A stretch of 64,000 bases of DNA from a virus: the IMG/VR virus record IMGVR_UViG_3300008261_003175; one strand, written 5' to 3'. Shown piece by piece: positions 1-64,000 of the stretch. Made by a program: the position numbers and the translations under genes. Numbering within the stretch: the stretch's first letter is position 1; each line of letters opens with the position of its first letter. The notes under the pieces are model-generated. The model saw nothing but the letters and a program-made list of their open reading frames with translations. It was not told the origin of the DNA and ran no database searches.

Positions 1-94
1 TTAATGGATATATTAACTCCAATTATATCAATAGTAGTTGGCGTATTGGTGCTTTTTATATTTGATAAATTGAGTGAAAATAAAAAATAGAGTT

Positions 95-847
95 ATGAAG
101 ACGATAGTAATAGGCGATATACACGGTAGATCAGTATGGAAACTGATATACGAATTGGAGAAGCCTGATAAAATTGTATTCATAGGAGACTACTTCGATT
201 CGTTCGATATAAAAGGAGCAGATCAGCTAAACAACTTCCAAGACATCGTCAAATTCAAAGAGAGCGGAGTGTGTGAAGTGGTTATGTTGATAGGCAACCA
301 CGATCACCACTATTTTCCAGAAATTGGAGATACTGGCACAAGTGGATACCAACACTTGTTGGCTCCATCTATAAGTTATGTGCTTGGAGAAAATAGAAAG
401 CATCTGCAAATTGCACATAGAATAGACGATATATTGTTCACGCATGCTGGAGTCAGCAGCGTTTACATGGATCAGGTATTTGGTAAAGACGGATGGAAAA
501 CTGAAACTATAGTAGAACAATTAAACGAACTATTCAAATACAAACCTAGGTCATTTGAGTTCGGAGAATTTGCGCTAATAAACAAGATGTCGTATCTCGA
601 TCCTTACGGAGACAGCGAAGATCAGTCGCCTATATGGATCAGACCTCGAGCCTTAAAGAGAGCGAACAGAGACACACTACGTAAAGAGGTTATTCAAGTA
701 GTAGGCCATACAGAACAACCTCAGATAGATAAAAAAGGCGGAGCAACAGGAGGCAGATACTATTTTATAGATACGCTTGGAACTAGCGGAGAATATATGA
801 TTATAGAAGAGGAACTGAAAGAAATAAAATTTGCAACAATAAAATAA
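95..847 (+). CDS. Calcineurin-like metallophosphoesterase
   Basis: GDIHG, GDYFD, GNHD, THAG and VGHT motifs. ATG at 95 in GTTATG context preferred over GTG at 74. Confidence 0.9.
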   Translation: MKTIVIGDIHGRSVWKLIYELEKPDKIVFIGDYFDSFDIKGADQLNNFQDIVKFKESGVCEVVMLIGNHDHHYFPEIGDTGTSGYQHLLAPSISYVLGENRKHLQIAHRIDDILFTHAGVSSVYMDQVFGKDGWKTETIVEQLNELFKYKPRSFEFGEFALINKMSYLDPYGDSEDQSPIWIRPRALKRANRDTLRKEVIQVVGHTEQPQIDKKGGATGGRYYFIDTLGTSGEYMIIEEELKEIKFATIK

Positions 848-860
848 TAAATTTAAAATT

Positions 861-983
861 ATGTGGAAAGTATACTTATTAGAGTTCACTATTGTGTTAG
901 TTGTGTCCATTCTTTGGGCAAGAGGTATAGATAAAATGCATAACGAGCATCCCGATTATAAAGGAGAAGATTTTTTAAACTAA
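861..983 (+). CDS. Small membrane protein (MWKVYLLEFTIVLVVSILWARG...), not in ORF track
   Basis: Hand-translated 40-aa ORF filling an intergenic gap; one hydrophobic segment. Confidence 0.6.
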   Translation: MWKVYLLEFTIVLVVSILWARGIDKMHNEHPDYKGEDFLN

Positions 984-995
984 AAACAATAAACA

Positions 996-1256
996 ATGAG
1001 AAAATACATTAATGTCATTCTGAAACTGTGTTGCGTATTCATGTTATTTTATATAATGTACAATCAGAAAACAAAAATAAAAACTTTAGAATCTGTCAAT
1101 AAAGAATTAACTCTTAAATACGATTCCATAAAGTCAGAGCAATTCGTATTGCGTATAAATCAACAAAGATTCGAACTCATAATAGATAGAGCGGAAGCAG
1201 AGATGAGTCCAGATTGTAAAGAAGAATTTGAAAAACTACTACATGAAACAGAATAA
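996..1256 (+). CDS. N-terminal TM plus coiled-coil protein
   Basis: Hydrophobic N-terminus followed by helical, heptad-like sequence. Confidence 0.55.
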   Translation: MRKYINVILKLCCVFMLFYIMYNQKTKIKTLESVNKELTLKYDSIKSEQFVLRINQQRFELIIDRAEAEMSPDCKEEFEKLLHETE

Positions 1257-1377
1257 AAAGAAACAAGACAAACAAATAATTCACGTTGTAAAAAGAGAAG
1301 CAGGAAAACCTCACAAATACCACAGATCAAGATTGAAACTAAATAAAGATGGATCTATAACTATTTTTGAATAGTCT

Positions 1378-1388
1378 AAATATTTATT
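1378..1388 (+). promoter_or_regulatory. Putative late promoter ATATTTAT (one of many copies)
   Basis: The same motif lies shortly upstream of structural, terminase and leader-bearing genes on both strands. Confidence 0.6.
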
Positions 1389-1394
1389 TATACC

Positions 1395-2420
1395 ATGATT
1401 AAATTAACAGAGATAGTAAAAGAAATATCTTTTGGCACAGGTCAAGCATCTTCTAATAACGCAGAAGACATATCATCAGATGCAATGTACATGAACGGCA
1501 TAGATCACGAATTAGGAAGGTATCGTGATGATAATGACGACTATGATGAATTAAAAATTCCAGTAACAGATCCAACATTTCAAAAATTAATAAAGAAAAA
1601 GTTTGAAGTAATTGGAGAATCTAATGGTGGTTTTAGATTATTAAAAACAAAAGAAACCAGGTATTCTGATGATATTATATACTATATAACTAATCCAAAT
1701 GCTAAAGTAACTGGAGAATATTTTATTGGTATAATAAAAACAGAATTGAATACTGGTGATTTTTATAATTTAAAAAAGGGATTTGGAGTAGAAGTAGAAA
1801 CCATACATTGGTCTAATATAGCTCTTGAAATGAGAGGAACTGGCGTAGGCAAATTGTTGTATACTATGGTTTATGAACATGTTAAAAGTAAGGGACGAGC
1901 TTTAGGCAGCGATAGTATGTTATTCGAAGGATCTGCAGGAATGTGGATGAATTATATGCCTTCGATCGCTTCCTATTTTGGCATCATCATAAACGACATA
2001 ATGATACCGATGAATAGAGAAGACATGACTAAAAAAAATAAACCTGTTTTCGATATGTACGGGGTGGACGGATTTGTTGCTATGGAAACTCCTCCACCAA
2101 TGGTGAGAAAGATCATGTATAATGTTAAAGGTTTATCATTTATAGCAGGAGAATACGGAATTGTCAAAATGCACGGAAGAGTAAATGATAAATTAGATGC
2201 GACTAATCAAAGATCATCTAATTCTGATGAATCTAGATTCATAGACTATATAAATAATTTTGATACAATAAAAGCTCTATTAAATTCTCCTCTTAAATAT
2301 ACCATAAGAGATATAATTGGTACTAAAAAGACAAAATATAGAACTTTAATTTTTGCATTTGAAGATGCTGTATTAATAGTAAAAGAATTACCTAACGGAT
2401 TATCAGTAACACCACTATAA
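1395..2420 (+). CDS. GNAT-family acetyltransferase with MIKLTEIVKE leader
   Basis: Acetyl-CoA-binding-like motif EMRGTGVGKLLY followed by GSDSML...SAGMW. Confidence 0.6.
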   Translation: MIKLTEIVKEISFGTGQASSNNAEDISSDAMYMNGIDHELGRYRDDNDDYDELKIPVTDPTFQKLIKKKFEVIGESNGGFRLLKTKETRYSDDIIYYITNPNAKVTGEYFIGIIKTELNTGDFYNLKKGFGVEVETIHWSNIALEMRGTGVGKLLYTMVYEHVKSKGRALGSDSMLFEGSAGMWMNYMPSIASYFGIIINDIMIPMNREDMTKKNKPVFDMYGVDGFVAMETPPPMVRKIMYNVKGLSFIAGEYGIVKMHGRVNDKLDATNQRSSNSDESRFIDYINNFDTIKALLNSPLKYTIRDIIGTKKTKYRTLIFAFEDAVLIVKELPNGLSVTPL

Positions 2421-3214
2421 TGATAGCAACAGAAGAAACTAGCAATTATAAAGTCAGAGGTTTCTTTAAACCAGAATCCAGTTTCCATACTATAAAAGAG
2501 TGGCAAATAATATCTAGAGAGTTTATAGATTTGCAATCTCAGGGATTTGATACACGAGGCGGAATATTGTCTGATAATCCGAGGTTGGTATCTCTAATTA
2601 ATACTTATTTTGGTTACCAATACTACGTAGAACCTCTGCAGTTTCCAAAGTTGTCTCAAAAAATGGTACTGGATTTTATAGAAGACTTTGTTAACTATCG
2701 AGTATGGGAAATGTATCATCATTTTTCCGAGTATGCTTTCGATGTAAACAGAGCGAGATTCGCTTATTTCTATTCTAGAGGAAATATAGAACCGTATGTA
2801 TTGCTCGATGAGAGATTCACTAAATCTGTGTACGGAAGCACTGATATAGAAACAATATCATATCACTGGACATCTGCAGAAGGATTAGAGAATATAGTCC
2901 AATCTATGCAGAACGGAACGCCTATTCCACTATCAACGTTCACTGTGCAATCTAAAGAGTTCTTTAGACCTGAAAGTAATTACTTGATAAAAATAAAGGG
3001 CAAATTGATAGCTGCGTTTGAATCAGATACCAAATCCTTTTCTACGGATATGGGCCGCAAAGCAGCTAACATGTTTAGATTCACTTTACCTGGTCACACA
3101 TCTAATTTATGTAAGAATTGGAAAACTTGCAATAAAAATAAAACCTATTTGTGGAACGAGATAATAGTATATCCAACTGCAATTATGAATTATAAAAAAA
3201 TACAAAAAATATAA
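2420..3214 (+). CDS. Hypothetical protein, possible ADP-ribosyltransferase-fold C-terminal domain
   Basis: YHWTS...L..I, LSTFT and WNEIIV resemble the ART strand motifs. Confidence 0.35.
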   Translation: MIATEETSNYKVRGFFKPESSFHTIKEWQIISREFIDLQSQGFDTRGGILSDNPRLVSLINTYFGYQYYVEPLQFPKLSQKMVLDFIEDFVNYRVWEMYHHFSEYAFDVNRARFAYFYSRGNIEPYVLLDERFTKSVYGSTDIETISYHWTSAEGLENIVQSMQNGTPIPLSTFTVQSKEFFRPESNYLIKIKGKLIAAFESDTKSFSTDMGRKAANMFRFTLPGHTSNLCKNWKTCNKNKTYLWNEIIVYPTAIMNYKKIQKI

Positions 3215-3543
3215 TGATAAAACTAAAAGACATACTGAACGAAGAAATAGTGAGTGATCCTAAATTGGAAGAATTCGCTGAGATCAGACATGATGGAGCA
3301 GAAAAGATAGCCACTTCTGCAAAAGAGAAAGGCGGATTTTCTATGCTTACCTACAATCACTTCATAGTTAAGCTACCCTATTATAATAAAGCTAATCAGG
3401 GTAAATTTGACATAGAAGAAGGCAAGAAAGAGTTCGAAAAAACACTAAAAAGCATATCACTCAATATGACTCAAACAGAGTTTCAAAGAGAGGTAGGTAG
3501 GTTAGAGGTGATAGGCGAACTCATTATCAAAGCCAAGAAGTAA
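3214..3543 (+). CDS. Hypothetical protein with MIKLKDILNE leader (putative head-internal)
   Basis: Shared N-terminal leader. Confidence 0.6.
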   Translation: MIKLKDILNEEIVSDPKLEEFAEIRHDGAEKIATSAKEKGGFSMLTYNHFIVKLPYYNKANQGKFDIEEGKKEFEKTLKSISLNMTQTEFQREVGRLEVIGELIIKAKK

Positions 3544-3549
3544 GCCGTA

Positions 3550-4182
3550 ATGCTGAACGAAAATATACCACACTTTAAGTGTCTTATAAAGGAGTCTTAT
3601 TTTACTAAGAATCCAAAAGACTCTACTAAGTACCATAATGCTTACGCATTTGGAATACAATCTGTAATGGGAAAGATACTCACATTTCATATCATGACAG
3701 ATTATGGAATGCTAAGATCTAGAGTGCCAATATCAGAAATCTATTTAAAAGAACCTACAAAAGATCTTCCATACTATTTCAAACAGCTTTGGGATTGTTT
3801 TGATAACGATGTAACTGTACAGACGTACGGCTTTTTAAAAGAAAAGAAATGTAAGGTTATGCTAAGAGACAAGTCTTTTGCATGGGCAACTTACATGTTT
3901 ACTGTAGATTGGCAGAACAATCCATACTCAGACGAGCCGACTGATTATAAATGCGGACACATACTAGTTGCTGATGATGGATATTTGTTATGTATGCCAA
4001 ACAACAGAATATTTTGGAAAGATAGCAATTGGATAACCAAAGAGTTTCCAGTCAATCCTAAAGACATAAAGGTAGACACCGAACTTTTAGCAGTCGAATC
4101 TGTAGCCGATAGATGGGTGTCTGAAGATACGGATTCATTTTATTACGATATTAAAAATATATCAAGTGATAAAAATACTTGA
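3550..4182 (+). CDS. Phage hypothetical protein
   Basis: Long ORF in operon context; LWDCF, YMFTVDW and MPNNRI motifs. Confidence 0.7.
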   Translation: MLNENIPHFKCLIKESYFTKNPKDSTKYHNAYAFGIQSVMGKILTFHIMTDYGMLRSRVPISEIYLKEPTKDLPYYFKQLWDCFDNDVTVQTYGFLKEKKCKVMLRDKSFAWATYMFTVDWQNNPYSDEPTDYKCGHILVADDGYLLCMPNNRIFWKDSNWITKEFPVNPKDIKVDTELLAVESVADRWVSEDTDSFYYDIKNISSDKNT

Positions 4183-4277
4183 CATACTAACTAAAACATA
4201 TTAATATATTAGAACCGAAATTTTAGATTTCCTCAGATAGAAACTAATCAATACATTTATATCAAATCAATACAGTT

Positions 4278-4448
4278 ATGATAGATCAAAAGACATACAT
4301 TATCAAGAGGCCAAAAAAAGATCCTCGCTACGATAAGACAATACGCCAAAGCGAAATAGAAAAAGCTTTATGGACACTAGGAGCAAATTACTATAGGCTC
4401 ACAAAAGAAGACGAAGAAATCATTTTAAAACTAGCAAACAAATATTAA
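4278..4448 (+). CDS. Small hypothetical protein (MIDQKTYIIKRPKK...), not in ORF track
   Basis: Hand-translated 56 aa; GTTATG start. Confidence 0.55.
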   Translation: MIDQKTYIIKRPKKDPRYDKTIRQSEIEKALWTLGANYYRLTKEDEEIILKLANKY

Positions 4449-4451
4449 CAC

Positions 4452-4697
4452 ATGAACAAAGTTATGTATTTTAGCACAGCTACTTGTGCTCCGTGCAAAG
4501 CGCTTAAACCTATAGTGCAAGAAGTAGCGTCAGAACTCGGCGTCCAGATAGAATATATCGATGCTTCTCAATCACCATTAACGCAAACGTTTAGCGTAAC
4601 AGCAGTTCCAACATTGATAGTATTTAAAAACGGAATGCCAGCTACACGACATACTGGCATGGCGACCAAACAACAAATCAAATCATTATTCATTTAA
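4452..4697 (+). CDS. Thioredoxin
   Basis: CAPC active site and VPTL cis-Pro motif. Confidence 0.85.
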   Translation: MNKVMYFSTATCAPCKALKPIVQEVASELGVQIEYIDASQSPLTQTFSVTAVPTLIVFKNGMPATRHTGMATKQQIKSLFI

Positions 4698-4708
4698 AAA
4701 ATTAAGTT

Positions 4709-4918
4709 ATGAAGTGCATACAAGCAATCAGAGAAACTAAATACGCAAAAGTAGGAGACATCAAAAGAGTGTCTGATGCAGAAGCAAACGAAAAGGTAGA
4801 TACAAAATACTGGAAGTTTGTACCAAAATCAGAATGGAAAGGCACAAGAAAGATCAGCACAGATCAGATGCTAAAAGAACATGCAGTTAGCGAAGAGACT
4901 AAAAGCAAAAAGAAATAG
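4709..4918 (+). CDS. Hypothetical protein
   Basis: GTTATG start; operon context. Confidence 0.6.
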   Translation: MKCIQAIRETKYAKVGDIKRVSDAEANEKVDTKYWKFVPKSEWKGTRKISTDQMLKEHAVSEETKSKKK

Positions 4919-4920
4919 TT

Positions 4921-5079
4921 ATGTTGATAGTAGATCTAACAGAAAGAATAGAGAAAGCCTTTGAAGAAAGGCCTAAAGGCACAAAACGCAAAGAACTTTC
5001 AGAGTGGAAACAATCTATAAACAAACTCATAGAGCAAGTAAACAAGTTATCGAAAATTAAAATGTACAAGGAGCAATGA
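4921..5079 (+). CDS. Small hypothetical protein (MLIVDLTERIEK...), not in ORF track
   Basis: Hand-translated; GTTATG start; stop overlaps next ATG. Confidence 0.55.
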   Translation: MLIVDLTERIEKAFEERPKGTKRKELSEWKQSINKLIEQVNKLSKIKMYKEQ

Positions 5080-5444
5080 CACATTCAAGCTATTTAGAAT
5101 ATTTCTTAGAACTTAAAAATACATTTCAAAGTGGGTACGAAGGCATACAACCTGAAAAAGAAATAGATAAGGATTTTGAAAAGGCATTCCTTTCATTGCT
5201 AATGGAAGCCACCAAGATCGCATGGTCAGATTATGAGCAATTCAATAGAGAAACATACGTACTTTGTGAAAGTGAATTAGAAAAAGTCTGGGAAGACGCC
5301 ACTTTTGAATCTACTAATAAGATGTTAGAAAAACTATCTAATCTTGGTTACATAGTTACAGGAGTGAACGAGAACGGAGATATAGTTTATTCTATCTCAG
5401 AAGAGGGCAGAGAATACATTCAAAACACAATTAAAACTACATAA
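5076..5444 (+). CDS. Hypothetical protein with winged-helix-like C-terminus
   Basis: LEKLSNLGYI...YSISEEGREY resembles the PadR/MarR wing. Confidence 0.5.
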   Translation: MTHSSYLEYFLELKNTFQSGYEGIQPEKEIDKDFEKAFLSLLMEATKIAWSDYEQFNRETYVLCESELEKVWEDATFESTNKMLEKLSNLGYIVTGVNENGDIVYSISEEGREYIQNTIKTT

Positions 5445-5447
5445 CAA

Positions 5448-5702
5448 ATGGCAGATTTCTCAAAACAATGGTGTGAACTCAATGATCCTGACATGCCTCA
5501 CGATTTCGACATAGATATAGTCGCAAGCACAATAGATCCTACTTGGTATAAATCGTATATATGCGAAGGATTCGGATTCACCGCAATTGGAAAAGATGAA
5601 AATCGTAACGTTACTCTTTATTTCCCTAACGAGGATTTAGAAAGCGGTAAATGGGTAGATTATGAAACATTTATAAGTCAACAAAAATCTAGAGAACTAT
5701 GA
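5448..5702 (+). CDS. Hypothetical protein
   Basis: Tightly packed ORF. Confidence 0.6.
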   Translation: MADFSKQWCELNDPDMPHDFDIDIVASTIDPTWYKSYICEGFGFTAIGKDENRNVTLYFPNEDLESGKWVDYETFISQQKSREL

Positions 5703-5884
5703 CATCACAAGAAAGATTGCAACAAGAAATAGAAAATCTAGAACAGAAGATGAAACTTGCAGAGACTGCTCAAGATATGTGGTACATTATAGATCGAGTA
5801 GCAAGAGCACTACATAACGACCAAGATCTTGGAAAATATATTAGAAAGGTTGCAAAAGAAGAACTTAATAAAACATTAAAATGA
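5699..5884 (+). CDS. Hypothetical protein
   Basis: ATGA overlaps at both ends. Confidence 0.55.
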   Translation: MTSQERLQQEIENLEQKMKLAETAQDMWYIIDRVARALHNDQDLGKYIRKVAKEELNKTLK

Positions 5885-6150
5885 GAAGAGATAATACAAT
5901 AATAGTCGAAACACTTATAAATAAAATGTTTGAAATATCAGGGAATAGTATTACATTTAAAGATATTAAAGGCAGAAAAGACGATTGGTATGCTGAATAC
6001 ACAATGACTGAAGATGAGTGCGAAGAGTGGATGAAATGGGGTACAGAGTATTTAAGAAAAACACTCAAGATGACAAAGAAAATGGCGTTAACAGAAATGT
6101 CTATGTTTAATCTCTCTTACGGCTTAAAGATAGGCGAACCACAAAACTAA
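5881..6150 (+). CDS. Hypothetical protein
   Basis: ATGA-coupled ORF. Confidence 0.6.
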   Translation: MRRDNTIIVETLINKMFEISGNSITFKDIKGRKDDWYAEYTMTEDECEEWMKWGTEYLRKTLKMTKKMALTEMSMFNLSYGLKIGEPQN

Positions 6151-6154
6151 TATA

Positions 6155-6475
6155 ATGTCCAGAAGAAAAGCTCAATACAGAAAGATAGTAAAAGAATGGA
6201 AAGCCGCAACACGACAAGAAGTATGGCAAGGAGTCAGAGACAATTTCATATTTGGATTCTTAGGAGCCATGCTTGTCGTATTCATAGCAATGAGAACTGA
6301 TATCGCAGTAATTGCAGGTTACATAGCTTATTACTTTTTTATGGGTAAAATAGTCAATAGACCTAAGTATGTTACTGATCTAGGCAAATTGATAGTGTTT
6401 CCTATACCTTCGGCGTTAGGTGCATTTGCAGGTTACAAATTAAGTTATATATTACTAATGTTAATAAATCAATAA
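6155..6475 (+). CDS. Membrane protein
   Basis: About three hydrophobic segments. Confidence 0.65.
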   Translation: MSRRKAQYRKIVKEWKAATRQEVWQGVRDNFIFGFLGAMLVVFIAMRTDIAVIAGYIAYYFFMGKIVNRPKYVTDLGKLIVFPIPSALGAFAGYKLSYILLMLINQ

Positions 6476-6480
6476 AAGTT

Positions 6481-7374
6481 ATGGGAAAAATAGGTTACGC
6501 ATGCATAAACATGACTCTTGGTAAGTCAGCGACTACTAATAGAGGCATGACACTAAAAACATTCAAAGCAAAAGGATTACCTTATGTATCTGAGCTCGCT
6601 CTTAAAAATGCACAAGATCTCATCAAGATTCTTAAGTGGAACGAAGAGCATAATATCAAAATGTTTAGAATGTCCTCAGGATTGATACCATGGGGCAACG
6701 CTATAAACATAGATGAACTTCCTGATATTAAAGAGATAACTGCTGCGCTTAAAGAAGCAGGAGATTACGCTCAAGAACACGGTCATAGATTAAGTTTCCA
6801 TCCAGGTCCATTTACAGTTATCGCATCTCCAAATCATACAGTAGTAGAAAATTCTATACGAGATTTAGAAATGCATGCAAAGATAATGGATTTGATAGGT
6901 CTTAGCAAGACGCCATACAACAAGATCAATATACACGTTAACACGACCGCTGGAGGCAAGAAAGCGTCTATGATAAGATTCTGTGATGCATACTGGTTTC
7001 TATCAGAGTCTGTTAGAAGCAGATTGGTTGTAGAGAACGACGATAAGTCTAAGCAATATACAGTAGAAGATCTAATGTTTGTACACAAGCTTATAGGCAT
7101 TCCAATTACGTTCGATTACTTCCACCATTCTTTGAATCCTGGTAATCAAACAGAAGAGGAAGCACTCAAGTTGGCTGCAACAACTTGGCCTGATGGTATC
7201 ACTCAAGCAGTACACTATAGCGAGAGCAAAAGATTACACGAAAACAACGTAAAAGAAAATGCTAGAGCTCATAGCGATTATATTTCTAAATTGCCAGATA
7301 ATTATAATCTGGAAATAGACATTATGACTGAGTGTAAGATGAAAGATCTTGCAATACTGCCATTAATAAAATAG
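6481..7374 (+). CDS. uvsE: UV damage endonuclease
   Basis: GYACIN, FRMSS, HPGPF, VENDD, FDYFHH, VHYSE, AHSD and ECKMK motifs of the UVDE TIM barrel. Confidence 0.92.
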   Translation: MGKIGYACINMTLGKSATTNRGMTLKTFKAKGLPYVSELALKNAQDLIKILKWNEEHNIKMFRMSSGLIPWGNAINIDELPDIKEITAALKEAGDYAQEHGHRLSFHPGPFTVIASPNHTVVENSIRDLEMHAKIMDLIGLSKTPYNKINIHVNTTAGGKKASMIRFCDAYWFLSESVRSRLVVENDDKSKQYTVEDLMFVHKLIGIPITFDYFHHSLNPGNQTEEEALKLAATTWPDGITQAVHYSESKRLHENNVKENARAHSDYISKLPDNYNLEIDIMTECKMKDLAILPLIK

Positions 7375-7501
7375 TATTTAATGAAAAATAAAGTCAAGCA
7401 CAAGACGTGCGCAAAAATCTGGTTAGCTGTAGCTATATTTTCAGCATCGATTGCAGCGTCTTTGTTGATAGCATCACTCATCCACAATCTAATGTTATAA
7501 C

Positions 7502-7696
7502 ATGAAAGTTTTATTACTATTTTTTACTTTATTATTTGCGAATATAGTTTTTCTAGCTATATTATCTCTTGTAGCATGGTGTGGAATAAGTTTAATTTGG
7601 CCGATAATAACATACAAACAGGTATTTGGAGCAGCGTTGTTGGGAGCATTAGCATTTGCAATAGCATCTTCACTTATAACAAAATTACTTAAATGA
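7502..7696 (+). CDS. Small membrane protein
   Basis: Two hydrophobic segments. Confidence 0.55.
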   Translation: MKVLLLFFTLLFANIVFLAILSLVAWCGISLIWPIITYKQVFGAALLGALAFAIASSLITKLLK

Positions 7697-7878
7697 AAAA
7701 ACAAGAACGATTGCTAGTTATAGCAAATAATAAACACATAGAAAGTAATTTTAAACTTATAGAAGAATTAACAGAATCACTAAAGAGCAATCTTCCAATA
7801 ACTATCGTATTGGATCCAAACGCAGAAGAACCACTCGTAATAAGACAACACACCCTCTACGAAGACACCGAAAACTAA
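7693..7878 (+). CDS. Hypothetical protein
   Basis: ATGA-coupled ORF. Confidence 0.5.
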   Translation: MKKQERLLVIANNKHIESNFKLIEELTESLKSNLPITIVLDPNAEEPLVIRQHTLYEDTEN

Positions 7879-7940
7879 TTAAATATCCTGACCAAAAATC
7901 AGGATTTTTTATTTGAAATAATAAGCAGTAAATTAGAGTT

Positions 7941-8216
7941 ATGAAACGAATAGAAAGAACAGATTACCACTGGGAAATCCAATACATGGATATAGATCCA
8001 GATTCAGGAGATACTTCAGAAGTGATAACTGTGGCATCCACAAAGTGGATTAGCTACTCTAACGTAATGCTCGATGCATTTATTCTCCATGATGAGAATC
8101 CTAATAGACACTATTTCATAGTTAAGTGTGTTAACCATGCCATAAGAGAAGCTTATATAAAGGGACACGAAGACAGAGAAAAAGACATATTCAATTTAGA
8201 ACAGTTTAAAAAATAG
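7941..8216 (+). CDS. Hypothetical protein
   Basis: GTTATG start. Confidence 0.55.
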   Translation: MKRIERTDYHWEIQYMDIDPDSGDTSEVITVASTKWISYSNVMLDAFILHDENPNRHYFIVKCVNHAIREAYIKGHEDREKDIFNLEQFKK

Positions 8217-8218
8217 TT

Positions 8219-9388
8219 ATGAATTTAATTGATACAGAATATCAAGACTTACTTTGCTACATCCTAGGTAATGGAGTAGAAAAGAAAGATAGAACAGGAA
8301 CAGGCACACTATCTGTCTTTGGTTGGCAAATTAGACATGACATGAAGGAAGGCTTCCCACTCCTAACAACAAAGAAAATGGCTTGGAAGTCAATCGTAAC
8401 AGAGCTGTTATGGTTTCTACGTGGTGATACAAATATCAAATACCTTGTAGATAATGGATGTCATATTTGGGATGGCGATGCGTATAAGAACTATACAAAA
8501 GAAGTGGATGAAATTATTGATGGATACAAATGTGGTGATATTATGGGAATGCAAGACCACATTGAAAAATTGTTTAGTGATTCTGATAAATTAATACCAT
8601 TAACACAAGAAGAGTTTATCAATCTAATAAAAACAGATGATGAATTTGCGGAAGAGTGGGGAGAGTTAGGTCCTATATACGGTTCACAATGGAGAGGATG
8701 GCACACCAAAACATTAATTAAAACCACATTGAAAGATCCTTTGAGTGGAAATGATACATATGTTGAGGGTAATAAAACGATTGACCAAATTCAAAATCTA
8801 ATTGATGAACTTAAAACCAATCCAGATAGTAGAAGATTAATGGTAAGTGCTTGGAATGTCGGTGAATTAGAAAATATGGTCTTGCCACCATGTCATTATG
8901 GATTTCAAGTTTATACAAGAGAGTTGAGTTTGGAAGAGAGAAGAGATTGGTGTAAAAAACATAATGTGATTTTAGAACACTTAGAAGCTGGATTGGAAAA
9001 CGAAGAAGATAATATGAGAGCTTGCAGAGTACCAACCAGAGCAATCTCTCTAATGTGGAATCAACGCTCAGTAGATACCTTCCTTGGTTTACCATTCAAC
9101 ATAGCAAGTTATGGTTTGTTCTTAGAGATTATAGCTAAGGAAGTGAATATGGTTCCTGATGAACTGATTGGTAATTTAGGTGATGTTCATTTGTATTCAA
9201 ATCACATTGAGCAGGCTAAAGAGCAGATTGGTAGAGAGCCGTTTGAGTTACCTAAGTTAAAAATGAATCCAATATTTTTAGCTAATCTAGAACATAAAGG
9301 ATTAGATGAAGCAATAAATGGACAAGTTAATTTTGAATTAGAAAACTATCAATCACACCCAAGTATTAAAGCACCGTTATCAAATTGA
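8219..9388 (+). CDS. thyA: Thymidylate synthase with in-frame insertions
   Basis: DRTGTGT, ELLWFL, LPPCH, QRSVD, PFNIASY and HLYSNH motifs. Confidence 0.96.
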   Translation: MNLIDTEYQDLLCYILGNGVEKKDRTGTGTLSVFGWQIRHDMKEGFPLLTTKKMAWKSIVTELLWFLRGDTNIKYLVDNGCHIWDGDAYKNYTKEVDEIIDGYKCGDIMGMQDHIEKLFSDSDKLIPLTQEEFINLIKTDDEFAEEWGELGPIYGSQWRGWHTKTLIKTTLKDPLSGNDTYVEGNKTIDQIQNLIDELKTNPDSRRLMVSAWNVGELENMVLPPCHYGFQVYTRELSLEERRDWCKKHNVILEHLEAGLENEEDNMRACRVPTRAISLMWNQRSVDTFLGLPFNIASYGLFLEIIAKEVNMVPDELIGNLGDVHLYSNHIEQAKEQIGREPFELPKLKMNPIFLANLEHKGLDEAINGQVNFELENYQSHPSIKAPLSN

Positions 9389-9403
9389 TTCATATTTATT
9401 ATT

Positions 9404-10009
9404 ATGATACGATTAATTGATTTATTGCAAGAATTTAAAACTAAAGAGCCATTAGTTTATTTATTTCGTAATCAAGATATACTTGATAATGGTAAATATA
9501 AAAACTTACTCATACATTACATAGAATCCCAACACAATTTAAGTCAAAATGAATTTGCTGATCTGGTTAAATGGTTATTAGATAACAAAAATAATTATTC
9601 AACTTTACTCAAACCAAAATCAGGATACGCTTATCGAGGTACATCAGTTACGTCAGAAATGTATCAAACAATAAAAAATAATTTTATAAATAAAGAAAAA
9701 GGTTTTACTATTATACAAGCGCCGTATGAAAGTGCTAACTTAGCGCAGAGTTGGACGTACGATCGTAATATAGCAATGCGTTTTGCAGATAAGGGATTAT
9801 TCAACAATCCTAGATTAGAAAAAGGCGCTAGACCCGCAATTATTAGAGCGAAAATTGATGATAGTTTTGTTGGAAATCCAACGCTCACCAAACCAATCGC
9901 AGATAGGTTGGGTCTAAAATCTGAGAATGAAATTTTTCATTACGGTAAAAATATAGACAATGCGGAATGGATGATATATTCTGCAGATATCGAATTGAGA
10001 AAATTATAA
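9404..10009 (+). CDS. Putative R-S-E ADP-ribosyltransferase with MIRLIDLLQE leader
   Basis: AYRGT, QSWT..R.IA.RF and SENEI match the R, S and ExE motifs; CATATTTAT upstream. Confidence 0.6.
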   Translation: MIRLIDLLQEFKTKEPLVYLFRNQDILDNGKYKNLLIHYIESQHNLSQNEFADLVKWLLDNKNNYSTLLKPKSGYAYRGTSVTSEMYQTIKNNFINKEKGFTIIQAPYESANLAQSWTYDRNIAMRFADKGLFNNPRLEKGARPAIIRAKIDDSFVGNPTLTKPIADRLGLKSENEIFHYGKNIDNAEWMIYSADIELRKL

Positions 10010-10051
10010 AGCACCACAATGTCATCTAAAAAGAAAAAAAGTCAATAAGAT

Positions 10052-11134
10052 ATGAATATAAAAGTTGCGTTAACGTACGACGACATTCAACTCGTTCCAA
10101 AATACAGCAAAATAACGAGTAGAAAAAATGTAAATCTCTGTACTCTCTTTACAAAGCGCTATGGTATAATCAGACCATTCGTCGCAGCACCGATGGATAC
10201 AGTATGTGAATCTGACATGGCCATTGAAATGATGCGTCAAGGCGGTGTGGGTGTCATACATAGATTTATGACTATTGAACAACAAGTTGAGTATGTAAAG
10301 AAAGCGCACGAATACAAAAACATGTCGATCAATAATGAACAAACAATGTATGAGAATTGGGGAGTTATGTATGACGATTGGCACGCAGAATTCAAAGACA
10401 TACCGGTGTGCGCAGCGGTTGGAGCCAACGGAGATTTTTATGAAAGATCTAAAGCGTTAATCGAAGCGGGAGCAAATGTTATTCTCATAGATGTGGCACA
10501 CGGTCATCACGAAAATGTAAAGTCGGCGATTCAAAAAGTAAAAAGCATTAATTCACGAGTTGATGTTATCGCAGGAAACATTGCAACCGCGGATGCAGCA
10601 GACGATCTTATCGAGTGGGGTGCTGATGCTCTACGTGTGGGTGTGGGTGGAGGATCTCTGTGTACAACGCGTATCAAGACTGGATTTGGTGTGCCTAACG
10701 TAACGTGTTTAAATGAGATTTGCGCTGTGTCAACAATACCTGTTATTGCAGATGGAGGAATCAGAACGAGCGGAGACATCGCAAAGGCCATAGCTCTCGG
10801 AGCAGACACAGTGATGTTGGGATCTATATTAGCCGGAACAGAAGAAGCTCCTGGATCCATCATAGAAAAACCTAATGGCTTATATAAAAGATATAGAGGC
10901 GCTGCATCACTTGAAACTAAGATGACTCATGGACAAGAAGCAAGAAATGTAGAAGGCGAGAGCACAGTTATACCGTACAAAGGCGGAGTTAAGTATATTA
11001 TTGAATCAGTAACAGACGGATTAAGATCGGCGTTCTCATACGCAGGTGCTAAGAGCTTTAGAGAGTATAAACCAGAAATTGTACAAGTGACAGGAGCAGG
11101 TCAAAATGAAGCTAAACCGCACCTAATAAAATAA
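10052..11134 (+). CDS. guaB: IMP dehydrogenase / GMP reductase family, no CBS domains
   Basis: LTYDD, APMDTV, IDVAHGH, GVGGGSLCTTR (catalytic Cys) and IADGGI. IMPDH vs GMPR is not resolved. Confidence 0.85.
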   Translation: MNIKVALTYDDIQLVPKYSKITSRKNVNLCTLFTKRYGIIRPFVAAPMDTVCESDMAIEMMRQGGVGVIHRFMTIEQQVEYVKKAHEYKNMSINNEQTMYENWGVMYDDWHAEFKDIPVCAAVGANGDFYERSKALIEAGANVILIDVAHGHHENVKSAIQKVKSINSRVDVIAGNIATADAADDLIEWGADALRVGVGGGSLCTTRIKTGFGVPNVTCLNEICAVSTIPVIADGGIRTSGDIAKAIALGADTVMLGSILAGTEEAPGSIIEKPNGLYKRYRGAASLETKMTHGQEARNVEGESTVIPYKGGVKYIIESVTDGLRSAFSYAGAKSFREYKPEIVQVTGAGQNEAKPHLIK

Positions 11135-11136
11135 CA

Positions 11137-11346
11137 ATGAAATTCATAACGCTAACAAAGACACACGCAGCAGAAATAGCAGTCAATACGATGATGATAG
11201 TTGCTTTGGAACCGACACCAACAGGCACAACAGTGCATGTAATGGGACACTCTTCATTCTCAGTAAAGGAAAGTATAACAGAGATTCAAGACAAGATCAG
11301 AGCATCAGAAGGCTATGCAATAATAAACCACGACCCAAAAAAATAA
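11137..11346 (+). CDS. FlbD-like small protein
   Basis: I.LT...VN...I...E.TP.T......F.VKES..EI pattern. Confidence 0.55.
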   Translation: MKFITLTKTHAAEIAVNTMMIVALEPTPTGTTVHVMGHSSFSVKESITEIQDKIRASEGYAIINHDPKK

Positions 11347-11351
11347 ACGTT

Positions 11352-11666
11352 ATGATAGATAAACATTCACAAACCGAAGCGCGCGCGAACGAAAGTGTCC
11401 CGGCCCCAGGCGAGCCCGCAAGCGAGCTACGCCGTGTCCGAAGGGCAAAAAACCACCACGTCAAAGCGCAGAATTGGGAACTAGCGGCCGCATACAGAGA
11501 AGTAGAGAAGCTGTTGCAAGACCGAGAACCGAAATGCGCCAACTGCAAATACCTGTTTAGTGCTATAGGAGCGGGTCAGGGACTGATCTGCGAGTTGAAC
11601 AGGTGTCGCATACCCCACTCGGAACACAGCTGTCAGTACCATTGGTACCAACCAAAAACCAAATAA
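11352..11666 (+). CDS. Hypothetical protein with UvrB/C-like helical motif and Cys cluster
   Basis: AQNWELAAAYREVEK and CANC...C...C. Confidence 0.5.
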   Translation: MIDKHSQTEARANESVPAPGEPASELRRVRRAKNHHVKAQNWELAAAYREVEKLLQDREPKCANCKYLFSAIGAGQGLICELNRCRIPHSEHSCQYHWYQPKTK

Positions 11667-11677
11667 AAACAAATAAT

Positions 11678-12013
11678 ATGAGCGCAAAGAAAGTAACGCT
11701 AGACAAGATCGAATACGATTTCATGGAGCAGGAACTCAAAGACTTGAGAGCAATAGTCAACAGCAGAACTGTACTTCAGATAGTAGAACCGCGTTGTAGT
11801 TGGCACGTCAGTTTCGCCGCAGCAGACGGCACACGAATCAAATACATACTAGGAACCGATAGTGATGAGCGCACCATAAAAGTGTTGGCAGATCAAATTG
11901 AGTACTTAAACAACAAGTTGGCAAAGGCAGAACAGGATTTGCGTGACAAGTCATACGAGATAAAAAGATTGAACAAACAGACTTGGTATCAAAAACTATT
12001 CAGCAGAAATTAA
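11678..12013 (+). CDS. Coiled-coil hypothetical protein
   Basis: ATG at 11678 after an A-rich leader preferred over 11603. Confidence 0.6.
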   Translation: MSAKKVTLDKIEYDFMEQELKDLRAIVNSRTVLQIVEPRCSWHVSFAAADGTRIKYILGTDSDERTIKVLADQIEYLNNKLAKAEQDLRDKSYEIKRLNKQTWYQKLFSRN

Positions 12014-12038
12014 AACATTAAACGTATAATATATGAAA
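12011..12038 (+). repeat. 28-bp direct repeat at gene junction, copy 1
   Basis: TAAAACATTAAACGTATAATATATGAAA is identical at 12597-12624, with a variant at 12789. Confidence 0.9.
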
Positions 12039-12599
12039 TCAGCATTAGCAGAAAAATTAATGAGCATATGCTCACCAGACAAAGATCTATCAAATGATCA
12101 CAATCCAGATAAAATATTTGGCATTGACAACTTAACAGATGAGCAACGTACTCAGGTAGAAGAAGAGTTGATCAAACATTTTGGATTTGAAAGGATTGTG
12201 TGGATGGATTTACCATCAGGCCTAACAGAAGATGGTAATCCTATAGTAGCCGAAACAATTAAAATACACGATACGGACAATCCAGACTATGCAGGTAGAG
12301 TAGGATACATATATAAAGTATTATTTACTCCGCTAGTATACGATCCAAACAGTCTTCATCAACCAATAAAAGATGGTTGTGTAATAACACCAGTGATTTA
12401 TAATCCAATATCATTCTTACCAAAAAGAAGTGTTACGATTGAATGGTCGCCAGAGTTTCCACAAGATATAGATAATCCTGTAACTTGGGAAGATCAAAAG
12501 AAAATGCTACACGATAAATTAGAAACTATATTAGAGAATCCAGACTTATTCTTACCGGAAGGGTATAGAGCATGTTTAGTAAGGTTCGCAGCAGTATAA
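12033..12599 (+). CDS. Hypothetical protein flanked by 28-bp direct repeats
   Basis: ORF track and flanking repeats. Confidence 0.7.
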   Translation: MKSALAEKLMSICSPDKDLSNDHNPDKIFGIDNLTDEQRTQVEEELIKHFGFERIVWMDLPSGLTEDGNPIVAETIKIHDTDNPDYAGRVGYIYKVLFTPLVYDPNSLHQPIKDGCVITPVIYNPISFLPKRSVTIEWSPEFPQDIDNPVTWEDQKKMLHDKLETILENPDLFLPEGYRACLVRFAAV

Positions 12600-12624
12600 A
12601 ACATTAAACGTATAATATATGAAA
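12597..12624 (+). repeat. 28-bp direct repeat, copy 2
   Basis: Identical to 12011-12038. Confidence 0.9.
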
Positions 12625-12807
12625 AGAATACCAACACTAATTGTAAAATGGCTTGCTAATAAATTAGGATATAAAATTGCAATGCTCAAAGCCGCAAAGG
12701 GAACAACAACAATTGAGGGTGATAAAGAATTACTTCGATATGTAGACATAACGGGATATTTCTTTAAAAAAGAACCGCTTAAACGAAATAAAACATTAAA
12801 CGCATAG
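12619..12807 (+). CDS. Hypothetical protein
   Basis: Starts within repeat copy 2. Confidence 0.6.
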   Translation: MKRIPTLIVKWLANKLGYKIAMLKAAKGTTTIEGDKELLRYVDITGYFFKKEPLKRNKTLNA

Positions 12808-12808
12808 C

Positions 12809-12991
12809 ATGAAACTAGTAATAAAGACCAGAGACATAGAGCTAGAGTACCAAGACGAGTACGCTATGTTAGAGACTCAAGCCAAGGACAGGATAGAGAG
12901 CCTCTTAAAGACCATATACTCGTCGCAATCGACTTACATCGCCTCTGCTCCGATAGTGGGGACAGTAGAAGAAATATTTAAAAAGAAATAA
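12809..12991 (+). CDS. Hypothetical protein
   Basis: Tightly packed ORF. Confidence 0.55.
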   Translation: MKLVIKTRDIELEYQDEYAMLETQAKDRIESLLKTIYSSQSTYIASAPIVGTVEEIFKKK

Positions 12992-12992
12992 C

Positions 12993-13403
12993 ATGACAGC
13001 GCTACAAGAACTAATAGAGTGGATGCGAGAGCAAAGTAAAGTTATACCATTCAACCAAGAAGATTGCTACGACAAAGCAGTAGCACTACTAACAAAGGAA
13101 AAGCAACAGATAATAGATGCAGCAGAAAGATGGAAAGGAACAGATTTTGCAGAAAAGTATTATGCTGAAACTTATGGAAGTAAGGGAAGTGATGACCATA
13201 TTGTTGACACCAACGAAATGGTATCTTCCCAAACAGAAATATCAGATGAGGATATAGAGAAAGCAGTTAACGAATATGCAAATGTTTATCAATGTCCGTC
13301 TGAAGTAAAAATGTGTAAGCATGATATTATATCTGCTTGGAAATTAGCAATTGAATGGTATAGAGAACAGTTAAAGAAACAAACACAAATAGGACAGGGA
13401 TAA
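12993..13403 (+). CDS. Modular small protein (TA..L...EKQQI.DA...YY.ETY family)
   Basis: Shares modules with 16854-17462 and 18273-18785. Confidence 0.65.
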   Translation: MTALQELIEWMREQSKVIPFNQEDCYDKAVALLTKEKQQIIDAAERWKGTDFAEKYYAETYGSKGSDDHIVDTNEMVSSQTEISDEDIEKAVNEYANVYQCPSEVKMCKHDIISAWKLAIEWYREQLKKQTQIGQG

Positions 13404-13439
13404 TAATAATAATAACAGGCAGAATAAATAATAATCCAG

Positions 13440-13637
13440 ATGGACCAGAAACAGCAAACGCAAACAAAGCAGTACAGAATAAGAATCCTAACGCAGTGCG
13501 GATCTACCCAACAGTGGCAAACGGAAACGTTAGACAACGTAAGCTACTTCGGATACGACAAACGCTTCTACATGTTCGTAGCCAACGACAAGAAAGCCTA
13601 CTACCCGATGGACAACACAATAGTAGAAGAACTCTAA
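13440..13637 (+). CDS. Hypothetical protein
   Basis: Plausible ORF after tandem stop codons. Confidence 0.5.
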   Translation: MDQKQQTQTKQYRIRILTQCGSTQQWQTETLDNVSYFGYDKRFYMFVANDKKAYYPMDNTIVEEL

Positions 13638-13941
13638 CCACGCTTCATGGCAATCGAACAAAGCCCCACTGGAAACGAATACGCAAAGCAGACAAACGCC
13701 AATCAATACAATCGCAGGGCGAAGCCACCTCTGGTACAGAGCCGTATCTCCACCGCGTCGCACCACGGCACACCCATCACAAATGGCATAAAAATATCTC
13801 CGTATTTATAAGATAACATAGCAAAAGCATCACACCACAGCCATCAGCTCCCAAACAGCACGGTCAAAATAAGCAAAAAACATAATATGCAACTGCTTGG
13901 ATCCCAATGGGGATCATATCACCCAAATCCAAGCCTGTCCC

Positions 13942-14023
13942 TAACTCGTTGGTTGCCAATAAAAACTTTTGAAAATAGTTGCTAAATTATTTTTTTAAGT
14001 CAAAAAGCTGTCGTATATTTACC
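13942..14023 (+). promoter_or_regulatory. Putative early promoter element, copy 1
   Basis: Collinear similarity to 23955-24037; ends in GTATATTTACC, reminiscent of the Bacteroidota -7 TAnnTTTG box. Confidence 0.5.
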
Positions 14024-14076
14024 TTGTATCAGTCAAACAGCTGCTACCTAGACATCAAAACCAAAAAAATTATAAT

Positions 14077-14376
14077 ATGACACAAAGCACTACTACCAAC
14101 GGTTACACACTAACAACGATGAATTCTACGGACGTTTACAACTACATGAAACGTATGACCCGTATGCATTCTAAGTTTGCTATCAAAGACAACATCGACT
14201 GTTTAGCAGAAGCCCTTATCATTAGTTACGGTGACGATAACGATGTGATCAAAGCAGAGCTTAAGAGCATTCTTATCCGTCCAGGATATATGACAGATAT
14301 GGACTTCAGAGAAATGGAATGCTGTGTTTCAACTCAGATGAGTTTCGTTCCAGATTATGAAGCACACTGCGACTAA
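14077..14376 (+). CDS. Early hypothetical protein
   Basis: First ORF after the putative promoter. Confidence 0.6.
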   Translation: MTQSTTTNGYTLTTMNSTDVYNYMKRMTRMHSKFAIKDNIDCLAEALIISYGDDNDVIKAELKSILIRPGYMTDMDFREMECCVSTQMSFVPDYEAHCD

Positions 14377-14464
14377 GCCGCTCTCCCCACGGGTATATCA
14401 AAATACGGATACCCGCCAGAATGCAACCCAATCTTATTTTACAATACTAAACAAAATAAAAGTT

Positions 14465-15358
14465 ATGAACAACAACATCGTACTTACCGCCCTTCAATCT
14501 CAATTAGAAACTATTAGAACCTCTGCCGTTGAGCACGAGCAGAACGTGTACGAGCCAGCTGTGGCAAAGCTTACGGACAAGATCAAGAAGTATTTCGAGA
14601 CGTACATCGTTGAGGGTCTGCACAACATCATTGTAACGAGCGACTGCATTAGAATCTTCCCCTCTGACATCGAAACTTACGGCAACGATATCACGATCTA
14701 TTACCGTAGCAGCTGGCAGAAAGAGAACGGTTATTTCGAGACCAGCTCTTATCGTCCGGATCTGGACAGCAGAGAGAGCAACGATATCACTATCAAGTAC
14801 TACAAAGCTATGTCTGCAATAGCTTCTGCTTTCACTCTGATCTGCAACGAGTACAAGACCAAGTGGATGCCTGTCTTCGACAAGCTCAAGGCTGCCAAAG
14901 AACAGAAGTACTCAGAGATCTACAGCATCGAGCGTGAGATCAGAAGGGTAGAGAACGAGATCGCTGAGACAGCTAAGCAAGCTTATTGCCAGTCTGGCTT
15001 TGAGTGTACGCTCAAGCCTTACGCTAACTACGAGTCAAACTACGACAACAACGAGACTGCGTATACGAAGAAGTTCACGGAGCACAACATCAGATTGCTA
15101 TACGGTCGTGGCAGATGGGACTATTACTACATCAACAGCTTCAAGGTTATCTCTTTCCCTAAAGCCAAGCACGGTAAAGTAGTATTGGAATACAAACAAG
15201 GCGGTACATCTGACGATAAGAAGCATACTGTTGAGGTGAACAAGACGCGTTACGCTGAGTTCGTTACCGAAGTATATCATTGGCAGACAAGTAGAGCCGA
15301 AGAGAGAGAAGCTGACATCGACGAGAGAATAACTAGATGGAGCAAGGCTGACGCCTAA
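14465..15358 (+). CDS. Early coiled-coil-containing hypothetical protein
   Basis: AAATAAAAGTTATG start at 14465; strong C-ending codon bias. Confidence 0.75.
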   Translation: MNNNIVLTALQSQLETIRTSAVEHEQNVYEPAVAKLTDKIKKYFETYIVEGLHNIIVTSDCIRIFPSDIETYGNDITIYYRSSWQKENGYFETSSYRPDLDSRESNDITIKYYKAMSAIASAFTLICNEYKTKWMPVFDKLKAAKEQKYSEIYSIEREIRRVENEIAETAKQAYCQSGFECTLKPYANYESNYDNNETAYTKKFTEHNIRLLYGRGRWDYYYINSFKVISFPKAKHGKVVLEYKQGGTSDDKKHTVEVNKTRYAEFVTEVYHWQTSRAEEREADIDERITRWSKADA

Positions 15359-15467
15359 TATGTAAGAAACCTTATATATAATCCAAGTATATCCGTACTA
15401 CTTGAAACTATTACCACATACTATAACCAGAATCAATTACATTTAACCTAATAAAACAATAAAAGTT

Positions 15468-16292
15468 ATGACAAACAAAGCAACAGCCTTCAAAGCAGGC
15501 AACATCAATTCAATCTCATTAGAAGTAGCAAGACAGAATGCACCAGCCATCTTCGCTACAGAGCCCGCATCGTACATCAATCAGAACAGGTATCACTTTA
15601 CTCCTACATTCGAGATCATCGATATGATGCAGGACATGGGCTACTTGCTTACCGCTGCCAAGCAGAGCAAGACCAAGATACCTCTACGCAGAGACCACGG
15701 AGTGCACATCGTAGAGTTTCAACACCCCGACCTGTACGTTAAAGAGAACGGCAGCAACGAAGTAGAAGCCAGACCCACCATCGTTATGGTTAACAGTTCG
15801 GATGGTAGCAGACCGTTCGACTTTCAAATGGGCATGTTCAGGTTGGTATGCAGCAACGGCTTGATCGTTAAAGACAAGGATCTAGGTGGATTCAAAGAGA
15901 GACACACCAAATACAACTTCGCAGATCTAAAGAGCCTGATCAGTCAGAAGGTAGACAGCTTGCCTAAGACCATAGACAAGATAAATACCTGGAATGGCAT
16001 AGAGATGACGGCTAAAGATAGATTTGCATTCGCTACAGAAGCTCTAGCATTAAGATTATCTAGCGATAGAAAGCCAGAAGAGTACGAGATCAGAGACATC
16101 CTATCTCCAAAAAGATCTGCTGACAAACACAACAACCTTTGGTGCACCTACAACGTAGTACAGGAGAACCTGATCAAAGGCGGCTTCCAATTGAACGAGA
16201 GACAGGCTAGGCCTATCACCAACCCTTGGCAGGACTTGGAATTGAACAAAGGCCTATGGGCTCTAGCTGAGAAGTTCGAGACGGCTAAGTAG
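15468..16292 (+). CDS. DUF932-family protein
   Basis: NSSDGS...F..GMFRLVCSNGL and LW..YNVVQENL.KGG...LNKGLW motifs. Confidence 0.85.
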   Translation: MTNKATAFKAGNINSISLEVARQNAPAIFATEPASYINQNRYHFTPTFEIIDMMQDMGYLLTAAKQSKTKIPLRRDHGVHIVEFQHPDLYVKENGSNEVEARPTIVMVNSSDGSRPFDFQMGMFRLVCSNGLIVKDKDLGGFKERHTKYNFADLKSLISQKVDSLPKTIDKINTWNGIEMTAKDRFAFATEALALRLSSDRKPEEYEIRDILSPKRSADKHNNLWCTYNVVQENLIKGGFQLNERQARPITNPWQDLELNKGLWALAEKFETAK

Positions 16293-16430
16293 TATTAGTG
16301 GCTAGCTAGCGTGGAATTGCACTGCGCTAGCACCCTACTAGCACGGCGCCAAAGCACTAATATTCGGAGACAGCGCTTTGCTAGCGGTAGGGGGCCCGTT
16401 GATCCGTCCCACACACAGGGAAATTTTCAA
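16291..16430 (+). other. GC-rich multi-stem structured element (candidate ncRNA or ssDNA signal)
   Basis: AGTATTAGTG/CACTAATATT and GCTAGCGTGG/CTGCGCTAGC stems; repeated CTAG. Confidence 0.45.
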
Positions 16431-16470
16431 ACTTAGTCAAAAAAATATTTACATAAATACAATGATTGAT

Positions 16471-16701
16471 ATGAAAAAACTAATGGCAATCTGTGTGCTC
16501 GCTTTGGTCGGCTGTTACAACGATCCGCAGTCCACGAACATGGAAGGCAACGGCGTAAAAGTAGAGCTGCTGTTCGTCAAAGACAGCATCAGGGTCTATC
16601 GCTTCTCGGACGGAGAGCGCTATCACTACTTCACAGATCGATTGGAGACGATCAGCACAGCGAACGAAGGCAAGACACAAATAGACGAAAACATAAAATA
16701 A
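16471..16701 (+). CDS. DUF4884-like lipoprotein
   Basis: Lipobox LVGC; V.LLF.KD...VYRF.D...YFT pattern. Confidence 0.65.
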   Translation: MKKLMAICVLALVGCYNDPQSTNMEGNGVKVELLFVKDSIRVYRFSDGERYHYFTDRLETISTANEGKTQIDENIK

Positions 16702-16714
16702 AACAGCAATCAGC

Positions 16715-16906
16715 ATGACAAACTACAAAATCGTATACGTGGCCTATACATGGACGGTTGTAGACGTTGCAACCAATGAGGGTATTGTTTGCTTCCCAAC
16801 TCAAATAGCAGCAGTTAATTGGATAGAAAAACAATCAAATAAAAAAATAAGTTATGACACAAACAGCAGTAGAATTACTAATAGAACAAATTACAAGCAC
16901 ATATAG
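16715..16906 (+). CDS. Hypothetical protein
   Basis: ORF track; overlaps the next gene. Confidence 0.45.
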   Translation: MTNYKIVYVAYTWTVVDVATNEGIVCFPTQIAAVNWIEKQSNKKISYDTNSSRITNRTNYKHI

Positions 16907-17462
16907 AATGCATTTACCTAATTGGGAATTTCCAAATAAAGAATATTTTATAGAAATGGAAAAGCAACAGATAGAAGATGCTTGGTATGCAGGTGATGAA
17001 GATGGACCTATACATGACTTTGAAGATTATTACAACGAAACTTATGCAAGTAAGGGAAGTGATGTTATGACACAAGAGCAACAGTATTCAGAAACACTAC
17101 AACGAGTTATGCAACACAACGCCATCAACGACCACTTGAAGTTGGTAAACGATTGCAAGGACAGAATGCCGGCTTTAGCTAACGAATTGGGAGCAGACAG
17201 TTACAAGGTGACTTGGTCGATAGAGGCAGAAGACGATACGATAGTGTATAACTGTTCGGTTGGCATTCAGATGCCTCACCATTGGATGGGCAGCTACGTC
17301 AGCGCATCGCATCCGTTCGAAAAGGCCGAAGCCGCTATCAGAGAGATGTACGCCAAGTACGCACAAGAAGCAGAAAAGAAACGACGCAGAACAGAAGAAG
17401 AGCGGATCAAGGCAGCACTATATGACGATTACTTGGCGCAGAAATCGAGTACTAAAGGCTAA
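16854..17462 (+). CDS. Modular hypothetical protein (TAVE/EKQQ module fused to a second domain)
   Basis: Shared modules; internal GTTATG after the first module. Confidence 0.65.
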   Translation: MTQTAVELLIEQITSTYRMHLPNWEFPNKEYFIEMEKQQIEDAWYAGDEDGPIHDFEDYYNETYASKGSDVMTQEQQYSETLQRVMQHNAINDHLKLVNDCKDRMPALANELGADSYKVTWSIEAEDDTIVYNCSVGIQMPHHWMGSYVSASHPFEKAEAAIREMYAKYAQEAEKKRRRTEEERIKAALYDDYLAQKSSTKG

Positions 17463-17533
17463 AAAGCACCGGGACCACCGGGAAGTTTTTCTTCCTGTCC
17501 AGAAAATAAATCTGTATATTTAACCTAAACAAC

Positions 17534-17830
17534 ATGAAACAGACAATCAAATCTCGCCTACTCGACTGGGTAGAATCACAAGACTCGGCCTCATTCACCG
17601 CAATTATCGAACAGGCTCACGATCTCAAACACGGAGTCGGCAGTTGGAGCAAGAATCCAAACCGTCGCGGCTGGTTCAGTGATGCTTTCACTGGCCAGTG
17701 GCGCTATGATAGACCAAACGATCAGCACCGCAGTTATCAAATCGGCTATATGGTCCGTCGCGGTGTGAAATCTGGTTGGCTGGAAAAGCAGCCAAACGGA
17801 CTCTACAAGACAGTTCGCTATAAATTATAA
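17534..17830 (+). CDS. Hypothetical protein, paralog of the internal domain of 24086-25210
   Basis: Shared HG.GS....RG....AF and G.L.K.PNGL motifs. Confidence 0.65.
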   Translation: MKQTIKSRLLDWVESQDSASFTAIIEQAHDLKHGVGSWSKNPNRRGWFSDAFTGQWRYDRPNDQHRSYQIGYMVRRGVKSGWLEKQPNGLYKTVRYKL

Positions 17831-17848
17831 ACCCAAATCAAACAAGTT

Positions 17849-18049
17849 ATGCAAGCAGAATTTATCCAAGAAGAACGCATCGACGGCACTGTCGTCTACT
17901 ACACGCGTGTTGATGGCTACTACGTATCGGACTCTCTCAGCTTTCACAAGGATCGGGCCGAACAGTACTACGCTCGCATCGCGGAAGAGGAGCTCATCAA
18001 AAAGGCTTTGTACGAAGACTACTTGGCACAAAAATCAAACACCAAATAA
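17849..18049 (+). CDS. Hypothetical protein
   Basis: GTTATG start; C-terminal KALYEDYLAQKS shared with 16854-17462. Confidence 0.6.
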   Translation: MQAEFIQEERIDGTVVYYTRVDGYYVSDSLSFHKDRAEQYYARIAEEELIKKALYEDYLAQKSNTK

Positions 18050-18272
18050 CACACGCATGAGTCCAGCAATAATTTTCGGTTGGTCGCTGCTTTTCGCAGC
18101 TGCCTATGAACAACGCACAGAAAAAGACGAGGACATACGCATAGCAGCGGTTACTGTACTCTCCAGCGTGGCGCTAGGCTGTTTCTTGGGCCACTTTTTA
18201 GACGCTGTTTTTGCATAACGCACCGGGGACGGGGATTAAATTTTTAATTTTTAAACGCATATATTTACAGAT

Positions 18273-18785
18273 ATGATATACAGACAGATACAAATCAACG
18301 ACACAGTCAAAGTTATCGATTCGGGAGAAGTCTACAGCGGCTATACTGAAATGTTCGCCCGAATGGGGTTCAAAGACACAACGGGCAACAAGCCTTTCGG
18401 TTACGGCACCGTAGCTACCGTATTCGCCATCGACACTCACCTCGAGCACCGCAACACGCTATACGCATTGGTGGACAGCGAGGGCCGGGAGTGTTTGATT
18501 TCGGAGCGAGGCATCGAGTTGGTTGAATACACAGCAGTGGATACGTCCACGATTGACAGGATTAATGACAGGCTCGCCAAAATAGAAAGTCAATTAGATA
18601 CATTGGCAAATCGATTAAACAAGCCAAAGAAGTCCCAAACAGCTGTGGAGTGGTTGATAGACGAGCTAAAGAGTTACGACTCCAACGACGGCAACGACTA
18701 CTACGACATCTGTGTATCTGTATCGAAGATGGTAGAGATCAAGACAAAAGCATTGGAAATGGAAAAACAACAAAATTCTAAATAG
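18273..18785 (+). CDS. Hypothetical protein with C-terminal TAVEWL...EMEKQQ module
   Basis: ORF track and shared module. Confidence 0.65.
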   Translation: MIYRQIQINDTVKVIDSGEVYSGYTEMFARMGFKDTTGNKPFGYGTVATVFAIDTHLEHRNTLYALVDSEGRECLISERGIELVEYTAVDTSTIDRINDRLAKIESQLDTLANRLNKPKKSQTAVEWLIDELKSYDSNDGNDYYDICVSVSKMVEIKTKALEMEKQQNSK

Positions 18786-18949
18786 TATGAGCAAGATCAG
18801 ATACACTTCGTACATAGATGGCACGCCCAAATATGTGTATTTCAAGAAGCGCAAGCACAGAAGTCGCAGACTCAGCATGAGGTATTTCATGTGGAAGGCC
18901 AAACAGTGGGCAATCGAACCGGGATTATTACACTAATTAAAACTATTAT

Positions 18950-19366
18950 ATGAGTACATTCAACATTGACTTTTACGAATTGGCTTTTCTAGCGGAAGCT
19001 TGCATTCCGCCAAGGCCGATTGCGAGATCTATGTTCTGGAACAATCTGACTAGCGTTTACTGGCACAAAATGAGTGACGCTGAGAGAGCTCACCTTTTCG
19101 ACTGGATGAACAAGAACGACTGCTACAAAGAGAGTCTGCTAAAGCAGAGCGATACGCAAGTTTTTCATGCTCGATTTGATCCAGATAATCAGTATATAGT
19201 TACCACCAATTGGAATGGCAGACTAGAAGAGCATCGAGTGTTTAAACAAACGGTCAGAGAATCCGATGGCGAATCAACGGAACGTTATTACACCGGCATC
19301 AATTCTCATATTGTGTCAGAGTACATAACATCGGTAAACAAATTCACGCCTAAAAGAGAATACTAG
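18950..19366 (+). CDS. Hypothetical protein
   Basis: ORF track. Confidence 0.65.
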   Translation: MSTFNIDFYELAFLAEACIPPRPIARSMFWNNLTSVYWHKMSDAERAHLFDWMNKNDCYKESLLKQSDTQVFHARFDPDNQYIVTTNWNGRLEEHRVFKQTVRESDGESTERYYTGINSHIVSEYITSVNKFTPKREY

Positions 19367-19367
19367 T

Positions 19368-19604
19368 ATGGAAAACAAACAAACGTGGCTCGCACGCAAA
19401 GCACAAGAACGAGCGCAGCACTACTACACAGAAGCCTATAAGCGCTGGGCGCTGGAGCTATCTCACGACAAGAACGTGACTATTGCCAAAGACATAGCAG
19501 TTTTCATTGTTAACGAGTTGTGGATCATGAGCGACGACGAGTTTTGGTCCTCTGTACGCAAGCTCATAATAGAAACCGGTCACACCGAACTTTACAAACC
19601 TTAA
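19368..19604 (+). CDS. Hypothetical protein
   Basis: Coupled ORF. Confidence 0.6.
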   Translation: MENKQTWLARKAQERAQHYYTEAYKRWALELSHDKNVTIAKDIAVFIVNELWIMSDDEFWSSVRKLIIETGHTELYKP

Positions 19605-20085
19605 AAAACAACTATATGAAACAAAGACTCGAAAACTTCTTCTACTTTCTAACCCTTTGGTTCTGCACGTCGGTTATCGTGTTGGCATTCATTGGACTCG
19701 CTTTTAGGGCCGTAGCGCATCTGTGCAAGTGAGATTTCTAGTGTTTAAGTAATTCTGTATTTACAGGCCTACCGGGAAGTTAAATTTTTTTCTTTAGCTT
19801 TTGGCATTTATATTTATCTAAATTCCTTTTTTATTATGGACTATATTAGAACGTGCGATGTGTATCCTACGACAAGATGCAATTGTCCTGAGAGAATGTG
19901 TCGCAGAGAAAAAGCTGAGATAGAGGCCTGGGAGAGCGATAGAAATAATAAGTTGGCCCATCAGCGCAGATTAGACGATCTTATAGAGTTTTAAATCTAC
20001 TTAAAGAGCAAAGACCTTATAAACAATTACGATTGGACTTTTGAAGAAGAAGCTGAGAAATTTCTAAACCAAAGACAAACAAAAT

Positions 20086-20406
20086 ATGAAGGAAATTAAA
20101 ATTGAAGGAGTTTCTGGATGGGACAACATTAAACCTCTAAAGAAAACAAAGCCAGAACCAAAAAGACTAAAGTGGCACACTAGTTACGGATCTATCTATG
20201 TTTATGACGATCAAGGCAACTCGTGTACTATTCAAAGGGGAAATGCTGATCACGTTTACGTAGCTGACATGTATTGCGACAGCGAGCAGTTGGATTGGGC
20301 TGAGTGTGATTACGATTTCTTTAATCACGTTCTGTGTCCGTTCACTTACGAGGATTTGAAAGACTACATTGAGAACTACAGAGACTACGTTGGTACAAGA
20401 TATTAA
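20086..20406 (+). CDS. Hypothetical protein
   Basis: A-rich leader. Confidence 0.6.
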   Translation: MKEIKIEGVSGWDNIKPLKKTKPEPKRLKWHTSYGSIYVYDDQGNSCTIQRGNADHVYVADMYCDSEQLDWAECDYDFFNHVLCPFTYEDLKDYIENYRDYVGTRY

Positions 20407-20589
20407 AAAACAAAAATAAAAGTATATGAAAAAATTAAACGAGGTTATGATGATTATTACGTTTGTAATGGCGGGACTAAGCGCTGCGATGTGCTACAAC
20501 GAGGGATTCAGAATGTGGATTTGGCAAGTTACTTGTATGGCATGGATTGGTAATTCGTATTTATTAACCAAAAGACTAAACAATAAATA

Positions 20590-20787
20590 ATGACAGGACT
20601 AGAAAGGGATTTTTTACACCAGTTGACAAGGATAGCCAATGCTCTAGAGAAGCAGAACGATCTACAAGAGAAAACGTTCGAATCGCTAAACGCTCAAGAG
20701 CCTGCACCTCAACAAACAACAGAAGAGGACGACGAAGAAAAAGCCGATATATCAGAGCTTATAAAGAAGTTATCTAAGTTTAAATAA
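20590..20787 (+). CDS. Hypothetical protein
   Basis: L.RIANALEK motif; acidic tail. Confidence 0.6.
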   Translation: MTGLERDFLHQLTRIANALEKQNDLQEKTFESLNAQEPAPQQTTEEDDEEKADISELIKKLSKFK

Positions 20788-20806
20788 AAAACAAAAAATA
20801 AAAGTT

Positions 20807-21004
20807 ATGATTACAAAATCAATGTTATTGAAAGCGGAAAACAACTACGGCGTTGACGTTGTATTGGAAGTACAAGAGTGCGTAGAAAAAATGGGACTCA
20901 ATAGAGCTTACGATAATTATCATTATTCGGAGCAGTACGATCACGTTAAGTGTTTGGATTATCTATACGCAGAAGACGAATTTGCATCAGGATCTTTTTA
21001 CTAA
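20807..21004 (+). CDS. Hypothetical protein
   Basis: AAATAAAAGTTATG start. Confidence 0.6.
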   Translation: MITKSMLLKAENNYGVDVVLEVQECVEKMGLNRAYDNYHYSEQYDHVKCLDYLYAEDEFASGSFY

Positions 21005-21014
21005 AATATAAACA

Positions 21015-21242
21015 ATGGCAAAAGCAAAAACAACAGAACCAACAGCTGGGATCACATTTATAATCACCGATGCTCAAGTTAAAAAGCTAAATGAGTGGAA
21101 ACAGGCTCACAACACAATTTTCGGATTCTGTGATGAATCTGAGTACGCATATCTTTTCACAAAGACAGAAGACGGTTATAGCGCAGTAGTTAAGAACATT
21201 TATCACGATACAGAGATAGATCTTTGCGATGATGAATCTTAA
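21015..21242 (+). CDS. Hypothetical protein
   Basis: ORF track. Confidence 0.6.
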   Translation: MAKAKTTEPTAGITFIITDAQVKKLNEWKQAHNTIFGFCDESEYAYLFTKTEDGYSAVVKNIYHDTEIDLCDDES

Positions 21243-21253
21243 GAATCTTTAAC

Positions 21254-21327
21254 TGACCCTTAGCTCAGACGGTTAGAGCATCTGACTCATAATCAGAGGG
21301 TCCACGGTTCAAATCCGTGAGGGTCAA
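21254..21327 (+). tRNA. tRNA with CAT anticodon (Ile2-like or Met)
   Basis: Acceptor TGACCCT/AGGGTCA; anticodon arm TCTGA-CTCATAA-TCAGA; T arm CACGG-TTCAAAT-CCGTG. C4:G69 and C5:G68 favour Ile2. Confidence 0.9.
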
Positions 21328-21387
21328 CAAGCAGCTTCTAGGCCAGGGGAACGAAAACTCAGGAACACCTCTCAGAAAGTTGTAAAT

Positions 21388-21510
21388 AGTCAGGTGGCGG
21401 AATGGTAGACGCTATGGCAAGTAACTGAATCCTATGGAAAAGTACAATCCAATTTGGCAGTAAGTGAACCCATACCAGACGTGGAGCAGGTTCGAATCCT
21501 GTCCTGACTA
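21388..21510 (+). ncRNA. tRNA-Leu-like RNA with a 52-nt expanded anticodon loop
   Basis: Acceptor AGTCAGG/CCTGACT; Leu-type D arm TGGCGGAATGGTAGACGC; TATGG/CCATA stem; variable hairpin CCA-GACG-TGG; T loop TTCGAAT. Confidence 0.7.
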
Positions 21511-21593
21511 CAATATACTATCCGCTTTAAGCATCCGACAGTAACATCGGACTGAGGAATGTAGATGGTAAGGGGTAAGGAAAAGACCAAAAT

Positions 21594-21670
21594 AGTCAGG
21601 TGTGTATTAAAAGGACACAGCATCCAACGGATGAACGGCGGAAGTACAGGTTCGACTCCTGTCCTGACTA
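21594..21670 (+). ncRNA. tRNA-like RNA with the same acceptor stem and near-identical T arm, degenerate D and anticodon arms
   Basis: AGTCAGG...ACAGG-TTCGACT-CCTGT-CCTGACT-A; CATCC-AAC-GGATG hairpin in place of a 7-nt-loop anticodon arm. Confidence 0.65.
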
Positions 21671-21757
21671 CGAGGGGAAATAATCTCAACCAGCCCTAGT
21701 ATCATATTATAGGCGCCAATGTTGGTAAGGTTGACAAACGGGGAAAGACCCGTATAT

Positions 21758-21828
21758 TGTGACGTGATGTAACGGTAACATTACAGATTTTGATTCTGTC
21801 CTTCATGGTTCGAATCCATGCGTCACAT
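21758..21828 (+). tRNA. tRNA-Gln(TTG)
   Basis: Acceptor TGTGACG/CGTCACA; ACAGA-TTTTGAT-TCTGT; CATGG-TTCGAAT-CCATG. Confidence 0.9.
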
Positions 21829-21833
21829 CAATA

Positions 21834-21905
21834 GCCGCGTTGGTCAAGGGGTTAAGACGTGTCCCTTTCACGGACAAATCACGGGTTCGATTCCCGTACG
21901 TGGTA
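21834..21905 (+). tRNA. tRNA-Glu(TTC)
   Basis: Acceptor GCCGCGT/ACGTGGT; TGTCC-CTTTCAC-GGACA; ACGGG-TTCGATT-CCCGT. Confidence 0.9.
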
Positions 21906-21920
21906 CTAAAACTTTTAATT

Positions 21921-22196
21921 ATGAAAAAAATCATCTTCGCTGCGCTAGTCGGTATAGTGCTGACAGCAGCAACAATTCCACAGTTCTTTTATTATAATCA
22001 AACAAGAAAAGCTATTGCCGTTAGAGACGACCAAGAAGGCACTCTAGTGATTAGAACCTCAACAGGTGTACAAGTAATGGCAGCTCAGTATCCAGCTAAT
22101 AGAAGTTGGTGGATTAGCGTTACTAAACTAGCTCCTGGATTCTATACAGCAATGACACCAGACGGAGCGATCATTACTTTCTACAAGCGTCCTTAA
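21921..22196 (+). CDS. Signal peptide plus T9SS type A CTD-like small protein
   Basis: MKKIIFAALVGIVLTAA signal; IRTSTGVQV, ISVTKLAPGFY and TFYK resemble the CTD motifs. Confidence 0.55.
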   Translation: MKKIIFAALVGIVLTAATIPQFFYYNQTRKAIAVRDDQEGTLVIRTSTGVQVMAAQYPANRSWWISVTKLAPGFYTAMTPDGAIITFYKRP

Positions 22197-22279
22197 AAAC
22201 AAGTTAATATGATACTTTTATTAATTGTAGTACTAGCTATTATTTACGGTGCTATCGTACTACTAAAACAAGACAAGTT

Positions 22280-22540
22280 ATGAAGAAACTAATATTACTA
22301 CTAACAGTGTTATCCTCCTGTGTAGTATTTAAACCTCGTCCTGAGCCAAGGTATTGTGTTGTAGTGGATGAAGTAATCTATAAAAAGAATAACACAGCAT
22401 CTATTAGACCAAGAAGTAACAAGAAAGGACCGGAGTGGTGGACAGGCACAACTATATGGTTTAGGTATCCAAATCACAACATACACAGAGGAGACACAGT
22501 AGAGATAACTATGAAGGACGCTATTGGACCAAGATTCTAA
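22280..22540 (+). CDS. Lipoprotein
   Basis: MKKLILLLTVLSSC lipobox. Confidence 0.7.
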   Translation: MKKLILLLTVLSSCVVFKPRPEPRYCVVVDEVIYKKNNTASIRPRSNKKGPEWWTGTTIWFRYPNHNIHRGDTVEITMKDAIGPRF

Positions 22541-22558
22541 TCAACCAAATAAAAATAT

Positions 22559-22963
22559 ATGACAATAGCTATAGTAGCACACGACAATAAAAAAGCGGAC
22601 ATAGTAGCATTCGTTCTAAAGAGAATTGAGTTTTTTAAACGCAAAGACATCAAGATCATATCCACAGGCACCACAGGCACGCACATGAAGCATGCAGGAT
22701 TAGAGAACGTAGAGTGCTTAAAATCAGGACCATTGGGAGGTGACGCTCAAATAGCCTCTCGATTGGTAGAAGGCAGTGTCGACGCAGTTATATTCTTTAT
22801 CGATCCGCTCTATTCCCATCCTCACGAAGTAGATATACATATGTTAATGAGATTGTGTAATGTATACGATATACCGTTAGTAACCAATTACTCAACAGCA
22901 TCATATCTAATTAAAGGATTAAAATACGAGCAAAATAAAATTTCAAAAAAAGTAGATTCTTAG
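22559..22963 (+). CDS. mgsA: Methylglyoxal synthase
   Basis: AHDNKK, STGTTG, SGPLGGDAQI, FFIDPL and PHEVD motifs. Confidence 0.92.
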   Translation: MTIAIVAHDNKKADIVAFVLKRIEFFKRKDIKIISTGTTGTHMKHAGLENVECLKSGPLGGDAQIASRLVEGSVDAVIFFIDPLYSHPHEVDIHMLMRLCNVYDIPLVTNYSTASYLIKGLKYEQNKISKKVDS

Positions 22964-23027
22964 TATTTTTGTTTATATTTATAATGGATATTATGAAAAA
23001 TCGAGCGTTAAATTTATTATAAAAAAT

Positions 23028-23057
23028 AGAAAGGAGATATTAATTCTCCTTTTTTTA
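23028..23057 (+). terminator. Intrinsic terminator-like hairpin upstream of the aaRS-like gene
   Basis: AAAGGAGA-TATTAAT-TCTCCTTT followed by a T run. Confidence 0.65.
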
Positions 23058-23085
23058 TGCTTATTATCGAACAAAAATAAAAACT

Positions 23086-23910
23086 ATGTACAACACAACA
23101 ATCTACGACGAATTAGTCCAAAAAATGAGAACTTTCTTCCTTGAAAAAGGCTACAAGGAAGTACCCGCGCAATCAAGATTATCGATCTTAGCGGCTTGCG
23201 AAAATCCACACTCTATTACTACTTTCGCCTATCAAGGAGAAGTATGGCCATTACCGCAAACAGGGCAAATGTGGTTAGAGTACGAACTGCTTAAAAATCC
23301 TGAATGGCCAGGAGTATTTTGTTTAACGACTTCTTATAGACAAGAAAAAAATCCAATTGCAGGCAGACACGAATTGATTTTTCCGATGTTTGAGTTTGAA
23401 AGTAAGGGCAATATGATCGATCTAGAAAATCTAGAGAACGAATTGCTTGCTCACCTGGGATTCGATAAACCAACGCAAGTTGATTACGATTCTTTGTGTA
23501 ACAAATACGATACTTCTATTTTAGAAGCAGAGCACGAAACAAAAATGTGGAATGAAATAGGTTCTGTTATATCTTTACAAAACTTCCCAATCAGAACTAA
23601 TCCGTTTTGGAATATGAAACATCAAGGAGGCGGAGTATTCAATAAGATAGACGTAATCTTGTACGGACAAGAAACGATAGGTAGCGCTGAAAGAAGTTGC
23701 GACGTAGAAAAGATGAGAGAGATGTTCTACACGATAGAGAATGGAAACTACTGCGCTAAATTATTCGAGCTGTTCGGAAAAGAAAGAGTAGAAAAAGAGT
23801 TAGAAGAGTTTTTATCTTTTAATTTCTTTCCAAGATTCGGAGCTGGTATAGGTATGACGAGACTAGCAAGAGCGTATGAGATATTGAAAGAGCAAGAAAT
23901 GTTTTTGTGA
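23086..23910 (+). CDS. Class II aaRS catalytic-domain-only protein (AsnRS/AspRS-like; archaeal asparagine-synthetase-like)
   Basis: Motif 1 R.FF...GY.EV, motif 2 SYRQE....RH...F.MFEFE, ETIGSAER, motif 3 GAGIGMTRL; no OB-fold anticodon domain. Confidence 0.8.
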   Translation: MYNTTIYDELVQKMRTFFLEKGYKEVPAQSRLSILAACENPHSITTFAYQGEVWPLPQTGQMWLEYELLKNPEWPGVFCLTTSYRQEKNPIAGRHELIFPMFEFESKGNMIDLENLENELLAHLGFDKPTQVDYDSLCNKYDTSILEAEHETKMWNEIGSVISLQNFPIRTNPFWNMKHQGGGVFNKIDVILYGQETIGSAERSCDVEKMREMFYTIENGNYCAKLFELFGKERVEKELEEFLSFNFFPRFGAGIGMTRLARAYEILKEQEMFL

Positions 23911-23920
23911 TAACTAAGAT

Positions 23921-23965
23921 CCAATCAGTTATGTATTAATAAAAAAAATATATGTAACTGATTGG
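23921..23965. repeat. 11-bp perfect inverted repeat CCAATCAGTTA/TAACTGATTGG
   Basis: Read directly from the sequence. Confidence 0.85.
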
Positions 23966-24037
23966 TTCTCCCTGAAGTATTTTCAAAAATAGTCGCTTAT
24001 TAATTTCTCCACGTCGTAGCAAAGCAGTACTTTTACC
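23955..24037 (+). promoter_or_regulatory. Putative early promoter element, copy 2
   Basis: Collinear with 13942-14023. Confidence 0.5.
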
Positions 24038-24085
24038 CTAATCGCCCAATATCGGTCGGTATATAATAAAAAAAATTAATAAGTT

Positions 24086-25210
24086 ATGGCACTATCTAAT
24101 CGCAGTCTTTCGCAAGCAAAACAAGTATTAGCGGACATTTTGTACTCTCACGTAGACGTTATCGTTACTCGTGCTGCTTTAGACAAAAGAATTGAATTGA
24201 TTAAGTTTCCCTATCTCAAGCCTTCTCACGATCGACATCAGAAAAATAAAACTCTTTATGTGAGTCGACAATACGATCCTATCCGTTATTGGTTAATTAA
24301 AAATAAATTTCTTACTCAGAATTACGAGAGCGGAAAATATATTTACACTGTTAACAGAGATATTATAAGTGCTTTCTTACGAGCAGAAAACGACAGAGTA
24401 CAATCTAACAACAATAAAACAAAAAAACAAAAAGTTATGACGAAGAAGGAAAGAGTGTTTAGACACATTGAAGACAACGGTAATGCAATGCGTTACACAG
24501 ACATTATCAAGTTTGCTTATGAAATTACTCACGGTACGGGTTCATTCGATAAGAGAGAGAATCGTGGCTATTATGCGTGCGCGTTTACTTACCATTCATA
24601 TTGGAGTGCAATGTTTGGTGGACAACGTAAAAAAAATATTGGTTCACCAAAAGGTCATTTCGTTATTCCAACCAAAAGCGGTCACTTAATTAAATTGCCA
24701 AATGGACTTTGGAGTGTTGTTCGTCCTTCAAATTGGAAGCGCGATAATATTGAAATGCCTAAATCAAAATCGCACAGTAATTCCGTAACGGTAATATCTA
24801 AAGAAGAATATGAATCCATGTGTTGCGTCTTAAAGAAATACAACATTACGGCTAATGAGCTAGATAATTTAGCTACAGAGTATTTTCATAAAAAAAATGG
24901 CGATGGCGCATCTTGTTATCAATGGGCATATTATGATTTGTTAGAAAAAGCTGGCGTTATTTCAGACACAACAAAAGAATTACAAAAAGAAATAGATGCT
25001 TTAGCTGATCACATAATCGCTCAAAATAAACCTAAAGAAACTATGTACGCAGTCGTATCTGAATTTTCTGTGTTAGAAGGCATTCTTACAAAATCAGAAT
25101 TGGAATTGTTCTTCAGCGAAGACAGAGACGTTAATAAGTACATGATATTCGAAGCCGGTAATTCGGTTCAGATCGAGAAAAAAGTAACAACTACAATCAC
25201 AATAAAATAA
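24086..25210 (+). CDS. Multi-domain hypothetical protein with possible internal start at 24437
   Basis: Internal AAAAGTTATG; the segment after it is paralogous to 17534-17830. Confidence 0.65.
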   Translation: MALSNRSLSQAKQVLADILYSHVDVIVTRAALDKRIELIKFPYLKPSHDRHQKNKTLYVSRQYDPIRYWLIKNKFLTQNYESGKYIYTVNRDIISAFLRAENDRVQSNNNKTKKQKVMTKKERVFRHIEDNGNAMRYTDIIKFAYEITHGTGSFDKRENRGYYACAFTYHSYWSAMFGGQRKKNIGSPKGHFVIPTKSGHLIKLPNGLWSVVRPSNWKRDNIEMPKSKSHSNSVTVISKEEYESMCCVLKKYNITANELDNLATEYFHKKNGDGASCYQWAYYDLLEKAGVISDTTKELQKEIDALADHIIAQNKPKETMYAVVSEFSVLEGILTKSELELFFSEDRDVNKYMIFEAGNSVQIEKKVTTTITIK

Positions 25211-25216
25211 TTAGTT

Positions 25217-25435
25217 ATGAAAAAACACATTTACGTAAAAGACAAATATAGAAAGAATCCTCTATCGTTAATACCAGGAGGACACGAAGTAACTATAATA
25301 TATGCAGATGGCTTCTCTCAAACTTACGATAAAGTCAAGAGTCCTAAAGCATTCATTTCAAAAATCAGTAACGATCCTAAGCGACCTCACAAAATGGTTT
25401 CTATAACCGTAGATGGCGAACCATTTATGCAATAA
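25217..25435 (+). CDS. Hypothetical protein
   Basis: GTTATG start. Confidence 0.65.
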   Translation: MKKHIYVKDKYRKNPLSLIPGGHEVTIIYADGFSQTYDKVKSPKAFISKISNDPKRPHKMVSITVDGEPFMQ

Positions 25436-25477
25436 TATTCGCAATGTTCACATATTTATTAATAAAAAAATAAAATA

Positions 25478-26533
25478 ATGAAAGATTTTAATTTACAAAA
25501 ATATCTTAAAGATAATCCTTTGACTCAGAAAAAACAAGTCTTGAAAAAAGGAAAAATAAATGAAGCATTCGAAGGATTCAACGGAGTTAGATCTATTGCG
25601 CCTATTCACGAAGCTCCTATTCAAACAAGAAATTCTAACTTTGATCCTACAGATATGGCGAATTATGACGAAGAATCTCGTCCAAATAAATGGATAGCTG
25701 ATATTGATCGTTTGCAACCTGAATACGGCGATTGGAAAGCGTCTTACGAATATCCAGGCATAATTGTTTGGTCTCATGCAGATATTCCAGACGCTATGGT
25801 TGTTGCTACTCCAGGTTGGGACGGCAAAGGCACTCCAGTAGAATTTCAATCTGTAAAAGGTTCTCACCAAATGTTGAAAGTCTTAGATCAAGATGATTTT
25901 CCTAATATAAAAGCGTACATCACGGCAATCGCTCCTTATCTTGATATGGTTGAAGATGCTAATCTAAATCCTACAAGTACTGATTACGAGAAGAGTCCTA
26001 TTAAAGCTCCAGGAATGGGAGAATTTCAAGGCTTACATGAAGGTTTGCCAAGAATGAAAACTCTTTTTGTATTAGATTATGGATCTGGTACAGTTTATGA
26101 GAAAGCAATTCCTGCTAATATGCAGTCTGAAGAAATTGAAGAGATGCTTGCTGACGAATACGGTATGAATCCAGCCGACGTATATTATATGATTACTGAT
26201 AAAAATCAAGTGGAGAATCTTGATGACGCTACTTTTGATGAAGGTTATATGGGAACTCAATATGATTCTTCTGAGGACATGGCAGTAGATATGGTAAAAA
26301 AGGGTATAAGAGAAGACGACTATAAAAGTATGACGGCCGATAAAGGTTGGGAATACGATGATGATGAAATGGAAAAACCAAGTAGAATCTCAGGTCTTGT
26401 AGATCAAAGAGAACTTGCTAAATTTAAAGAAGCTGTTATGGCAATCGCTCAAGATTTGGATAACGAAGGATTTGATTCTATCGATATCAAAAAATTCTTG
26501 AAAGATCAACTTGATGACATGATTATTGCTTAA
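25478..26533 (+). CDS. Acidic putative head-internal protein (F.LQKYL..N.LT leader)
   Basis: CATATTTAT upstream; leader shared with 60804; repeated xxE junctions. Confidence 0.6.
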   Translation: MKDFNLQKYLKDNPLTQKKQVLKKGKINEAFEGFNGVRSIAPIHEAPIQTRNSNFDPTDMANYDEESRPNKWIADIDRLQPEYGDWKASYEYPGIIVWSHADIPDAMVVATPGWDGKGTPVEFQSVKGSHQMLKVLDQDDFPNIKAYITAIAPYLDMVEDANLNPTSTDYEKSPIKAPGMGEFQGLHEGLPRMKTLFVLDYGSGTVYEKAIPANMQSEEIEEMLADEYGMNPADVYYMITDKNQVENLDDATFDEGYMGTQYDSSEDMAVDMVKKGIREDDYKSMTADKGWEYDDDEMEKPSRISGLVDQRELAKFKEAVMAIAQDLDNEGFDSIDIKKFLKDQLDDMIIA

Positions 26534-26556
26534 TAAAATAATGCAACACAAAAGAT

Positions 26557-26582
26557 AAAGCCCTCTTTTTGGGGGTTTTTTA
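26557..26582 (+). terminator. Intrinsic terminator
   Basis: AAAGCCCTC-TTTTT-GGGGGTTTT followed by a T run. Confidence 0.65.
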
Positions 26583-26605
26583 TTATATTTAATTAAATAA
26601 AAGTT

Positions 26606-27361
26606 ATGCGATTAGATATTTCCCCTTACAACACAAGACAAGAGCAATACAGAGACGATCCATTCAAGATGCTCATGATATGCTTTATGCTCAATCAGAC
26701 GAGTCACAAACAAGTCGACCAGATACGCGAAGAGTTTTTCAATAGGTTTCCTGATGCAGAGAGTTTTGTATTGGCAGAAGAATCGGAAATAGCTCAGATG
26801 ATAAAAATTTTAGGCTTCTACAACAAAAGAGCTAAGGCATGGAGACAGTTTGCTTTCGAATGGATAGCAGCAGTAGACAAATTCGGTGGCACAAACATTC
26901 CAGTAGAAGAGTTAGCCAAAATGAAAGGAATCGGCAAATACGCTCTTGACTCTTGGAAGGTGTTTCAGCTTTACGATTACGATATAGAAGTAGACGACCA
27001 CGTTCTGAATTGGTACGTTGATTGGGCAAGAGTAGAAAAAGAGAGACTTATCAGAGAGAGCAAACCTTGGAAACCTATGAGCGTTTATTATTTACATTTC
27101 GAAGACAGTAGAGAGGTAGTTCCAAATTGGAAAAATTGCAAGGACTATGTGTGTTGCGTTATGGCGAGAACTCAAAAAGAGGCTATAGAAGTTACTCAAT
27201 ATGTCGCACTAGGTCAGAAAAAAGCCAAACACGTGAAAATACTAGGAATAGGTCACTGCAAAGAAGAGTGGACCATGTGCGAACAACCTATGACAACAGA
27301 CGAACAAGCGCTGCGCGCACAATTAGATGCGATGCGGGAAAGAATGAAATCTAAATATTAA
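26606..27361 (+). CDS. HhH DNA glycosylase, MBD4-like
   Basis: DPFKMLMICFMLNQTS, LGFYNKRA, GIGKYALDSW and DH.L..Y..W are collinear with the MBD4 glycosylase domain. Confidence 0.8.
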   Translation: MRLDISPYNTRQEQYRDDPFKMLMICFMLNQTSHKQVDQIREEFFNRFPDAESFVLAEESEIAQMIKILGFYNKRAKAWRQFAFEWIAAVDKFGGTNIPVEELAKMKGIGKYALDSWKVFQLYDYDIEVDDHVLNWYVDWARVEKERLIRESKPWKPMSVYYLHFEDSREVVPNWKNCKDYVCCVMARTQKEAIEVTQYVALGQKKAKHVKILGIGHCKEEWTMCEQPMTTDEQALRAQLDAMRERMKSKY

Positions 27362-27375
27362 TATATTTATTTTAT

Positions 27376-27867
27376 ATGAAACTACTTGACATACTAAATG
27401 AAACTAAAAAAGATATGAGAGTTGGACTGGATTATTTACAATCCATTCAATCTGATGAGCCATTTAACGTTCGTCAACCCTTATATCATTTGGCATTACG
27501 GCAAGCTTACATAAATAATGTAAAAAAACAAGGCTTAATACCATCGCAACCAGAAGCGTCTATGCATGCTGGAGCTTTGAAAGGAGAGCTGTTTAAGGGC
27601 GTTTGGTTAACGTCTCTAAGTGATATTTCTTCGATTGTCAGTTTACACTATCTTCCTGATTATTACGAATATGAAAGTGTACTATTAAAGATAGACGGCA
27701 CTAAATTAGATCCAAATTTATTCTCAATTGGAATTGAAATACCTTTAAGATTAATGATGGACGTAAAAAAAGGCAAAAAAATATCTAGAAACGACTATTA
27801 TAAGCAATCAGATGAAATAGTATATCTAGGAGAAATACCACCAAAAGCTATAACACTAGTCAATTAA
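27376..27867 (+). CDS. Putative ART-fold (Tpt1/DUF952-like) protein with MKLLDILNE leader
   Basis: LYH...V.KQGL.P, GVWLT, LLKID and EIVY...IPP.AI. Confidence 0.55.
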   Translation: MKLLDILNETKKDMRVGLDYLQSIQSDEPFNVRQPLYHLALRQAYINNVKKQGLIPSQPEASMHAGALKGELFKGVWLTSLSDISSIVSLHYLPDYYEYESVLLKIDGTKLDPNLFSIGIEIPLRLMMDVKKGKKISRNDYYKQSDEIVYLGEIPPKAITLVN

Positions 27868-27921
27868 ATTGATTAAATTAATAAACATACTATTTAATAG
27901 TTTATAAAAAACAAAAACGTT

Positions 27922-29094
27922 ATGAGTTTACTTACAATGACGGATTATTATCCGGAGTTTTTACGCTACTATGCACTAGCAAAAACACAACAAGAAGAGT
28001 GTAATTTAGGCCTCATTCCTCACACTGAATCATCGATACCAGACGATCTAATGAAACACGTAGAACTCTACGATGTAGTAGAAAGGAAATACGCTGGATT
28101 CTCTCAAATAGTTAATGATATATTTTATGGTTGGAGCGAAGATCATCCTTATTGGAAACGCATGGAAGCTGGATTGGCTAGCGAACCAAGAAAAAAGATA
28201 GCTCCGTTGTGGACAGGCAAAAGAAGCAAATTAAATACAGAAGCATGGTTCTTTTTATTTTTAGTGCATCGTCTTACTGGATCGGCTATCAATTATGCTA
28301 AGAAACCTAGTGGTTATCACAATAGTATTCTATTCGATCTACATGAGTGCGATGATATTCCTCAGATGGTTGAGAAGATAAAGAATCGCATATCTCCATT
28401 TTACACCTCAGTTGGTTATCAAATTGCTGCGTTTCCAAAACCTCAAGGCAATTACAAAAGAGGAGGAGATTATTTCATTTGCGAATGGGTACCTCAATTG
28501 GCGGTCGATGTTCTTGCTTTCTTAGAAAGCGGAAATAGAAAAAAGAACTTTAGAGAAGTTGGAGATTTTATGTTTGCTTGGAATAAAGAAAGAGGATTTA
28601 GAATATTTAAATTTCAATACTCTGCTTTTATAGCCGACATTGCAGATTGGTTTCCTGAGTATATAAACAAAGAAAGTCCTTTCTATTACGGTACGAACGC
28701 TATAGAGTGTTTAAACTATTTGGCAAAGAAATACAAAGGCATTCCTCAAGAAGCTTTTCTAGATCAGATAACAAAAAAGATATACGAAGACACTGGAGCA
28801 TATCCTTACAATAGCGAGGACGTTACCTGTGACTTTATTCGTTATGTAGAAAACTACGTAAAACCTGGTAACGATTATCGACATTTAGACTACGACAACT
28901 TGTGGAACAGTTGTGGTATTACAAATCACCCTTATGGCAGACAAAAGGCTATGTTAGATCTTGGATTGACTCCAACATTCAAAGGCATAACCGATCATCC
29001 ATCAGACGATAAGATCATTAAAGCTGTAGGAATCACTGCAGAACAATACAAAGAAAAAGTAAAAGAGTTTCAATTTAACAATCAAATACAATGA
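27922..29094 (+). CDS. aGPT-pyrophosphorylase / amino acid:DNA transferase-like protein (DNA hypermodification)
   Basis: DDLM...LYDVVER, IAD, YYGTNA..CL and EDVTCDFIRY resemble the family GPGA..GL and E..LCE..KY motifs. Confidence 0.55.
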   Translation: MSLLTMTDYYPEFLRYYALAKTQQEECNLGLIPHTESSIPDDLMKHVELYDVVERKYAGFSQIVNDIFYGWSEDHPYWKRMEAGLASEPRKKIAPLWTGKRSKLNTEAWFFLFLVHRLTGSAINYAKKPSGYHNSILFDLHECDDIPQMVEKIKNRISPFYTSVGYQIAAFPKPQGNYKRGGDYFICEWVPQLAVDVLAFLESGNRKKNFREVGDFMFAWNKERGFRIFKFQYSAFIADIADWFPEYINKESPFYYGTNAIECLNYLAKKYKGIPQEAFLDQITKKIYEDTGAYPYNSEDVTCDFIRYVENYVKPGNDYRHLDYDNLWNSCGITNHPYGRQKAMLDLGLTPTFKGITDHPSDDKIIKAVGITAEQYKEKVKEFQFNNQIQ

Positions 29095-30098
29095 CTAACA
29101 TCTTATATCAAAACACCTGTGAAGTTGAATTTAAAGGAAAAAAACCAAAAGACAGTTGGATGGCCAATTGGTCGCTAGACCAGAGACTAGACAAGTTCTT
29201 TGAATTTTGTAGAGTTTTTGATGATCGTCAAGATAGTTTATTAAAAGATGAATATCAAATATTCTCGCATCGTTTACATTGGCATGAGCATCCATTCTGC
29301 GACTTAATGAAGTCTATTACTGATAATGAGTTGAGATTATTCTATACGCTTGTTTTTAGTTTTTCTAACGAACATTGGGGAACTCTAAATAAATTAATGG
29401 AAGAAGGCATATGGAGTACTCGTAATCATTTTCAAAGCAATAGACACGCTCGTAATGATTTGTTTCAGATATACTATCCTAAAGGCACAAATGTAAAGGA
29501 GTGGCTTCTGAGTGGTCCTCATGCAGCTGCTACATTTCTTGCTGATAGTTTATTAGGATCTGTAGAAAGAGGCGAAAGAGGAAAATGGACTATGATGGAG
29601 TTTGCTAAAGCTTTGGAATCTTATTTTAAAGAGCATCAGAATTTTAGAAGTCCTTTATATCCATGTAAGAACACTGCACGATATATTGCTATGGCGTATC
29701 CTCACTTAGTAGATCCTGAATCTATTCTTTTTGGTGGTACTGGTCACTTTGATGGACTTCATCAAATCTTCGGTGGACAAAATCTTAATGGTAAAGTTAA
29801 ATATTCTATTAATGAGAATGGTTTATTTATTCCAGAAAATAAACAAGCAGAAACTTGGTTGTATCAGATGGACATTTTAGTGAACGATTCTAGAAATCCC
29901 ATGAGAGAACAGAAGTATTTAAATGTAGAAGATAAAACTTGTTTTTTCTGGAAGCACATAAGTATCCATCATGGAGCCAAAAAACCAACTAAAAATATTC
30001 CATACACATGGATATTCTCAGATGACTTCAATCTTAGCAATCATTCAGACTTTTTACAAAACATCGCTGAAAGGAATCTAATGTACGAAGAGGCTTAA
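29091..30098 (+). CDS. Second aGPT-pyrophosphorylase-like paralog
   Basis: FFEF....D..DSLL, VDP....GGTG.FDGL..IF and VEDKTCFFWKH. Confidence 0.5.
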   Translation: MTNILYQNTCEVEFKGKKPKDSWMANWSLDQRLDKFFEFCRVFDDRQDSLLKDEYQIFSHRLHWHEHPFCDLMKSITDNELRLFYTLVFSFSNEHWGTLNKLMEEGIWSTRNHFQSNRHARNDLFQIYYPKGTNVKEWLLSGPHAAATFLADSLLGSVERGERGKWTMMEFAKALESYFKEHQNFRSPLYPCKNTARYIAMAYPHLVDPESILFGGTGHFDGLHQIFGGQNLNGKVKYSINENGLFIPENKQAETWLYQMDILVNDSRNPMREQKYLNVEDKTCFFWKHISIHHGAKKPTKNIPYTWIFSDDFNLSNHSDFLQNIAERNLMYEEA

Positions 30099-30109
30099 TA
30101 TTTATAAAC

Positions 30110-30727
30110 GTGAAGTTACTAAATATACTTAAAGAAATAGGAGACGCTTCTGCGAAACCATTTGTATGGAGTTCAAAAGGCGATATCTCTACGTTAGCAA
30201 AACAATTTGCATCTGTTATAGATAACAAAAAAAGCGGTATGAATATGGTTGGGCCCTCTGTTTTTGGATACACTGCTCAAAGCGACAGCGCAACCTACGA
30301 TATAAATATAGAAGCGATGGGACGTAGAAGACTATCTCTTCAACTTCCAGGAAAACCAAAACCAAAACAAATAGGCCCATCTCACGTAATGGAAGTTTGG
30401 ATTAGTTTTACAGTTAACGATAGCGATGAAGACACAAATCTAAACGAACAGTATAGAGTAATGGCCACAGTAATTGCTTGCGTTCAAGACTTCGTTAGAA
30501 AAGTTAGTGACACATTCGAAATCAAAGAAATTAATATCCTTCCAAAATCAGATACAAGTTCAGATGCTCAATTCGATTCACACAGAGGTCGTTTGTATTT
30601 AGCGTACGTAAAAAGAAACATCGATAAACTTCCAGGAAAATGGACAGCTTACGCAAACGAAGACGGAATATCCATAAAAAATGGATCGTGGGAGGGTGGA
30701 AATATCGTAGCTAAATCAACAAATTAA
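30110..30727 (+). CDS. Hypothetical protein with MKLLNILKE leader
   Basis: AATATTTATA upstream; GTG start. Confidence 0.7.
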   Translation: MKLLNILKEIGDASAKPFVWSSKGDISTLAKQFASVIDNKKSGMNMVGPSVFGYTAQSDSATYDINIEAMGRRRLSLQLPGKPKPKQIGPSHVMEVWISFTVNDSDEDTNLNEQYRVMATVIACVQDFVRKVSDTFEIKEINILPKSDTSSDAQFDSHRGRLYLAYVKRNIDKLPGKWTAYANEDGISIKNGSWEGGNIVAKSTN

Positions 30728-30741
30728 TAATATTTATAAGT

Positions 30742-31299
30742 ATGAAATTAATGCATATCTTATTGGAAGCCGAGTCAGAACAAAAAGTGGATTCTGTAGT
30801 CTCTCAATTAAAGTCTCAAATGGGAGATCTTATAAGCGACATCGAAGACACTATAGAGGACAAATCTAAAGAACAAAAAGAAGGCGTTTTAACTTACGTA
30901 GGAGTAGCTCTAGCCATTCCGCCAATATTAGGACTCATTGCGAAATTCGGTAAATACGCTTCAAGTGTAATCAATAAGATTCTAGGAAAGAAACCAGACG
31001 ATCAAACTGGAGCTGAAAGATATTTCCAACAAATGGGTAGAATAGCAGATGAATTACATGGTTTATATATAAAGCCTTTAGAATTGTCTATTAGATCGTT
31101 TGTAAAAGACGAACAAAAGGCGAAAAAAGTTTCAAGTTTTATATATCATATAATTGTAGCGTATATGTTGATAAACGCAGGAATAACCGCTGTAAAAGCT
31201 ATACAAGCAAAACAAGTTTCTCTTGCTACTCTAGAGACTGCTTTAGCGGCCATAAAAGGAGGAGAAGTTAAAAAATACATTTTAAAACTACTTGCGTAA
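30742..31299 (+). CDS. Hypothetical protein with MKLMHILLE leader and hydrophobic helices
   Basis: AATATTTATA upstream. Confidence 0.7.
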   Translation: MKLMHILLEAESEQKVDSVVSQLKSQMGDLISDIEDTIEDKSKEQKEGVLTYVGVALAIPPILGLIAKFGKYASSVINKILGKKPDDQTGAERYFQQMGRIADELHGLYIKPLELSIRSFVKDEQKAKKVSSFIYHIIVAYMLINAGITAVKAIQAKQVSLATLETALAAIKGGEVKKYILKLLA

Positions 31300-31328
31300 T
31301 TACTTAATATTTATTAATAAAAAATTCA

Positions 31329-32246
31329 ATGAAAACAAACATGAAACTTTTAAAGCTTATCATAGAAAATCTAAGAGAGGCTGATGAAGAGCAACCAGCA
31401 AAAGGTGGCGACGCTGCAGGTAAACTTGCAGCAGCTTTCAAAACTCAAGACGTTTCTGGATTCGTAAGTCAATTCAAAGCGATTGCATCTGATCCAAAGG
31501 TTCAAGCTATTCTAAAAGCAGGTACAACTGATGGAAACCCAGGTGATGAAAAGATCACTTACGCAAAAGGCAGCGTTGCTGTTAAAGGATTGTTGCCAAC
31601 TCAAAGTGAAATTGGATTCGATCAAAGCATAGCGAATATACTTTCTGATCAATACGATAGTCTTCAAAGCATACTTAAAGGTACAGCAAACGTTGGAGGC
31701 CCAATAGTTACCTATAATGGAAAATACGTTATAGATGGTCACCACAGATGGAGTCAAGTATACGCAGCAAATCCAAATGCGAAAATGGAAAATTTGGACA
31801 TTAAAGGAAATTTAAAACCAACCGAAATACTAAAGATAGTTCACGCAGCAATTGCAGCCAAAATTGGAGAAGTTCCTTCTGCTGATCCAAAGGGCATAAA
31901 CATTCTTAATGGAGTTACAGAAAAACAAGTTGCAGATGCAGTTAATTCCAAACTTTCAGATAAAGCTAAAAAGATTTGGGCAGCAAACGGAGAAAAAGAT
32001 AACGCGTCTATCACAAAACGCATATATAACAATCTGAAAATGTTGATAAGCAAAAATAAGCCTGTTGCTGGTTCTCCTGGTAGAGCTGATATGCCTCAAA
32101 CAGATAAAGGTGGAGCTCCTACAGATAAATTAACACTGCTTCAAAAAGGAATGGTAAATTTCAAAGATCCAAAATCAGGTGACGTGAAAAAAGAATCTCT
32201 TCAAGAAATCCGCAGAATGCAAAAATTATCAGGAATTAGAAAGTAG
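31329..32246 (+). CDS. ParB/Srx-like domain protein with MKLLKLIIE leader
   Basis: LLPTQ and PIV...KYVIDGHHRW; C-terminal EIRRMQKLSGI. Confidence 0.65.
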   Translation: MKTNMKLLKLIIENLREADEEQPAKGGDAAGKLAAAFKTQDVSGFVSQFKAIASDPKVQAILKAGTTDGNPGDEKITYAKGSVAVKGLLPTQSEIGFDQSIANILSDQYDSLQSILKGTANVGGPIVTYNGKYVIDGHHRWSQVYAANPNAKMENLDIKGNLKPTEILKIVHAAIAAKIGEVPSADPKGINILNGVTEKQVADAVNSKLSDKAKKIWAANGEKDNASITKRIYNNLKMLISKNKPVAGSPGRADMPQTDKGGAPTDKLTLLQKGMVNFKDPKSGDVKKESLQEIRRMQKLSGIRK

Positions 32247-32274
32247 TAATAAACAAACTATCACATAATTGATG

Positions 32275-32303
32275 GGGAGCTCATGGTAGCTCCCTTTCTT
32301 TTT
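32275..32303 (+). terminator. Terminator at convergent junction
   Basis: GGGAGCT-CATGGT-AGCTCCC followed by a T-rich tail. Confidence 0.75.
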
Positions 32304-32403
32304 GTCCTATGGTTACTATTAATGAGCTTTTTTGACAGAATGGGGACTAATGGGTGAGCTCCAAATGAGACAGGTAACTCATTGACAATCAACGCGTTGC
32401 AAC

Positions 32404-32862
32404 TTATTGGTTTTCATTGAGTTGCTTAACGTCCCGTCTGAACCATTTGCCTTGAATATTCTCATTGTACGAATCAGTAGACAGCACTTCGTATACCATT
32501 TGATAGAACACTTCGTAGTACGATAATTGTTTTTTTGAGAAGCAAAATTCGATAATTTCTCTTTTGAACTTGTGTGGACCCAAAACTTTAACGTCTTCCA
32601 AAAGAGGTTTACAACTGCCATAGTATTTATTCCAATCTGATTCTTTTACTACTTTGGTTTTGTTGGGAACTTTTCCTGGTTTCGACCAAGATTCTTTTTC
32701 TTTGAGAGTAAGTTTCTTTGTGAGTAAGTTTCGTAGTATTTTCTTACCTATGTATATTTTTCCCGTGTCTATGTTATAGATCTTGTAAACGAATCCGATA
32801 CAGTTTTCAGGAAAATCTTCTAGAGTCAAGTACTCTTGACCTTGATGCAACCAATTTGTCAT
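32404..32862 (-). CDS. GIY-YIG (Seg-like) endonuclease
   Basis: GFVYKI.N...GKIYIGKK, YYGS, F.REII and YYE. Confidence 0.75.
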   Translation of the reverse strand: MTNWLHQGQEYLTLEDFPENCIGFVYKIYNIDTGKIYIGKKILRNLLTKKLTLKEKESWSKPGKVPNKTKVVKESDWNKYYGSCKPLLEDVKVLGPHKFKREIIEFCFSKKQLSYYEVFYQMVYEVLSTDSYNENIQGKWFRRDVKQLNENQ

Positions 32863-32881
32863 AGCCTTTTATTATAAATAT

Positions 32882-33709
32882 CTATGTATCGTATCTAACT
32901 ACGAAAGTCATATCTGTATTTGGAGGAATTGGATATGGCCTTGAAAGTTTACCTACAACAAGCAAATCATTTCTTTCGTTGTAAAGTCCAACGCATGTAG
33001 TGTATGGCCTAAAATCTGAGCCCGTTACGTTGTCCGAAAGAGATCCAGTTCCACCTATTTTTACAGCGCTAAGATTCTGAGTATAGTTGAAATCGTTCTC
33101 ACTTATGTGACACCTATGTTCTTTTTGATAGATCGTTGTCTCTGCTAAGAAAGATATTATTGAGATTTGAAAATCCTTGGGAATAGCAGATAAATTTTGA
33201 GAAGTGATTATTATCAAACCTTGAGAGTAGATAACATTCCCAGCTTTTTGATTATTAGAATCATATATATTGCCGTTTCCATCATCTGTATAGGTCTCGA
33301 AGGTCGCATCATCATTAATCGTCAAACTATTCCTAGAAATCTGTTCTCCAAAAACTATAGGAGGTATAGATATGACTTGTATAGTTGCGTTAGATTCAGT
33401 AGGAAAATATCGATTCTCGTAATCAGAAGACCCAGAAAAAGCCGTTGATTGTTGATTTGAATCCCAATAACTAGCAGAAAACAATAAAGATCCCGTCAAA
33501 TAGTTTTGATAGTATAATTGACGAATGGTTCTAAAATTAATAGTATCTTGTTTGACTGATCCTGTTATTGTGACAGGTCCATTAGATCCTGTAATAACAT
33601 TTATTCCATATGCGCTAAAGTCAGCAGCTTCTATACCTACTAGATATTTTAATTTTATAGGCGTAGTAGATATATCGGATGCCTTTAACGTATTATACGC
33701 TCTACTCAT
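32882..33709 (-). CDS. Virion tail/baseplate structural protein
   Basis: C-terminal VGLYN....L.VGKLS.P shared with the adjacent gene; structural module context. Confidence 0.65.
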   Translation of the reverse strand: MSRAYNTLKASDISTTPIKLKYLVGIEAADFSAYGINVITGSNGPVTITGSVKQDTINFRTIRQLYYQNYLTGSLLFSASYWDSNQQSTAFSGSSDYENRYFPTESNATIQVISIPPIVFGEQISRNSLTINDDATFETYTDDGNGNIYDSNNQKAGNVIYSQGLIIITSQNLSAIPKDFQISIISFLAETTIYQKEHRCHISENDFNYTQNLSAVKIGGTGSLSDNVTGSDFRPYTTCVGLYNERNDLLVVGKLSRPYPIPPNTDMTFVVRYDT

Positions 33710-33754
33710 GATTTACAATTTTCTCTCGTTAATGAGACAATTAGAGATATTTTT

Positions 33755-34783
33755 TTACCAATCTAATTTTACTCTAATCAACGCTTCTTTGGTGAAATCT
33801 TTTACGAGAGGCTTAGAAAGTTTTGCCACCGCCAACAATTCGTTATTGTTGTTATACATACCAACAGTAGTCATATAAGTTTGTGGACTGTTTATATAAT
33901 TAGAGTATAACAAATCTCCCGAACCAGTTATGAAAGAAGGATTCGTTGTGTAATTGTATTCTGAGTTCTTTATTCTAACGAATACATAATCTGAAGATAT
34001 TGTCTCTTGAGAGCTTAACGTAAAGTTACTACCTGAAACTATTGTTTTATATACTTCTAAATTGTTGTAAGAGTTATTAGCTGAACTACCTACTGCTGTA
34101 GAAAATGCCATTCCCAATCCACCTTTATCTGTAGAAGCTCTCAATGCTGAAGGATTAAGCAAAATTAATCCAACATCAGGCAAAAACGTACCATAGGACC
34201 CAGTAAGAGTGTATCCTTTTCCAGGAGCTCCTGAGATTAGTGGGGAATTAGCTGCAGTTCCAAAAGTTCCAGAAACTATGTTATATGCTCTTCCGCAATC
34301 TAAATAAGTTACAACAGACGTGTCTAATGAATCGTCGGTTAACTTAAGAGTAGTGGATCCTGACGTAAGAGTCAAGTTGAAACTACCCGGAAACAGAGCT
34401 TCTTTATATCTATTACGATCCACAGCTATAGCTATAAGATCAGAAGAAGAAGTTACTGCTGCTCCAAATTCTACTCTAGATTCGTTATCTCCATATACTA
34501 TATTTCTGAATTGACCATAATTCGTTCTTGAAGGAGTATTTTGCGGAACTAAAGAATTTAATGGCACAGATCCTGTTCCATTTATATGACCGTATGCTAT
34601 ACAAAATTGAATAGCTGAATTACTGCCTGTTGGATTAGCATTATATACTGCTAAATAATAATCGTTGCTAACAGATGAAGTAAAAAAGGTTGATAGCCTT
34701 GGTATATTTGTACTCCATGCTGGAGCTGTTACAGCATCTGAAGATACTACGAAATCTGTTGCGTCTAATCTAGTATATGACAT
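33755..34783 (-). CDS. Virion tail/baseplate structural protein
   Basis: C-terminal TTVGMYN..NELLAVAKLSKP; S/T/G-rich. Confidence 0.65.
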   Translation of the reverse strand: MSYTRLDATDFVVSSDAVTAPAWSTNIPRLSTFFTSSVSNDYYLAVYNANPTGSNSAIQFCIAYGHINGTGSVPLNSLVPQNTPSRTNYGQFRNIVYGDNESRVEFGAAVTSSSDLIAIAVDRNRYKEALFPGSFNLTLTSGSTTLKLTDDSLDTSVVTYLDCGRAYNIVSGTFGTAANSPLISGAPGKGYTLTGSYGTFLPDVGLILLNPSALRASTDKGGLGMAFSTAVGSSANNSYNNLEVYKTIVSGSNFTLSSQETISSDYVFVRIKNSEYNYTTNPSFITGSGDLLYSNYINSPQTYMTTVGMYNNNNELLAVAKLSKPLVKDFTKEALIRVKLDW

Positions 34784-34789
34784 AGTTTA

Positions 34790-35449
34790 TTATTGTGTTA
34801 CTTTTGTGATTTGTACTGGTATTGAAATTCTCGCTCCTGAATCTCTTCCTACTATTGTTAAAGTAGTGAATAAAGACGTATTTGTTCCAAATAAGGTGTT
34901 TACAGTCGTTGCAGACATGTTAACAGTAGTTCCTATTACTGTGGAGCTCACGTTTGTTCCAACTGTAGTGGTAGTATTTAGCGCAGAAGCTTCTGGTGTG
35001 TTTATACCCACTCCCGTAAATGTAGACATTGTTCTAACGTCTCCTATTGTAGCTACGTACCCAGATTGTTCGAAAGTAGTGGTAGCGCCTATATAATTTA
35101 GAGTTTGCGGAGTTACAGATATAGAAGAGCCTTGTTTGATTACTATATTGCTATAACCTACATCTATTACTGGTATTTTAGCGGTTCCTCTAGGAAGAGT
35201 TATAAGTTTAGATCTCATTATCTCTTGATCGTTCGGATAAGCTTGTAATACGGGCATATTTTCTATCGCTTCACCGTAGAAAGCCGATCCAGAAGGATGA
35301 TTTGGGTTATACAAACTATAATCTACCTCATCGTCAGATACGGAAAACTGAGTTATTTGAAAAGATCCATCGTTTCTAGCCAGTAATTCTCTACCTTTTT
35401 TGGTGAGAATTGCGTCTACGACTACGGAAGTGTTACTTAAATAAGACAT
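34790..35449 (-). CDS. Virion structural protein
   Basis: LTKKGRELLA...F...DDEVDY; late motif upstream. Confidence 0.65.
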   Translation of the reverse strand: MSYLSNTSVVVDAILTKKGRELLARNDGSFQITQFSVSDDEVDYSLYNPNHPSGSAFYGEAIENMPVLQAYPNDQEIMRSKLITLPRGTAKIPVIDVGYSNIVIKQGSSISVTPQTLNYIGATTTFEQSGYVATIGDVRTMSTFTGVGINTPEASALNTTTTVGTNVSSTVIGTTVNMSATTVNTLFGTNTSLFTTLTIVGRDSGARISIPVQITKVTQ

Positions 35450-35507
35450 AATTGTATTCTATTTTATTATAAATATTAGTTTTTAAAAAATTAATTCGTT
35501 ATATATT

Positions 35508-36218
35508 TTATTGCTGAGATAATAGCTGAGTTTGAACATTAGATTGAATGGTTGATATTTTATCCAATACATCTAAAGTGATGTCTTCAGGTATGGTAAA
35601 CCCGTAGCCTGTATATCCAAATTTTATATCCAATGGAATTATTATATTTTGCTCATCTTGTAATTTTTTTACTATTAGCAATTCGCTAATTTGATCTGGA
35701 TTATTTTGAAAATACACATCTAAATCTGGATTAACCGTTATTTGTAGAACGTTAGCGATATTAGAAACAGTTCGAATAGTTAATATTTGAACGCGACCAT
35801 CGTAAGATTTTATAACTATTTTATCGTTAAACTTTGGAGAGAACGCTTGAGTGATATTTCCATACGTTGTATATAGACTATTTTGAAATTCAGGAGTTGC
35901 GTCTGGAGATATTGCATAAAACGGAATTTGTCGATAATCGTCTGTAAAAGAACTAAGAATTGTATTGAATACAAGAACGTTTGGAGGTTGTACAGAATAA
36001 ACAAAATTTCCGTAATCAGCGCTTGAAGTTGCGTAAGGATAACCACCGATACTAACTGGTTGTATATCTACTGTTAAACTGCCAGTGCTAACTGATCCTG
36101 TCCAATTTCCACTCGTAGGTTGATACTCACTCACGAACTCAAAAGTAAATTCATCCCCCGCGTAACAGTTACTAAGCGTAGTTGAAATAGAGTATTTTAA
36201 TGATCCTGATGTTGCCAT
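35508..36218 (-). CDS. Virion structural protein
   Basis: Beta-rich sequence in the structural module. Confidence 0.6.
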   Translation of the reverse strand: MATSGSLKYSISTTLSNCYAGDEFTFEFVSEYQPTSGNWTGSVSTGSLTVDIQPVSIGGYPYATSSADYGNFVYSVQPPNVLVFNTILSSFTDDYRQIPFYAISPDATPEFQNSLYTTYGNITQAFSPKFNDKIVIKSYDGRVQILTIRTVSNIANVLQITVNPDLDVYFQNNPDQISELLIVKKLQDEQNIIIPLDIKFGYTGYGFTIPEDITLDVLDKISTIQSNVQTQLLSQQ

Positions 36219-36222
36219 GTTG

Positions 36223-37110
36223 TTAATTAAATATATTAATACTTTCGATTACTATTTCTTCTAAATTTCTATTAATTATGATGTCTCCTATAAGTAATTC
36301 CTCAGACGTTATATTACTCCATTCGTTGTTTCTTTTTATTACGTGTTTATGAGAATCAGAACATCTAATCAATCCATTGTTAAGTAAATAAAGTTTGTCT
36401 ACTTCATGGAAACTTTTAGATGTTATTATAGATTCTTCGTATTGCATTGTTTCAGGATCTATAGAAAGTAGACTATCTCCAATATTTACGTCTTTTAAAA
36501 ATATATTTTTTCCATCATATAGTTCTATTAAAGTATCGGGTGTTAAACAATTTTTCTGCAAACTTCCATTCTTAAATGAATACTCTCCGTATGGAAATCT
36601 ATTTGTAGCTGATCTGCCCGTTGCATCTGTTGCTGTCATTACAGCTTGCCAATAAAAAGTTCCATCAGATGTATTAAATAGTGTTTGTACAGAAAATGAT
36701 ATCGGATTATTTGCTTGCCAACCAAAAAACGACGGCTGGTACGTCATTGCGCCTTGAGTACTTATACCTAAAGTGTTGTTATATGTAAGTCTTCCATTTT
36801 GGAATTGTAATTTTACCATCGGATATGCTTGAGTACCCGCGCACCTAGCACCGCCATCTGCGAACTCAAAATAATTTTCGTTTGTATTAGACGATACTAT
36901 TATTTGTATGGGTAAACTTGGCACGTAACTACTTTGATAAAATATTTTAGGTTTTACAGTACCGCCAAAATTTTCAATAGTTCTAGAAGAATAGCTAGTT
37001 CCAATCGGACATTCGATCGTGTCAGGATTTTTAACGTAGTTGTGAGTTAATACTCCATTGGCTATATATCTTTGCGTTGTCGTAGATATATTTATTACTT
37101 TATATTTCAT
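36223..37110 (-). CDS. Circularly permuted intein/Hint protein: IntC (aa 1-24), cargo (25-187), IntN (188-295)
   Basis: N-terminus KVINIST...YIANGVLTHN matches intein blocks F/G. C-terminus CLTPDTLI...GK....KDV.IGD matches block A, CSDSH block B, then L.IGD.I. Confidence 0.85.
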   Translation of the reverse strand: MKYKVINISTTTQRYIANGVLTHNYVKNPDTIECPIGTSYSSRTIENFGGTVKPKIFYQSSYVPSLPIQIIVSSNTNENYFEFADGGARCAGTQAYPMVKLQFQNGRLTYNNTLGISTQGAMTYQPSFFGWQANNPISFSVQTLFNTSDGTFYWQAVMTATDATGRSATNRFPYGEYSFKNGSLQKNCLTPDTLIELYDGKNIFLKDVNIGDSLLSIDPETMQYEESIITSKSFHEVDKLYLLNNGLIRCSDSHKHVIKRNNEWSNITSEELLIGDIIINRNLEEIVIESINIFN

Positions 37111-37128
37111 TTTTTGTAATAATTTTTT

Positions 37129-40100
37129 TTATATTCCGTAAGGCTCTCCAAAAGTGATATAGTAAGAATTTCCTGGATAATTTCCTCCTGATCCGCCACC
37201 TGTTCCATCTGCATTAAATATATAACTTTGAGAAGCCGCAATAGTTCCATTTCTTTTAATTAACATGGTAAATGATCCGCTTTCTGCATCATTAGACGCT
37301 GTCAAATTCAAATCAAATCTTAAATTAATAACATAATTACCAGCATTTCTAACTAAATAATTTGTATAATCTAAAGAACCTGTATCCCCAGCTGAGTGAG
37401 CGCCTGATTGATCAATTACTTCTACATCAAATAGATTGTATATTGAACCAGTCATACCAGATCCAGAAGGAATAAGAGGGTATCTCAGATTTGTAGATCC
37501 AGAAACATAATTATCAGGAAACGGATTATTTCTTGCTAATACGTATGAATTGCTTGTTCCTAAATAAGAAAAATAAACTCTTTTATCGTTTGCCGCATTA
37601 AAATAAAGCATTGGAGTGTAACTATATCCGCTTTCATAAATGGTGTGAACTGCATTGATAGACGGCTGTTCGTTATCGAAAAAGTTGTTTTTACTATCGA
37701 ATTGTTTTACAGTTAAAGTTTTACCTGCTTTAAAAGTGTTTTGAACTTCGAACCAATTGTTGTTTGATTGATTCAATTCATTAATTCCGCTGACTCTATC
37801 AACCAAGTAAACCATTGTAACATCAGTATACCCAGGAAAAAATATATTAGATTTTATTTGAGAAAATAGACCCAACTTCTGAGTTCTAAGATCTATAACT
37901 GGGAATTTTCCGTACGATTTATCTCCCGCATATCCAAAAGACGCTGTTGTGTATATATTATATTGTCTACCTTCTAATTTAGATCCAAAATATCTCGGTA
38001 TAGTGCTTCTTTGAGAAAAATAATTAAAATCCTGTAATTGCGCGTAAGGATTATTTTTGTTAGTGTATGTATTGAAATTATCTGATACCGAATTATCTAT
38101 TGATTGGGTTATTAATCCAAAATTAACTGGTACAATCGAATTATACGAATAATCTAAATCTAAATATTTTGTAGATCTAACAGAAGCTGTTACGTTATTT
38201 ATAAGAGTATCTAAATAAACGACACTAGATGTCAGAGCATTGCTTGATTTTTCCGTTTGGTTTCCTAAACTAGTCAAACTAGTTGCAACAACTTGTGTGC
38301 CCATATATTCTCCCGTAAATTTCTCGACTCCAAAAGATTGAGTTACTGATATGTAACCTATCGAAGACGGTACATCTTGGTAAACGGTAGTGTCAGCAGA
38401 ATAACTTGTGGCCGCGAAAGCTGAAATTGTTCCTATATCTATAGATTCAGAATAGTTAGCAAACGCAATTTCAGGCTCGTGACGAGCATACTTACTTCTC
38501 TCTAATATATGTGGCTTTATAACAATTCCAGTAGAAACGTTAGATCTTGCTGGCACAAAATCTTTTACCATTTTGAATAAAGAATTATTATAATACTTTA
38601 TTAATCTGATGTATTCCCATATAGAATGGGAGTAGTTATAAGTGCTAAAATAATTATTTCTATAATTGTCTAAACTGTTATACGATGCTGAATAAAGATT
38701 TTTTGGATCTCCTATATATTGATCAATGTTAAAAACGTTTGCTAATGAAGACGATAGGTTGCTATTAATTTTGTCTGAAGGAGAAAATCCTATTTCTAAG
38801 TTATAACTGCTTAATCTATTTAAATCGTTGTATTTTTGTATAGTTGTATACGGACTTAAAATAGATTCAGATAGATATAGAGCTGAGCTTTGACTAACTA
38901 TCGATATTTTATCATTATTTATAGAATCTATGCCTGAAACAGAATTTCTATTGTATCCTCCAAATTCATTTACAGTTAATATGCTATTGGGTATTCCATA
39001 ACATGCTATTAGAGCTTTTATGCCCCTTTGTGTGCCTCTAGTTTTTAATAAGTAGGGTAAATTATGATATATGCGTTTGTATACCTCTTTTTGCACTTGA
39101 TCGTAAGGAAGTATATAAGGTCTTCCTGATCCCGAAATGCTCGAAGTCACATACGTAGTAATCTTTTCAGAACCTGTAGGAGGCAACAGGGAATTTTGAT
39201 TATTTGTGCCGAATAAAGAATAGTATACGTCGTTAGATAGATTTGTATTGGTGTATAATTCTATACCAAATCCCTTTAAAGCATCGGATACAAGATCTAA
39301 AGATATTCCTTCGTAAGGATTATTTGAAGCATTGTATCTATTTGTGATGTCTTTATAATATATCCATATATTATCGAAATATTGACCAATCATGTCAATA
39401 AACGTTATATATGATTCATTGCTATTATCGTCTCTTAGATATTGAGGTATAGACAATCTTAGTATGTCTTTATTAGTGCTATCGTAAAAAGATGCAGAGA
39501 ATAAAACAGATGCTGTAGTTGCATTAGGCGTAGTTGTCGGCGATCCTAACCAAGAAATAGCTTTAGAAGACGTAACAGAGTGTAGAGAGTAGGGTTTTGT
39601 GCTAGTAGATTTAGGCCAAGCAAAAGATTCAGATTCGTAGTATAAATAATATTCGTACGGATCAAATTTTTCTATTACGTTAGAAATATACGTATTTAGT
39701 AAATTTACAGACGAAGTCACTGTTGCTTGATTAGCTGTTCCAACAACAAGACTTTGAGAATATATTTGCTTGTTATAATCTTCTATTAATCCAAGTTTAT
39801 ATACAAAATTATTTACTCTCTCCTCAGCGCTTGAAAAGTGAATAAAATTATCAAAACTTGAATAATCTACATTTATTGATAGTGCTTTATCTTCGTAGTA
39901 AGACATTAGTTGTCTAATTGACGAAGTTAAATTTGAAGAAAATAATGTATTGTACGAATAATATTGAGTAGTTTGTCCAATTGATTGTTTATCTTTCACA
40001 TTATAGTTTGGGCCTCTTAATTTAAAAGAGGTATCAACTGCTACTGATTCTACCTGTATATCAACTTTGTAACTAACAGAATTTCCTAATTTTTCAACAA

Positions 40101-40719
40101 TTGATAATTGACTTTTTAATTCAATATCAATAGGAAGAGGTTCATATAATTTTATTAGAAGATAACTATTACCATCGGACTCTGTTATTACAATGGCATT
40201 GACTGCTATGATTAAATTATTTCTACCAAAATTCAAATAAAAATCAGGATAGTAGTTTTTTTGGCTTATATAATTTTCAAATTCATCGAAACCTGCTACG
40301 ATAGATGTACTAGAAAGATCTTGAGATGCTAATTTTAATTCTAATCTAGAATTAGAAATTTCTTTAATAAAATATTGAAAAGTGACCGAATCTGATCCAA
40401 ATAGATTTTTTAAAAAATTATATTGTATATTGATAACACCTCTATTATATCCCATCGATTTTACATCTGCCTCAGGATCAATCAATACTCTACTGTATCT
40501 ATTTCCTACAATATTCGATGTTGGATCTAGTGAATATGGAGCGTTATATCTATAATCTAATAAAAAATTAGAATCGTCCGTGATGAAATACTCTACTGTG
40601 TCAACTCCGTCTTCAAATGTATTATTGATATTGTTATTAGTGATTAATTGTAAATCTCTAGTACTGTATCTCTGAATCTCAGATCCGAATCCGGTGTATG
40701 ATATGTTAACAATTTCCAT
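37129..40719 (-). CDS. Large baseplate wedge/structural protein
   Basis: LPYLLKTRGT.RGI.ALI and VP.R....G motifs typical of gp7/gpI-like wedge proteins. Confidence 0.65.
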   Translation of the reverse strand: MEIVNISYTGFGSEIQRYSTRDLQLITNNNINNTFEDGVDTVEYFITDDSNFLLDYRYNAPYSLDPTSNIVGNRYSRVLIDPEADVKSMGYNRGVINIQYNFLKNLFGSDSVTFQYFIKEISNSRLELKLASQDLSSTSIVAGFDEFENYISQKNYYPDFYLNFGRNNLIIAVNAIVITESDGNSYLLIKLYEPLPIDIELKSQLSIVEKLGNSVSYKVDIQVESVAVDTSFKLRGPNYNVKDKQSIGQTTQYYSYNTLFSSNLTSSIRQLMSYYEDKALSINVDYSSFDNFIHFSSAEERVNNFVYKLGLIEDYNKQIYSQSLVVGTANQATVTSSVNLLNTYISNVIEKFDPYEYYLYYESESFAWPKSTSTKPYSLHSVTSSKAISWLGSPTTTPNATTASVLFSASFYDSTNKDILRLSIPQYLRDDNSNESYITFIDMIGQYFDNIWIYYKDITNRYNASNNPYEGISLDLVSDALKGFGIELYTNTNLSNDVYYSLFGTNNQNSLLPPTGSEKITTYVTSSISGSGRPYILPYDQVQKEVYKRIYHNLPYLLKTRGTQRGIKALIACYGIPNSILTVNEFGGYNRNSVSGIDSINNDKISIVSQSSALYLSESILSPYTTIQKYNDLNRLSSYNLEIGFSPSDKINSNLSSSLANVFNIDQYIGDPKNLYSASYNSLDNYRNNYFSTYNYSHSIWEYIRLIKYYNNSLFKMVKDFVPARSNVSTGIVIKPHILERSKYARHEPEIAFANYSESIDIGTISAFAATSYSADTTVYQDVPSSIGYISVTQSFGVEKFTGEYMGTQVVATSLTSLGNQTEKSSNALTSSVVYLDTLINNVTASVRSTKYLDLDYSYNSIVPVNFGLITQSIDNSVSDNFNTYTNKNNPYAQLQDFNYFSQRSTIPRYFGSKLEGRQYNIYTTASFGYAGDKSYGKFPVIDLRTQKLGLFSQIKSNIFFPGYTDVTMVYLVDRVSGINELNQSNNNWFEVQNTFKAGKTLTVKQFDSKNNFFDNEQPSINAVHTIYESGYSYTPMLYFNAANDKRVYFSYLGTSNSYVLARNNPFPDNYVSGSTNLRYPLIPSGSGMTGSIYNLFDVEVIDQSGAHSAGDTGSLDYTNYLVRNAGNYVINLRFDLNLTASNDAESGSFTMLIKRNGTIAASQSYIFNADGTGGGSGGNYPGNSYYITFGEPYGI

Positions 40720-40721
40720 TA

Positions 40722-41057
40722 TTATTGTAGCTGACTAATGTTTAAATATGTTTGAGATAGATCAACAATTTGTTGTCTAAGCGAGTTTATCTCTTCAATT
40801 AAAGCGGCTTTTTCTTGATCTATTACTAATGATCCTATATATTGTTGACTTCTTTCAATTAAGCTTTCATGAGAGTTTTCTCCTGATATTGGAATATCAT
40901 AAAATAATGTTTCATACAATGAAAAAAAATCAGATACAGTAGGAGTAGTATCAGGAATATCAGTAGGTTGTGTAAATAACTCCCTAAATTCCGTATCAAC
41001 TACATTTTCGTAAGTATTTACGCCTTTTATATTTTTAATAATATCTACTTTTATCAT
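40722..41057 (-). CDS. Hypothetical structural-module protein
   Basis: Coupled ORF with C-terminal coiled coil. Confidence 0.6.
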   Translation of the reverse strand: MIKVDIIKNIKGVNTYENVVDTEFRELFTQPTDIPDTTPTVSDFFSLYETLFYDIPISGENSHESLIERSQQYIGSLVIDQEKAALIEEINSLRQQIVDLSQTYLNISQLQ

Positions 41058-42127
41058 TATCTTATAATTTTAAAAATACAATTACCATCGCTTACAACAG
41101 TTTCTCCAGAATTTAATATACTTTTTATTAGTATCTTATAATATCTTTCAGGTTCTAAACCGTTGATATACAGATTAAAATAACTTCCGTTAGTATCGCA
41201 GCTTACTTTTGTGTATGAATTATCAAAATCGATAATCATATCTTCTGTTTTTACGTCTTGTATCCCCCAATAAGAGCTACTAGGTAACGCTTTATTTACT
41301 GTGTATATAGACGCTGTGGAGAAAGTTCTAACGGGATATTTATCTCTTGCGGTTATTCTAAAAACGTATTTTTCCGATTTGTTTTTTATGTAATACGGAT
41401 TATTAGATACATTCAAAACAGTATTGGAACTATTAATAACCTGCAAACTTCCAGTATCGTACACTGAATCATCCCATCGCATTTCTAAGCAAGGAGGAAA
41501 TATAGTTCTAGTGTCTATACTAAAGAAACTTAAAGCTATATATGAATCGCTATTGTTTTCTACACTTGAAGTATGCTTTATTAATATTCCGTAGTTATTT
41601 TGTCCATTAACCCAATTAGAAAATATACTTGTGACGTTTACTTCTACATCTTTATTATCATTATAAGAAAAACTTTGAGTGGTAGGAGACGTTGTCCAAG
41701 AACCTCCACCAGGCGTTATATAGTAAGAAGTGTTTGTCCAATTATTTGAAGACCCAGAATAAGACGCTGTGCTATACCAAGAAACTCCGTTAAAGATAGA
41801 TGGATTATCTAAGTACTTACCAGTACCCATAATCCAAGAATTGTTTATCTGGTGAAAATTTAAAGTATATGGCGACGTTAAATTCTCAGCATTAGATAGA
41901 TATAGTTTTAAATATACATTGTAAGCATTTGAACTTCTTAATGTATTAATTTTCTGAATGTCAGAATCGCTAAATTTTATTAGAGATCTTCTAATATCAT
42001 CTGACCCAGCCGCTACTAGTGAATTTTTTACAGATACTTCTAAAATTTCATCTAATCCAGTATTTTTAGTTGGATATGCAGAATATATAGTAGAGTCTGC
42101 CTCAGGAAATATTTTATATACTGACAT
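41057..42127 (-). CDS. Structural protein with DNRLRE/CBM96-like N-terminal domain
   Basis: ADSTIY, N.GLDEILE, RSLIKF, NYGILIK and P.LE.RW. Confidence 0.55.
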   Translation of the reverse strand: MSVYKIFPEADSTIYSAYPTKNTGLDEILEVSVKNSLVAAGSDDIRRSLIKFSDSDIQKINTLRSSNAYNVYLKLYLSNAENLTSPYTLNFHQINNSWIMGTGKYLDNPSIFNGVSWYSTASYSGSSNNWTNTSYYITPGGGSWTTSPTTQSFSYNDNKDVEVNVTSIFSNWVNGQNNYGILIKHTSSVENNSDSYIALSFFSIDTRTIFPPCLEMRWDDSVYDTGSLQVINSSNTVLNVSNNPYYIKNKSEKYVFRITARDKYPVRTFSTASIYTVNKALPSSSYWGIQDVKTEDMIIDFDNSYTKVSCDTNGSYFNLYINGLEPERYYKILIKSILNSGETVVSDGNCIFKIIR

Positions 42128-42145
42128 TTAAATATTTTTTTATTG

Positions 42146-43999
42146 TTAAAAAGTAACTACTCTGCCTTGAATATCTTTATCTAGATATTTAACTTCAAAA
42201 ATGCTCGGATCTAAAGAAGGATATAGTATATCATTTATTGTTGCGCCTGGTATATCGTAAGAATATTTAGAATAACCAGAAGATTCTCCATATAGATTGG
42301 TTATTTGTACATTTTGAGTAGTTTGTACGCCTTGAACTTGATCTAATAATGAATACACATTAGATAATATTATAGGTTGATTTATTTGGAAATTGTCTAT
42401 ATTAAAATAATCTTGTAAAGCAGTTATACATCTAGCAATAACGTCTTGACCTGAGAAGTTTGGTCTAATTATCACATCAAAAATACAACCGATATTGATA
42501 ATAAAAGCGCTTTTTATATTTATAGTATCCGTCATCATTCTATATTCGGATAAATATGTATCTATATTTTGAGAAAGCGCTTGAGATGGCTGAGCTAGAT
42601 TAGCATTTGAATCTAATCCAAGTACGTATAAACTAACTAGTGATTGATCTCTATTTGCTGGGCTATTTTTTGAATATTGTACGAATGTAGAATCATCTTT
42701 TGTTACGTATACTTTAGCGACTTTTCCAAATTTAGGATGCATCGATAACACTCTTGACATATAGTCTTGTTGTGTAACTGCTCTTAATTGGCTTGAATAT
42801 TGCACCATTGAGTTCATTCTCAATTCTTCTATCGTATCTCCATCTCCGCCACCTGCTGCAGGAAGAGGGTTATTTGTAACTATAGTATTTTGTTGAGAAG
42901 TATTATTTCCAGTCACTGTAAAAGAAACAGGAACCGTTAGTTGATTGGATTGCGCATTAGATGATGCTCCACCTCCAACTAAATATTGAACTGTTAGAGT
43001 TGTATTTTTTGGAGTTAATCCGTAAGTTTGCGTGGTTACAAAATTAGTAGGATCGAAAGCTGTATTTAGAAGAGTTAAACCGTTTGTCAAACCCATTCCT
43101 ACTGTACTTGGATCTGGTATTATTGCGGAATCTGCTACTGAATTTATACCTGATCCAAATTCTAATACTAGAGATTGATTAGATAAAACTCTACTAATAA
43201 ATCTACGAGGAACGCTTATCTTGTCTATTATATAAGGTACTTGATTGCTAAACTGATTTAAACTTGGGTAATTAGTCGATGTATTTTGTACGGGATTAAA
43301 TATATAATCTTGAGCCAAATAAGGAACCTCATACCAAATATTGCCATCGCTATCAGTTACTTTAACTATAGATATAATATTAGAATCATTTATAGTTATT
43401 CTAGGAAATCTGTCTGAATTACCAAAGGTGAATGTTTGAGATTTTAATTGTCCCGAGATCGCTTTAGCTGATTTCTTTAGAAGATACTTGTCAGGATTTC
43501 CAGAGCTTAAACTATAAATAGAAATATCTGTTGGATCATAAGATGAAGAAATAGTAAAATCTACTTTTTCTGGTATATAGAAATAAGCTGTAGTAGAAAC
43601 ATTAGATTGAACCTGCATTCCGGGTTGAACTACCAATGCGTAATCAAAATCTGGATAATATTGTCCGCCGACTATTTTTGAAGGAACTGTTTGAAACACA
43701 TCTAGATCTGCTATAGCTGCTGAAGTTATTTTAGGTCTATATCCTAGCATGTATGCTAGAGAATATAAATTATTTGGCTGCTTTGCGTATTGTAAAAAAG
43801 TTTCTTGTAATTGATTGTCTAAATAATAAGACAATACGTCGCCAACGTATGCAGCCATTTCTATAAACATAGATCCTGGTGAAGCTTGGCTGAAATCATT
43901 ATATACAGTAGGAAAATAAGATTTAGCGTACTCTATCAAATCTGACTTGAAAGTAGAAAAATCTTTATTTAAATAATTTATTTGTTTATTATTTGCCAT
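42146..43999 (-). CDS. Baseplate wedge protein (T4 gp6-like)
   Basis: KDF...K.DL, AYVGDVLSYY, LA..LGY.P, GG.DGDTIEE and RAVT..DY. Confidence 0.88.
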   Translation of the reverse strand: MANNKQINYLNKDFSTFKSDLIEYAKSYFPTVYNDFSQASPGSMFIEMAAYVGDVLSYYLDNQLQETFLQYAKQPNNLYSLAYMLGYRPKITSAAIADLDVFQTVPSKIVGGQYYPDFDYALVVQPGMQVQSNVSTTAYFYIPEKVDFTISSSYDPTDISIYSLSSGNPDKYLLKKSAKAISGQLKSQTFTFGNSDRFPRITINDSNIISIVKVTDSDGNIWYEVPYLAQDYIFNPVQNTSTNYPSLNQFSNQVPYIIDKISVPRRFISRVLSNQSLVLEFGSGINSVADSAIIPDPSTVGMGLTNGLTLLNTAFDPTNFVTTQTYGLTPKNTTLTVQYLVGGGASSNAQSNQLTVPVSFTVTGNNTSQQNTIVTNNPLPAAGGGDGDTIEELRMNSMVQYSSQLRAVTQQDYMSRVLSMHPKFGKVAKVYVTKDDSTFVQYSKNSPANRDQSLVSLYVLGLDSNANLAQPSQALSQNIDTYLSEYRMMTDTINIKSAFIINIGCIFDVIIRPNFSGQDVIARCITALQDYFNIDNFQINQPIILSNVYSLLDQVQGVQTTQNVQITNLYGESSGYSKYSYDIPGATINDILYPSLDPSIFEVKYLDKDIQGRVVTF

Positions 44000-44415
44000 T
44001 ATTGAGTATTTTGAATAGCTATAGTTACCGTATCAGAATCTCCAGTATTTAAGATAGTGTAAAAAAATTTTATATTTATTGAATTATCGTCAATATTAGA
44101 TAGTATATCTATATTTTGTACTTCAATGTTAGGAAAATTGCTTTTTACTTGACTAGCGATTCTTAATTTTATTTGATCAAAATTTTCTTGGTTTATTTGT
44201 TCGAATAGTATCAATCTCAATCCACAACCAAAATTAGGATTCTGAGGCCTTTCATACTTATCTGTTAATAAAAAATTAATCAAATTATATTTCAATTGAT
44301 CTTTTGTATTATAGACAGTACTAAAAGCAGATGGTGATTCAAAAGGAATACTTACGCCAACCCCAGTTGAAGTTCGTAGATCGAGTGGAGAAATATTTTT
44401 TATTCCGTAAGCCAT
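43999..44415 (-). CDS. Baseplate gp25-like protein
   Basis: K.NL.N.LLT...ER..NP.FG..L...LFE. Confidence 0.85.
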   Translation of the reverse strand: MAYGIKNISPLDLRTSTGVGVSIPFESPSAFSTVYNTKDQLKYNLINFLLTDKYERPQNPNFGCGLRLILFEQINQENFDQIKLRIASQVKSNFPNIEVQNIDILSNIDDNSINIKFFYTILNTGDSDTVTIAIQNTQ

Positions 44416-44873
44416 TATATTGCGCCTTTTGATATTAAGTTTTTCATTAATCCTGAATAATCAGGCACCTCGTTTATTTGTACCATAGATATATCAGAGC
44501 TTGGTCTAGCTGTCGCTAACATGCTATTTACATCTCCAATATTAGCTTCTTTTGGTTGAAAAAAATCTATTGGATTTATGTTATCTGTAGTATATGATAA
44601 TGTATCATAATCTTCTCCTTGCATAGACATTGCTGTTTCATTTAATATTGAATTTAAAGGAGAAGAATTTGTAAATTGCAAATTAGATTGTTTTTTGTAT
44701 GTTTCTGCTGTATTTAATGTCATTGGGAATTGAGATTTTTTCATCTCTTTTATAACATTACTTACTCCGGTACTAGACTGTTTATTTTCATGTAGTATCT
44801 TTGGCAGCTCTTCTCTTAGAGCCGCTTTAACTTCCTCTCTAATTAATTTTCTAAGTAAATCTATTTTTGCCAT
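44415..44873 (-). CDS. Hypothetical late protein (LRKLIREEVK...LREE leader)
   Basis: AATATTTATA upstream on the - strand. Confidence 0.65.
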   Translation of the reverse strand: MAKIDLLRKLIREEVKAALREELPKILHENKQSSTGVSNVIKEMKKSQFPMTLNTAETYKKQSNLQFTNSSPLNSILNETAMSMQGEDYDTLSYTTDNINPIDFFQPKEANIGDVNSMLATARPSSDISMVQINEVPDYSGLMKNLISKGAI

Positions 44874-44895
44874 ATATTATAAATATTATTTTTAA

Positions 44896-47007
44896 TTATT
44901 TTAACGAAGCATTTTCATTCTTTAATTGAGTATTTCTTTGTTCCAATTTTTTTATCTTGTCTTTTAGATCTTTTATTTTTCTTCTCAATAATATTACTGC
45001 AGCTGGATTGGCGACTGTTGCAACTATTGCGGCTGTGTATCTCTTTATTCTAGAATTATGGAAATTAATTTGTTCTAAATTTGCTTTTATTTCGTCTTCA
45101 TTCGCAGATCTCTTAATTTTAGCCACTTTTTTATTTTTGACTTTATTATTCGGATCTGATTTCGCTAAAGAATCTGCAAGTTGTCGTTTTTGTTTTGCCA
45201 TCTGTATTCTCATACGACGACGTAAACGTTTTCCTCCCTTTAGTTTATTTACGAATGCATTTAAATTTAAAGAATCGTCTTCTTCATCTTCTTCCTCATC
45301 TTCGTCTTCATTATCAGGATCGTCATTAATGACATCAATATTCAATTCATCTATCGTGTCTATAGATACAGTGGGATCTTCCAAATAATTAGAAGCCTCC
45401 TCGTAAATATTTAATTCAGCAGCAGATGTAGTTCCTTGTACGGATTTTACTAGATTTTTACTAATTAATAATAACTTTACTTCTTGAATAATAACATTGT
45501 CGTCAGATGCAAAAGTAGGTGTAGATTGAACAATTACGTTTCCGTCTTTATCTAATGCAACGCCGTATCTTCTTTTTCTCGGAATATTTTCATCAGTTAA
45601 TTTTTCGTCTAATATCGAAATGCTATATCCGCCAAATGTTTTTTGTTTGTTTTGTTTATTATTATTGTACGTGTCTAAGTAATTTTTAAAAATAGCTACA
45701 GTTGAATCTAGCTTATTTATAGAATCTTTCATCTCAGAAACCAGAGAAGGATCCATATTATCACAATTTTCTAAATTTAACAAAGATATTTTTAGATTAT
45801 CAGATATTTCTTGTAGTTTAATTATTATGCCATTTATTAAATTAAAAATAGAATCAAGTACAATGCTTATTTCTTGTAATCTATTTTGAAAATACTTTAC
45901 TGTATCTACAATTTTTCCATTAGCTTCTGACATTAATGTTGATAATCCCAAAATCGTAAATATATTAGGCACTGCCAATAATTTTAAAAACTTGTTAATT
46001 ATCTTTAGTACAAAAACTAGTATTAGACAAACCTGTACAATAGTTCTACCTAAATTAACGTAAGATATTATTTGATTACAAACGTTTTGAATGCTAGTTA
46101 AAGTTCTCAAAATACTCTTAATAGTTCTCGCTATTTTCTTTGGATCAATTAATTTATCTAATTTTTTTAGCTGCTCTTGTATTTTACCACCTGCAATATT
46201 ATTTGCAAAACTAACTAAGTCTTTTGGAGTAGATAGCGCTTGTATTGCAATACACACATTTCTTGTTTTATCTATATAATCTAGTGCTTTTTTTACATCT
46301 GCAGAAGCTAGATTTCTCGGATCAGAATATTGAGCGAAAAAAGACAATATATTATTTATGCCATTTTCAAATATTGTAATTTGAGGAAATGCTTGTAGAA
46401 GCTCTGGATTTTTAAATATTTCTTGAGAGTTTACTCCAACAATATTCTCTAAAAACTGTCTTACATCTGTGATTAAATCGCCTAAAGCTGTTGAGCTTGC
46501 AACAGAATTAAAATCTGTATATTCGCTATAGTATCTATCTATTACTCCTTGTACGTCATACGCAGTTTTTTGTAACGTATATTTTACCCTACCATAAGTA
46601 GTATTAATCTCTTGTTTATTTTTTTCTGGATCAAAATTAGAGCCTTGCACTGCATTGGAAGAAGCAATATAGGTGAATAAAGAACATAAATCAATAGATG
46701 AAAATAATTTTACTATGTTTATAAGACCGTAATCTAAAGGATTACTAAATTTTCCGTTTTTTAAACCAAACTCAGAAGTGCCTTTTCCGTAATAGTATTG
46801 ATCTATCTTGTCTTCGATTTTTGTTACTATATCTTGTATAGTGTGACTTATTTTTCCAAATCCTTCTGCAAGACTTGTACCAGGCGGTGGAGGAGTTTTA
46901 ATGGCTCCTTCTAAAGTTTGCGCATTAACAGGATTATTCGGCGCAGAAATGGCGGGTGGCGCGCTACTTACTGATACAGGTGGTTTATTTACAGAATTAT
47001 TTCCCAT
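44896..47007 (-). CDS. Large helical protein with hydrophobic segments and an acidic tract
   Basis: 703-aa ORF in the baseplate module. Confidence 0.6.
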   Translation of the reverse strand: MGNNSVNKPPVSVSSAPPAISAPNNPVNAQTLEGAIKTPPPPGTSLAEGFGKISHTIQDIVTKIEDKIDQYYYGKGTSEFGLKNGKFSNPLDYGLINIVKLFSSIDLCSLFTYIASSNAVQGSNFDPEKNKQEINTTYGRVKYTLQKTAYDVQGVIDRYYSEYTDFNSVASSTALGDLITDVRQFLENIVGVNSQEIFKNPELLQAFPQITIFENGINNILSFFAQYSDPRNLASADVKKALDYIDKTRNVCIAIQALSTPKDLVSFANNIAGGKIQEQLKKLDKLIDPKKIARTIKSILRTLTSIQNVCNQIISYVNLGRTIVQVCLILVFVLKIINKFLKLLAVPNIFTILGLSTLMSEANGKIVDTVKYFQNRLQEISIVLDSIFNLINGIIIKLQEISDNLKISLLNLENCDNMDPSLVSEMKDSINKLDSTVAIFKNYLDTYNNNKQNKQKTFGGYSISILDEKLTDENIPRKRRYGVALDKDGNVIVQSTPTFASDDNVIIQEVKLLLISKNLVKSVQGTTSAAELNIYEEASNYLEDPTVSIDTIDELNIDVINDDPDNEDEDEEEDEEDDSLNLNAFVNKLKGGKRLRRRMRIQMAKQKRQLADSLAKSDPNNKVKNKKVAKIKRSANEDEIKANLEQINFHNSRIKRYTAAIVATVANPAAVILLRRKIKDLKDKIKKLEQRNTQLKNENASLK

Positions 47008-47450
47008 TATTTTGTAAATGTTACTTTTGATAATGGATACTGAGGATTATCTTTATTTTGCAACCTCGGTATCAAATTTTTACATGTAGTATATAATTTA
47101 TCTCCTGCTGCTTTTATTGCCAAAAAAGATGCTGCTGGAGAAGTATCAGATACGCGTTGAAGTTGAGAAGCTAACGATTGTAAATCTGTAACGATATTTA
47201 AAAATTGTAACAAAAAAGTTTGACCTAATATAATAGGTTCTCCTTGAGTTGACGCCTTATGTCCCAATTCTATTTTATCAGAATCTATCAAAATAGCATT
47301 TTTAGCATCAAAATTTATAGTATCAGTAGAAGATAATGCTACCATCTTTTTACCAAATAAAAAAATACCTTCATTTTTAGAGTGAAGAAGGACTCTATCT
47401 GATGATAATATAATTTGTCTCCCTTTATATGGAAAATTTGGATCTAACAT
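47007..47450 (-). CDS. Baseplate spike / gp5 C-terminal-like protein
   Basis: QIILSSDR beta repeats and I.LG....EP..LG. Confidence 0.55.
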   Translation of the reverse strand: MLDPNFPYKGRQIILSSDRVLLHSKNEGIFLFGKKMVALSSTDTINFDAKNAILIDSDKIELGHKASTQGEPIILGQTFLLQFLNIVTDLQSLASQLQRVSDTSPAASFLAIKAAGDKLYTTCKNLIPRLQNKDNPQYPLSKVTFTK

Positions 47451-47464
47451 ATTTTATTTTTTTA

Positions 47465-48430
47465 TTATTCACTATCGTTTGTAATTTCTTGCGCACTATC
47501 TTGAAAATTATTAGTGACAGTGTTTATGTTTACCGCATTTTTATCCTGATCAGCTGCGGATACAAATTCATTGGTTTTAAAATATCTTTCAGGACGCTTA
47601 GCATCTGCCACTTGAGGATTGTTAGAATTACTAGTAGCATACGATCTTTTTGGAAATAGATTAATGTCAGTCATTATAATGCTGTGATCTTCTGTTAAGT
47701 AAATTGAAGATCCGTCTTTATTAATGTCTTCAAAAAATGTTGGTGAATCTATCTCAGCACTAGTAGGAAATCTTTGTTTATTAGAAATAATAGTAATAGG
47801 TTTTCCATTATCAGTATTATCTGACCATGTATTGTACTTATTCATGTTTGGCACACTTGATCCGAATCTAATTGATTGACCAAACCGGCCTTGAATTATT
47901 ATGTCGCCTTCAAAAGGTCTAAGTTGTTTTATGTTTTCTTGTTCGTCAAAAGTGAAACCTTGTGCAACTGGAATATTACCTACTGGACCTTCAGAATCAT
48001 AATCGGAAGAAATTCTAGTATTTTTAATTTGAGCAGCGTATTGTTCCAATCTTGGAAATACATTATGATGAGCATCTCCCCATGTAGCAAATGGTGGAAG
48101 ATAGTAATAATCTTGCTCTTTTGATCCATCATTCATATTTGAAGAAGGTCCTGAAAAGATTAAAACTTGCTCTCCAATATTAGGATAGTGTCTTATATTT
48201 CCAAACATTGGATACGCTTTTCTTGAATTGTTTGAACTTGCGTTAGTTCCTGATTTATTTATAAATAAAGGTTCGTAGTATATTGCGCCTATATCTTTTT
48301 CGCATGTGAAATCTAAATCCTGAATGGTATTAGTTTTTTGAGACCCTAATATAATTCTATTTACTCTACCCACAAAAAATGGAGGTAATGAACCCTCAGC
48401 GCTTGCACCATTATATACATCAAAAGCCAT
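47465..48430 (-). CDS. Baseplate hub / gp5 N-terminal-like protein
   Basis: YP.IGE.V and PFEGD..IQGRFGQSIRF. Confidence 0.55.
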   Translation of the reverse strand: MAFDVYNGASAEGSLPPFFVGRVNRIILGSQKTNTIQDLDFTCEKDIGAIYYEPLFINKSGTNASSNNSRKAYPMFGNIRHYPNIGEQVLIFSGPSSNMNDGSKEQDYYYLPPFATWGDAHHNVFPRLEQYAAQIKNTRISSDYDSEGPVGNIPVAQGFTFDEQENIKQLRPFEGDIIIQGRFGQSIRFGSSVPNMNKYNTWSDNTDNGKPITIISNKQRFPTSAEIDSPTFFEDINKDGSSIYLTEDHSIIMTDINLFPKRSYATSNSNNPQVADAKRPERYFKTNEFVSAADQDKNAVNINTVTNNFQDSAQEITNDSE

Positions 48431-48435
48431 ATTAA

Positions 48436-48792
48436 TTAATTAATTAGTTTTTTATCGTCTTTTGGAATAATAGAGTTAACTTCACTAAATAATTGAGCTA
48501 TGTCCTTTTCAGATAATAGGCTAGTATCGCCTTCTGCAGATTGAGCTTTCTCAGCAGCTTTTTGAAATAGTTGAAGTATCTTCATAAGAACCTCATCATT
48601 TTTAATACTAGAATCAAAAAAGGCTTTTAACAAAGGCACTATAATAATAGCATCTCCAGGAGAAGATATTAATTCTGACAACCTCTCTATTTCTCCAGTA
48701 AGTCTGCTGTCTTGCGACTTGTGTTTATCGTAGACTTCTTTTACTAGATCAGAGATTTTTTTTCCTTTGAATATTTCTTTATCTAAATCCAT
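48436..48792 (-). CDS. Hypothetical late protein
   Basis: GATATTTATA upstream on the - strand. Confidence 0.65.
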   Translation of the reverse strand: MDLDKEIFKGKKISDLVKEVYDKHKSQDSRLTGEIERLSELISSPGDAIIIVPLLKAFFDSSIKNDEVLMKILQLFQKAAEKAQSAEGDTSLLSEKDIAQLFSEVNSIIPKDDKKLIN

Positions 48793-48808
48793 TGTTTTTA
48801 TATAAATA

Positions 48809-49558
48809 TCAATGGTCTATATTTTGAATGTAGTGTTCTAATATACGTTTATATACAGATTTTAATTTTTTTATAACCTTTGTTATTGTTATACTTGGAA
48901 CATCTGCAATTTCTTTTACATAAATAAAAATAGCTTTTTTATTAAAAATATCTATGTTGTTTCTTTTCCTAAAGATTTCAAGTATAGCATCAGCGGTTTT
49001 TAGATCTTCAGCTTTATCGAACATTTCAAATATTTTATCTTCTATTTCTTTAATAAACATGTCGATTACTCCCAATCTATCTATATCGTTAGATTCTGGT
49101 TTTTCAATAAGTAGATCTATTGTCTTCTCTTCGTTGTGTATCTCTTGAAAATCCGTTTTTGAAAGTATTTTTTTATAGTTCTTTTGATTATATAAAATCA
49201 AATACCTTTTTACAATAGTTCCAAAATAAGAATACGCCTTTCCCTTAGATTGATCGTAGAGATCTATCTTTTGAAGTAGAAACGATATTACCTCATATTT
49301 AAGATCTTCGATGTTATCTACATCAGTATAATAGAATTTAAAAGTATGAATTATATTTTCAGCTAATTTATAAAAAGCATTATGAATTTTTTCATTATAC
49401 AATCTATTTTTTTCATCGTATGTTTTAGCAACTCTGTATGCCAATATAGCATTTTCTGTGTCCTCAGTAAAATATACATTTTTTGTTTTAGGCTTTCTTT
49501 TTCTAGGAACTCCTTTTTTAGTCAATTGGACTATTTCTACTTCTTTATTATCACTCAT
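48809..49558 (-). CDS. Putative late-transcription sigma factor (gp55-like)
   Basis: Sigma region-2-like EDL..E....L...YD..KGKAYSYF.TI. Confidence 0.65.
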   Translation of the reverse strand: MSDNKEVEIVQLTKKGVPRKRKPKTKNVYFTEDTENAILAYRVAKTYDEKNRLYNEKIHNAFYKLAENIIHTFKFYYTDVDNIEDLKYEVISFLLQKIDLYDQSKGKAYSYFGTIVKRYLILYNQKNYKKILSKTDFQEIHNEEKTIDLLIEKPESNDIDRLGVIDMFIKEIEDKIFEMFDKAEDLKTADAILEIFRKRNNIDIFNKKAIFIYVKEIADVPSITITKVIKKLKSVYKRILEHYIQNIDH

Positions 49559-49823
49559 TTGTTAAATAGTCTTTTATTTGAGATTGTATTTGTTTTACGG
49601 AATCGAATAAGGCATGCAATTCAGGATCTGACTGAACCCATATAGTAGAATCTATTTTTTCTACTGCTTTATCTATTTCTTTAATAGTTAAAAGCATAGA
49701 ATCTATAAAATTATTCTGTTTGATGACAGCATTTTCTAACTTTTTATTCTTATTATATAAATTATATATAACGTAACTTAAAATTGTTAGGGGCCATAGT
49801 ATGACCATTATTAGTGTAAACAT
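49551..49823 (-). CDS. N-terminal TM protein
   Basis: Hydrophobic N-terminus. Confidence 0.6.
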   Translation of the reverse strand: MFTLIMVILWPLTILSYVIYNLYNKNKKLENAVIKQNNFIDSMLLTIKEIDKAVEKIDSTIWVQSDPELHALFDSVKQIQSQIKDYLTNE

Positions 49824-49826
49824 ATT

Positions 49827-50465
49827 TTATTTATTTTGATTTTCTATTCGTGATGCTGCTAAGTCAGCTTGATGGACAATATACGGTAGATTGGTTTTTA
49901 ATTCCGCATCTGGAGAATACGTTATGTAGTAAGCCTTATTTGCTTCTTCATATAACCCATCATGCAATTTGATTGTCAAGAATTCATTTTCAGAAACTGG
50001 AATATTAGCTTGTTGGAGGTAGTATAGACTTCTATCAGCTATTCTCATATGAGTCATATTGCTATTGTACTTGTAATGAGCTCCTTGGTTTTTAATATGC
50101 CATTCTGAATCATTAGGAACATAGAAAGGTTGATCATTTGTGCCTAATTTTCCAAGATCGTGATTCAAACACGAGAATACTAACTCTTCAAGAGTGTAAT
50201 TTTTCTTTTGATTGAATTTATCCCACACTCTATCGATTACTAATGCTAATTCTGTAACTCTTAATACGTGATCTAAGTAACCTCCTGGGAAACAATTATG
50301 ATGAGCATCTTTTGTTGATGCTGGAGAATCCACTAATGTCTGCTCTATTGATTTATAGAAGTTTATAAGTTGATCTTTCCTAGATCCAGTAATGTACTTG
50401 TCAATATACTCATAGAATTTATTAACGTTTTCAAGCATTTGTTCAGCTGTTAATTTGAATTTCAT
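49827..50465 (-). CDS. HD-domain phosphohydrolase
   Basis: PAS...HH...GG..DH, HDLGK, HDG and HQAD. Confidence 0.85.
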   Translation of the reverse strand: MKFKLTAEQMLENVNKFYEYIDKYITGSRKDQLINFYKSIEQTLVDSPASTKDAHHNCFPGGYLDHVLRVTELALVIDRVWDKFNQKKNYTLEELVFSCLNHDLGKLGTNDQPFYVPNDSEWHIKNQGAHYKYNSNMTHMRIADRSLYYLQQANIPVSENEFLTIKLHDGLYEEANKAYYITYSPDAELKTNLPYIVHQADLAASRIENQNK

Positions 50466-50483
50466 AACTCTTTTTATTTTAAT

Positions 50484-50804
50484 TTACGCATTTTTAATGA
50501 TAGTTAACATATTATCTATCGAGTGTACATACGTTAATATAGTTGTGCTATTTAAATTTTTAATTTGATTCAATTGATTAGATTCTTTAGCAAAACAAAT
50601 TAATATTTTTCTATTTGGAAAAGATTCAATAATACACATTGGATAGATATTAGATTTTGTCGCGTTTTCTAATTTTTCGCATGCTAATTGATCAGTTGCG
50701 TATGATACCTCTTTATACTTTATAAAAGAATGATTCAATTCGTTTTTTAACCTATCACAAACAGAGCATCCTTGAAGTGTATATATCGTTATTTTATTCG
50801 TCAT
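50484..50804 (-). CDS. Glutaredoxin-like protein
   Basis: IYT..GCSVC and YP. Confidence 0.65.
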   Translation of the reverse strand: MTNKITIYTLQGCSVCDRLKNELNHSFIKYKEVSYATDQLACEKLENATKSNIYPMCIIESFPNRKILICFAKESNQLNQIKNLNSTTILTYVHSIDNMLTIIKNA

Positions 50805-50810
50805 AAAAAA

Positions 50811-50972
50811 TTAAGTAGTTTCGTTATCTAATTGATCATCATCAAATTCGGGATCATAAATAGCTAATAGAAGAGTCCACATTTTTTGCTCTTCGTCTGT
50901 CATTCCATCGTAAGAAATAGCTAGATATTTGTATATTGCATCTAGTTGTTCTTCTGTTAGTTGTTGCTGCAT
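50811..50972 (-). CDS. Small acidic protein (MQQQLTEEQLDAIYKYL...), not in ORF track
   Basis: Hand-translated 53 aa, directly after CATATTTAT. Confidence 0.55.
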   Translation of the reverse strand: MQQQLTEEQLDAIYKYLAISYDGMTDEEQKMWTLLLAIYDPEFDDDQLDNETT

Positions 50973-51348
50973 AAGCATAAATATGATTACAGGGTATTTG
51001 GCCCAATTTTCTAGTGATGATGATCTTGTTTTTTGTTTTTAACTTATTTTCCAATGCCCTGCGGAAATTTTACCCCCGTCGATTTAATATCATGTCGAAA
51101 TTCATCGGCTTTTTATTAAAAACTATATTTTTATACCTGACGCATTGTTACCTTGATCTTAGCGCCGAGTAGCGAAATGCTTCTTTATTCTACGACTCGC
51201 TCATGGAATCACACCAAGCTACGGTATAGAGCATAAAGTTTCGCAATTTACATAAATATACAACAATATTTCTATAAAAAAAAATAATTTTTAAAGTACA
51301 TAGAAAAAAAAGTTTTTTATTTCGAGATAAAAACAGTATATTAGTATT

Positions 51349-52284
51349 ATGGATAATAGTAAATACGTACTTGGCTTATTGGAATCTGTTCTAGGTAAAG
51401 CAAAACCCGACAAAAATAAAATGGATCACATATTCCATTGTCCTATATGCAAACATAAGAAGCCTAAACTCGTTGTAAACATATCAACTGGACAATATAA
51501 CTGTTGGACATGCCATCCAGCGACAAAGGGTAAAACTCCAGTAACGTTATTTAAAAAACTAGAAGTCTCGGCTGATAAAATACTAGAAATGAAACAGTAT
51601 TTTAAAGGAGATAGAACGTCTCTTGAGAACTATAATCCTACTAAAGTAACATTACCAGAAGAATTTGTACCACTAAGTAATATTCCTAAAGGTATCAATA
51701 TAGAATACAGACACGCAATGGTTTATTTAAAACAAAGAGGAATAACTACAGAAGATATAAAGAAATACAATATGGGATACTGCTCCTCTGGAAGATTTAG
51801 AAATCGCATCATTGTGCCTTCATACGATAAAAATGGACAGCTTAATTATTTTATTGCTAGATCATTTGAAAAAGAACCATTCTTAAAATATGATGCTCCA
51901 AGCTGCTCCAAAACAGAAATTATAGGCTTTGAATACCTTATAAATTGGAAAATACCCGTAATTCTATGCGAAGGATCTTTCGATGCTATTGCAATTAAAA
52001 GAAATGCAATTCCTTTATTTGGTAAAACTATTCCAAAAGCGCTAATGATGAAATTAGTAGAATCTGATGTAAAAACTGTATATATAGCATTGGACAACGA
52101 CGCTCTTAAAGAGTCTATGACTTACGCAGAGAGTCTAATTAATATGGGCAAAGAGGTTTATCTAATAGAATTAGAAGGAAAAGATCCTGCAGACATGGGA
52201 TTTGAAACAATCACTAAACTTTTACATAGAGCAAAGCAGCTCACATTCACAGATTTATTAATTAAAAAAATGCAACTAGCATGA
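51349..52284 (+). CDS. DNA primase (Zn finger plus TOPRIM)
   Basis: CPIC...CWTC, YL.QRG, RII.P, EG.FDA, LD.D and KDP.D. Confidence 0.9.
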   Translation: MDNSKYVLGLLESVLGKAKPDKNKMDHIFHCPICKHKKPKLVVNISTGQYNCWTCHPATKGKTPVTLFKKLEVSADKILEMKQYFKGDRTSLENYNPTKVTLPEEFVPLSNIPKGINIEYRHAMVYLKQRGITTEDIKKYNMGYCSSGRFRNRIIVPSYDKNGQLNYFIARSFEKEPFLKYDAPSCSKTEIIGFEYLINWKIPVILCEGSFDAIAIKRNAIPLFGKTIPKALMMKLVESDVKTVYIALDNDALKESMTYAESLINMGKEVYLIELEGKDPADMGFETITKLLHRAKQLTFTDLLIKKMQLA

Positions 52285-53069
52285 TAAACAAATCAAGTAA
52301 CGTCTTTAAAGACAAGCGCTTAAAAATGATGGTCGAAACAGACCCCGATCTAAGACAAATCACACTTCCCGATGCCAGATACTACCAAAGATCGCCAGGC
52401 ATATTTTATCCTTCAGTGACAACTATATTAGGTTATTTTCCCAAAGGAGCATTTTTCGAAACATGGTTAAAAGATTCTGGTCACAATGCTGATTTTATAA
52501 TGAGACGTGCAGGAGATGAAGGCACTCAAGTTCATAATGCAGTAGAAGATATTTTAAGAGGAAAAGAACTTAGATGGATAGAGGCCGACGGCCATGTAAA
52601 CTATAACACTCATGTTTGGAGAATGATTTTAAGTTTCTACGATTTTTGGAGTACGTACAAACCAACTCTTTTGCTTTCTGAAGAGTTTATGTTTTCAGAC
52701 ACACATAAATATTCTGGAACATTAGATCTTTTGCTAGAGTTAAATGGAAAAAAATGGATTATAGATATAAAAACCTCAACAGCTATTCACACTAGTCACT
52801 TTTTACAAATGTCTGCGTATGTAAAAGCTTACGAAGAAAGATATTTACAAAATATAGATAATGTTGGTATATTGTGGTTAAAATCTCCAAAAAAAGGAGC
52901 TGATAAAACTGGCAAAAGAATACAAGGAGCTGGTTGGGAATTAAAAGAGGGAGATAAAAGCATAGATGATTACTTTCAAATGTTCCTACATACGTACGAA
53001 ACATATAAAATGATGCACCCGGAACAAGAAATAGAGATGTTAACTCTACCAAACTCTATAAAGCTCTAG
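52281..53069 (+). CDS. PD-(D/E)XK exonuclease
   Basis: YPSVTTIL, GTQVH, G..D...IID.KT and Q.SAY. Confidence 0.85.
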   Translation: MINKSSNVFKDKRLKMMVETDPDLRQITLPDARYYQRSPGIFYPSVTTILGYFPKGAFFETWLKDSGHNADFIMRRAGDEGTQVHNAVEDILRGKELRWIEADGHVNYNTHVWRMILSFYDFWSTYKPTLLLSEEFMFSDTHKYSGTLDLLLELNGKKWIIDIKTSTAIHTSHFLQMSAYVKAYEERYLQNIDNVGILWLKSPKKGADKTGKRIQGAGWELKEGDKSIDDYFQMFLHTYETYKMMHPEQEIEMLTLPNSIKL

Positions 53070-53087
53070 GTTTAAATATTTATAAGC

Positions 53088-53888
53088 ATGATAAGGTTAA
53101 GTAGTCTACTTTTAGAAGCTATCGGCAATCCCATAGCCATATTTTTAGCAGGTTCTGCTGGAGCGGGTAAATCTACATTTAGAAGGGAATTTTTGGATTC
53201 TATTGCAGATTTTACCATTTTAAATATAGATGATGAATACGAACCTTTATTACAAAAAGCTAATCTTCCATTAGATTTTAGAAAATTTAAAGGACCAGAA
53301 GATCTATCTGCAGCAGGCACAGCGATGTCTCAAGCTCAAAAAACTCATAGGTTTAAATACGAGAAGTCAAAAGCAGACATGTCTCATATAATAATTGACG
53401 GAACTGGAGGTTCATCTAGAGAAATTATAAAAAAGAAAAAAGAATTAGAAGATTTGGGATATAGAACAGCCATGGTTTTGATATTTGTTCCACCAGATAT
53501 ATCGCTTTATAGAAACATTAAAAGGGGCGATGAAGGAGGAAGAACTCTTATGCCTTCAATAATACTGAGAAGTTGGTCATCTATGTTTTCTAATATTGAT
53601 GTATATAAAAAAGAATTTGGAGACAACTTTATGTTGTATAAAGCGTATAAACCGGGTGAAGAAATATTTCCAGATTTTGATCCATCTAATCCTGAAATGA
53701 AAAAACAATTTTTCGATCCATTTCAAGTAAAAGGAAAAGAAAAATCTCCAGAGGAAAGAGCTAAAATGAATAAAAACATTAAAGATCTAAATAATCAAAT
53801 ATTATCTCAAATGCAAAAGATAAAAGATCTTGATTTCGATGATCCTTCTGAAATTAAAATAAAGATAAATAGATTGGCAAATGCGTGA
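53088..53888 (+). CDS. P-loop kinase (zeta-toxin/AAA_33-like) with MIRLSSLLLE leader
   Basis: AGSAGAGKS, NIDD, IIDGT and RN.KR. Confidence 0.75.
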   Translation: MIRLSSLLLEAIGNPIAIFLAGSAGAGKSTFRREFLDSIADFTILNIDDEYEPLLQKANLPLDFRKFKGPEDLSAAGTAMSQAQKTHRFKYEKSKADMSHIIIDGTGGSSREIIKKKKELEDLGYRTAMVLIFVPPDISLYRNIKRGDEGGRTLMPSIILRSWSSMFSNIDVYKKEFGDNFMLYKAYKPGEEIFPDFDPSNPEMKKQFFDPFQVKGKEKSPEERAKMNKNIKDLNNQILSQMQKIKDLDFDDPSEIKIKINRLANA

Positions 53889-54471
53889 TTATAGTCAAAT
53901 AGGCGTAGAAATAATCAAAGAGATTCTTAAAGAGGTGGATGATAAGACAGGACCTTGTTTTTTTCCTGGTAAATTTAAACCACCTCATAAAGGTCATTTT
54001 GAAGCCGCTAAGTACCTAACTCAAAGACCCTATATAAATAAAGTATACGTTGTCATAAGCAATGTAACAAAATTTGGAATAACAGCTAATGATAGTCTTA
54101 CAATATGGCAAGATTACTTAGCTGCTGAACCAAATAATAATATAGAAGTAAAAATTTCTACAGAAGGCACACCAATAAAAGATATATTTAGATTTGCAGC
54201 ACAAAATCCTGAATTAAAAAGTATATATGTTGCATCAGCAAAAGAGGAAGCAGACAATCTAGGATATTTTGATAAATTGCAAGAGCAATTTCCTAATATT
54301 AAAAAAGAAGTTGTTCCCGACCAATTTGGTAGAATATCAGCAACTCAAATGAGAAACGCGGTAAAAGACGGAAATTTTGATGAGTTTGCAAAATTTGTAC
54401 CAACAAGCGCATATAATAAAGGAAAAGCAAAAGAAGTTTTTGGATTGCTAACAAAAATTCTAGAAAAATAA
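53881..54471 (+). CDS. HxGH nucleotidyltransferase (cytidylyltransferase-like)
   Basis: FPGKFKPPHKGH and ISATQMR. Confidence 0.8.
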   Translation: MRDYSQIGVEIIKEILKEVDDKTGPCFFPGKFKPPHKGHFEAAKYLTQRPYINKVYVVISNVTKFGITANDSLTIWQDYLAAEPNNNIEVKISTEGTPIKDIFRFAAQNPELKSIYVASAKEEADNLGYFDKLQEQFPNIKKEVVPDQFGRISATQMRNAVKDGNFDEFAKFVPTSAYNKGKAKEVFGLLTKILEK

Positions 54472-55365
54472 ATGGATTCTCAACAAAGATTAGGTATAAT
54501 AAACGATTTCATTGAGTATTGTCAGACTAATTTAGAAATAGAAGACTTACCAGAAATAAATTTCACTGAAGAAAGAGAGTGGGCTACATCAATCCACAGC
54601 TTTGGACAATACGCAAACAATCAAAAATCTCTAGAAGTCTATATTGGAAATAGAAATTTAGCCGATATACTAAGAACACTTTCTCATGAACTAGTTCATC
54701 ACAGACAGAACGAATTGGGAATGTTAGATTCAAGATCTGGAGACACAGGATCAGAAATTGAGAACCAAGCAAACTCAATATCAGGCATTTTAATGAGAAA
54801 CTACGGAAAAATGAACGAATTAATATACGAATCAAAATTGAAATTTATGGCTGAGTCCATAATAAAGTCAAGATTCACTATATATTGCGATATGGACGGA
54901 GTTTTAACTGATTTTGAAGTACAATTTGATCACTATTACGGAATGAGCGCTAGAGAATTTTCAAACGCAAAAGGTCCAACAATAATGAAAAAAGCCGTTG
55001 ACGATGTGGGACTGGATTTTTGGGCTAAAATGCCTCTATTTCCTGGAGCGCTTGAATTATGGTCATACATATCTAAATATCAACCTATAATATTGTCTAG
55101 TCCAAGTACTTTTAAATACGCTAAACAAGGAAAAGATATATGGATTGCTAATAATTTAAGACCATCGCCTAGCGAAATAATATATAAACAAACCGGTCAC
55201 AAAGAAGAAGCTATCCAGGGACTGCCAGAAACTGAAATAAAGAGATCTATACTCATAGACGATTACTACAAAAACCTAGCACCATGGAAAGAGCTGGGTG
55301 GCATAGGAATCACTCACAGAAGCGCTGAACAAACTATAAACATATTAAAAAAGTTTCGATTATGA
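54472..55365 (+). CDS. Fusion of HExxH metallopeptidase-like domain and HAD 5'(3')-deoxyribonucleotidase-like domain
   Basis: TLSHELVH..Q...E.QA; IYCDMDGVL.DF, FW..MP and ILIDD. Confidence 0.75.
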   Translation: MDSQQRLGIINDFIEYCQTNLEIEDLPEINFTEEREWATSIHSFGQYANNQKSLEVYIGNRNLADILRTLSHELVHHRQNELGMLDSRSGDTGSEIENQANSISGILMRNYGKMNELIYESKLKFMAESIIKSRFTIYCDMDGVLTDFEVQFDHYYGMSAREFSNAKGPTIMKKAVDDVGLDFWAKMPLFPGALELWSYISKYQPIILSSPSTFKYAKQGKDIWIANNLRPSPSEIIYKQTGHKEEAIQGLPETEIKRSILIDDYYKNLAPWKELGGIGITHRSAEQTINILKKFRL

Positions 55366-55931
55366 ATCAATCAACACTGAAAAAAGAATTCTCTCAAAGC
55401 ACAGTACAGAGAATGAGAAATATCATTACCGGAAAAGCAGGTGATAGGACACAAGTACAAACTGGTTGGGAAAAACACAAACAAGACTATCAAGAAGGCG
55501 ATGTATGGGAAGAAAGCGGTAAGAGATGGACAATAAAAAATGGAATAAAACAAACTATCACTAAATTAGATAATCTAAAAAAGCTAGTAGTTCTACCATT
55601 GACTTGTCCAAATTGTAAAACTCCATTCAAAGCGCACGATGTTAATAAAAAAATGTATTCTATTCACGGAATGTGTTTAAATTGCGTAACGGAAATGGAA
55701 ACCAAGTTAAAAATAGAAGGAAAATACTCGGAATATGAAAAAAATATTTTAAACCAAAATAAAAATGCTTCTTTAGAAGAATTTGAAATGGGTTTAGAAG
55801 CTTGGTTGAAAGAAAACGATTCGTTTGTTACAGAAGCAGGAGACGTGGAGAGCTGGGGAAAGGTGGACAAGACTAAAATGTACGAAGAAATAAAATCAAA
55901 TATAGAAAAACTTAAAAAGATCGATATTTAA
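55362..55931 (+). CDS. Hypothetical protein with Zn ribbon
   Basis: CPNC...CLNC. Confidence 0.65.
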   Translation: MNQSTLKKEFSQSTVQRMRNIITGKAGDRTQVQTGWEKHKQDYQEGDVWEESGKRWTIKNGIKQTITKLDNLKKLVVLPLTCPNCKTPFKAHDVNKKMYSIHGMCLNCVTEMETKLKIEGKYSEYEKNILNQNKNASLEEFEMGLEAWLKENDSFVTEAGDVESWGKVDKTKMYEEIKSNIEKLKKIDI

Positions 55932-55954
55932 AATATTTATTAAAAAGCAAAAGC

Positions 55955-56824
55955 ATGCCATATTCTATTGACTACAAAAATAAGTGTATATATAAGAAAA
56001 AAGAAGATGGTTCTCGTGGAGAAAAGGTAGGCTGTACTAAAGGCAATTTAAAATCATACATTGCGGCTGTTCAAATTCACGCAGAATCCAAAAAATATAA
56101 CACAAAAAAAATGATAAAAGAAACAGACGAAATGAATCCTGAGATTATTGAACCAATCGATGGAGCTATCGCTCAATTATATGTGGTTCAAAAACCATAT
56201 GTTGGCTGCGAATTAACTAGCCTCGTAAAACCTATAGATCCACTTATGGGAATAGGAGCAGGTCATTCTATAGTTCCAGATCAAGTGCATGCTGTTTTTG
56301 CTGACGAACCTACTGCTCAAAAAATAGCTACTGAATTGTACGAAACTTATTTGGAAGGTCAAGCTGCTTTGGAAGAGAAGAAAGAGACTACTACAAAAAA
56401 AGTTAAATCAGCTATAGATGCTCTAGAAAAGAAAAGAAAAGAGCACATGGACATGGCAAAAGAAGATCCTAAAAATGCAAGTAAACATCGTCAAGAAATT
56501 GCTGTATTGGCTAATAAAATAGACGATCTTATGACTAAATTAGAAAAGATCGAGAAGTCCAAAAAACCTGCAGAAGAAAAATTAGATGAAAACTTTTTTA
56601 AGAAATTAAAAGAGAGCATAAAAATGCAAAAATCTATTAAAGAAATAGGAAATACTTCTAATGTTCATCCTTGGGTATTAAGAGCTATGGAAGAACTAAA
56701 AGACGATTTAGATTTTTATTTAGGAAAAAATAATCAATATGCAGGATCTAGTATAGATTTTCAGTTACTTAAAACCAAAATGAATCATTTAACCAAAATG
56801 ATTAATACTTACAATAAACAATAA
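55955..56824 (+). CDS. Late hypothetical protein
   Basis: AAATATTTAT upstream; coiled coil. Confidence 0.65.
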   Translation: MPYSIDYKNKCIYKKKEDGSRGEKVGCTKGNLKSYIAAVQIHAESKKYNTKKMIKETDEMNPEIIEPIDGAIAQLYVVQKPYVGCELTSLVKPIDPLMGIGAGHSIVPDQVHAVFADEPTAQKIATELYETYLEGQAALEEKKETTTKKVKSAIDALEKKRKEHMDMAKEDPKNASKHRQEIAVLANKIDDLMTKLEKIEKSKKPAEEKLDENFFKKLKESIKMQKSIKEIGNTSNVHPWVLRAMEELKDDLDFYLGKNNQYAGSSIDFQLLKTKMNHLTKMINTYNKQ

Positions 56825-56833
56825 TACATAAAA

Positions 56834-57196
56834 ATGGAACAATACGTAAAATTTATATCTACGCTATTCGCTAGTCGCACGCAAGCTCATATTTTTCATT
56901 TACAAACAAATTCTTTCGCAGCGCATAAAGCTCTCAACGAGTATTACGATGGGATCATAGATTTTGTTGATGGTCTAGCAGAAAGCTTTCAAGGACGATA
57001 CGGTATTATGAGAGGATATACAAGTCCAACAACATTTAAAGAAGACGATCAAGTGATAACTTATTTCGAAGCTCTTTGTAAATATGTTGAAAGCACTAGA
57101 CAATCTTTGCCGCAAGACAGTTATATACAAAATGAGATAGATAATGTAGTTGCTTTGATAGAATCAACTAAGTATAAACTTAAATTTTTGCATTAA
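56834..57196 (+). CDS. Ferritin/Dps-like protein (DUF5856-like)
   Basis: H..HLQT..FA.HKAL..YY....D...E..QG.YG. Confidence 0.75.
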   Translation: MEQYVKFISTLFASRTQAHIFHLQTNSFAAHKALNEYYDGIIDFVDGLAESFQGRYGIMRGYTSPTTFKEDDQVITYFEALCKYVESTRQSLPQDSYIQNEIDNVVALIESTKYKLKFLH

Positions 57197-57199
57197 TAT

Positions 57200-57526
57200 A
57201 TGCATAAGCATGAATTAAACGAAGGCGAATTTTGCCCAATGTGTTTGAAAGAGTATATCTTAGAACACGCTAATAAATTAGAAGAGGCAGAATACAAAGG
57301 CAGAGACGTACCTTTAGGAAAACCAATGGCAGGAGACGTAAAGAAATTTAAAGTATACGTTAAGAATGACAAAGGCAATGTAATTAAAGTTAATTTTGGT
57401 CAAAAAGGGGTTAGGATAAAAAAGAATAATCCAAAAAGACGTAAAAGTTATAGAGCTAGACACGGATGCGATAAAAATCCTGGACCTCGTTGGAAAGCAA
57501 ATTATTGGTCTTGTAGAAAATGGTAA
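57200..57526 (+). CDS. Basic phage protein (DUF6321-like)
   Basis: KKFKVYV, KV.FG, RRKSYRARH.C and YWSC. Confidence 0.65.
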   Translation: MHKHELNEGEFCPMCLKEYILEHANKLEEAEYKGRDVPLGKPMAGDVKKFKVYVKNDKGNVIKVNFGQKGVRIKKNNPKRRKSYRARHGCDKNPGPRWKANYWSCRKW

Positions 57527-57539
57527 ATACAATAATATT

Positions 57540-57827
57540 ATGCATAGCTTAAAACAATTATTAGAAATAGGAGATTATACCGCTGCAACCACAGTTCAAA
57601 CAGGAGTTGATCCTGAAACAGGTAAAATTTCTTGGGACGTATCTTATAAGCCCGATTTTAATATAATATTTAAAAAATTAGACGAGGTTATAAAAAATAT
57701 TCAACAAGCAGAAGCAGACGAACATATAAAAGATCCTGTTATAGAGCAGAGTTTAAAAGCTTTAAAAGCAGCTAGAAAATCAATGGAGTCAAGAATAATG
57801 GATAAATATCCAGAGTTTTTAAAATAA
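57540..57827 (+). CDS. Hypothetical protein with MHSLKQLLE leader
   Basis: Shared leader. Confidence 0.65.
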   Translation: MHSLKQLLEIGDYTAATTVQTGVDPETGKISWDVSYKPDFNIIFKKLDEVIKNIQQAEADEHIKDPVIEQSLKALKAARKSMESRIMDKYPEFLK

Positions 57828-57833
57828 AAAACT

Positions 57834-58091
57834 ATGATAAAATTAATAGCTCTATTATTAGAAGCAGAAAGAACAAAGTCTGGCGTAAAAGTTAAAGCCG
57901 CGTATTTAACAAAAGATAAAGCGGCGATGAAAAAAGAAATAGACAGAGTAAAAAAATTGAAATCAGATGATCCCTCAGCTTACAATAAATGGGACGCTGA
58001 TTACTCAGATAAAGAAAAAACAAAAAAATACAAAACAAAAAAGTCTGCAGCAACTACTGCATACGAAAAAAGATTTGGTAAAAGCAAATGA
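57834..58091 (+). CDS. Basic protein with MIKLIALLLE leader
   Basis: Shared leader; Lys-rich. Confidence 0.65.
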   Translation: MIKLIALLLEAERTKSGVKVKAAYLTKDKAAMKKEIDRVKKLKSDDPSAYNKWDADYSDKEKTKKYKTKKSAATTAYEKRFGKSK

Positions 58092-58369
58092 TAAGCCTAC
58101 TTAAACTTCTTTTAGAATATGACGATAACGTAGAAAAAGCTTTATCTAATAAAGCAAAAGCTACAAAAATATCGAAAACTATACTTAAGCAGGTGTATGA
58201 AAAGGGCTTAAGCGCATGGAAAGGCGGACACAGACCAGGTGTTGGTCAACATCAATGGGCAATGGGAAGAGTCAATTCATTCGTAACAGGTCAAGGAGGA
58301 TCAAGAAAAGTAGACAAAAAGTTATGGCAAAAAGCGAAAAAAAGCAAAAAGAAAAAAGCCAAAAAATGA
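58088..58369 (+). CDS. Basic protein with MISLLKLLLE leader (DUF5824-like)
   Basis: L.QVY.KG..AW..GHRPG...QWA..RVNSF. Confidence 0.65.
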   Translation: MISLLKLLLEYDDNVEKALSNKAKATKISKTILKQVYEKGLSAWKGGHRPGVGQHQWAMGRVNSFVTGQGGSRKVDKKLWQKAKKSKKKKAKK

Positions 58370-58875
58370 TAAAATTAAAAAATCTATTAAACGAAGTATC
58401 TTACGAAAAGTCTGGATTAAAAAAACCAGAACTCGCAGATAGAGACAAAGATAAAAAAATATCTTCTTGGGAAAAGAAAGTAGGTCAAAAAATAGAAAAA
58501 AATCTAGACGAAACTGCTCCTCAAGACGAATATTCTATAGGAATGAAAAAATATTCAGTGGGCAGACCTCAACAATATCCAGATTCTTGTCAAGAGTGCG
58601 GAGGAATGGTTTACGAAGGATCTTGTATGGAATGTGATTCCGTAAATCAAAATCAAATGACTTCTTATGATGGAGGATACGAACATGAAGAAGAATCTCA
58701 TGATCATGAAGTTGGAATGGCTCAAAATCTTTTAAAAGACATCATAAGTAACGCATCTCAATTGATGGATAAAATAGGTCAAGAAGAAATTAATTTACCG
58801 GGTTGGATCCAAGATCACATATCGAAAGCTCAAAACTATATTAGTCAAGCAAACGTGGGATACCATGAACTATAA
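58366..58875 (+). CDS. Protein with MIKLKNLLNE leader and CxxC..CxxC
   Basis: ATG at 58366 (ATGA overlap) preferred over 58216; C-terminal E..MA...LPGW.Q.HI. Confidence 0.65.
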   Translation: MIKLKNLLNEVSYEKSGLKKPELADRDKDKKISSWEKKVGQKIEKNLDETAPQDEYSIGMKKYSVGRPQQYPDSCQECGGMVYEGSCMECDSVNQNQMTSYDGGYEHEEESHDHEVGMAQNLLKDIISNASQLMDKIGQEEINLPGWIQDHISKAQNYISQANVGYHEL

Positions 58876-60802
58876 TATGCAAAATCTAGACATACTAAAA
58901 AAATTATTACTTCAAGAGGAAGAAGATTCTAAAAGAATGGAAAAATCTCCAAAGACTTTCGAAGACGATCCTATGAATTTTATCTTGAATAAGTACGATA
59001 CTCTAAAAGAGATAATGGCTGAGTTGATGTCTGAGAATTTTGAAGAACTCTTAACGGGAATTTATATATTAGCATATAAACCCAGTCAATTTAAAATAGT
59101 TCTTCACAACGGTCAATATTTCTTTATGACCTTTATGGGAGAAGCATATCAAGCTACAGTCTCTGGTAAAAACTATTTCTTATTAAATACAGGAGAGAAA
59201 CAAAGAGCGATGTTGGCAATATCTAGATTGCTTAGATGGGGAAGTCCTCTAAAAGTAAAAGGTCCTGAAAGCGCTGAACAAGGGACAGAATCAGGAACAG
59301 AAGAAACACCAGTAGAAACTCCACCAGCAGAAGGAGGAGAAGAAACAGGAGAAGAAGGCGGCACATTAGAAGAATCATTGATTTTACGTAAGCTATTATC
59401 AGAATCAATAGAAGACGATATATCTAATATTTTAAAAAAAAATAAAAATATATCATCTTTAGGAATACAAAAGATAGAAAAAACTGGTAAAAACACATAT
59501 AAAGTGTATTTTAGCGGTGTAAATACTAGAGATAAGAAAGCTAGATTAGACGCAATGAAGCAATTAATATCCACTAAAGGTATTAACGCTAGCATATCTA
59601 GAGGTCTTTCTTCTATAGGAAACGTAAAATTGTCAACCAAATCTGGAGACGTAAATCTATTATTTAAAGGATCATCAGAAACAGCCACTTCAACTAACGT
59701 AAAAGAAGGATTGGTAATATTATTTTTCTACTCTAAAATATCAAAGCCTGTAACAAAAACAAATTTTGATAGTATTGTAACCACGTTAAAAAAAGTATTG
59801 GCTAAATCCTCAGGAATAAGTGATAGTACAAAATCTGAATTAGATTCATTTTTGACGAGTATAAAAAATACGCCAGAAGCAATAAGTAATTTAAATCAAC
59901 CATTATCTCAAGCAACAACTATAAAAAGTAAATATTCCACTTTTAATTTAACAAGAACTGGAATATTTGATGAGATTAGATCTGTTGCGCATGAAAAATT
60001 AGGCATGCCCGCAGATAAGTGGTGCCCTGGCGATGTTTACGTAGTCATTAATGAAAAGAAAGCTCAAAGTATTTTACAAAAAGCCAAATCTGAAGATTCT
60101 TCTCAAACAGCCGGCATATTAAATAATGCATTCGTTTCAAAATGGGGATCAGTAAATGCTCCATTGGTTGCGGTGTCATTAAAATTTGAAAAAGCCCAAG
60201 GAGGAAAAGCGAAAGCATATTTTGATAAGTTTAAAAAAGCGAAAACAGAGTATAACTTAACATCAGACGAACAAAATTATAACGAAAAGAAATACAGAGA
60301 GGGCATAGAAAGGTTAAGAAAGTCTATATTATCGTACGTAAAAAGCAACAAAAATATAAAATACGATATACCTGAAACAGATGTAAAAAATATAAAAGTA
60401 GAACAACTTAGAGGAAAGTATGCTGCATTGAAATCATTAAATTTCTTTTTTACTCAAATAACAAACGATGAAGGCGTACAATCTATAGATGATGCTTTAC
60501 TGGCATTAGCCGCTTTTGCAATGTCTCTCGGAGATGTTTCTCCTACGTTCTATAAAGTTATAGCATCAAGTACAGGAGAATCTGGAAAAATAGAAACTTT
60601 CGAAGCTGGTAGTGCTCTTTCCTTATATGTTGAAGACAAAATACAACCTATAAAAATAACAGACACATCTACTTTTGGGGGATTGGTCATAGAGATATTA
60701 GCGTCCAAGAAGAAAGATGATAATATTAAAATAACATTGAATGCCAGAAATAATGGAACAACACAAGGCACTATAGAAATTTCAAAAATTCAACACATAT
60801 AA
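58865..60802 (+). CDS. Large putative head-internal protein with PD-(D/E)XK-like C-terminal domain
   Basis: LKKLLLQE and LRKLLSE leader-like sites; DKWCPGDVY...VSLK. Confidence 0.55.
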   Translation: MNYNMQNLDILKKLLLQEEEDSKRMEKSPKTFEDDPMNFILNKYDTLKEIMAELMSENFEELLTGIYILAYKPSQFKIVLHNGQYFFMTFMGEAYQATVSGKNYFLLNTGEKQRAMLAISRLLRWGSPLKVKGPESAEQGTESGTEETPVETPPAEGGEETGEEGGTLEESLILRKLLSESIEDDISNILKKNKNISSLGIQKIEKTGKNTYKVYFSGVNTRDKKARLDAMKQLISTKGINASISRGLSSIGNVKLSTKSGDVNLLFKGSSETATSTNVKEGLVILFFYSKISKPVTKTNFDSIVTTLKKVLAKSSGISDSTKSELDSFLTSIKNTPEAISNLNQPLSQATTIKSKYSTFNLTRTGIFDEIRSVAHEKLGMPADKWCPGDVYVVINEKKAQSILQKAKSEDSSQTAGILNNAFVSKWGSVNAPLVAVSLKFEKAQGGKAKAYFDKFKKAKTEYNLTSDEQNYNEKKYREGIERLRKSILSYVKSNKNIKYDIPETDVKNIKVEQLRGKYAALKSLNFFFTQITNDEGVQSIDDALLALAAFAMSLGDVSPTFYKVIASSTGESGKIETFEAGSALSLYVEDKIQPIKITDTSTFGGLVIEILASKKKDDNIKITLNARNNGTTQGTIEISKIQHI

Positions 60803-60803
60803 T

Positions 60804-61151
60804 ATGTCATTCGACTTACAAAAATATCTAATAGAAAACAATCTTACCTTAACAGGAAAAATAAGAATGTTTGAAGACAAAGATACTGAAGAGCCTACAG
60901 AAGAAGATATGAAATCTACTGATAAGGACATGAAGGATTTAGATAAGAATAAAAAAGAATTGGCGCAATTACAAGCAAAGGCAAAAGACATAATTTTTAA
61001 ATACACTGAAGATACGCCGCAAGGCAGAAAAGTCAAAGGCAGCATTTCTGATTATAAAAAAGCGATAGGAGACATTCCAAATAAAATAAAACAACTAAAA
61101 GATAAAATCAAAGCAGTTGAAAATCCCACAGATACCGATACAGAAGATTAA
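60804..61151 (+). CDS. Hypothetical protein (FDLQKYLIENNLT leader)
   Basis: Leader shared with 25478. Confidence 0.65.
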   Translation: MSFDLQKYLIENNLTLTGKIRMFEDKDTEEPTEEDMKSTDKDMKDLDKNKKELAQLQAKAKDIIFKYTEDTPQGRKVKGSISDYKKAIGDIPNKIKQLKDKIKAVENPTDTDTED

Positions 61152-61482
61152 TTATAAAACAGTGCTATATATAGTATTAGGATTTGTTTTACTATACGGA
61201 GTTATATTACTTGCAACACGTAAACCACAAATTCCCGCTGATATTAAAGCAACAATCGACTCATTAACTAATCTTAATAAACAATTAATAGAACATCAAA
61301 AACAAATTGATAGTACTATTCATGTTTATGAAACTGAAGTTAAACAAGTTGATGATAAAATTGATAATATAAAAGAAAAAACAACAATTATTAAAGAATA
61401 TTATCATGAAATAAGTCAGCAAGTTAATAATTATACTCTTACTGAATTAGATTCATTTTTTAAAAAAAGATACAACTACTAA
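61117..61482 (+). CDS. i-spanin-like protein (N-terminal TM plus coiled coil)
   Basis: Predicted topology only. Confidence 0.45.
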   Translation: MKIPQIPIQKINYKTVLYIVLGFVLLYGVILLATRKPQIPADIKATIDSLTNLNKQLIEHQKQIDSTIHVYETEVKQVDDKIDNIKEKTTIIKEYYHEISQQVNNYTLTELDSFFKKRYNY

Positions 61483-62060
61483 TGAAACAACATCTTAACG
61501 AAATTAAAAGAATGCAGAAATTAGCGGGAATCATTAAAGAAAACTATGATGATGATTCTTCAGGATATTCTTATGAATATAAAGAAGGACCAGGTGCTAA
61601 TCCTCAAGAAATTGTAAATACAATAAAACAATATAAAAAAGATAAATTTACTTGGGAAAAACTAGCTAAAAATGATTTTTACTCGATGGCGCAAGGAAAA
61701 TCAGCTGATATAAAATCAGAATACTACCCAGAGTGGAAAAAAGAAGATTTTCAAACAGTTATAGACGCGTTAGAGTCTTCTTCTTTAAATGAAGATAAGA
61801 ATGATACTGGAGAAGAATTAGCTAATTTTTTAAATCAAAATCAAGCTGAAGTAGAACGTAAAATAAATAGACCTGATTTACATCTAGATAAATTTTTACC
61901 TAATGGGGACTATACTAAGGGTACCGCGGTAGATGATGTATTTGATCCTCCTTTTAGAGGTATAATATTATCGTTTAGTAAAGATGCAATTGATTATGAT
62001 GATATAGAAAGTATAGAAGTACAAGGTAAGACTATATATTATTCTGCTTTCAATAATTAA
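61482..62060 (+). CDS. Protein with LNEIKRMQKLAGIIKE leader
   Basis: Motif shared with the C-terminus of 31329-32246. Confidence 0.65.
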   Translation: MKQHLNEIKRMQKLAGIIKENYDDDSSGYSYEYKEGPGANPQEIVNTIKQYKKDKFTWEKLAKNDFYSMAQGKSADIKSEYYPEWKKEDFQTVIDALESSSLNEDKNDTGEELANFLNQNQAEVERKINRPDLHLDKFLPNGDYTKGTAVDDVFDPPFRGIILSFSKDAIDYDDIESIEVQGKTIYYSAFNN

Positions 62061-62071
62061 TAATAAAAAAA

Positions 62072-62512
62072 ATGAAACAAATACTAACTATACTATTAAT
62101 AATATTATCACTTTCATCTAAAGGACAACATGTACCTACATATGATAGTTTAGGTAATGTCACTTACTATACAGAAGATACAATTCACTTACCATACTCA
62201 GTTGCTAAAAAAATAGCTAAAGAATTAGTAGGATGTGATAGCACTAAAGCAATACTTGAATTAACTAAAGAACAACTTACTTTAACTGAACAAAAAGTAA
62301 CATTAAAAGATAGTGTTATAGCCCAACATATAAAAAAAGGTGAAATATACGAAGATCGTATCAAAAACGAGCAACTAAAATTCGATATGCAAGGTAAATG
62401 GGTAGATCAGTTACGTAAGCAAAATAAAAAACTTAAAGTAAAACTACTATTCACTAAAATAACATTAAGCGCTATTATAGGCGGACTAACATATTTATAT
62501 ATAACAAAATAA
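62072..62512 (+). CDS. Signal peptide, coiled coil and C-terminal TM (spanin-like)
   Basis: Predicted topology only. Confidence 0.45.
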   Translation: MKQILTILLIILSLSSKGQHVPTYDSLGNVTYYTEDTIHLPYSVAKKIAKELVGCDSTKAILELTKEQLTLTEQKVTLKDSVIAQHIKKGEIYEDRIKNEQLKFDMQGKWVDQLRKQNKKLKVKLLFTKITLSAIIGGLTYLYITK

Positions 62513-62519
62513 AAGTAAA

Positions 62520-62729
62520 ATGAAAAACGAAATCAAACTTGGATTACTAACAGATAATTTTATGTTAGGATTAATTTTAGCTTTGCAAGCTGTAGCTGGA
62601 CAATCTCTTGATGAACTAACAAGCGATGCAGCACAATCAGCAGTAAACGACCATCCAGGAGTTAAGGATATTCCAGAATTGGTTGGTTATGCTGGAGATT
62701 TTATTCGTGTGCAATTAGGAATTCAATAA
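62520..62729 (+). CDS. Hypothetical protein
   Basis: ORF track. Confidence 0.55.
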   Translation: MKNEIKLGLLTDNFMLGLILALQAVAGQSLDELTSDAAQSAVNDHPGVKDIPELVGYAGDFIRVQLGIQ

Positions 62730-62819
62730 GAATAGAAATATTCTATTTGTTTTGTCACTTAATAAATATACAGTTGCATTGACCGAATAAAATATATATT
62801 TATAAATTAAAAGCAGTTC

Positions 62820-64000
62820 GTGTCTGAGCAAATAAGTATAAAAGAAAAGATAAAAGAGGAGTTCATTAAATGCGCTCAAGATCCTGTGTACTTCATGAAG
62901 AAGTATTATACGATCCAACACCCACAAAGAGGTCGACAATTGTTTGATCTCTATCCTTTCCAAGAAAAAGTACTTCGCTTATTTCAAAAATATCCTGACT
63001 CCGTTATTAATAAATCCAGGCAGTTAGGTATCTCTACTCTGGTTTCTGCATATTCATTGTGGTTGATGATTTTCAATAAGGATAAAAATATCCTTGTAAT
63101 CGCTACCAAACAAGATACTGCAAAGAACATGGTAACCAAAGTAAGATTCGCTTACGATAATCTACCAGTTTGGTTAAAAATAGGAACAGGAGCCACAGAA
63201 AATAACAGACTTAGTTTGCGTTTAGCAAACGGTTCTCAAATCAAAGCAGTATCAGCGGCAGGCGACTCAGGTCGTTCTGAAGCAGTTTCTCTTCTAGTAA
63301 TAGATGAGGCAGCGTTTATCGATAATATAGATACTATATATACTGCTGCTAAAATGACTCTTGCTACAGGAGGAGGATGCGTAGCACTTTCTACTCCAAA
63401 TGGTGTTGGTAACTGGTTTCACAAAACATATATAGCTGCTCAAAAAGGAGATAATAATTTTATACCTATATCACTACCATGGACTGTTCATCCTGAGAGA
63501 GATCAATCTTGGAGAGATATGCAAGACATAGATTTAGGAAAAAGAAATGCTGCGCAAGAATGCGATTGTGACTTTCTTAGTTCAGGCAACACAGTTATAG
63601 ATCCAGAAGTGCTTACTTGGTATGAGAAGAACTTTATATGCGAACCTCAAGAAAGAAGAGGTCCAGATAAGTCTTATTGGATTTGGGAATATCCTGATCC
63701 AATGAAATATTATACAGTTATTGCTGACGTTGCTCGTGGAGATGCATCAGATTTCTCAGCTTTTCACGTTATAGATATAGAAACAATGACTCAAGTCGCT
63801 GAGTATAAATCGCAAATTGGAACTAGAGACTACGCAAATGTACTTATAGCAGCCGCTACTGAATATAATCAAGCTCTATTAGTTGTAGAAAACGCAAATA
63901 TTGGTTGGGACGTAGTACAGTCTATTATAGAAAGCGGATACACCAATATTTATTATAGTCTAAAAAGTGAAGGCAATTCAGATTTTAGTACTTATTTGAG
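62820..64000 (+). CDS. terL: Terminase large subunit (T4 gp17-like), truncated by window end
   Basis: Hand-translated from GTG 62820: KCAQDPVYF, LYPFQ, KSRQLGIST, IDEAAF, STPNG, QECDCDF and ADVARG...D.S; ATATTTATA upstream. Confidence 0.93.
   Translation, partial: MSEQISIKEKIKEEFIKCAQDPVYFMKKYYTIQHPQRGRQLFDLYPFQEKVLRLFQKYPDSVINKSRQLGISTLVSAYSLWLMIFNKDKNILVIATKQDTAKNMVTKVRFAYDNLPVWLKIGTGATENNRLSLRLANGSQIKAVSAAGDSGRSEAVSLLVIDEAAFIDNIDTIYTAAKMTLATGGGCVALSTPNGVGNWFHKTYIAAQKGDNNFIPISLPWTVHPERDQSWRDMQDIDLGKRNAAQECDCDFLSSGNTVIDPEVLTWYEKNFICEPQERRGPDKSYWIWEYPDPMKYYTVIADVARGDASDFSAFHVIDIETMTQVAEYKSQIGTRDYANVLIAAATEYNQALLVVENANIGWDVVQSIIESGYTNIYYSLKSEGNSDFSTYL

Follow-up and report, generated by a model that had tools for sequence, protein, structure and literature searches.

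Results and Discussion

Two RNAs on a leucine tRNA frame

The window, i.e., the whole stretch of 64,000 nucleotides of viral DNA which was analysed, contains two RNA genes from a family which is very large in uncultured phages; judged from their sequences, they are not decayed tRNAs. The base pairs of their common frame are under selection at the RNA level, and at least one cargo, that of copy 1, is under strict sequence selection. The explanation which we favour, with moderate confidence, is that these RNAs are tRNA-Leu-derived scaffolds carrying sequence-specific RNA modules, the cargo being the working part and the frame its carrier, since structural selection on a frame together with strict sequence selection on one cargo is the signature of a carrier with a functional module. 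The following features were assigned (positions in the window).

21254–21328, + strand: genuine tRNA-Met, first gene of the RNA array (ARAGORN; Rfam, 70.7 bits)
21388–21511, + strand: copy 1, tRNA-Leu-framed RNA, from position 1 to C74, 124 nt
21388–21394, + strand: copy 1, acceptor 5' strand AGUCAGG, 7 of 7 pairs with 21503–21509
21397–21412, + strand: copy 1, Leu-type D arm GCGGAAUGGUAGACGC (cmscan alignment to the tRNA D arm)
21413–21474, + strand: copy 1, cargo with closing stem, in place of the anticodon arm
21421–21429, + strand: copy 1, cargo half-site 1, GUAACUGAA, nearly invariant in 20 orthologs
21435–21451, + strand: copy 1, cargo tip hairpin, UGGA / 9-nt loop / UCCA, stem covarying in orthologs
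21460–21468, + strand: copy 1, cargo half-site 2, GUAAGUGAA, invariant save in one lineage
21475–21484, + strand: copy 1, Leu-type variable hairpin CCAGACGUGG, 3 bp, 100% paired in orthologs
21486–21502, + strand: copy 1, T arm GCAGG-UUCGAAU-CCUGU (cmscan and cmsearch alignments)
21503–21511, + strand: copy 1, acceptor 3' strand CCUGACU, discriminator A (21510) and C74 (21511)
21594–21671, + strand: copy 2, minimal member of the family of copy 1, 78 nt
21601–21619, + strand: copy 2, D-arm substitute UGUGU / AUUAAAAGG / ACACA (MFE and constrained folds)
21621–21633, + strand: copy 2, hairpin CAUCC-AAC-GGAUG in the place of the anticodon arm, 5 bp and 3-nt loop (read directly)
21646–21671, + strand: copy 2, T arm ACAGG-UUCGACU-CCUGU, acceptor CCUGACU, A and C (cmsearch alignment)
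21758–21906, + strand: genuine tRNA-Gln (21758–21829) and tRNA-Glu (21834–21906), end of the array (ARAGORN, Rfam), both with C74

Both copies are preceded by AAAT and share, by direct reading, the text AGTCAGG-TG ... (G/A)CAGG-TTCGA(A/C)T-CCTGT-CCTGACT-AC. In each, the acceptor stem has 7 bp, the T arm has a UUCRANU loop and the tail is A73-C74; the anticodon arm is usable in neither. The closing stem of the copy 1 cargo is UAUGG/CCAUA (21413–21417 with 21470–21474) and is invariant across 17 orthologs; half-site 2 is a direct repeat of half-site 1 with the central C replaced by G. In copy 2, the D-arm substitute is a 5-bp stem with a 9-nt loop ending in GG, and the hairpin CAUCC-AAC-GGAUG lies within the hairpin region of the computed fold, in which a 12-nt linker separates it from the T arm. 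An earlier note, made from the letters of this region, had ascribed to copy 2 unrelated hairpins and a 3-nt AAC loop, in agreement with the direct reading and the fold.

Comparison with decoding tRNAs and known RNA classes

In the region, ARAGORN found only tRNA-Met, tRNA-Gln and tRNA-Glu and called neither copy 1 nor copy 2. Rfam searches at gathering thresholds with standard filters gave the same three tRNAs and neither copy. Copy 1 matched the Rfam tRNA family RF00005 with 36.7 bits (gathering score 29) with permissive filters only; the alignment covered all 71 model positions and placed a 52-nt insertion exactly in the anticodon loop. This cmscan alignment bears out the claim of the earlier note that a Leu-type D arm and variable hairpin were kept around such an insert. 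Copy 2 had no Rfam family match at E values up to 10 with permissive filters. A 5-bp anticodon stem with a 7-nt anticodon loop is absent; copy 1 has the 52-nt insert and copy 2 the 3-nt loop. No tmRNA (tRNA-Ala-like domain with G3:U70, and a tag frame) was detected by ARAGORN, and pair 3:70 is U-A.

When 50,697 phage records were searched with copy 1 by blastn, only short generic matches to tRNA arms (D arm, or T arm plus acceptor) were obtained, and megablast of 16 kb against cultured phages gave zero close relatives. Tenacibaculum phage pT24 contains odd tRNAs, and the crAss-like phage cr4_1 an unannotated tRNA-like RNA (33–41 bits); neither is a clear member of the family. Full-text literature searches found no published description of the family.

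Size and composition of the family

The query for the family was an exact 24-nt pattern of T arm plus acceptor, which both copies in the window match exactly. It occurred in at least 120 IMG/VR phage stretches, with up to 6 copies per locus, and in 22 of 32 million GTDB contigs, all of them MAG contigs and mostly short; on account of these few and exclusively MAG-derived matches, a host tRNA-Leu was rejected as the source of the frame. From the matches listed, at least about 190 copies of the frame were found, and at least 156 unique elements, 54–191 nt in length, fell into at least 136 unrelated cargo clusters. ARAGORN called 39 of 193 listed family copies, with scattered and nonsensical anticodons.

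A covariance model of the shared frame, R1, was built in this analysis. It scored copy 1 with 67 bits (E = 4e-16) and copy 2 with 53.2 bits (E = 2.5e-12); the genuine tRNAs of the window reached 25.4 bits or less, and the rest of the 64 kb never scored above the genuine tRNAs. The acceptor stem, T arm and discriminator A, which the earlier note had regarded as common to both copies, are thus established by direct reading as well as by the frame E values, and chance is far from sufficient to account for them. Across homologs, a conserved top half was seen with a variable bottom half, as that note had suspected, and random decay across the arms was not seen.

Most listed members retain U8, A14, the D-loop GG and A73. 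The canonical Leu-type D arm is present in 117 of 184 listed members and has been lost in copy 2 and about one third of the family; the D loop serves as second insertion site at loci L155, L260 and L269. A Leu anticodon is absent from every AGUCAGG-frame member listed, including those of canonical length. The 18-nt D arm recurs unchanged in real phage tRNA-Leu genes, which make up 42 of 96 D-arm matches. When expanded Leu-type frames were retrieved via the D arm only, 24 out of 42 carried AGUCAGG/CCUGACU; this is far commoner than processing alone needs and leaves room for recognition of the frame itself.

C74 was found in 182 of 184 listed family members versus 230 of 233 genuine tRNAs from the same loci, and T at position -1 in 82% versus 72%, respectively; the full ACCA is encoded by a few family members. 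Since the U-1 and C74 flanks are common to the family and the genuine tRNAs, one maturation pathway is likely. A Bacteroidota -7 box, TAnnTTTG, ends 2–8 nt upstream of 14 of 184 listed members, with 0.9 expected; such boxes are not enriched in the window itself. Counts of 6-mers across cargos showed enrichment only of D-arm remnants and a few T-loop-like hairpins, i.e., no universal motif, and Rfam searches with forty elements (E up to 0.01) gave tRNA matches only.

Covariation and conservation in orthologs of copy 1

Twenty distinct orthologs of copy 1 with unrelated flanks were obtained with a search pattern which left the half-site positions free (as N), and pairs were counted in 17 aligned ones. 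Lakes, for example Lake Mendota, are among the sources of these orthologs and of the MAG contigs. The acceptor, D, closing, variable and T helices were 100% paired in these 17; slid controls gave 24–42%. Compensatory changes affected 5 of 7 pairs in the acceptor stem, 2 of 3 in the D stem, 1 of 3 in the variable hairpin (A-U to G-C) and 3 of 5 in the T stem, which sum to 11 for the frame helices; in the cargo, they affected 3 of 4 pairs in the tip hairpin and none of the 5 in the closing stem. Tip hairpin stems such as GGGA/UCCC, UGAGA/UCUCA and AGG/CCU occurred among the orthologs. Altogether, 14 double-change pairs were observed versus 4.0 ± 1.3 in shuffles, and none of 500 shuffles reached 14.

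On each side of this covarying hairpin stands one half-site with the consensus GUAA(C/G)UGAA. Variants among the 20 orthologs were restricted to G to A, C to U and U to C in half-site 1, each in single lineages, and to one G to A lineage in half-site 2; the cores of the copy 1 cargo are thus more conserved in sequence than the frame. A candidate duplex between the half-sites would consist of 6 Watson-Crick and 4 G.A or A.G pairs; its columns hardly vary, and one U to C change breaks a proposed pair. RNAalifold with six orthologs returned a non-tRNA fold with little covariation, and the explicit pair counts were used instead. The insert of copy 1 had been described as structured in the earlier note. 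This holds for the comparative pairing in orthologs but not for thermodynamic folding, by which the 52 nt fold no better than shuffles (z = +0.42).

The frame around this cargo is less uniform. N73 among the 20 orthologs is mostly A, with G at loci L256 and L258 and U at L149, which argues against obligatory leucylation. At L257 the copy 1 cargo is found with the acceptor GGCUAGG/CCUAGCC, the changes including pairs 1:72 and 3:70. The ortholog at L146 follows the stop of an ORF and is itself followed by an intrinsic terminator, i.e., it is a stand-alone gene. For copy 2, zero orthologs were found in the viral scans and the metagenome scan, and its cargo is unique so far.

Genomic neighbourhood

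Both copies of the window are part of a same-strand operon, in which conserved spacer RNAs and genuine tRNAs flank them. In related phages the ends of the array are kept and the interior differs; locus L148 has two other elements and small ORFs where the window has copy 2 and tRNA-Gln, and micro-ORFs begin there right after the elements. Identical elements were found in unrelated flanks. In 16 loci, elements have genes for T5orf172/GIY-YIG-type endonucleases in their vicinity; the window itself contains a SegE-like gene of this kind. A sigma-70-like match at 21731–21758 extends onto the 5' end of tRNA-Gln and has probably arisen by chance.

No protein family was associated with the elements over a range of about 7 kb, the best being DUF932 in 15 of 143 loci; when 2036 ORFs from 121 loci were clustered all against all, no family extended beyond 15 loci. 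None of the window proteins tracks the cargo type of copy 1. The synthetase-like 23086 protein has a weak class II D/K/N core (Pfam, E = 1.5e-10), its best PDB match is AsnRS (E = 0.0014), and an NCBIfam match is absent; tblastn of this protein and seven neighbouring ORFs against the 251 loci (2.1 Mb) retrieved in the family scans gave zero matches. A search for antisense targets of the two cargos on both strands of the rest of the window gave no match at E values up to 1.

Proposed mode of action

In the favoured explanation, both loci would be small non-decoding RNA genes whose frame descends from a class II tRNA-Leu; this frame comprises the acceptor stem and T arm, in most cases also the D arm, and the N73-C74 tail. 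Host tRNA maturation enzymes probably excise the RNA precisely from the phage transcript, by an RNase P cut at the 5' end and by trimming and CCA completion at the 3' end, and the frame probably confers a compact, nuclease-resistant L shape. The cargo, in place of the anticodon arm, would then do the work by binding a partner. That of copy 1 may be regarded as a rod with a 5-bp closing stem, the half-sites on opposite strands and a freely covarying tip hairpin; its half-sites would fit a site for sequence-specific docking, the simplest partners being a dimeric protein or another RNA. Copy 2 would be a minimal member with a short cargo.

A wider version of this explanation, which we put forward tentatively, is that the family forms a natural, modular system for the display of RNA, with cassette-like exchange, comparable at the RNA level to islands of anti-defence genes. 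The phages, with freshwater bacteria and probably Bacteroidota as hosts, would mount many different sequence-specific RNA ligands on one frame. These ligands could act in the manner of aptamers, as decoys or sponges, on proteins of host defence, RNA processing or regulation. Copy 1 would in this case be a decoy common to many phages, with half-sites binding a dimeric host or phage protein.

It appears unlikely that the frame itself is the working part, i.e., that the RNAs are tRNA mimics which soak up, or are used by, readers of the acceptor/T-arm minihelix. Such readers could be a tRNA-targeting defence toxin, a tRNA-modifying or CCA-adding enzyme, EF-Tu or LeuRS; with LeuRS, the RNAs would become Leu-charged non-decoding carriers. 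In all these cases the cargo would do no more than prevent decoding or tune the mimic. Mimicry would suit a top half which is the constant part in the at least about 190 copies, the retention of U8, A14, the D-loop GG and A73 by most and of the Leu-type D arm by 117 of 184 listed members, and the dominance of the AGUCAGG frame over other frames; besides, the anticodon is not read by LeuRS (PMC7373986). However, the acceptor changes at 5 of 7 pairs with the same cargo, including 1:72 and 3:70 at L257, and two orthologs have G, and one U, as discriminator, which is hard to square with sequence-specific reading of the acceptor end or obligatory leucylation. The Leu-type D arm is dispensed with in copy 2 and about a third of members, and a blocking role leaves unexplained why cargo cores surpass the frame in conservation. 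The role as amino-acid donors which the earlier note had considered has lost ground, with N73 being A, G or U in orthologs of copy 1 and the 23086 protein having no homolog in 251 loci. A role as decoys for tRNA-targeting toxins, likewise considered there, is conceivable.

Improbable, too, is a role of the tRNA-like structures as mere punctuation, by which they would only cue RNase P and 3' enzymes to free flanking spacer RNAs and mRNAs. Parallels exist in mitochondrial tRNA punctuation and in plant t-elements, and the setting of the window copies in a same-strand operon amid conserved spacer RNAs and genuine tRNAs would be suitable, as would the micro-ORFs of L148, which start just past elements, and the position of 77 of 184 listed members within 300 nt of another tRNA-like gene. 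The other 107 of 184, i.e., over half, are solitary, being separated by over 300 nt from the nearest tRNA or sister copy; the ortholog at L146, with its own terminator, has no downstream RNA to free; and some members have a promoter box set for transcription start at position 1. Moreover, punctuation would not need a cargo, yet the copy 1 cores are nearly invariant in 20 orthologs with unrelated flanks and more constrained than the frame. The earlier suggestion of mere processing signals is thus not upheld.

We consider it slightly less probable again that selection acts on the DNA, with the constant 25-nt ends serving as recombination or homing boundaries for cassette exchange and the RNA fold being a relic. 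The exchanged interior of the array between kept ends in the window and L148, the identical elements in unrelated flanks and the T5orf172/GIY-YIG-type genes near elements in 16 loci (with the SegE-like one in the window) would all be in line with it, but the compensatory double changes in the frame helices of the 17 orthologs show selection on RNA pairing and not on DNA identity. The ends may well undergo exchange, but this would follow from the shared frame and would accompany an RNA function.

The weakest explanations, which we regard as very improbable, are an interrupted tRNA-Leu in copy 1 which is spliced to a decoding tRNA, or decaying pseudogenes in both copies: every Leu-type feature outside the anticodon loop is kept and the insert sits exactly in the loop, but at 52 nt it is far shorter than group I tRNA introns (in bacteria roughly 200 nt or more), it matches no intron or ribozyme family in Rfam at E values up to 10, it is the most conserved part of copy 1, the opposite of an intron, its deletion between the repeats, read from the sequence, leaves a 12-nt loop lacking a Leu anticodon, no AGUCAGG-frame member listed has such an anticodon either, even at canonical length, and 100% pairing with compensatory changes is unexpected from decay. 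Splicing to an ordinary tRNA-Leu, which had been named earlier as the contrary case, finds no support, in view of the well conserved cores, the missing intron match and the lack of a Leu loop upon removal.

Comparison with known systems

For the carrier explanation, a precedent is the engineered tRNA scaffold of Ponchon and Dardel, in which anticodon-arm inserts are processed and protected in E. coli and the chimera is recognised by cellular tRNA factors (PMC3753655). As in the family, folded RNA is inserted at the anticodon stem-loop of a tRNA which otherwise retains its acceptor stem and its T and D arms (PMC3753655). The scaffold is man-made, whereas the natural family also inserts in the D loop or drops the D arm, as in copy 2.

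Class II tRNA-Leu (RF00005) is similar in its 7-bp acceptor, U8, the D arm GCGGAAUGGUAGACGC with GG, the UUCGAAU T arm and mostly A73, and copy 1 has in addition the short Leu-type variable hairpin. The copies differ in lacking a 7-nt anticodon loop or anticodon, and N73 is not fixed among orthologs; in E. coli, A73 is a major identity element for LeuRS.

T4 species 1 RNA (rnaC) and rnaD are likewise stable anticodon-less RNAs, encoded in the tRNA cluster of the phage; within its 3'-terminal 95 nt, rnaC has an acceptor-like stem, ACGGAAC/GUUUCGU, and a T arm, CCGGG-UUCGAAU-CCCGG. However, rnaC scored 22.6 bits on R1, no better than ordinary tRNAs of T4, carries 45 nt of extra sequence 5' of the tRNA-like part and lacks a Leu-type D arm; it is a single conserved sequence in T4-like phages (740 records) and not a frame with many cargos. 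T5 RNA1 (misc_RNA, AY692264, 30504–30647), by inspection, has a Leu-type D arm, GCCGGAAUUGGUAGACGG, a T arm, GAAGG-UUCAACU-CCUUC, and roughly 85 nt replacing the anticodon arm, and lies within a tRNA cluster. It differs in giving no R1 match at E values up to 0.1 and no Rfam tRNA match at E values up to 1; its acceptor stem, moreover, contains two U.U mismatches, and the 3' strand of this stem is preceded by 2 extra nt. Of T5 rna2, the 3'-terminal 70 nt scored 25 bits on R1, in the range of ordinary tRNAs. The T5 RNAs gave no evidence of a shared frame with exchangeable cargo, and the resemblance of RNA1 is, by analogy, a likeness of design.

YrlA-type Y RNAs, which are associated with Ro60/Rsr, are also non-decoding, have a tRNA-like module and are in part phage-encoded (PMC4201824). 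The region had no Rfam match to Y RNA at E values up to 10, and a TROVE/Ro60 domain was absent among the 83 ORFs of the 64-kb window at E values up to 1e-4. In YrlA, the tRNA-like module is reportedly internal, and the ends of the RNA form the Ro-binding stem.

Significance

Phage tRNA clusters have contained unexplained stable RNAs since the 1970s (T4 species 1 and 2, T5 RNA1 and RNA2). The family follows the same design principle as these T4 and T5 RNAs at a much larger scale, i.e., one tRNA-derived frame with more than 100 unrelated cargos in hundreds of uncultured phage contigs. If the favoured explanation is true, it would represent a new class of phage small RNAs, which standard annotation has missed or mislabelled as odd tRNAs, and a natural precedent for the tRNA-scaffold trick of RNA engineering. 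Copy 1 would be a good entry point, since its invariant half-sites give a clean mutational target. The family as a whole would supply a large collection of RNA modules which have defined ends and have passed natural selection, and these could be expressed and used as baits for their partners.

The RNA array of the window

The window appears to be a piece of a phage genome. It contains small ORFs on the same strand, and domain matches were obtained to a T4-like terminase, baseplate gp25, thymidylate synthase and a SegE-like endonuclease; a search of 50,697 phage records gave no close relative. A gene-free stretch of about 650 nt, flanked by ORFs 21015-21242 and 21921-22196, is occupied by an RNA array:

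21254-21328, tRNA-Met
spacer of 59 nt
21388-21511, + strand, copy 1
spacer of 82 nt
21594-21671, + strand, copy 2
spacer of 86 nt
tRNA-Gln, followed by tRNA-Glu, the last two genes

Directly after the array, an unusual auxiliary metabolic gene, a phage-encoded methylglyoxal synthase, is present at 22559-22963 (NCBIfam PRK05234, E 2.8e-45).

Copies 1 and 2 have in common the 5' end AAAU-AGUCAGG-UG and the 3' end (G/A)CAGG-UUCGA(A/C)U-CCUGU-CCUGACU-AC. The earlier note had described them as RNAs with a common top half and no usable anticodon arm, which sequence and alignments showed to be accurate. Neither was called by ARAGORN or by Rfam in gathering mode. With permissive filters, copy 1 matched the Rfam tRNA model with 36.7 bits and 71 of 71 positions aligned, a 52-nt insertion being placed in the anticodon loop. 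Copy 2 was not matched by Rfam even then; in the position of the D arm it has a stem of 5 bp whose loop contains GG, and this is accompanied by a 5-bp hairpin capped by an AAC triloop. R1, a covariance model of the frame (acceptor stem, T arm, usually D arm, and N73-C74 tail), scored copy 1 with 67 bits and copy 2 with 53 bits, versus at most 25 bits for the genuine tRNAs of the window, and gave no further copy elsewhere in the 64 kb. The RNA replacing the anticodon arm is termed cargo here.

A large family of phage RNAs

Both copies genuinely belong to a large family of phage RNAs with a tRNA-Leu frame, and no description of this family was found in the literature. The 24-nt sequence of T arm and acceptor was present in at least 120 IMG/VR stretches and in 22 GTDB contigs, all of them MAG fragments; 12 of the latter were binned as Bacteroidota, and the others, with scattered affiliations, are probably mis-binned phage DNA. 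Loci carry up to six copies. Among the matches listed, elements are 54-191 nt long, and 136 unrelated clusters of middles were obtained from 156 unique elements. ARAGORN called 39 of 193 copies, with scattered and mostly nonsense anticodons, and a Leu anticodon is absent even from the four genes of canonical length that use the AGUCAGG frame. The tRNA model was the only match (34-45 bits) in an Rfam scan of 40 elements.

The frame invariance seen with the 24-nt pattern is partly an effect of the search. A second scan, anchored on the 18-nt Leu-type D arm alone, yielded 96 new matches, 42 of ordinary tRNA-Leu length, mostly with other acceptor stems, and 42 with expanded middles of 39-158 nt. 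Since 18 of the expanded matches were found on other self-complementary acceptor stems (24 on AGUCAGG-type frames), the design extends beyond a single frame sequence.

Other RNAs were encountered on the fetched contigs (designated L). A genuine-looking phage tRNA-Leu(UAG) of 75 nt without a long variable arm (L152:1102-1176) has a family-like D loop and T arm and a different acceptor stem. L016:4124-4186, part of an array that also holds tRNAs and family members, matched Rfam freshwater-1 (RF02979) with 70.1 bits against a gathering score of 72; such arrays thus include at least one RNA from lake metagenomes that is catalogued without an explanation. In crAss-like phage cr4_1 (NC_055893, about 67843-67923; L144:1444-1524) an unannotated tRNA-like RNA, uncalled by ARAGORN, combines acceptor AGUAAG(U)/(C)CUUACU-AC, T arm, D arm and an anticodon-type loop of 8 nt; with 38 bits by R1, it may be a distant family relative in a human-gut phage. 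Tenacibaculum phage pT24 contains two annotated "tRNA-Undet" genes (L143:2789-2868, 3156-3235) with enlarged anticodon loops, on which ARAGORN forces Ile-UAU at position 37; they adjoin a CUA suppressor-type tRNA and an odd "tRNA-Pro" rejected by ARAGORN.

Selection on the frame

Orthologs of copy 1 were searched for with its cargo, not its frame, which was thus left free to vary. This gave 20 distinct orthologs, located on viral contigs and on contigs of lake or marine metagenomes; 17 of them were aligned. All frame helices were 100% base-paired, and slid controls were 24-42% paired. Changes on both sides had occurred in 5 of 7 pairs of the acceptor stem, 2 of 3 of the D stem, 1 of 3 of the variable hairpin, 3 of 5 of the T stem and 3 of 4 of the cargo tip hairpin, in total 14 versus 4.0 ± 1.3 in shuffles (none of 500 reached 14); a six-sequence alignment gave the same pairing picture. 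In L257 the acceptor stem is GGCUAGG/CCUAGCC. Elements were 81-94% identical across contigs with non-aligning 250-nt flanks (L155, with a D-loop insert, left out). Selection acts on the frame at the RNA level, and the frame sequence itself is changeable. Random decay, which the earlier note had opposed to a conserved top and variable bottom half, does not describe these homologs, considering the intact frame helices and the diversity of middles.

The cargo of copy 1

The cargo is the most constrained part of copy 1. Its closing stem UAUGG/CCAUA is invariant in the 17 orthologs and encloses half-site 1 GUAACUGAA, then a CC/GG pair step and the variable tip hairpin, and finally half-site 2 GUAAGUGAA. 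Both half-site cores were left as N in the metagenome search pattern, yet they were nearly unchanged in the recovered orthologs; variants (G->A, C->U and U->C in half-site 1, G->A in half-site 2) occurred in single lineages only. The half-sites, one on each strand of the cargo rod, repeat each other in direct orientation. They could form an antiparallel duplex of 10 pairs, 6 Watson-Crick interleaved with 4 G.A/A.G, around a central C-G, which would have pseudo-two-fold symmetry. The C->U variant keeps the proposed central pair as U.G, the U->C variant breaks one proposed pair, and, because the columns are otherwise invariant, the pairing is only a proposal. Conservation this strict, in a cargo whose frame drifts, suggests that the cargo is recognized by its sequence.

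Three orthologs (L155:6053-6221, L269:3748-3905, L260:10807-10937) contain an extra D-loop insert of 10-50 nt; the D loop is thus a second cargo site, and the frame has two insertion sites.

The cargo of copy 2 had no second occurrence in the viral and metagenome scans. L148, from a relative of the window's phage (69.6% identity over 2.6 kb of shared early region), carries an ortholog of copy 1 and shares tRNA-Glu with the window; what lies between these two genes is copy 2 and tRNA-Gln in the window, and two other family members and small ORFs in L148. Small ORFs at L148:10817-10935 and 11304-11540, one encoding a 33-aa hydrophobic peptide, begin directly after family members in the common context AAAAAAUAAAAGUU(U)AUG.

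Maturation and gene context

Position -1 is T in 82% of 184 family members and in 72% of 233 genuine tRNAs of the same loci; position 74 is C in 182/184 and 230/233, respectively, and position 75 is A or T in 163/184 members and mostly so in the tRNAs. A few members encode the full ACCA. This likeness suggests that the same enzymes probably finish both. The genuine tRNA genes of L001-L142 and the window almost always encode C74 and not C75-A76 (N73-C-A/T-A; in the window at 21328, 21829-21830 and 21906), a pattern suggestive of unusual 3' maturation, in which the RNA would be cleaved after C74 or the CCA would be repaired in part.

That the elements are mere processing marks in a transcript, as the earlier note had also considered, is less likely. 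The Bacteroidota -7 promoter box TAnnTTTG ended 2-8 nt upstream of 14 members (0.9 expected), most commonly with a gap of 4 nt, a spacing at which transcription would start at position 1. Furthermore, 107 of 184 members have no tRNA or sister copy within 300 nt, and the L146 ortholog of copy 1 is a solitary element with an ORF stop before it and an intrinsic terminator after it.

A leader hairpin lies about 5-7 nt 5' of tRNA or tRNA-like genes, in the window at 21738-21751 directly upstream of tRNA-Gln. Its GAAAGA loop is invariant, and its stem of 4-5 bp covaries (CGGG/CCCG in the window; CUCG/CGAG and GCUG/CAGC elsewhere). The hairpin precedes 17 family members; the motif showed no overall enrichment versus control loops. 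The tRNA-Met/copy 1 spacer contains, at 21339-21378, the motif AGGCCA-N-GGGA-N-CGAAAACUCAGGAAC-N-CCUCUCAGAA, which had no Rfam match and recurs with 91-92% identity, again close to family members, in L104:1004-1041 and L041:5164-5197.

No protein family accompanies the RNAs; T5orf172-type endonucleases (16 loci), DUF932 (15) and terminase (14) came closest. ORF 23086-23910 encodes a 274-aa divergent class II (Asp/Lys/Asn-type) synthetase catalytic core without an anticodon-binding domain, of weak similarity (Pfam PF00152, E 1.5e-10; best PDB match AsnRS, E 0.0014; no NCBIfam match); a link to the family was rejected, as no homolog was found in 251 loci. TROVE, RtcB or RNA ligase domains were absent from the 83 window ORFs, and neither cargo gave an antisense match elsewhere in the window.

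Comparison with known systems

T4 rnaC has a tRNA-like 3' part, but scores with R1 no higher than ordinary tRNAs; T5 RNA1 resembles the family by eye (Leu-type D arm, T arm, long middle), but gave no match with R1 or with the Rfam tRNA model. The resemblance is one of design, not shown homology. Of the roles suggested in the earlier note, that of amino-acid donor is disfavored, since the discriminator varies among copy 1 orthologs (G in two, U in one), which argues against a need for charging. That the frame itself is the working part, as a tRNA mimic, appears unlikely, and other explanations also rank below a carrier frame with functional cargo. The latter would apply to both copies and is, with moderate confidence, the most likely mechanism. 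The nearest functioning parallel to it is an engineered one, the tRNA scaffold, whose anticodon-arm inserts undergo processing and are protected in E. coli (PMC3753655). The anticodon is not read by LeuRS (PMC7373986), and this may be why a Leu frame tolerates such surgery.
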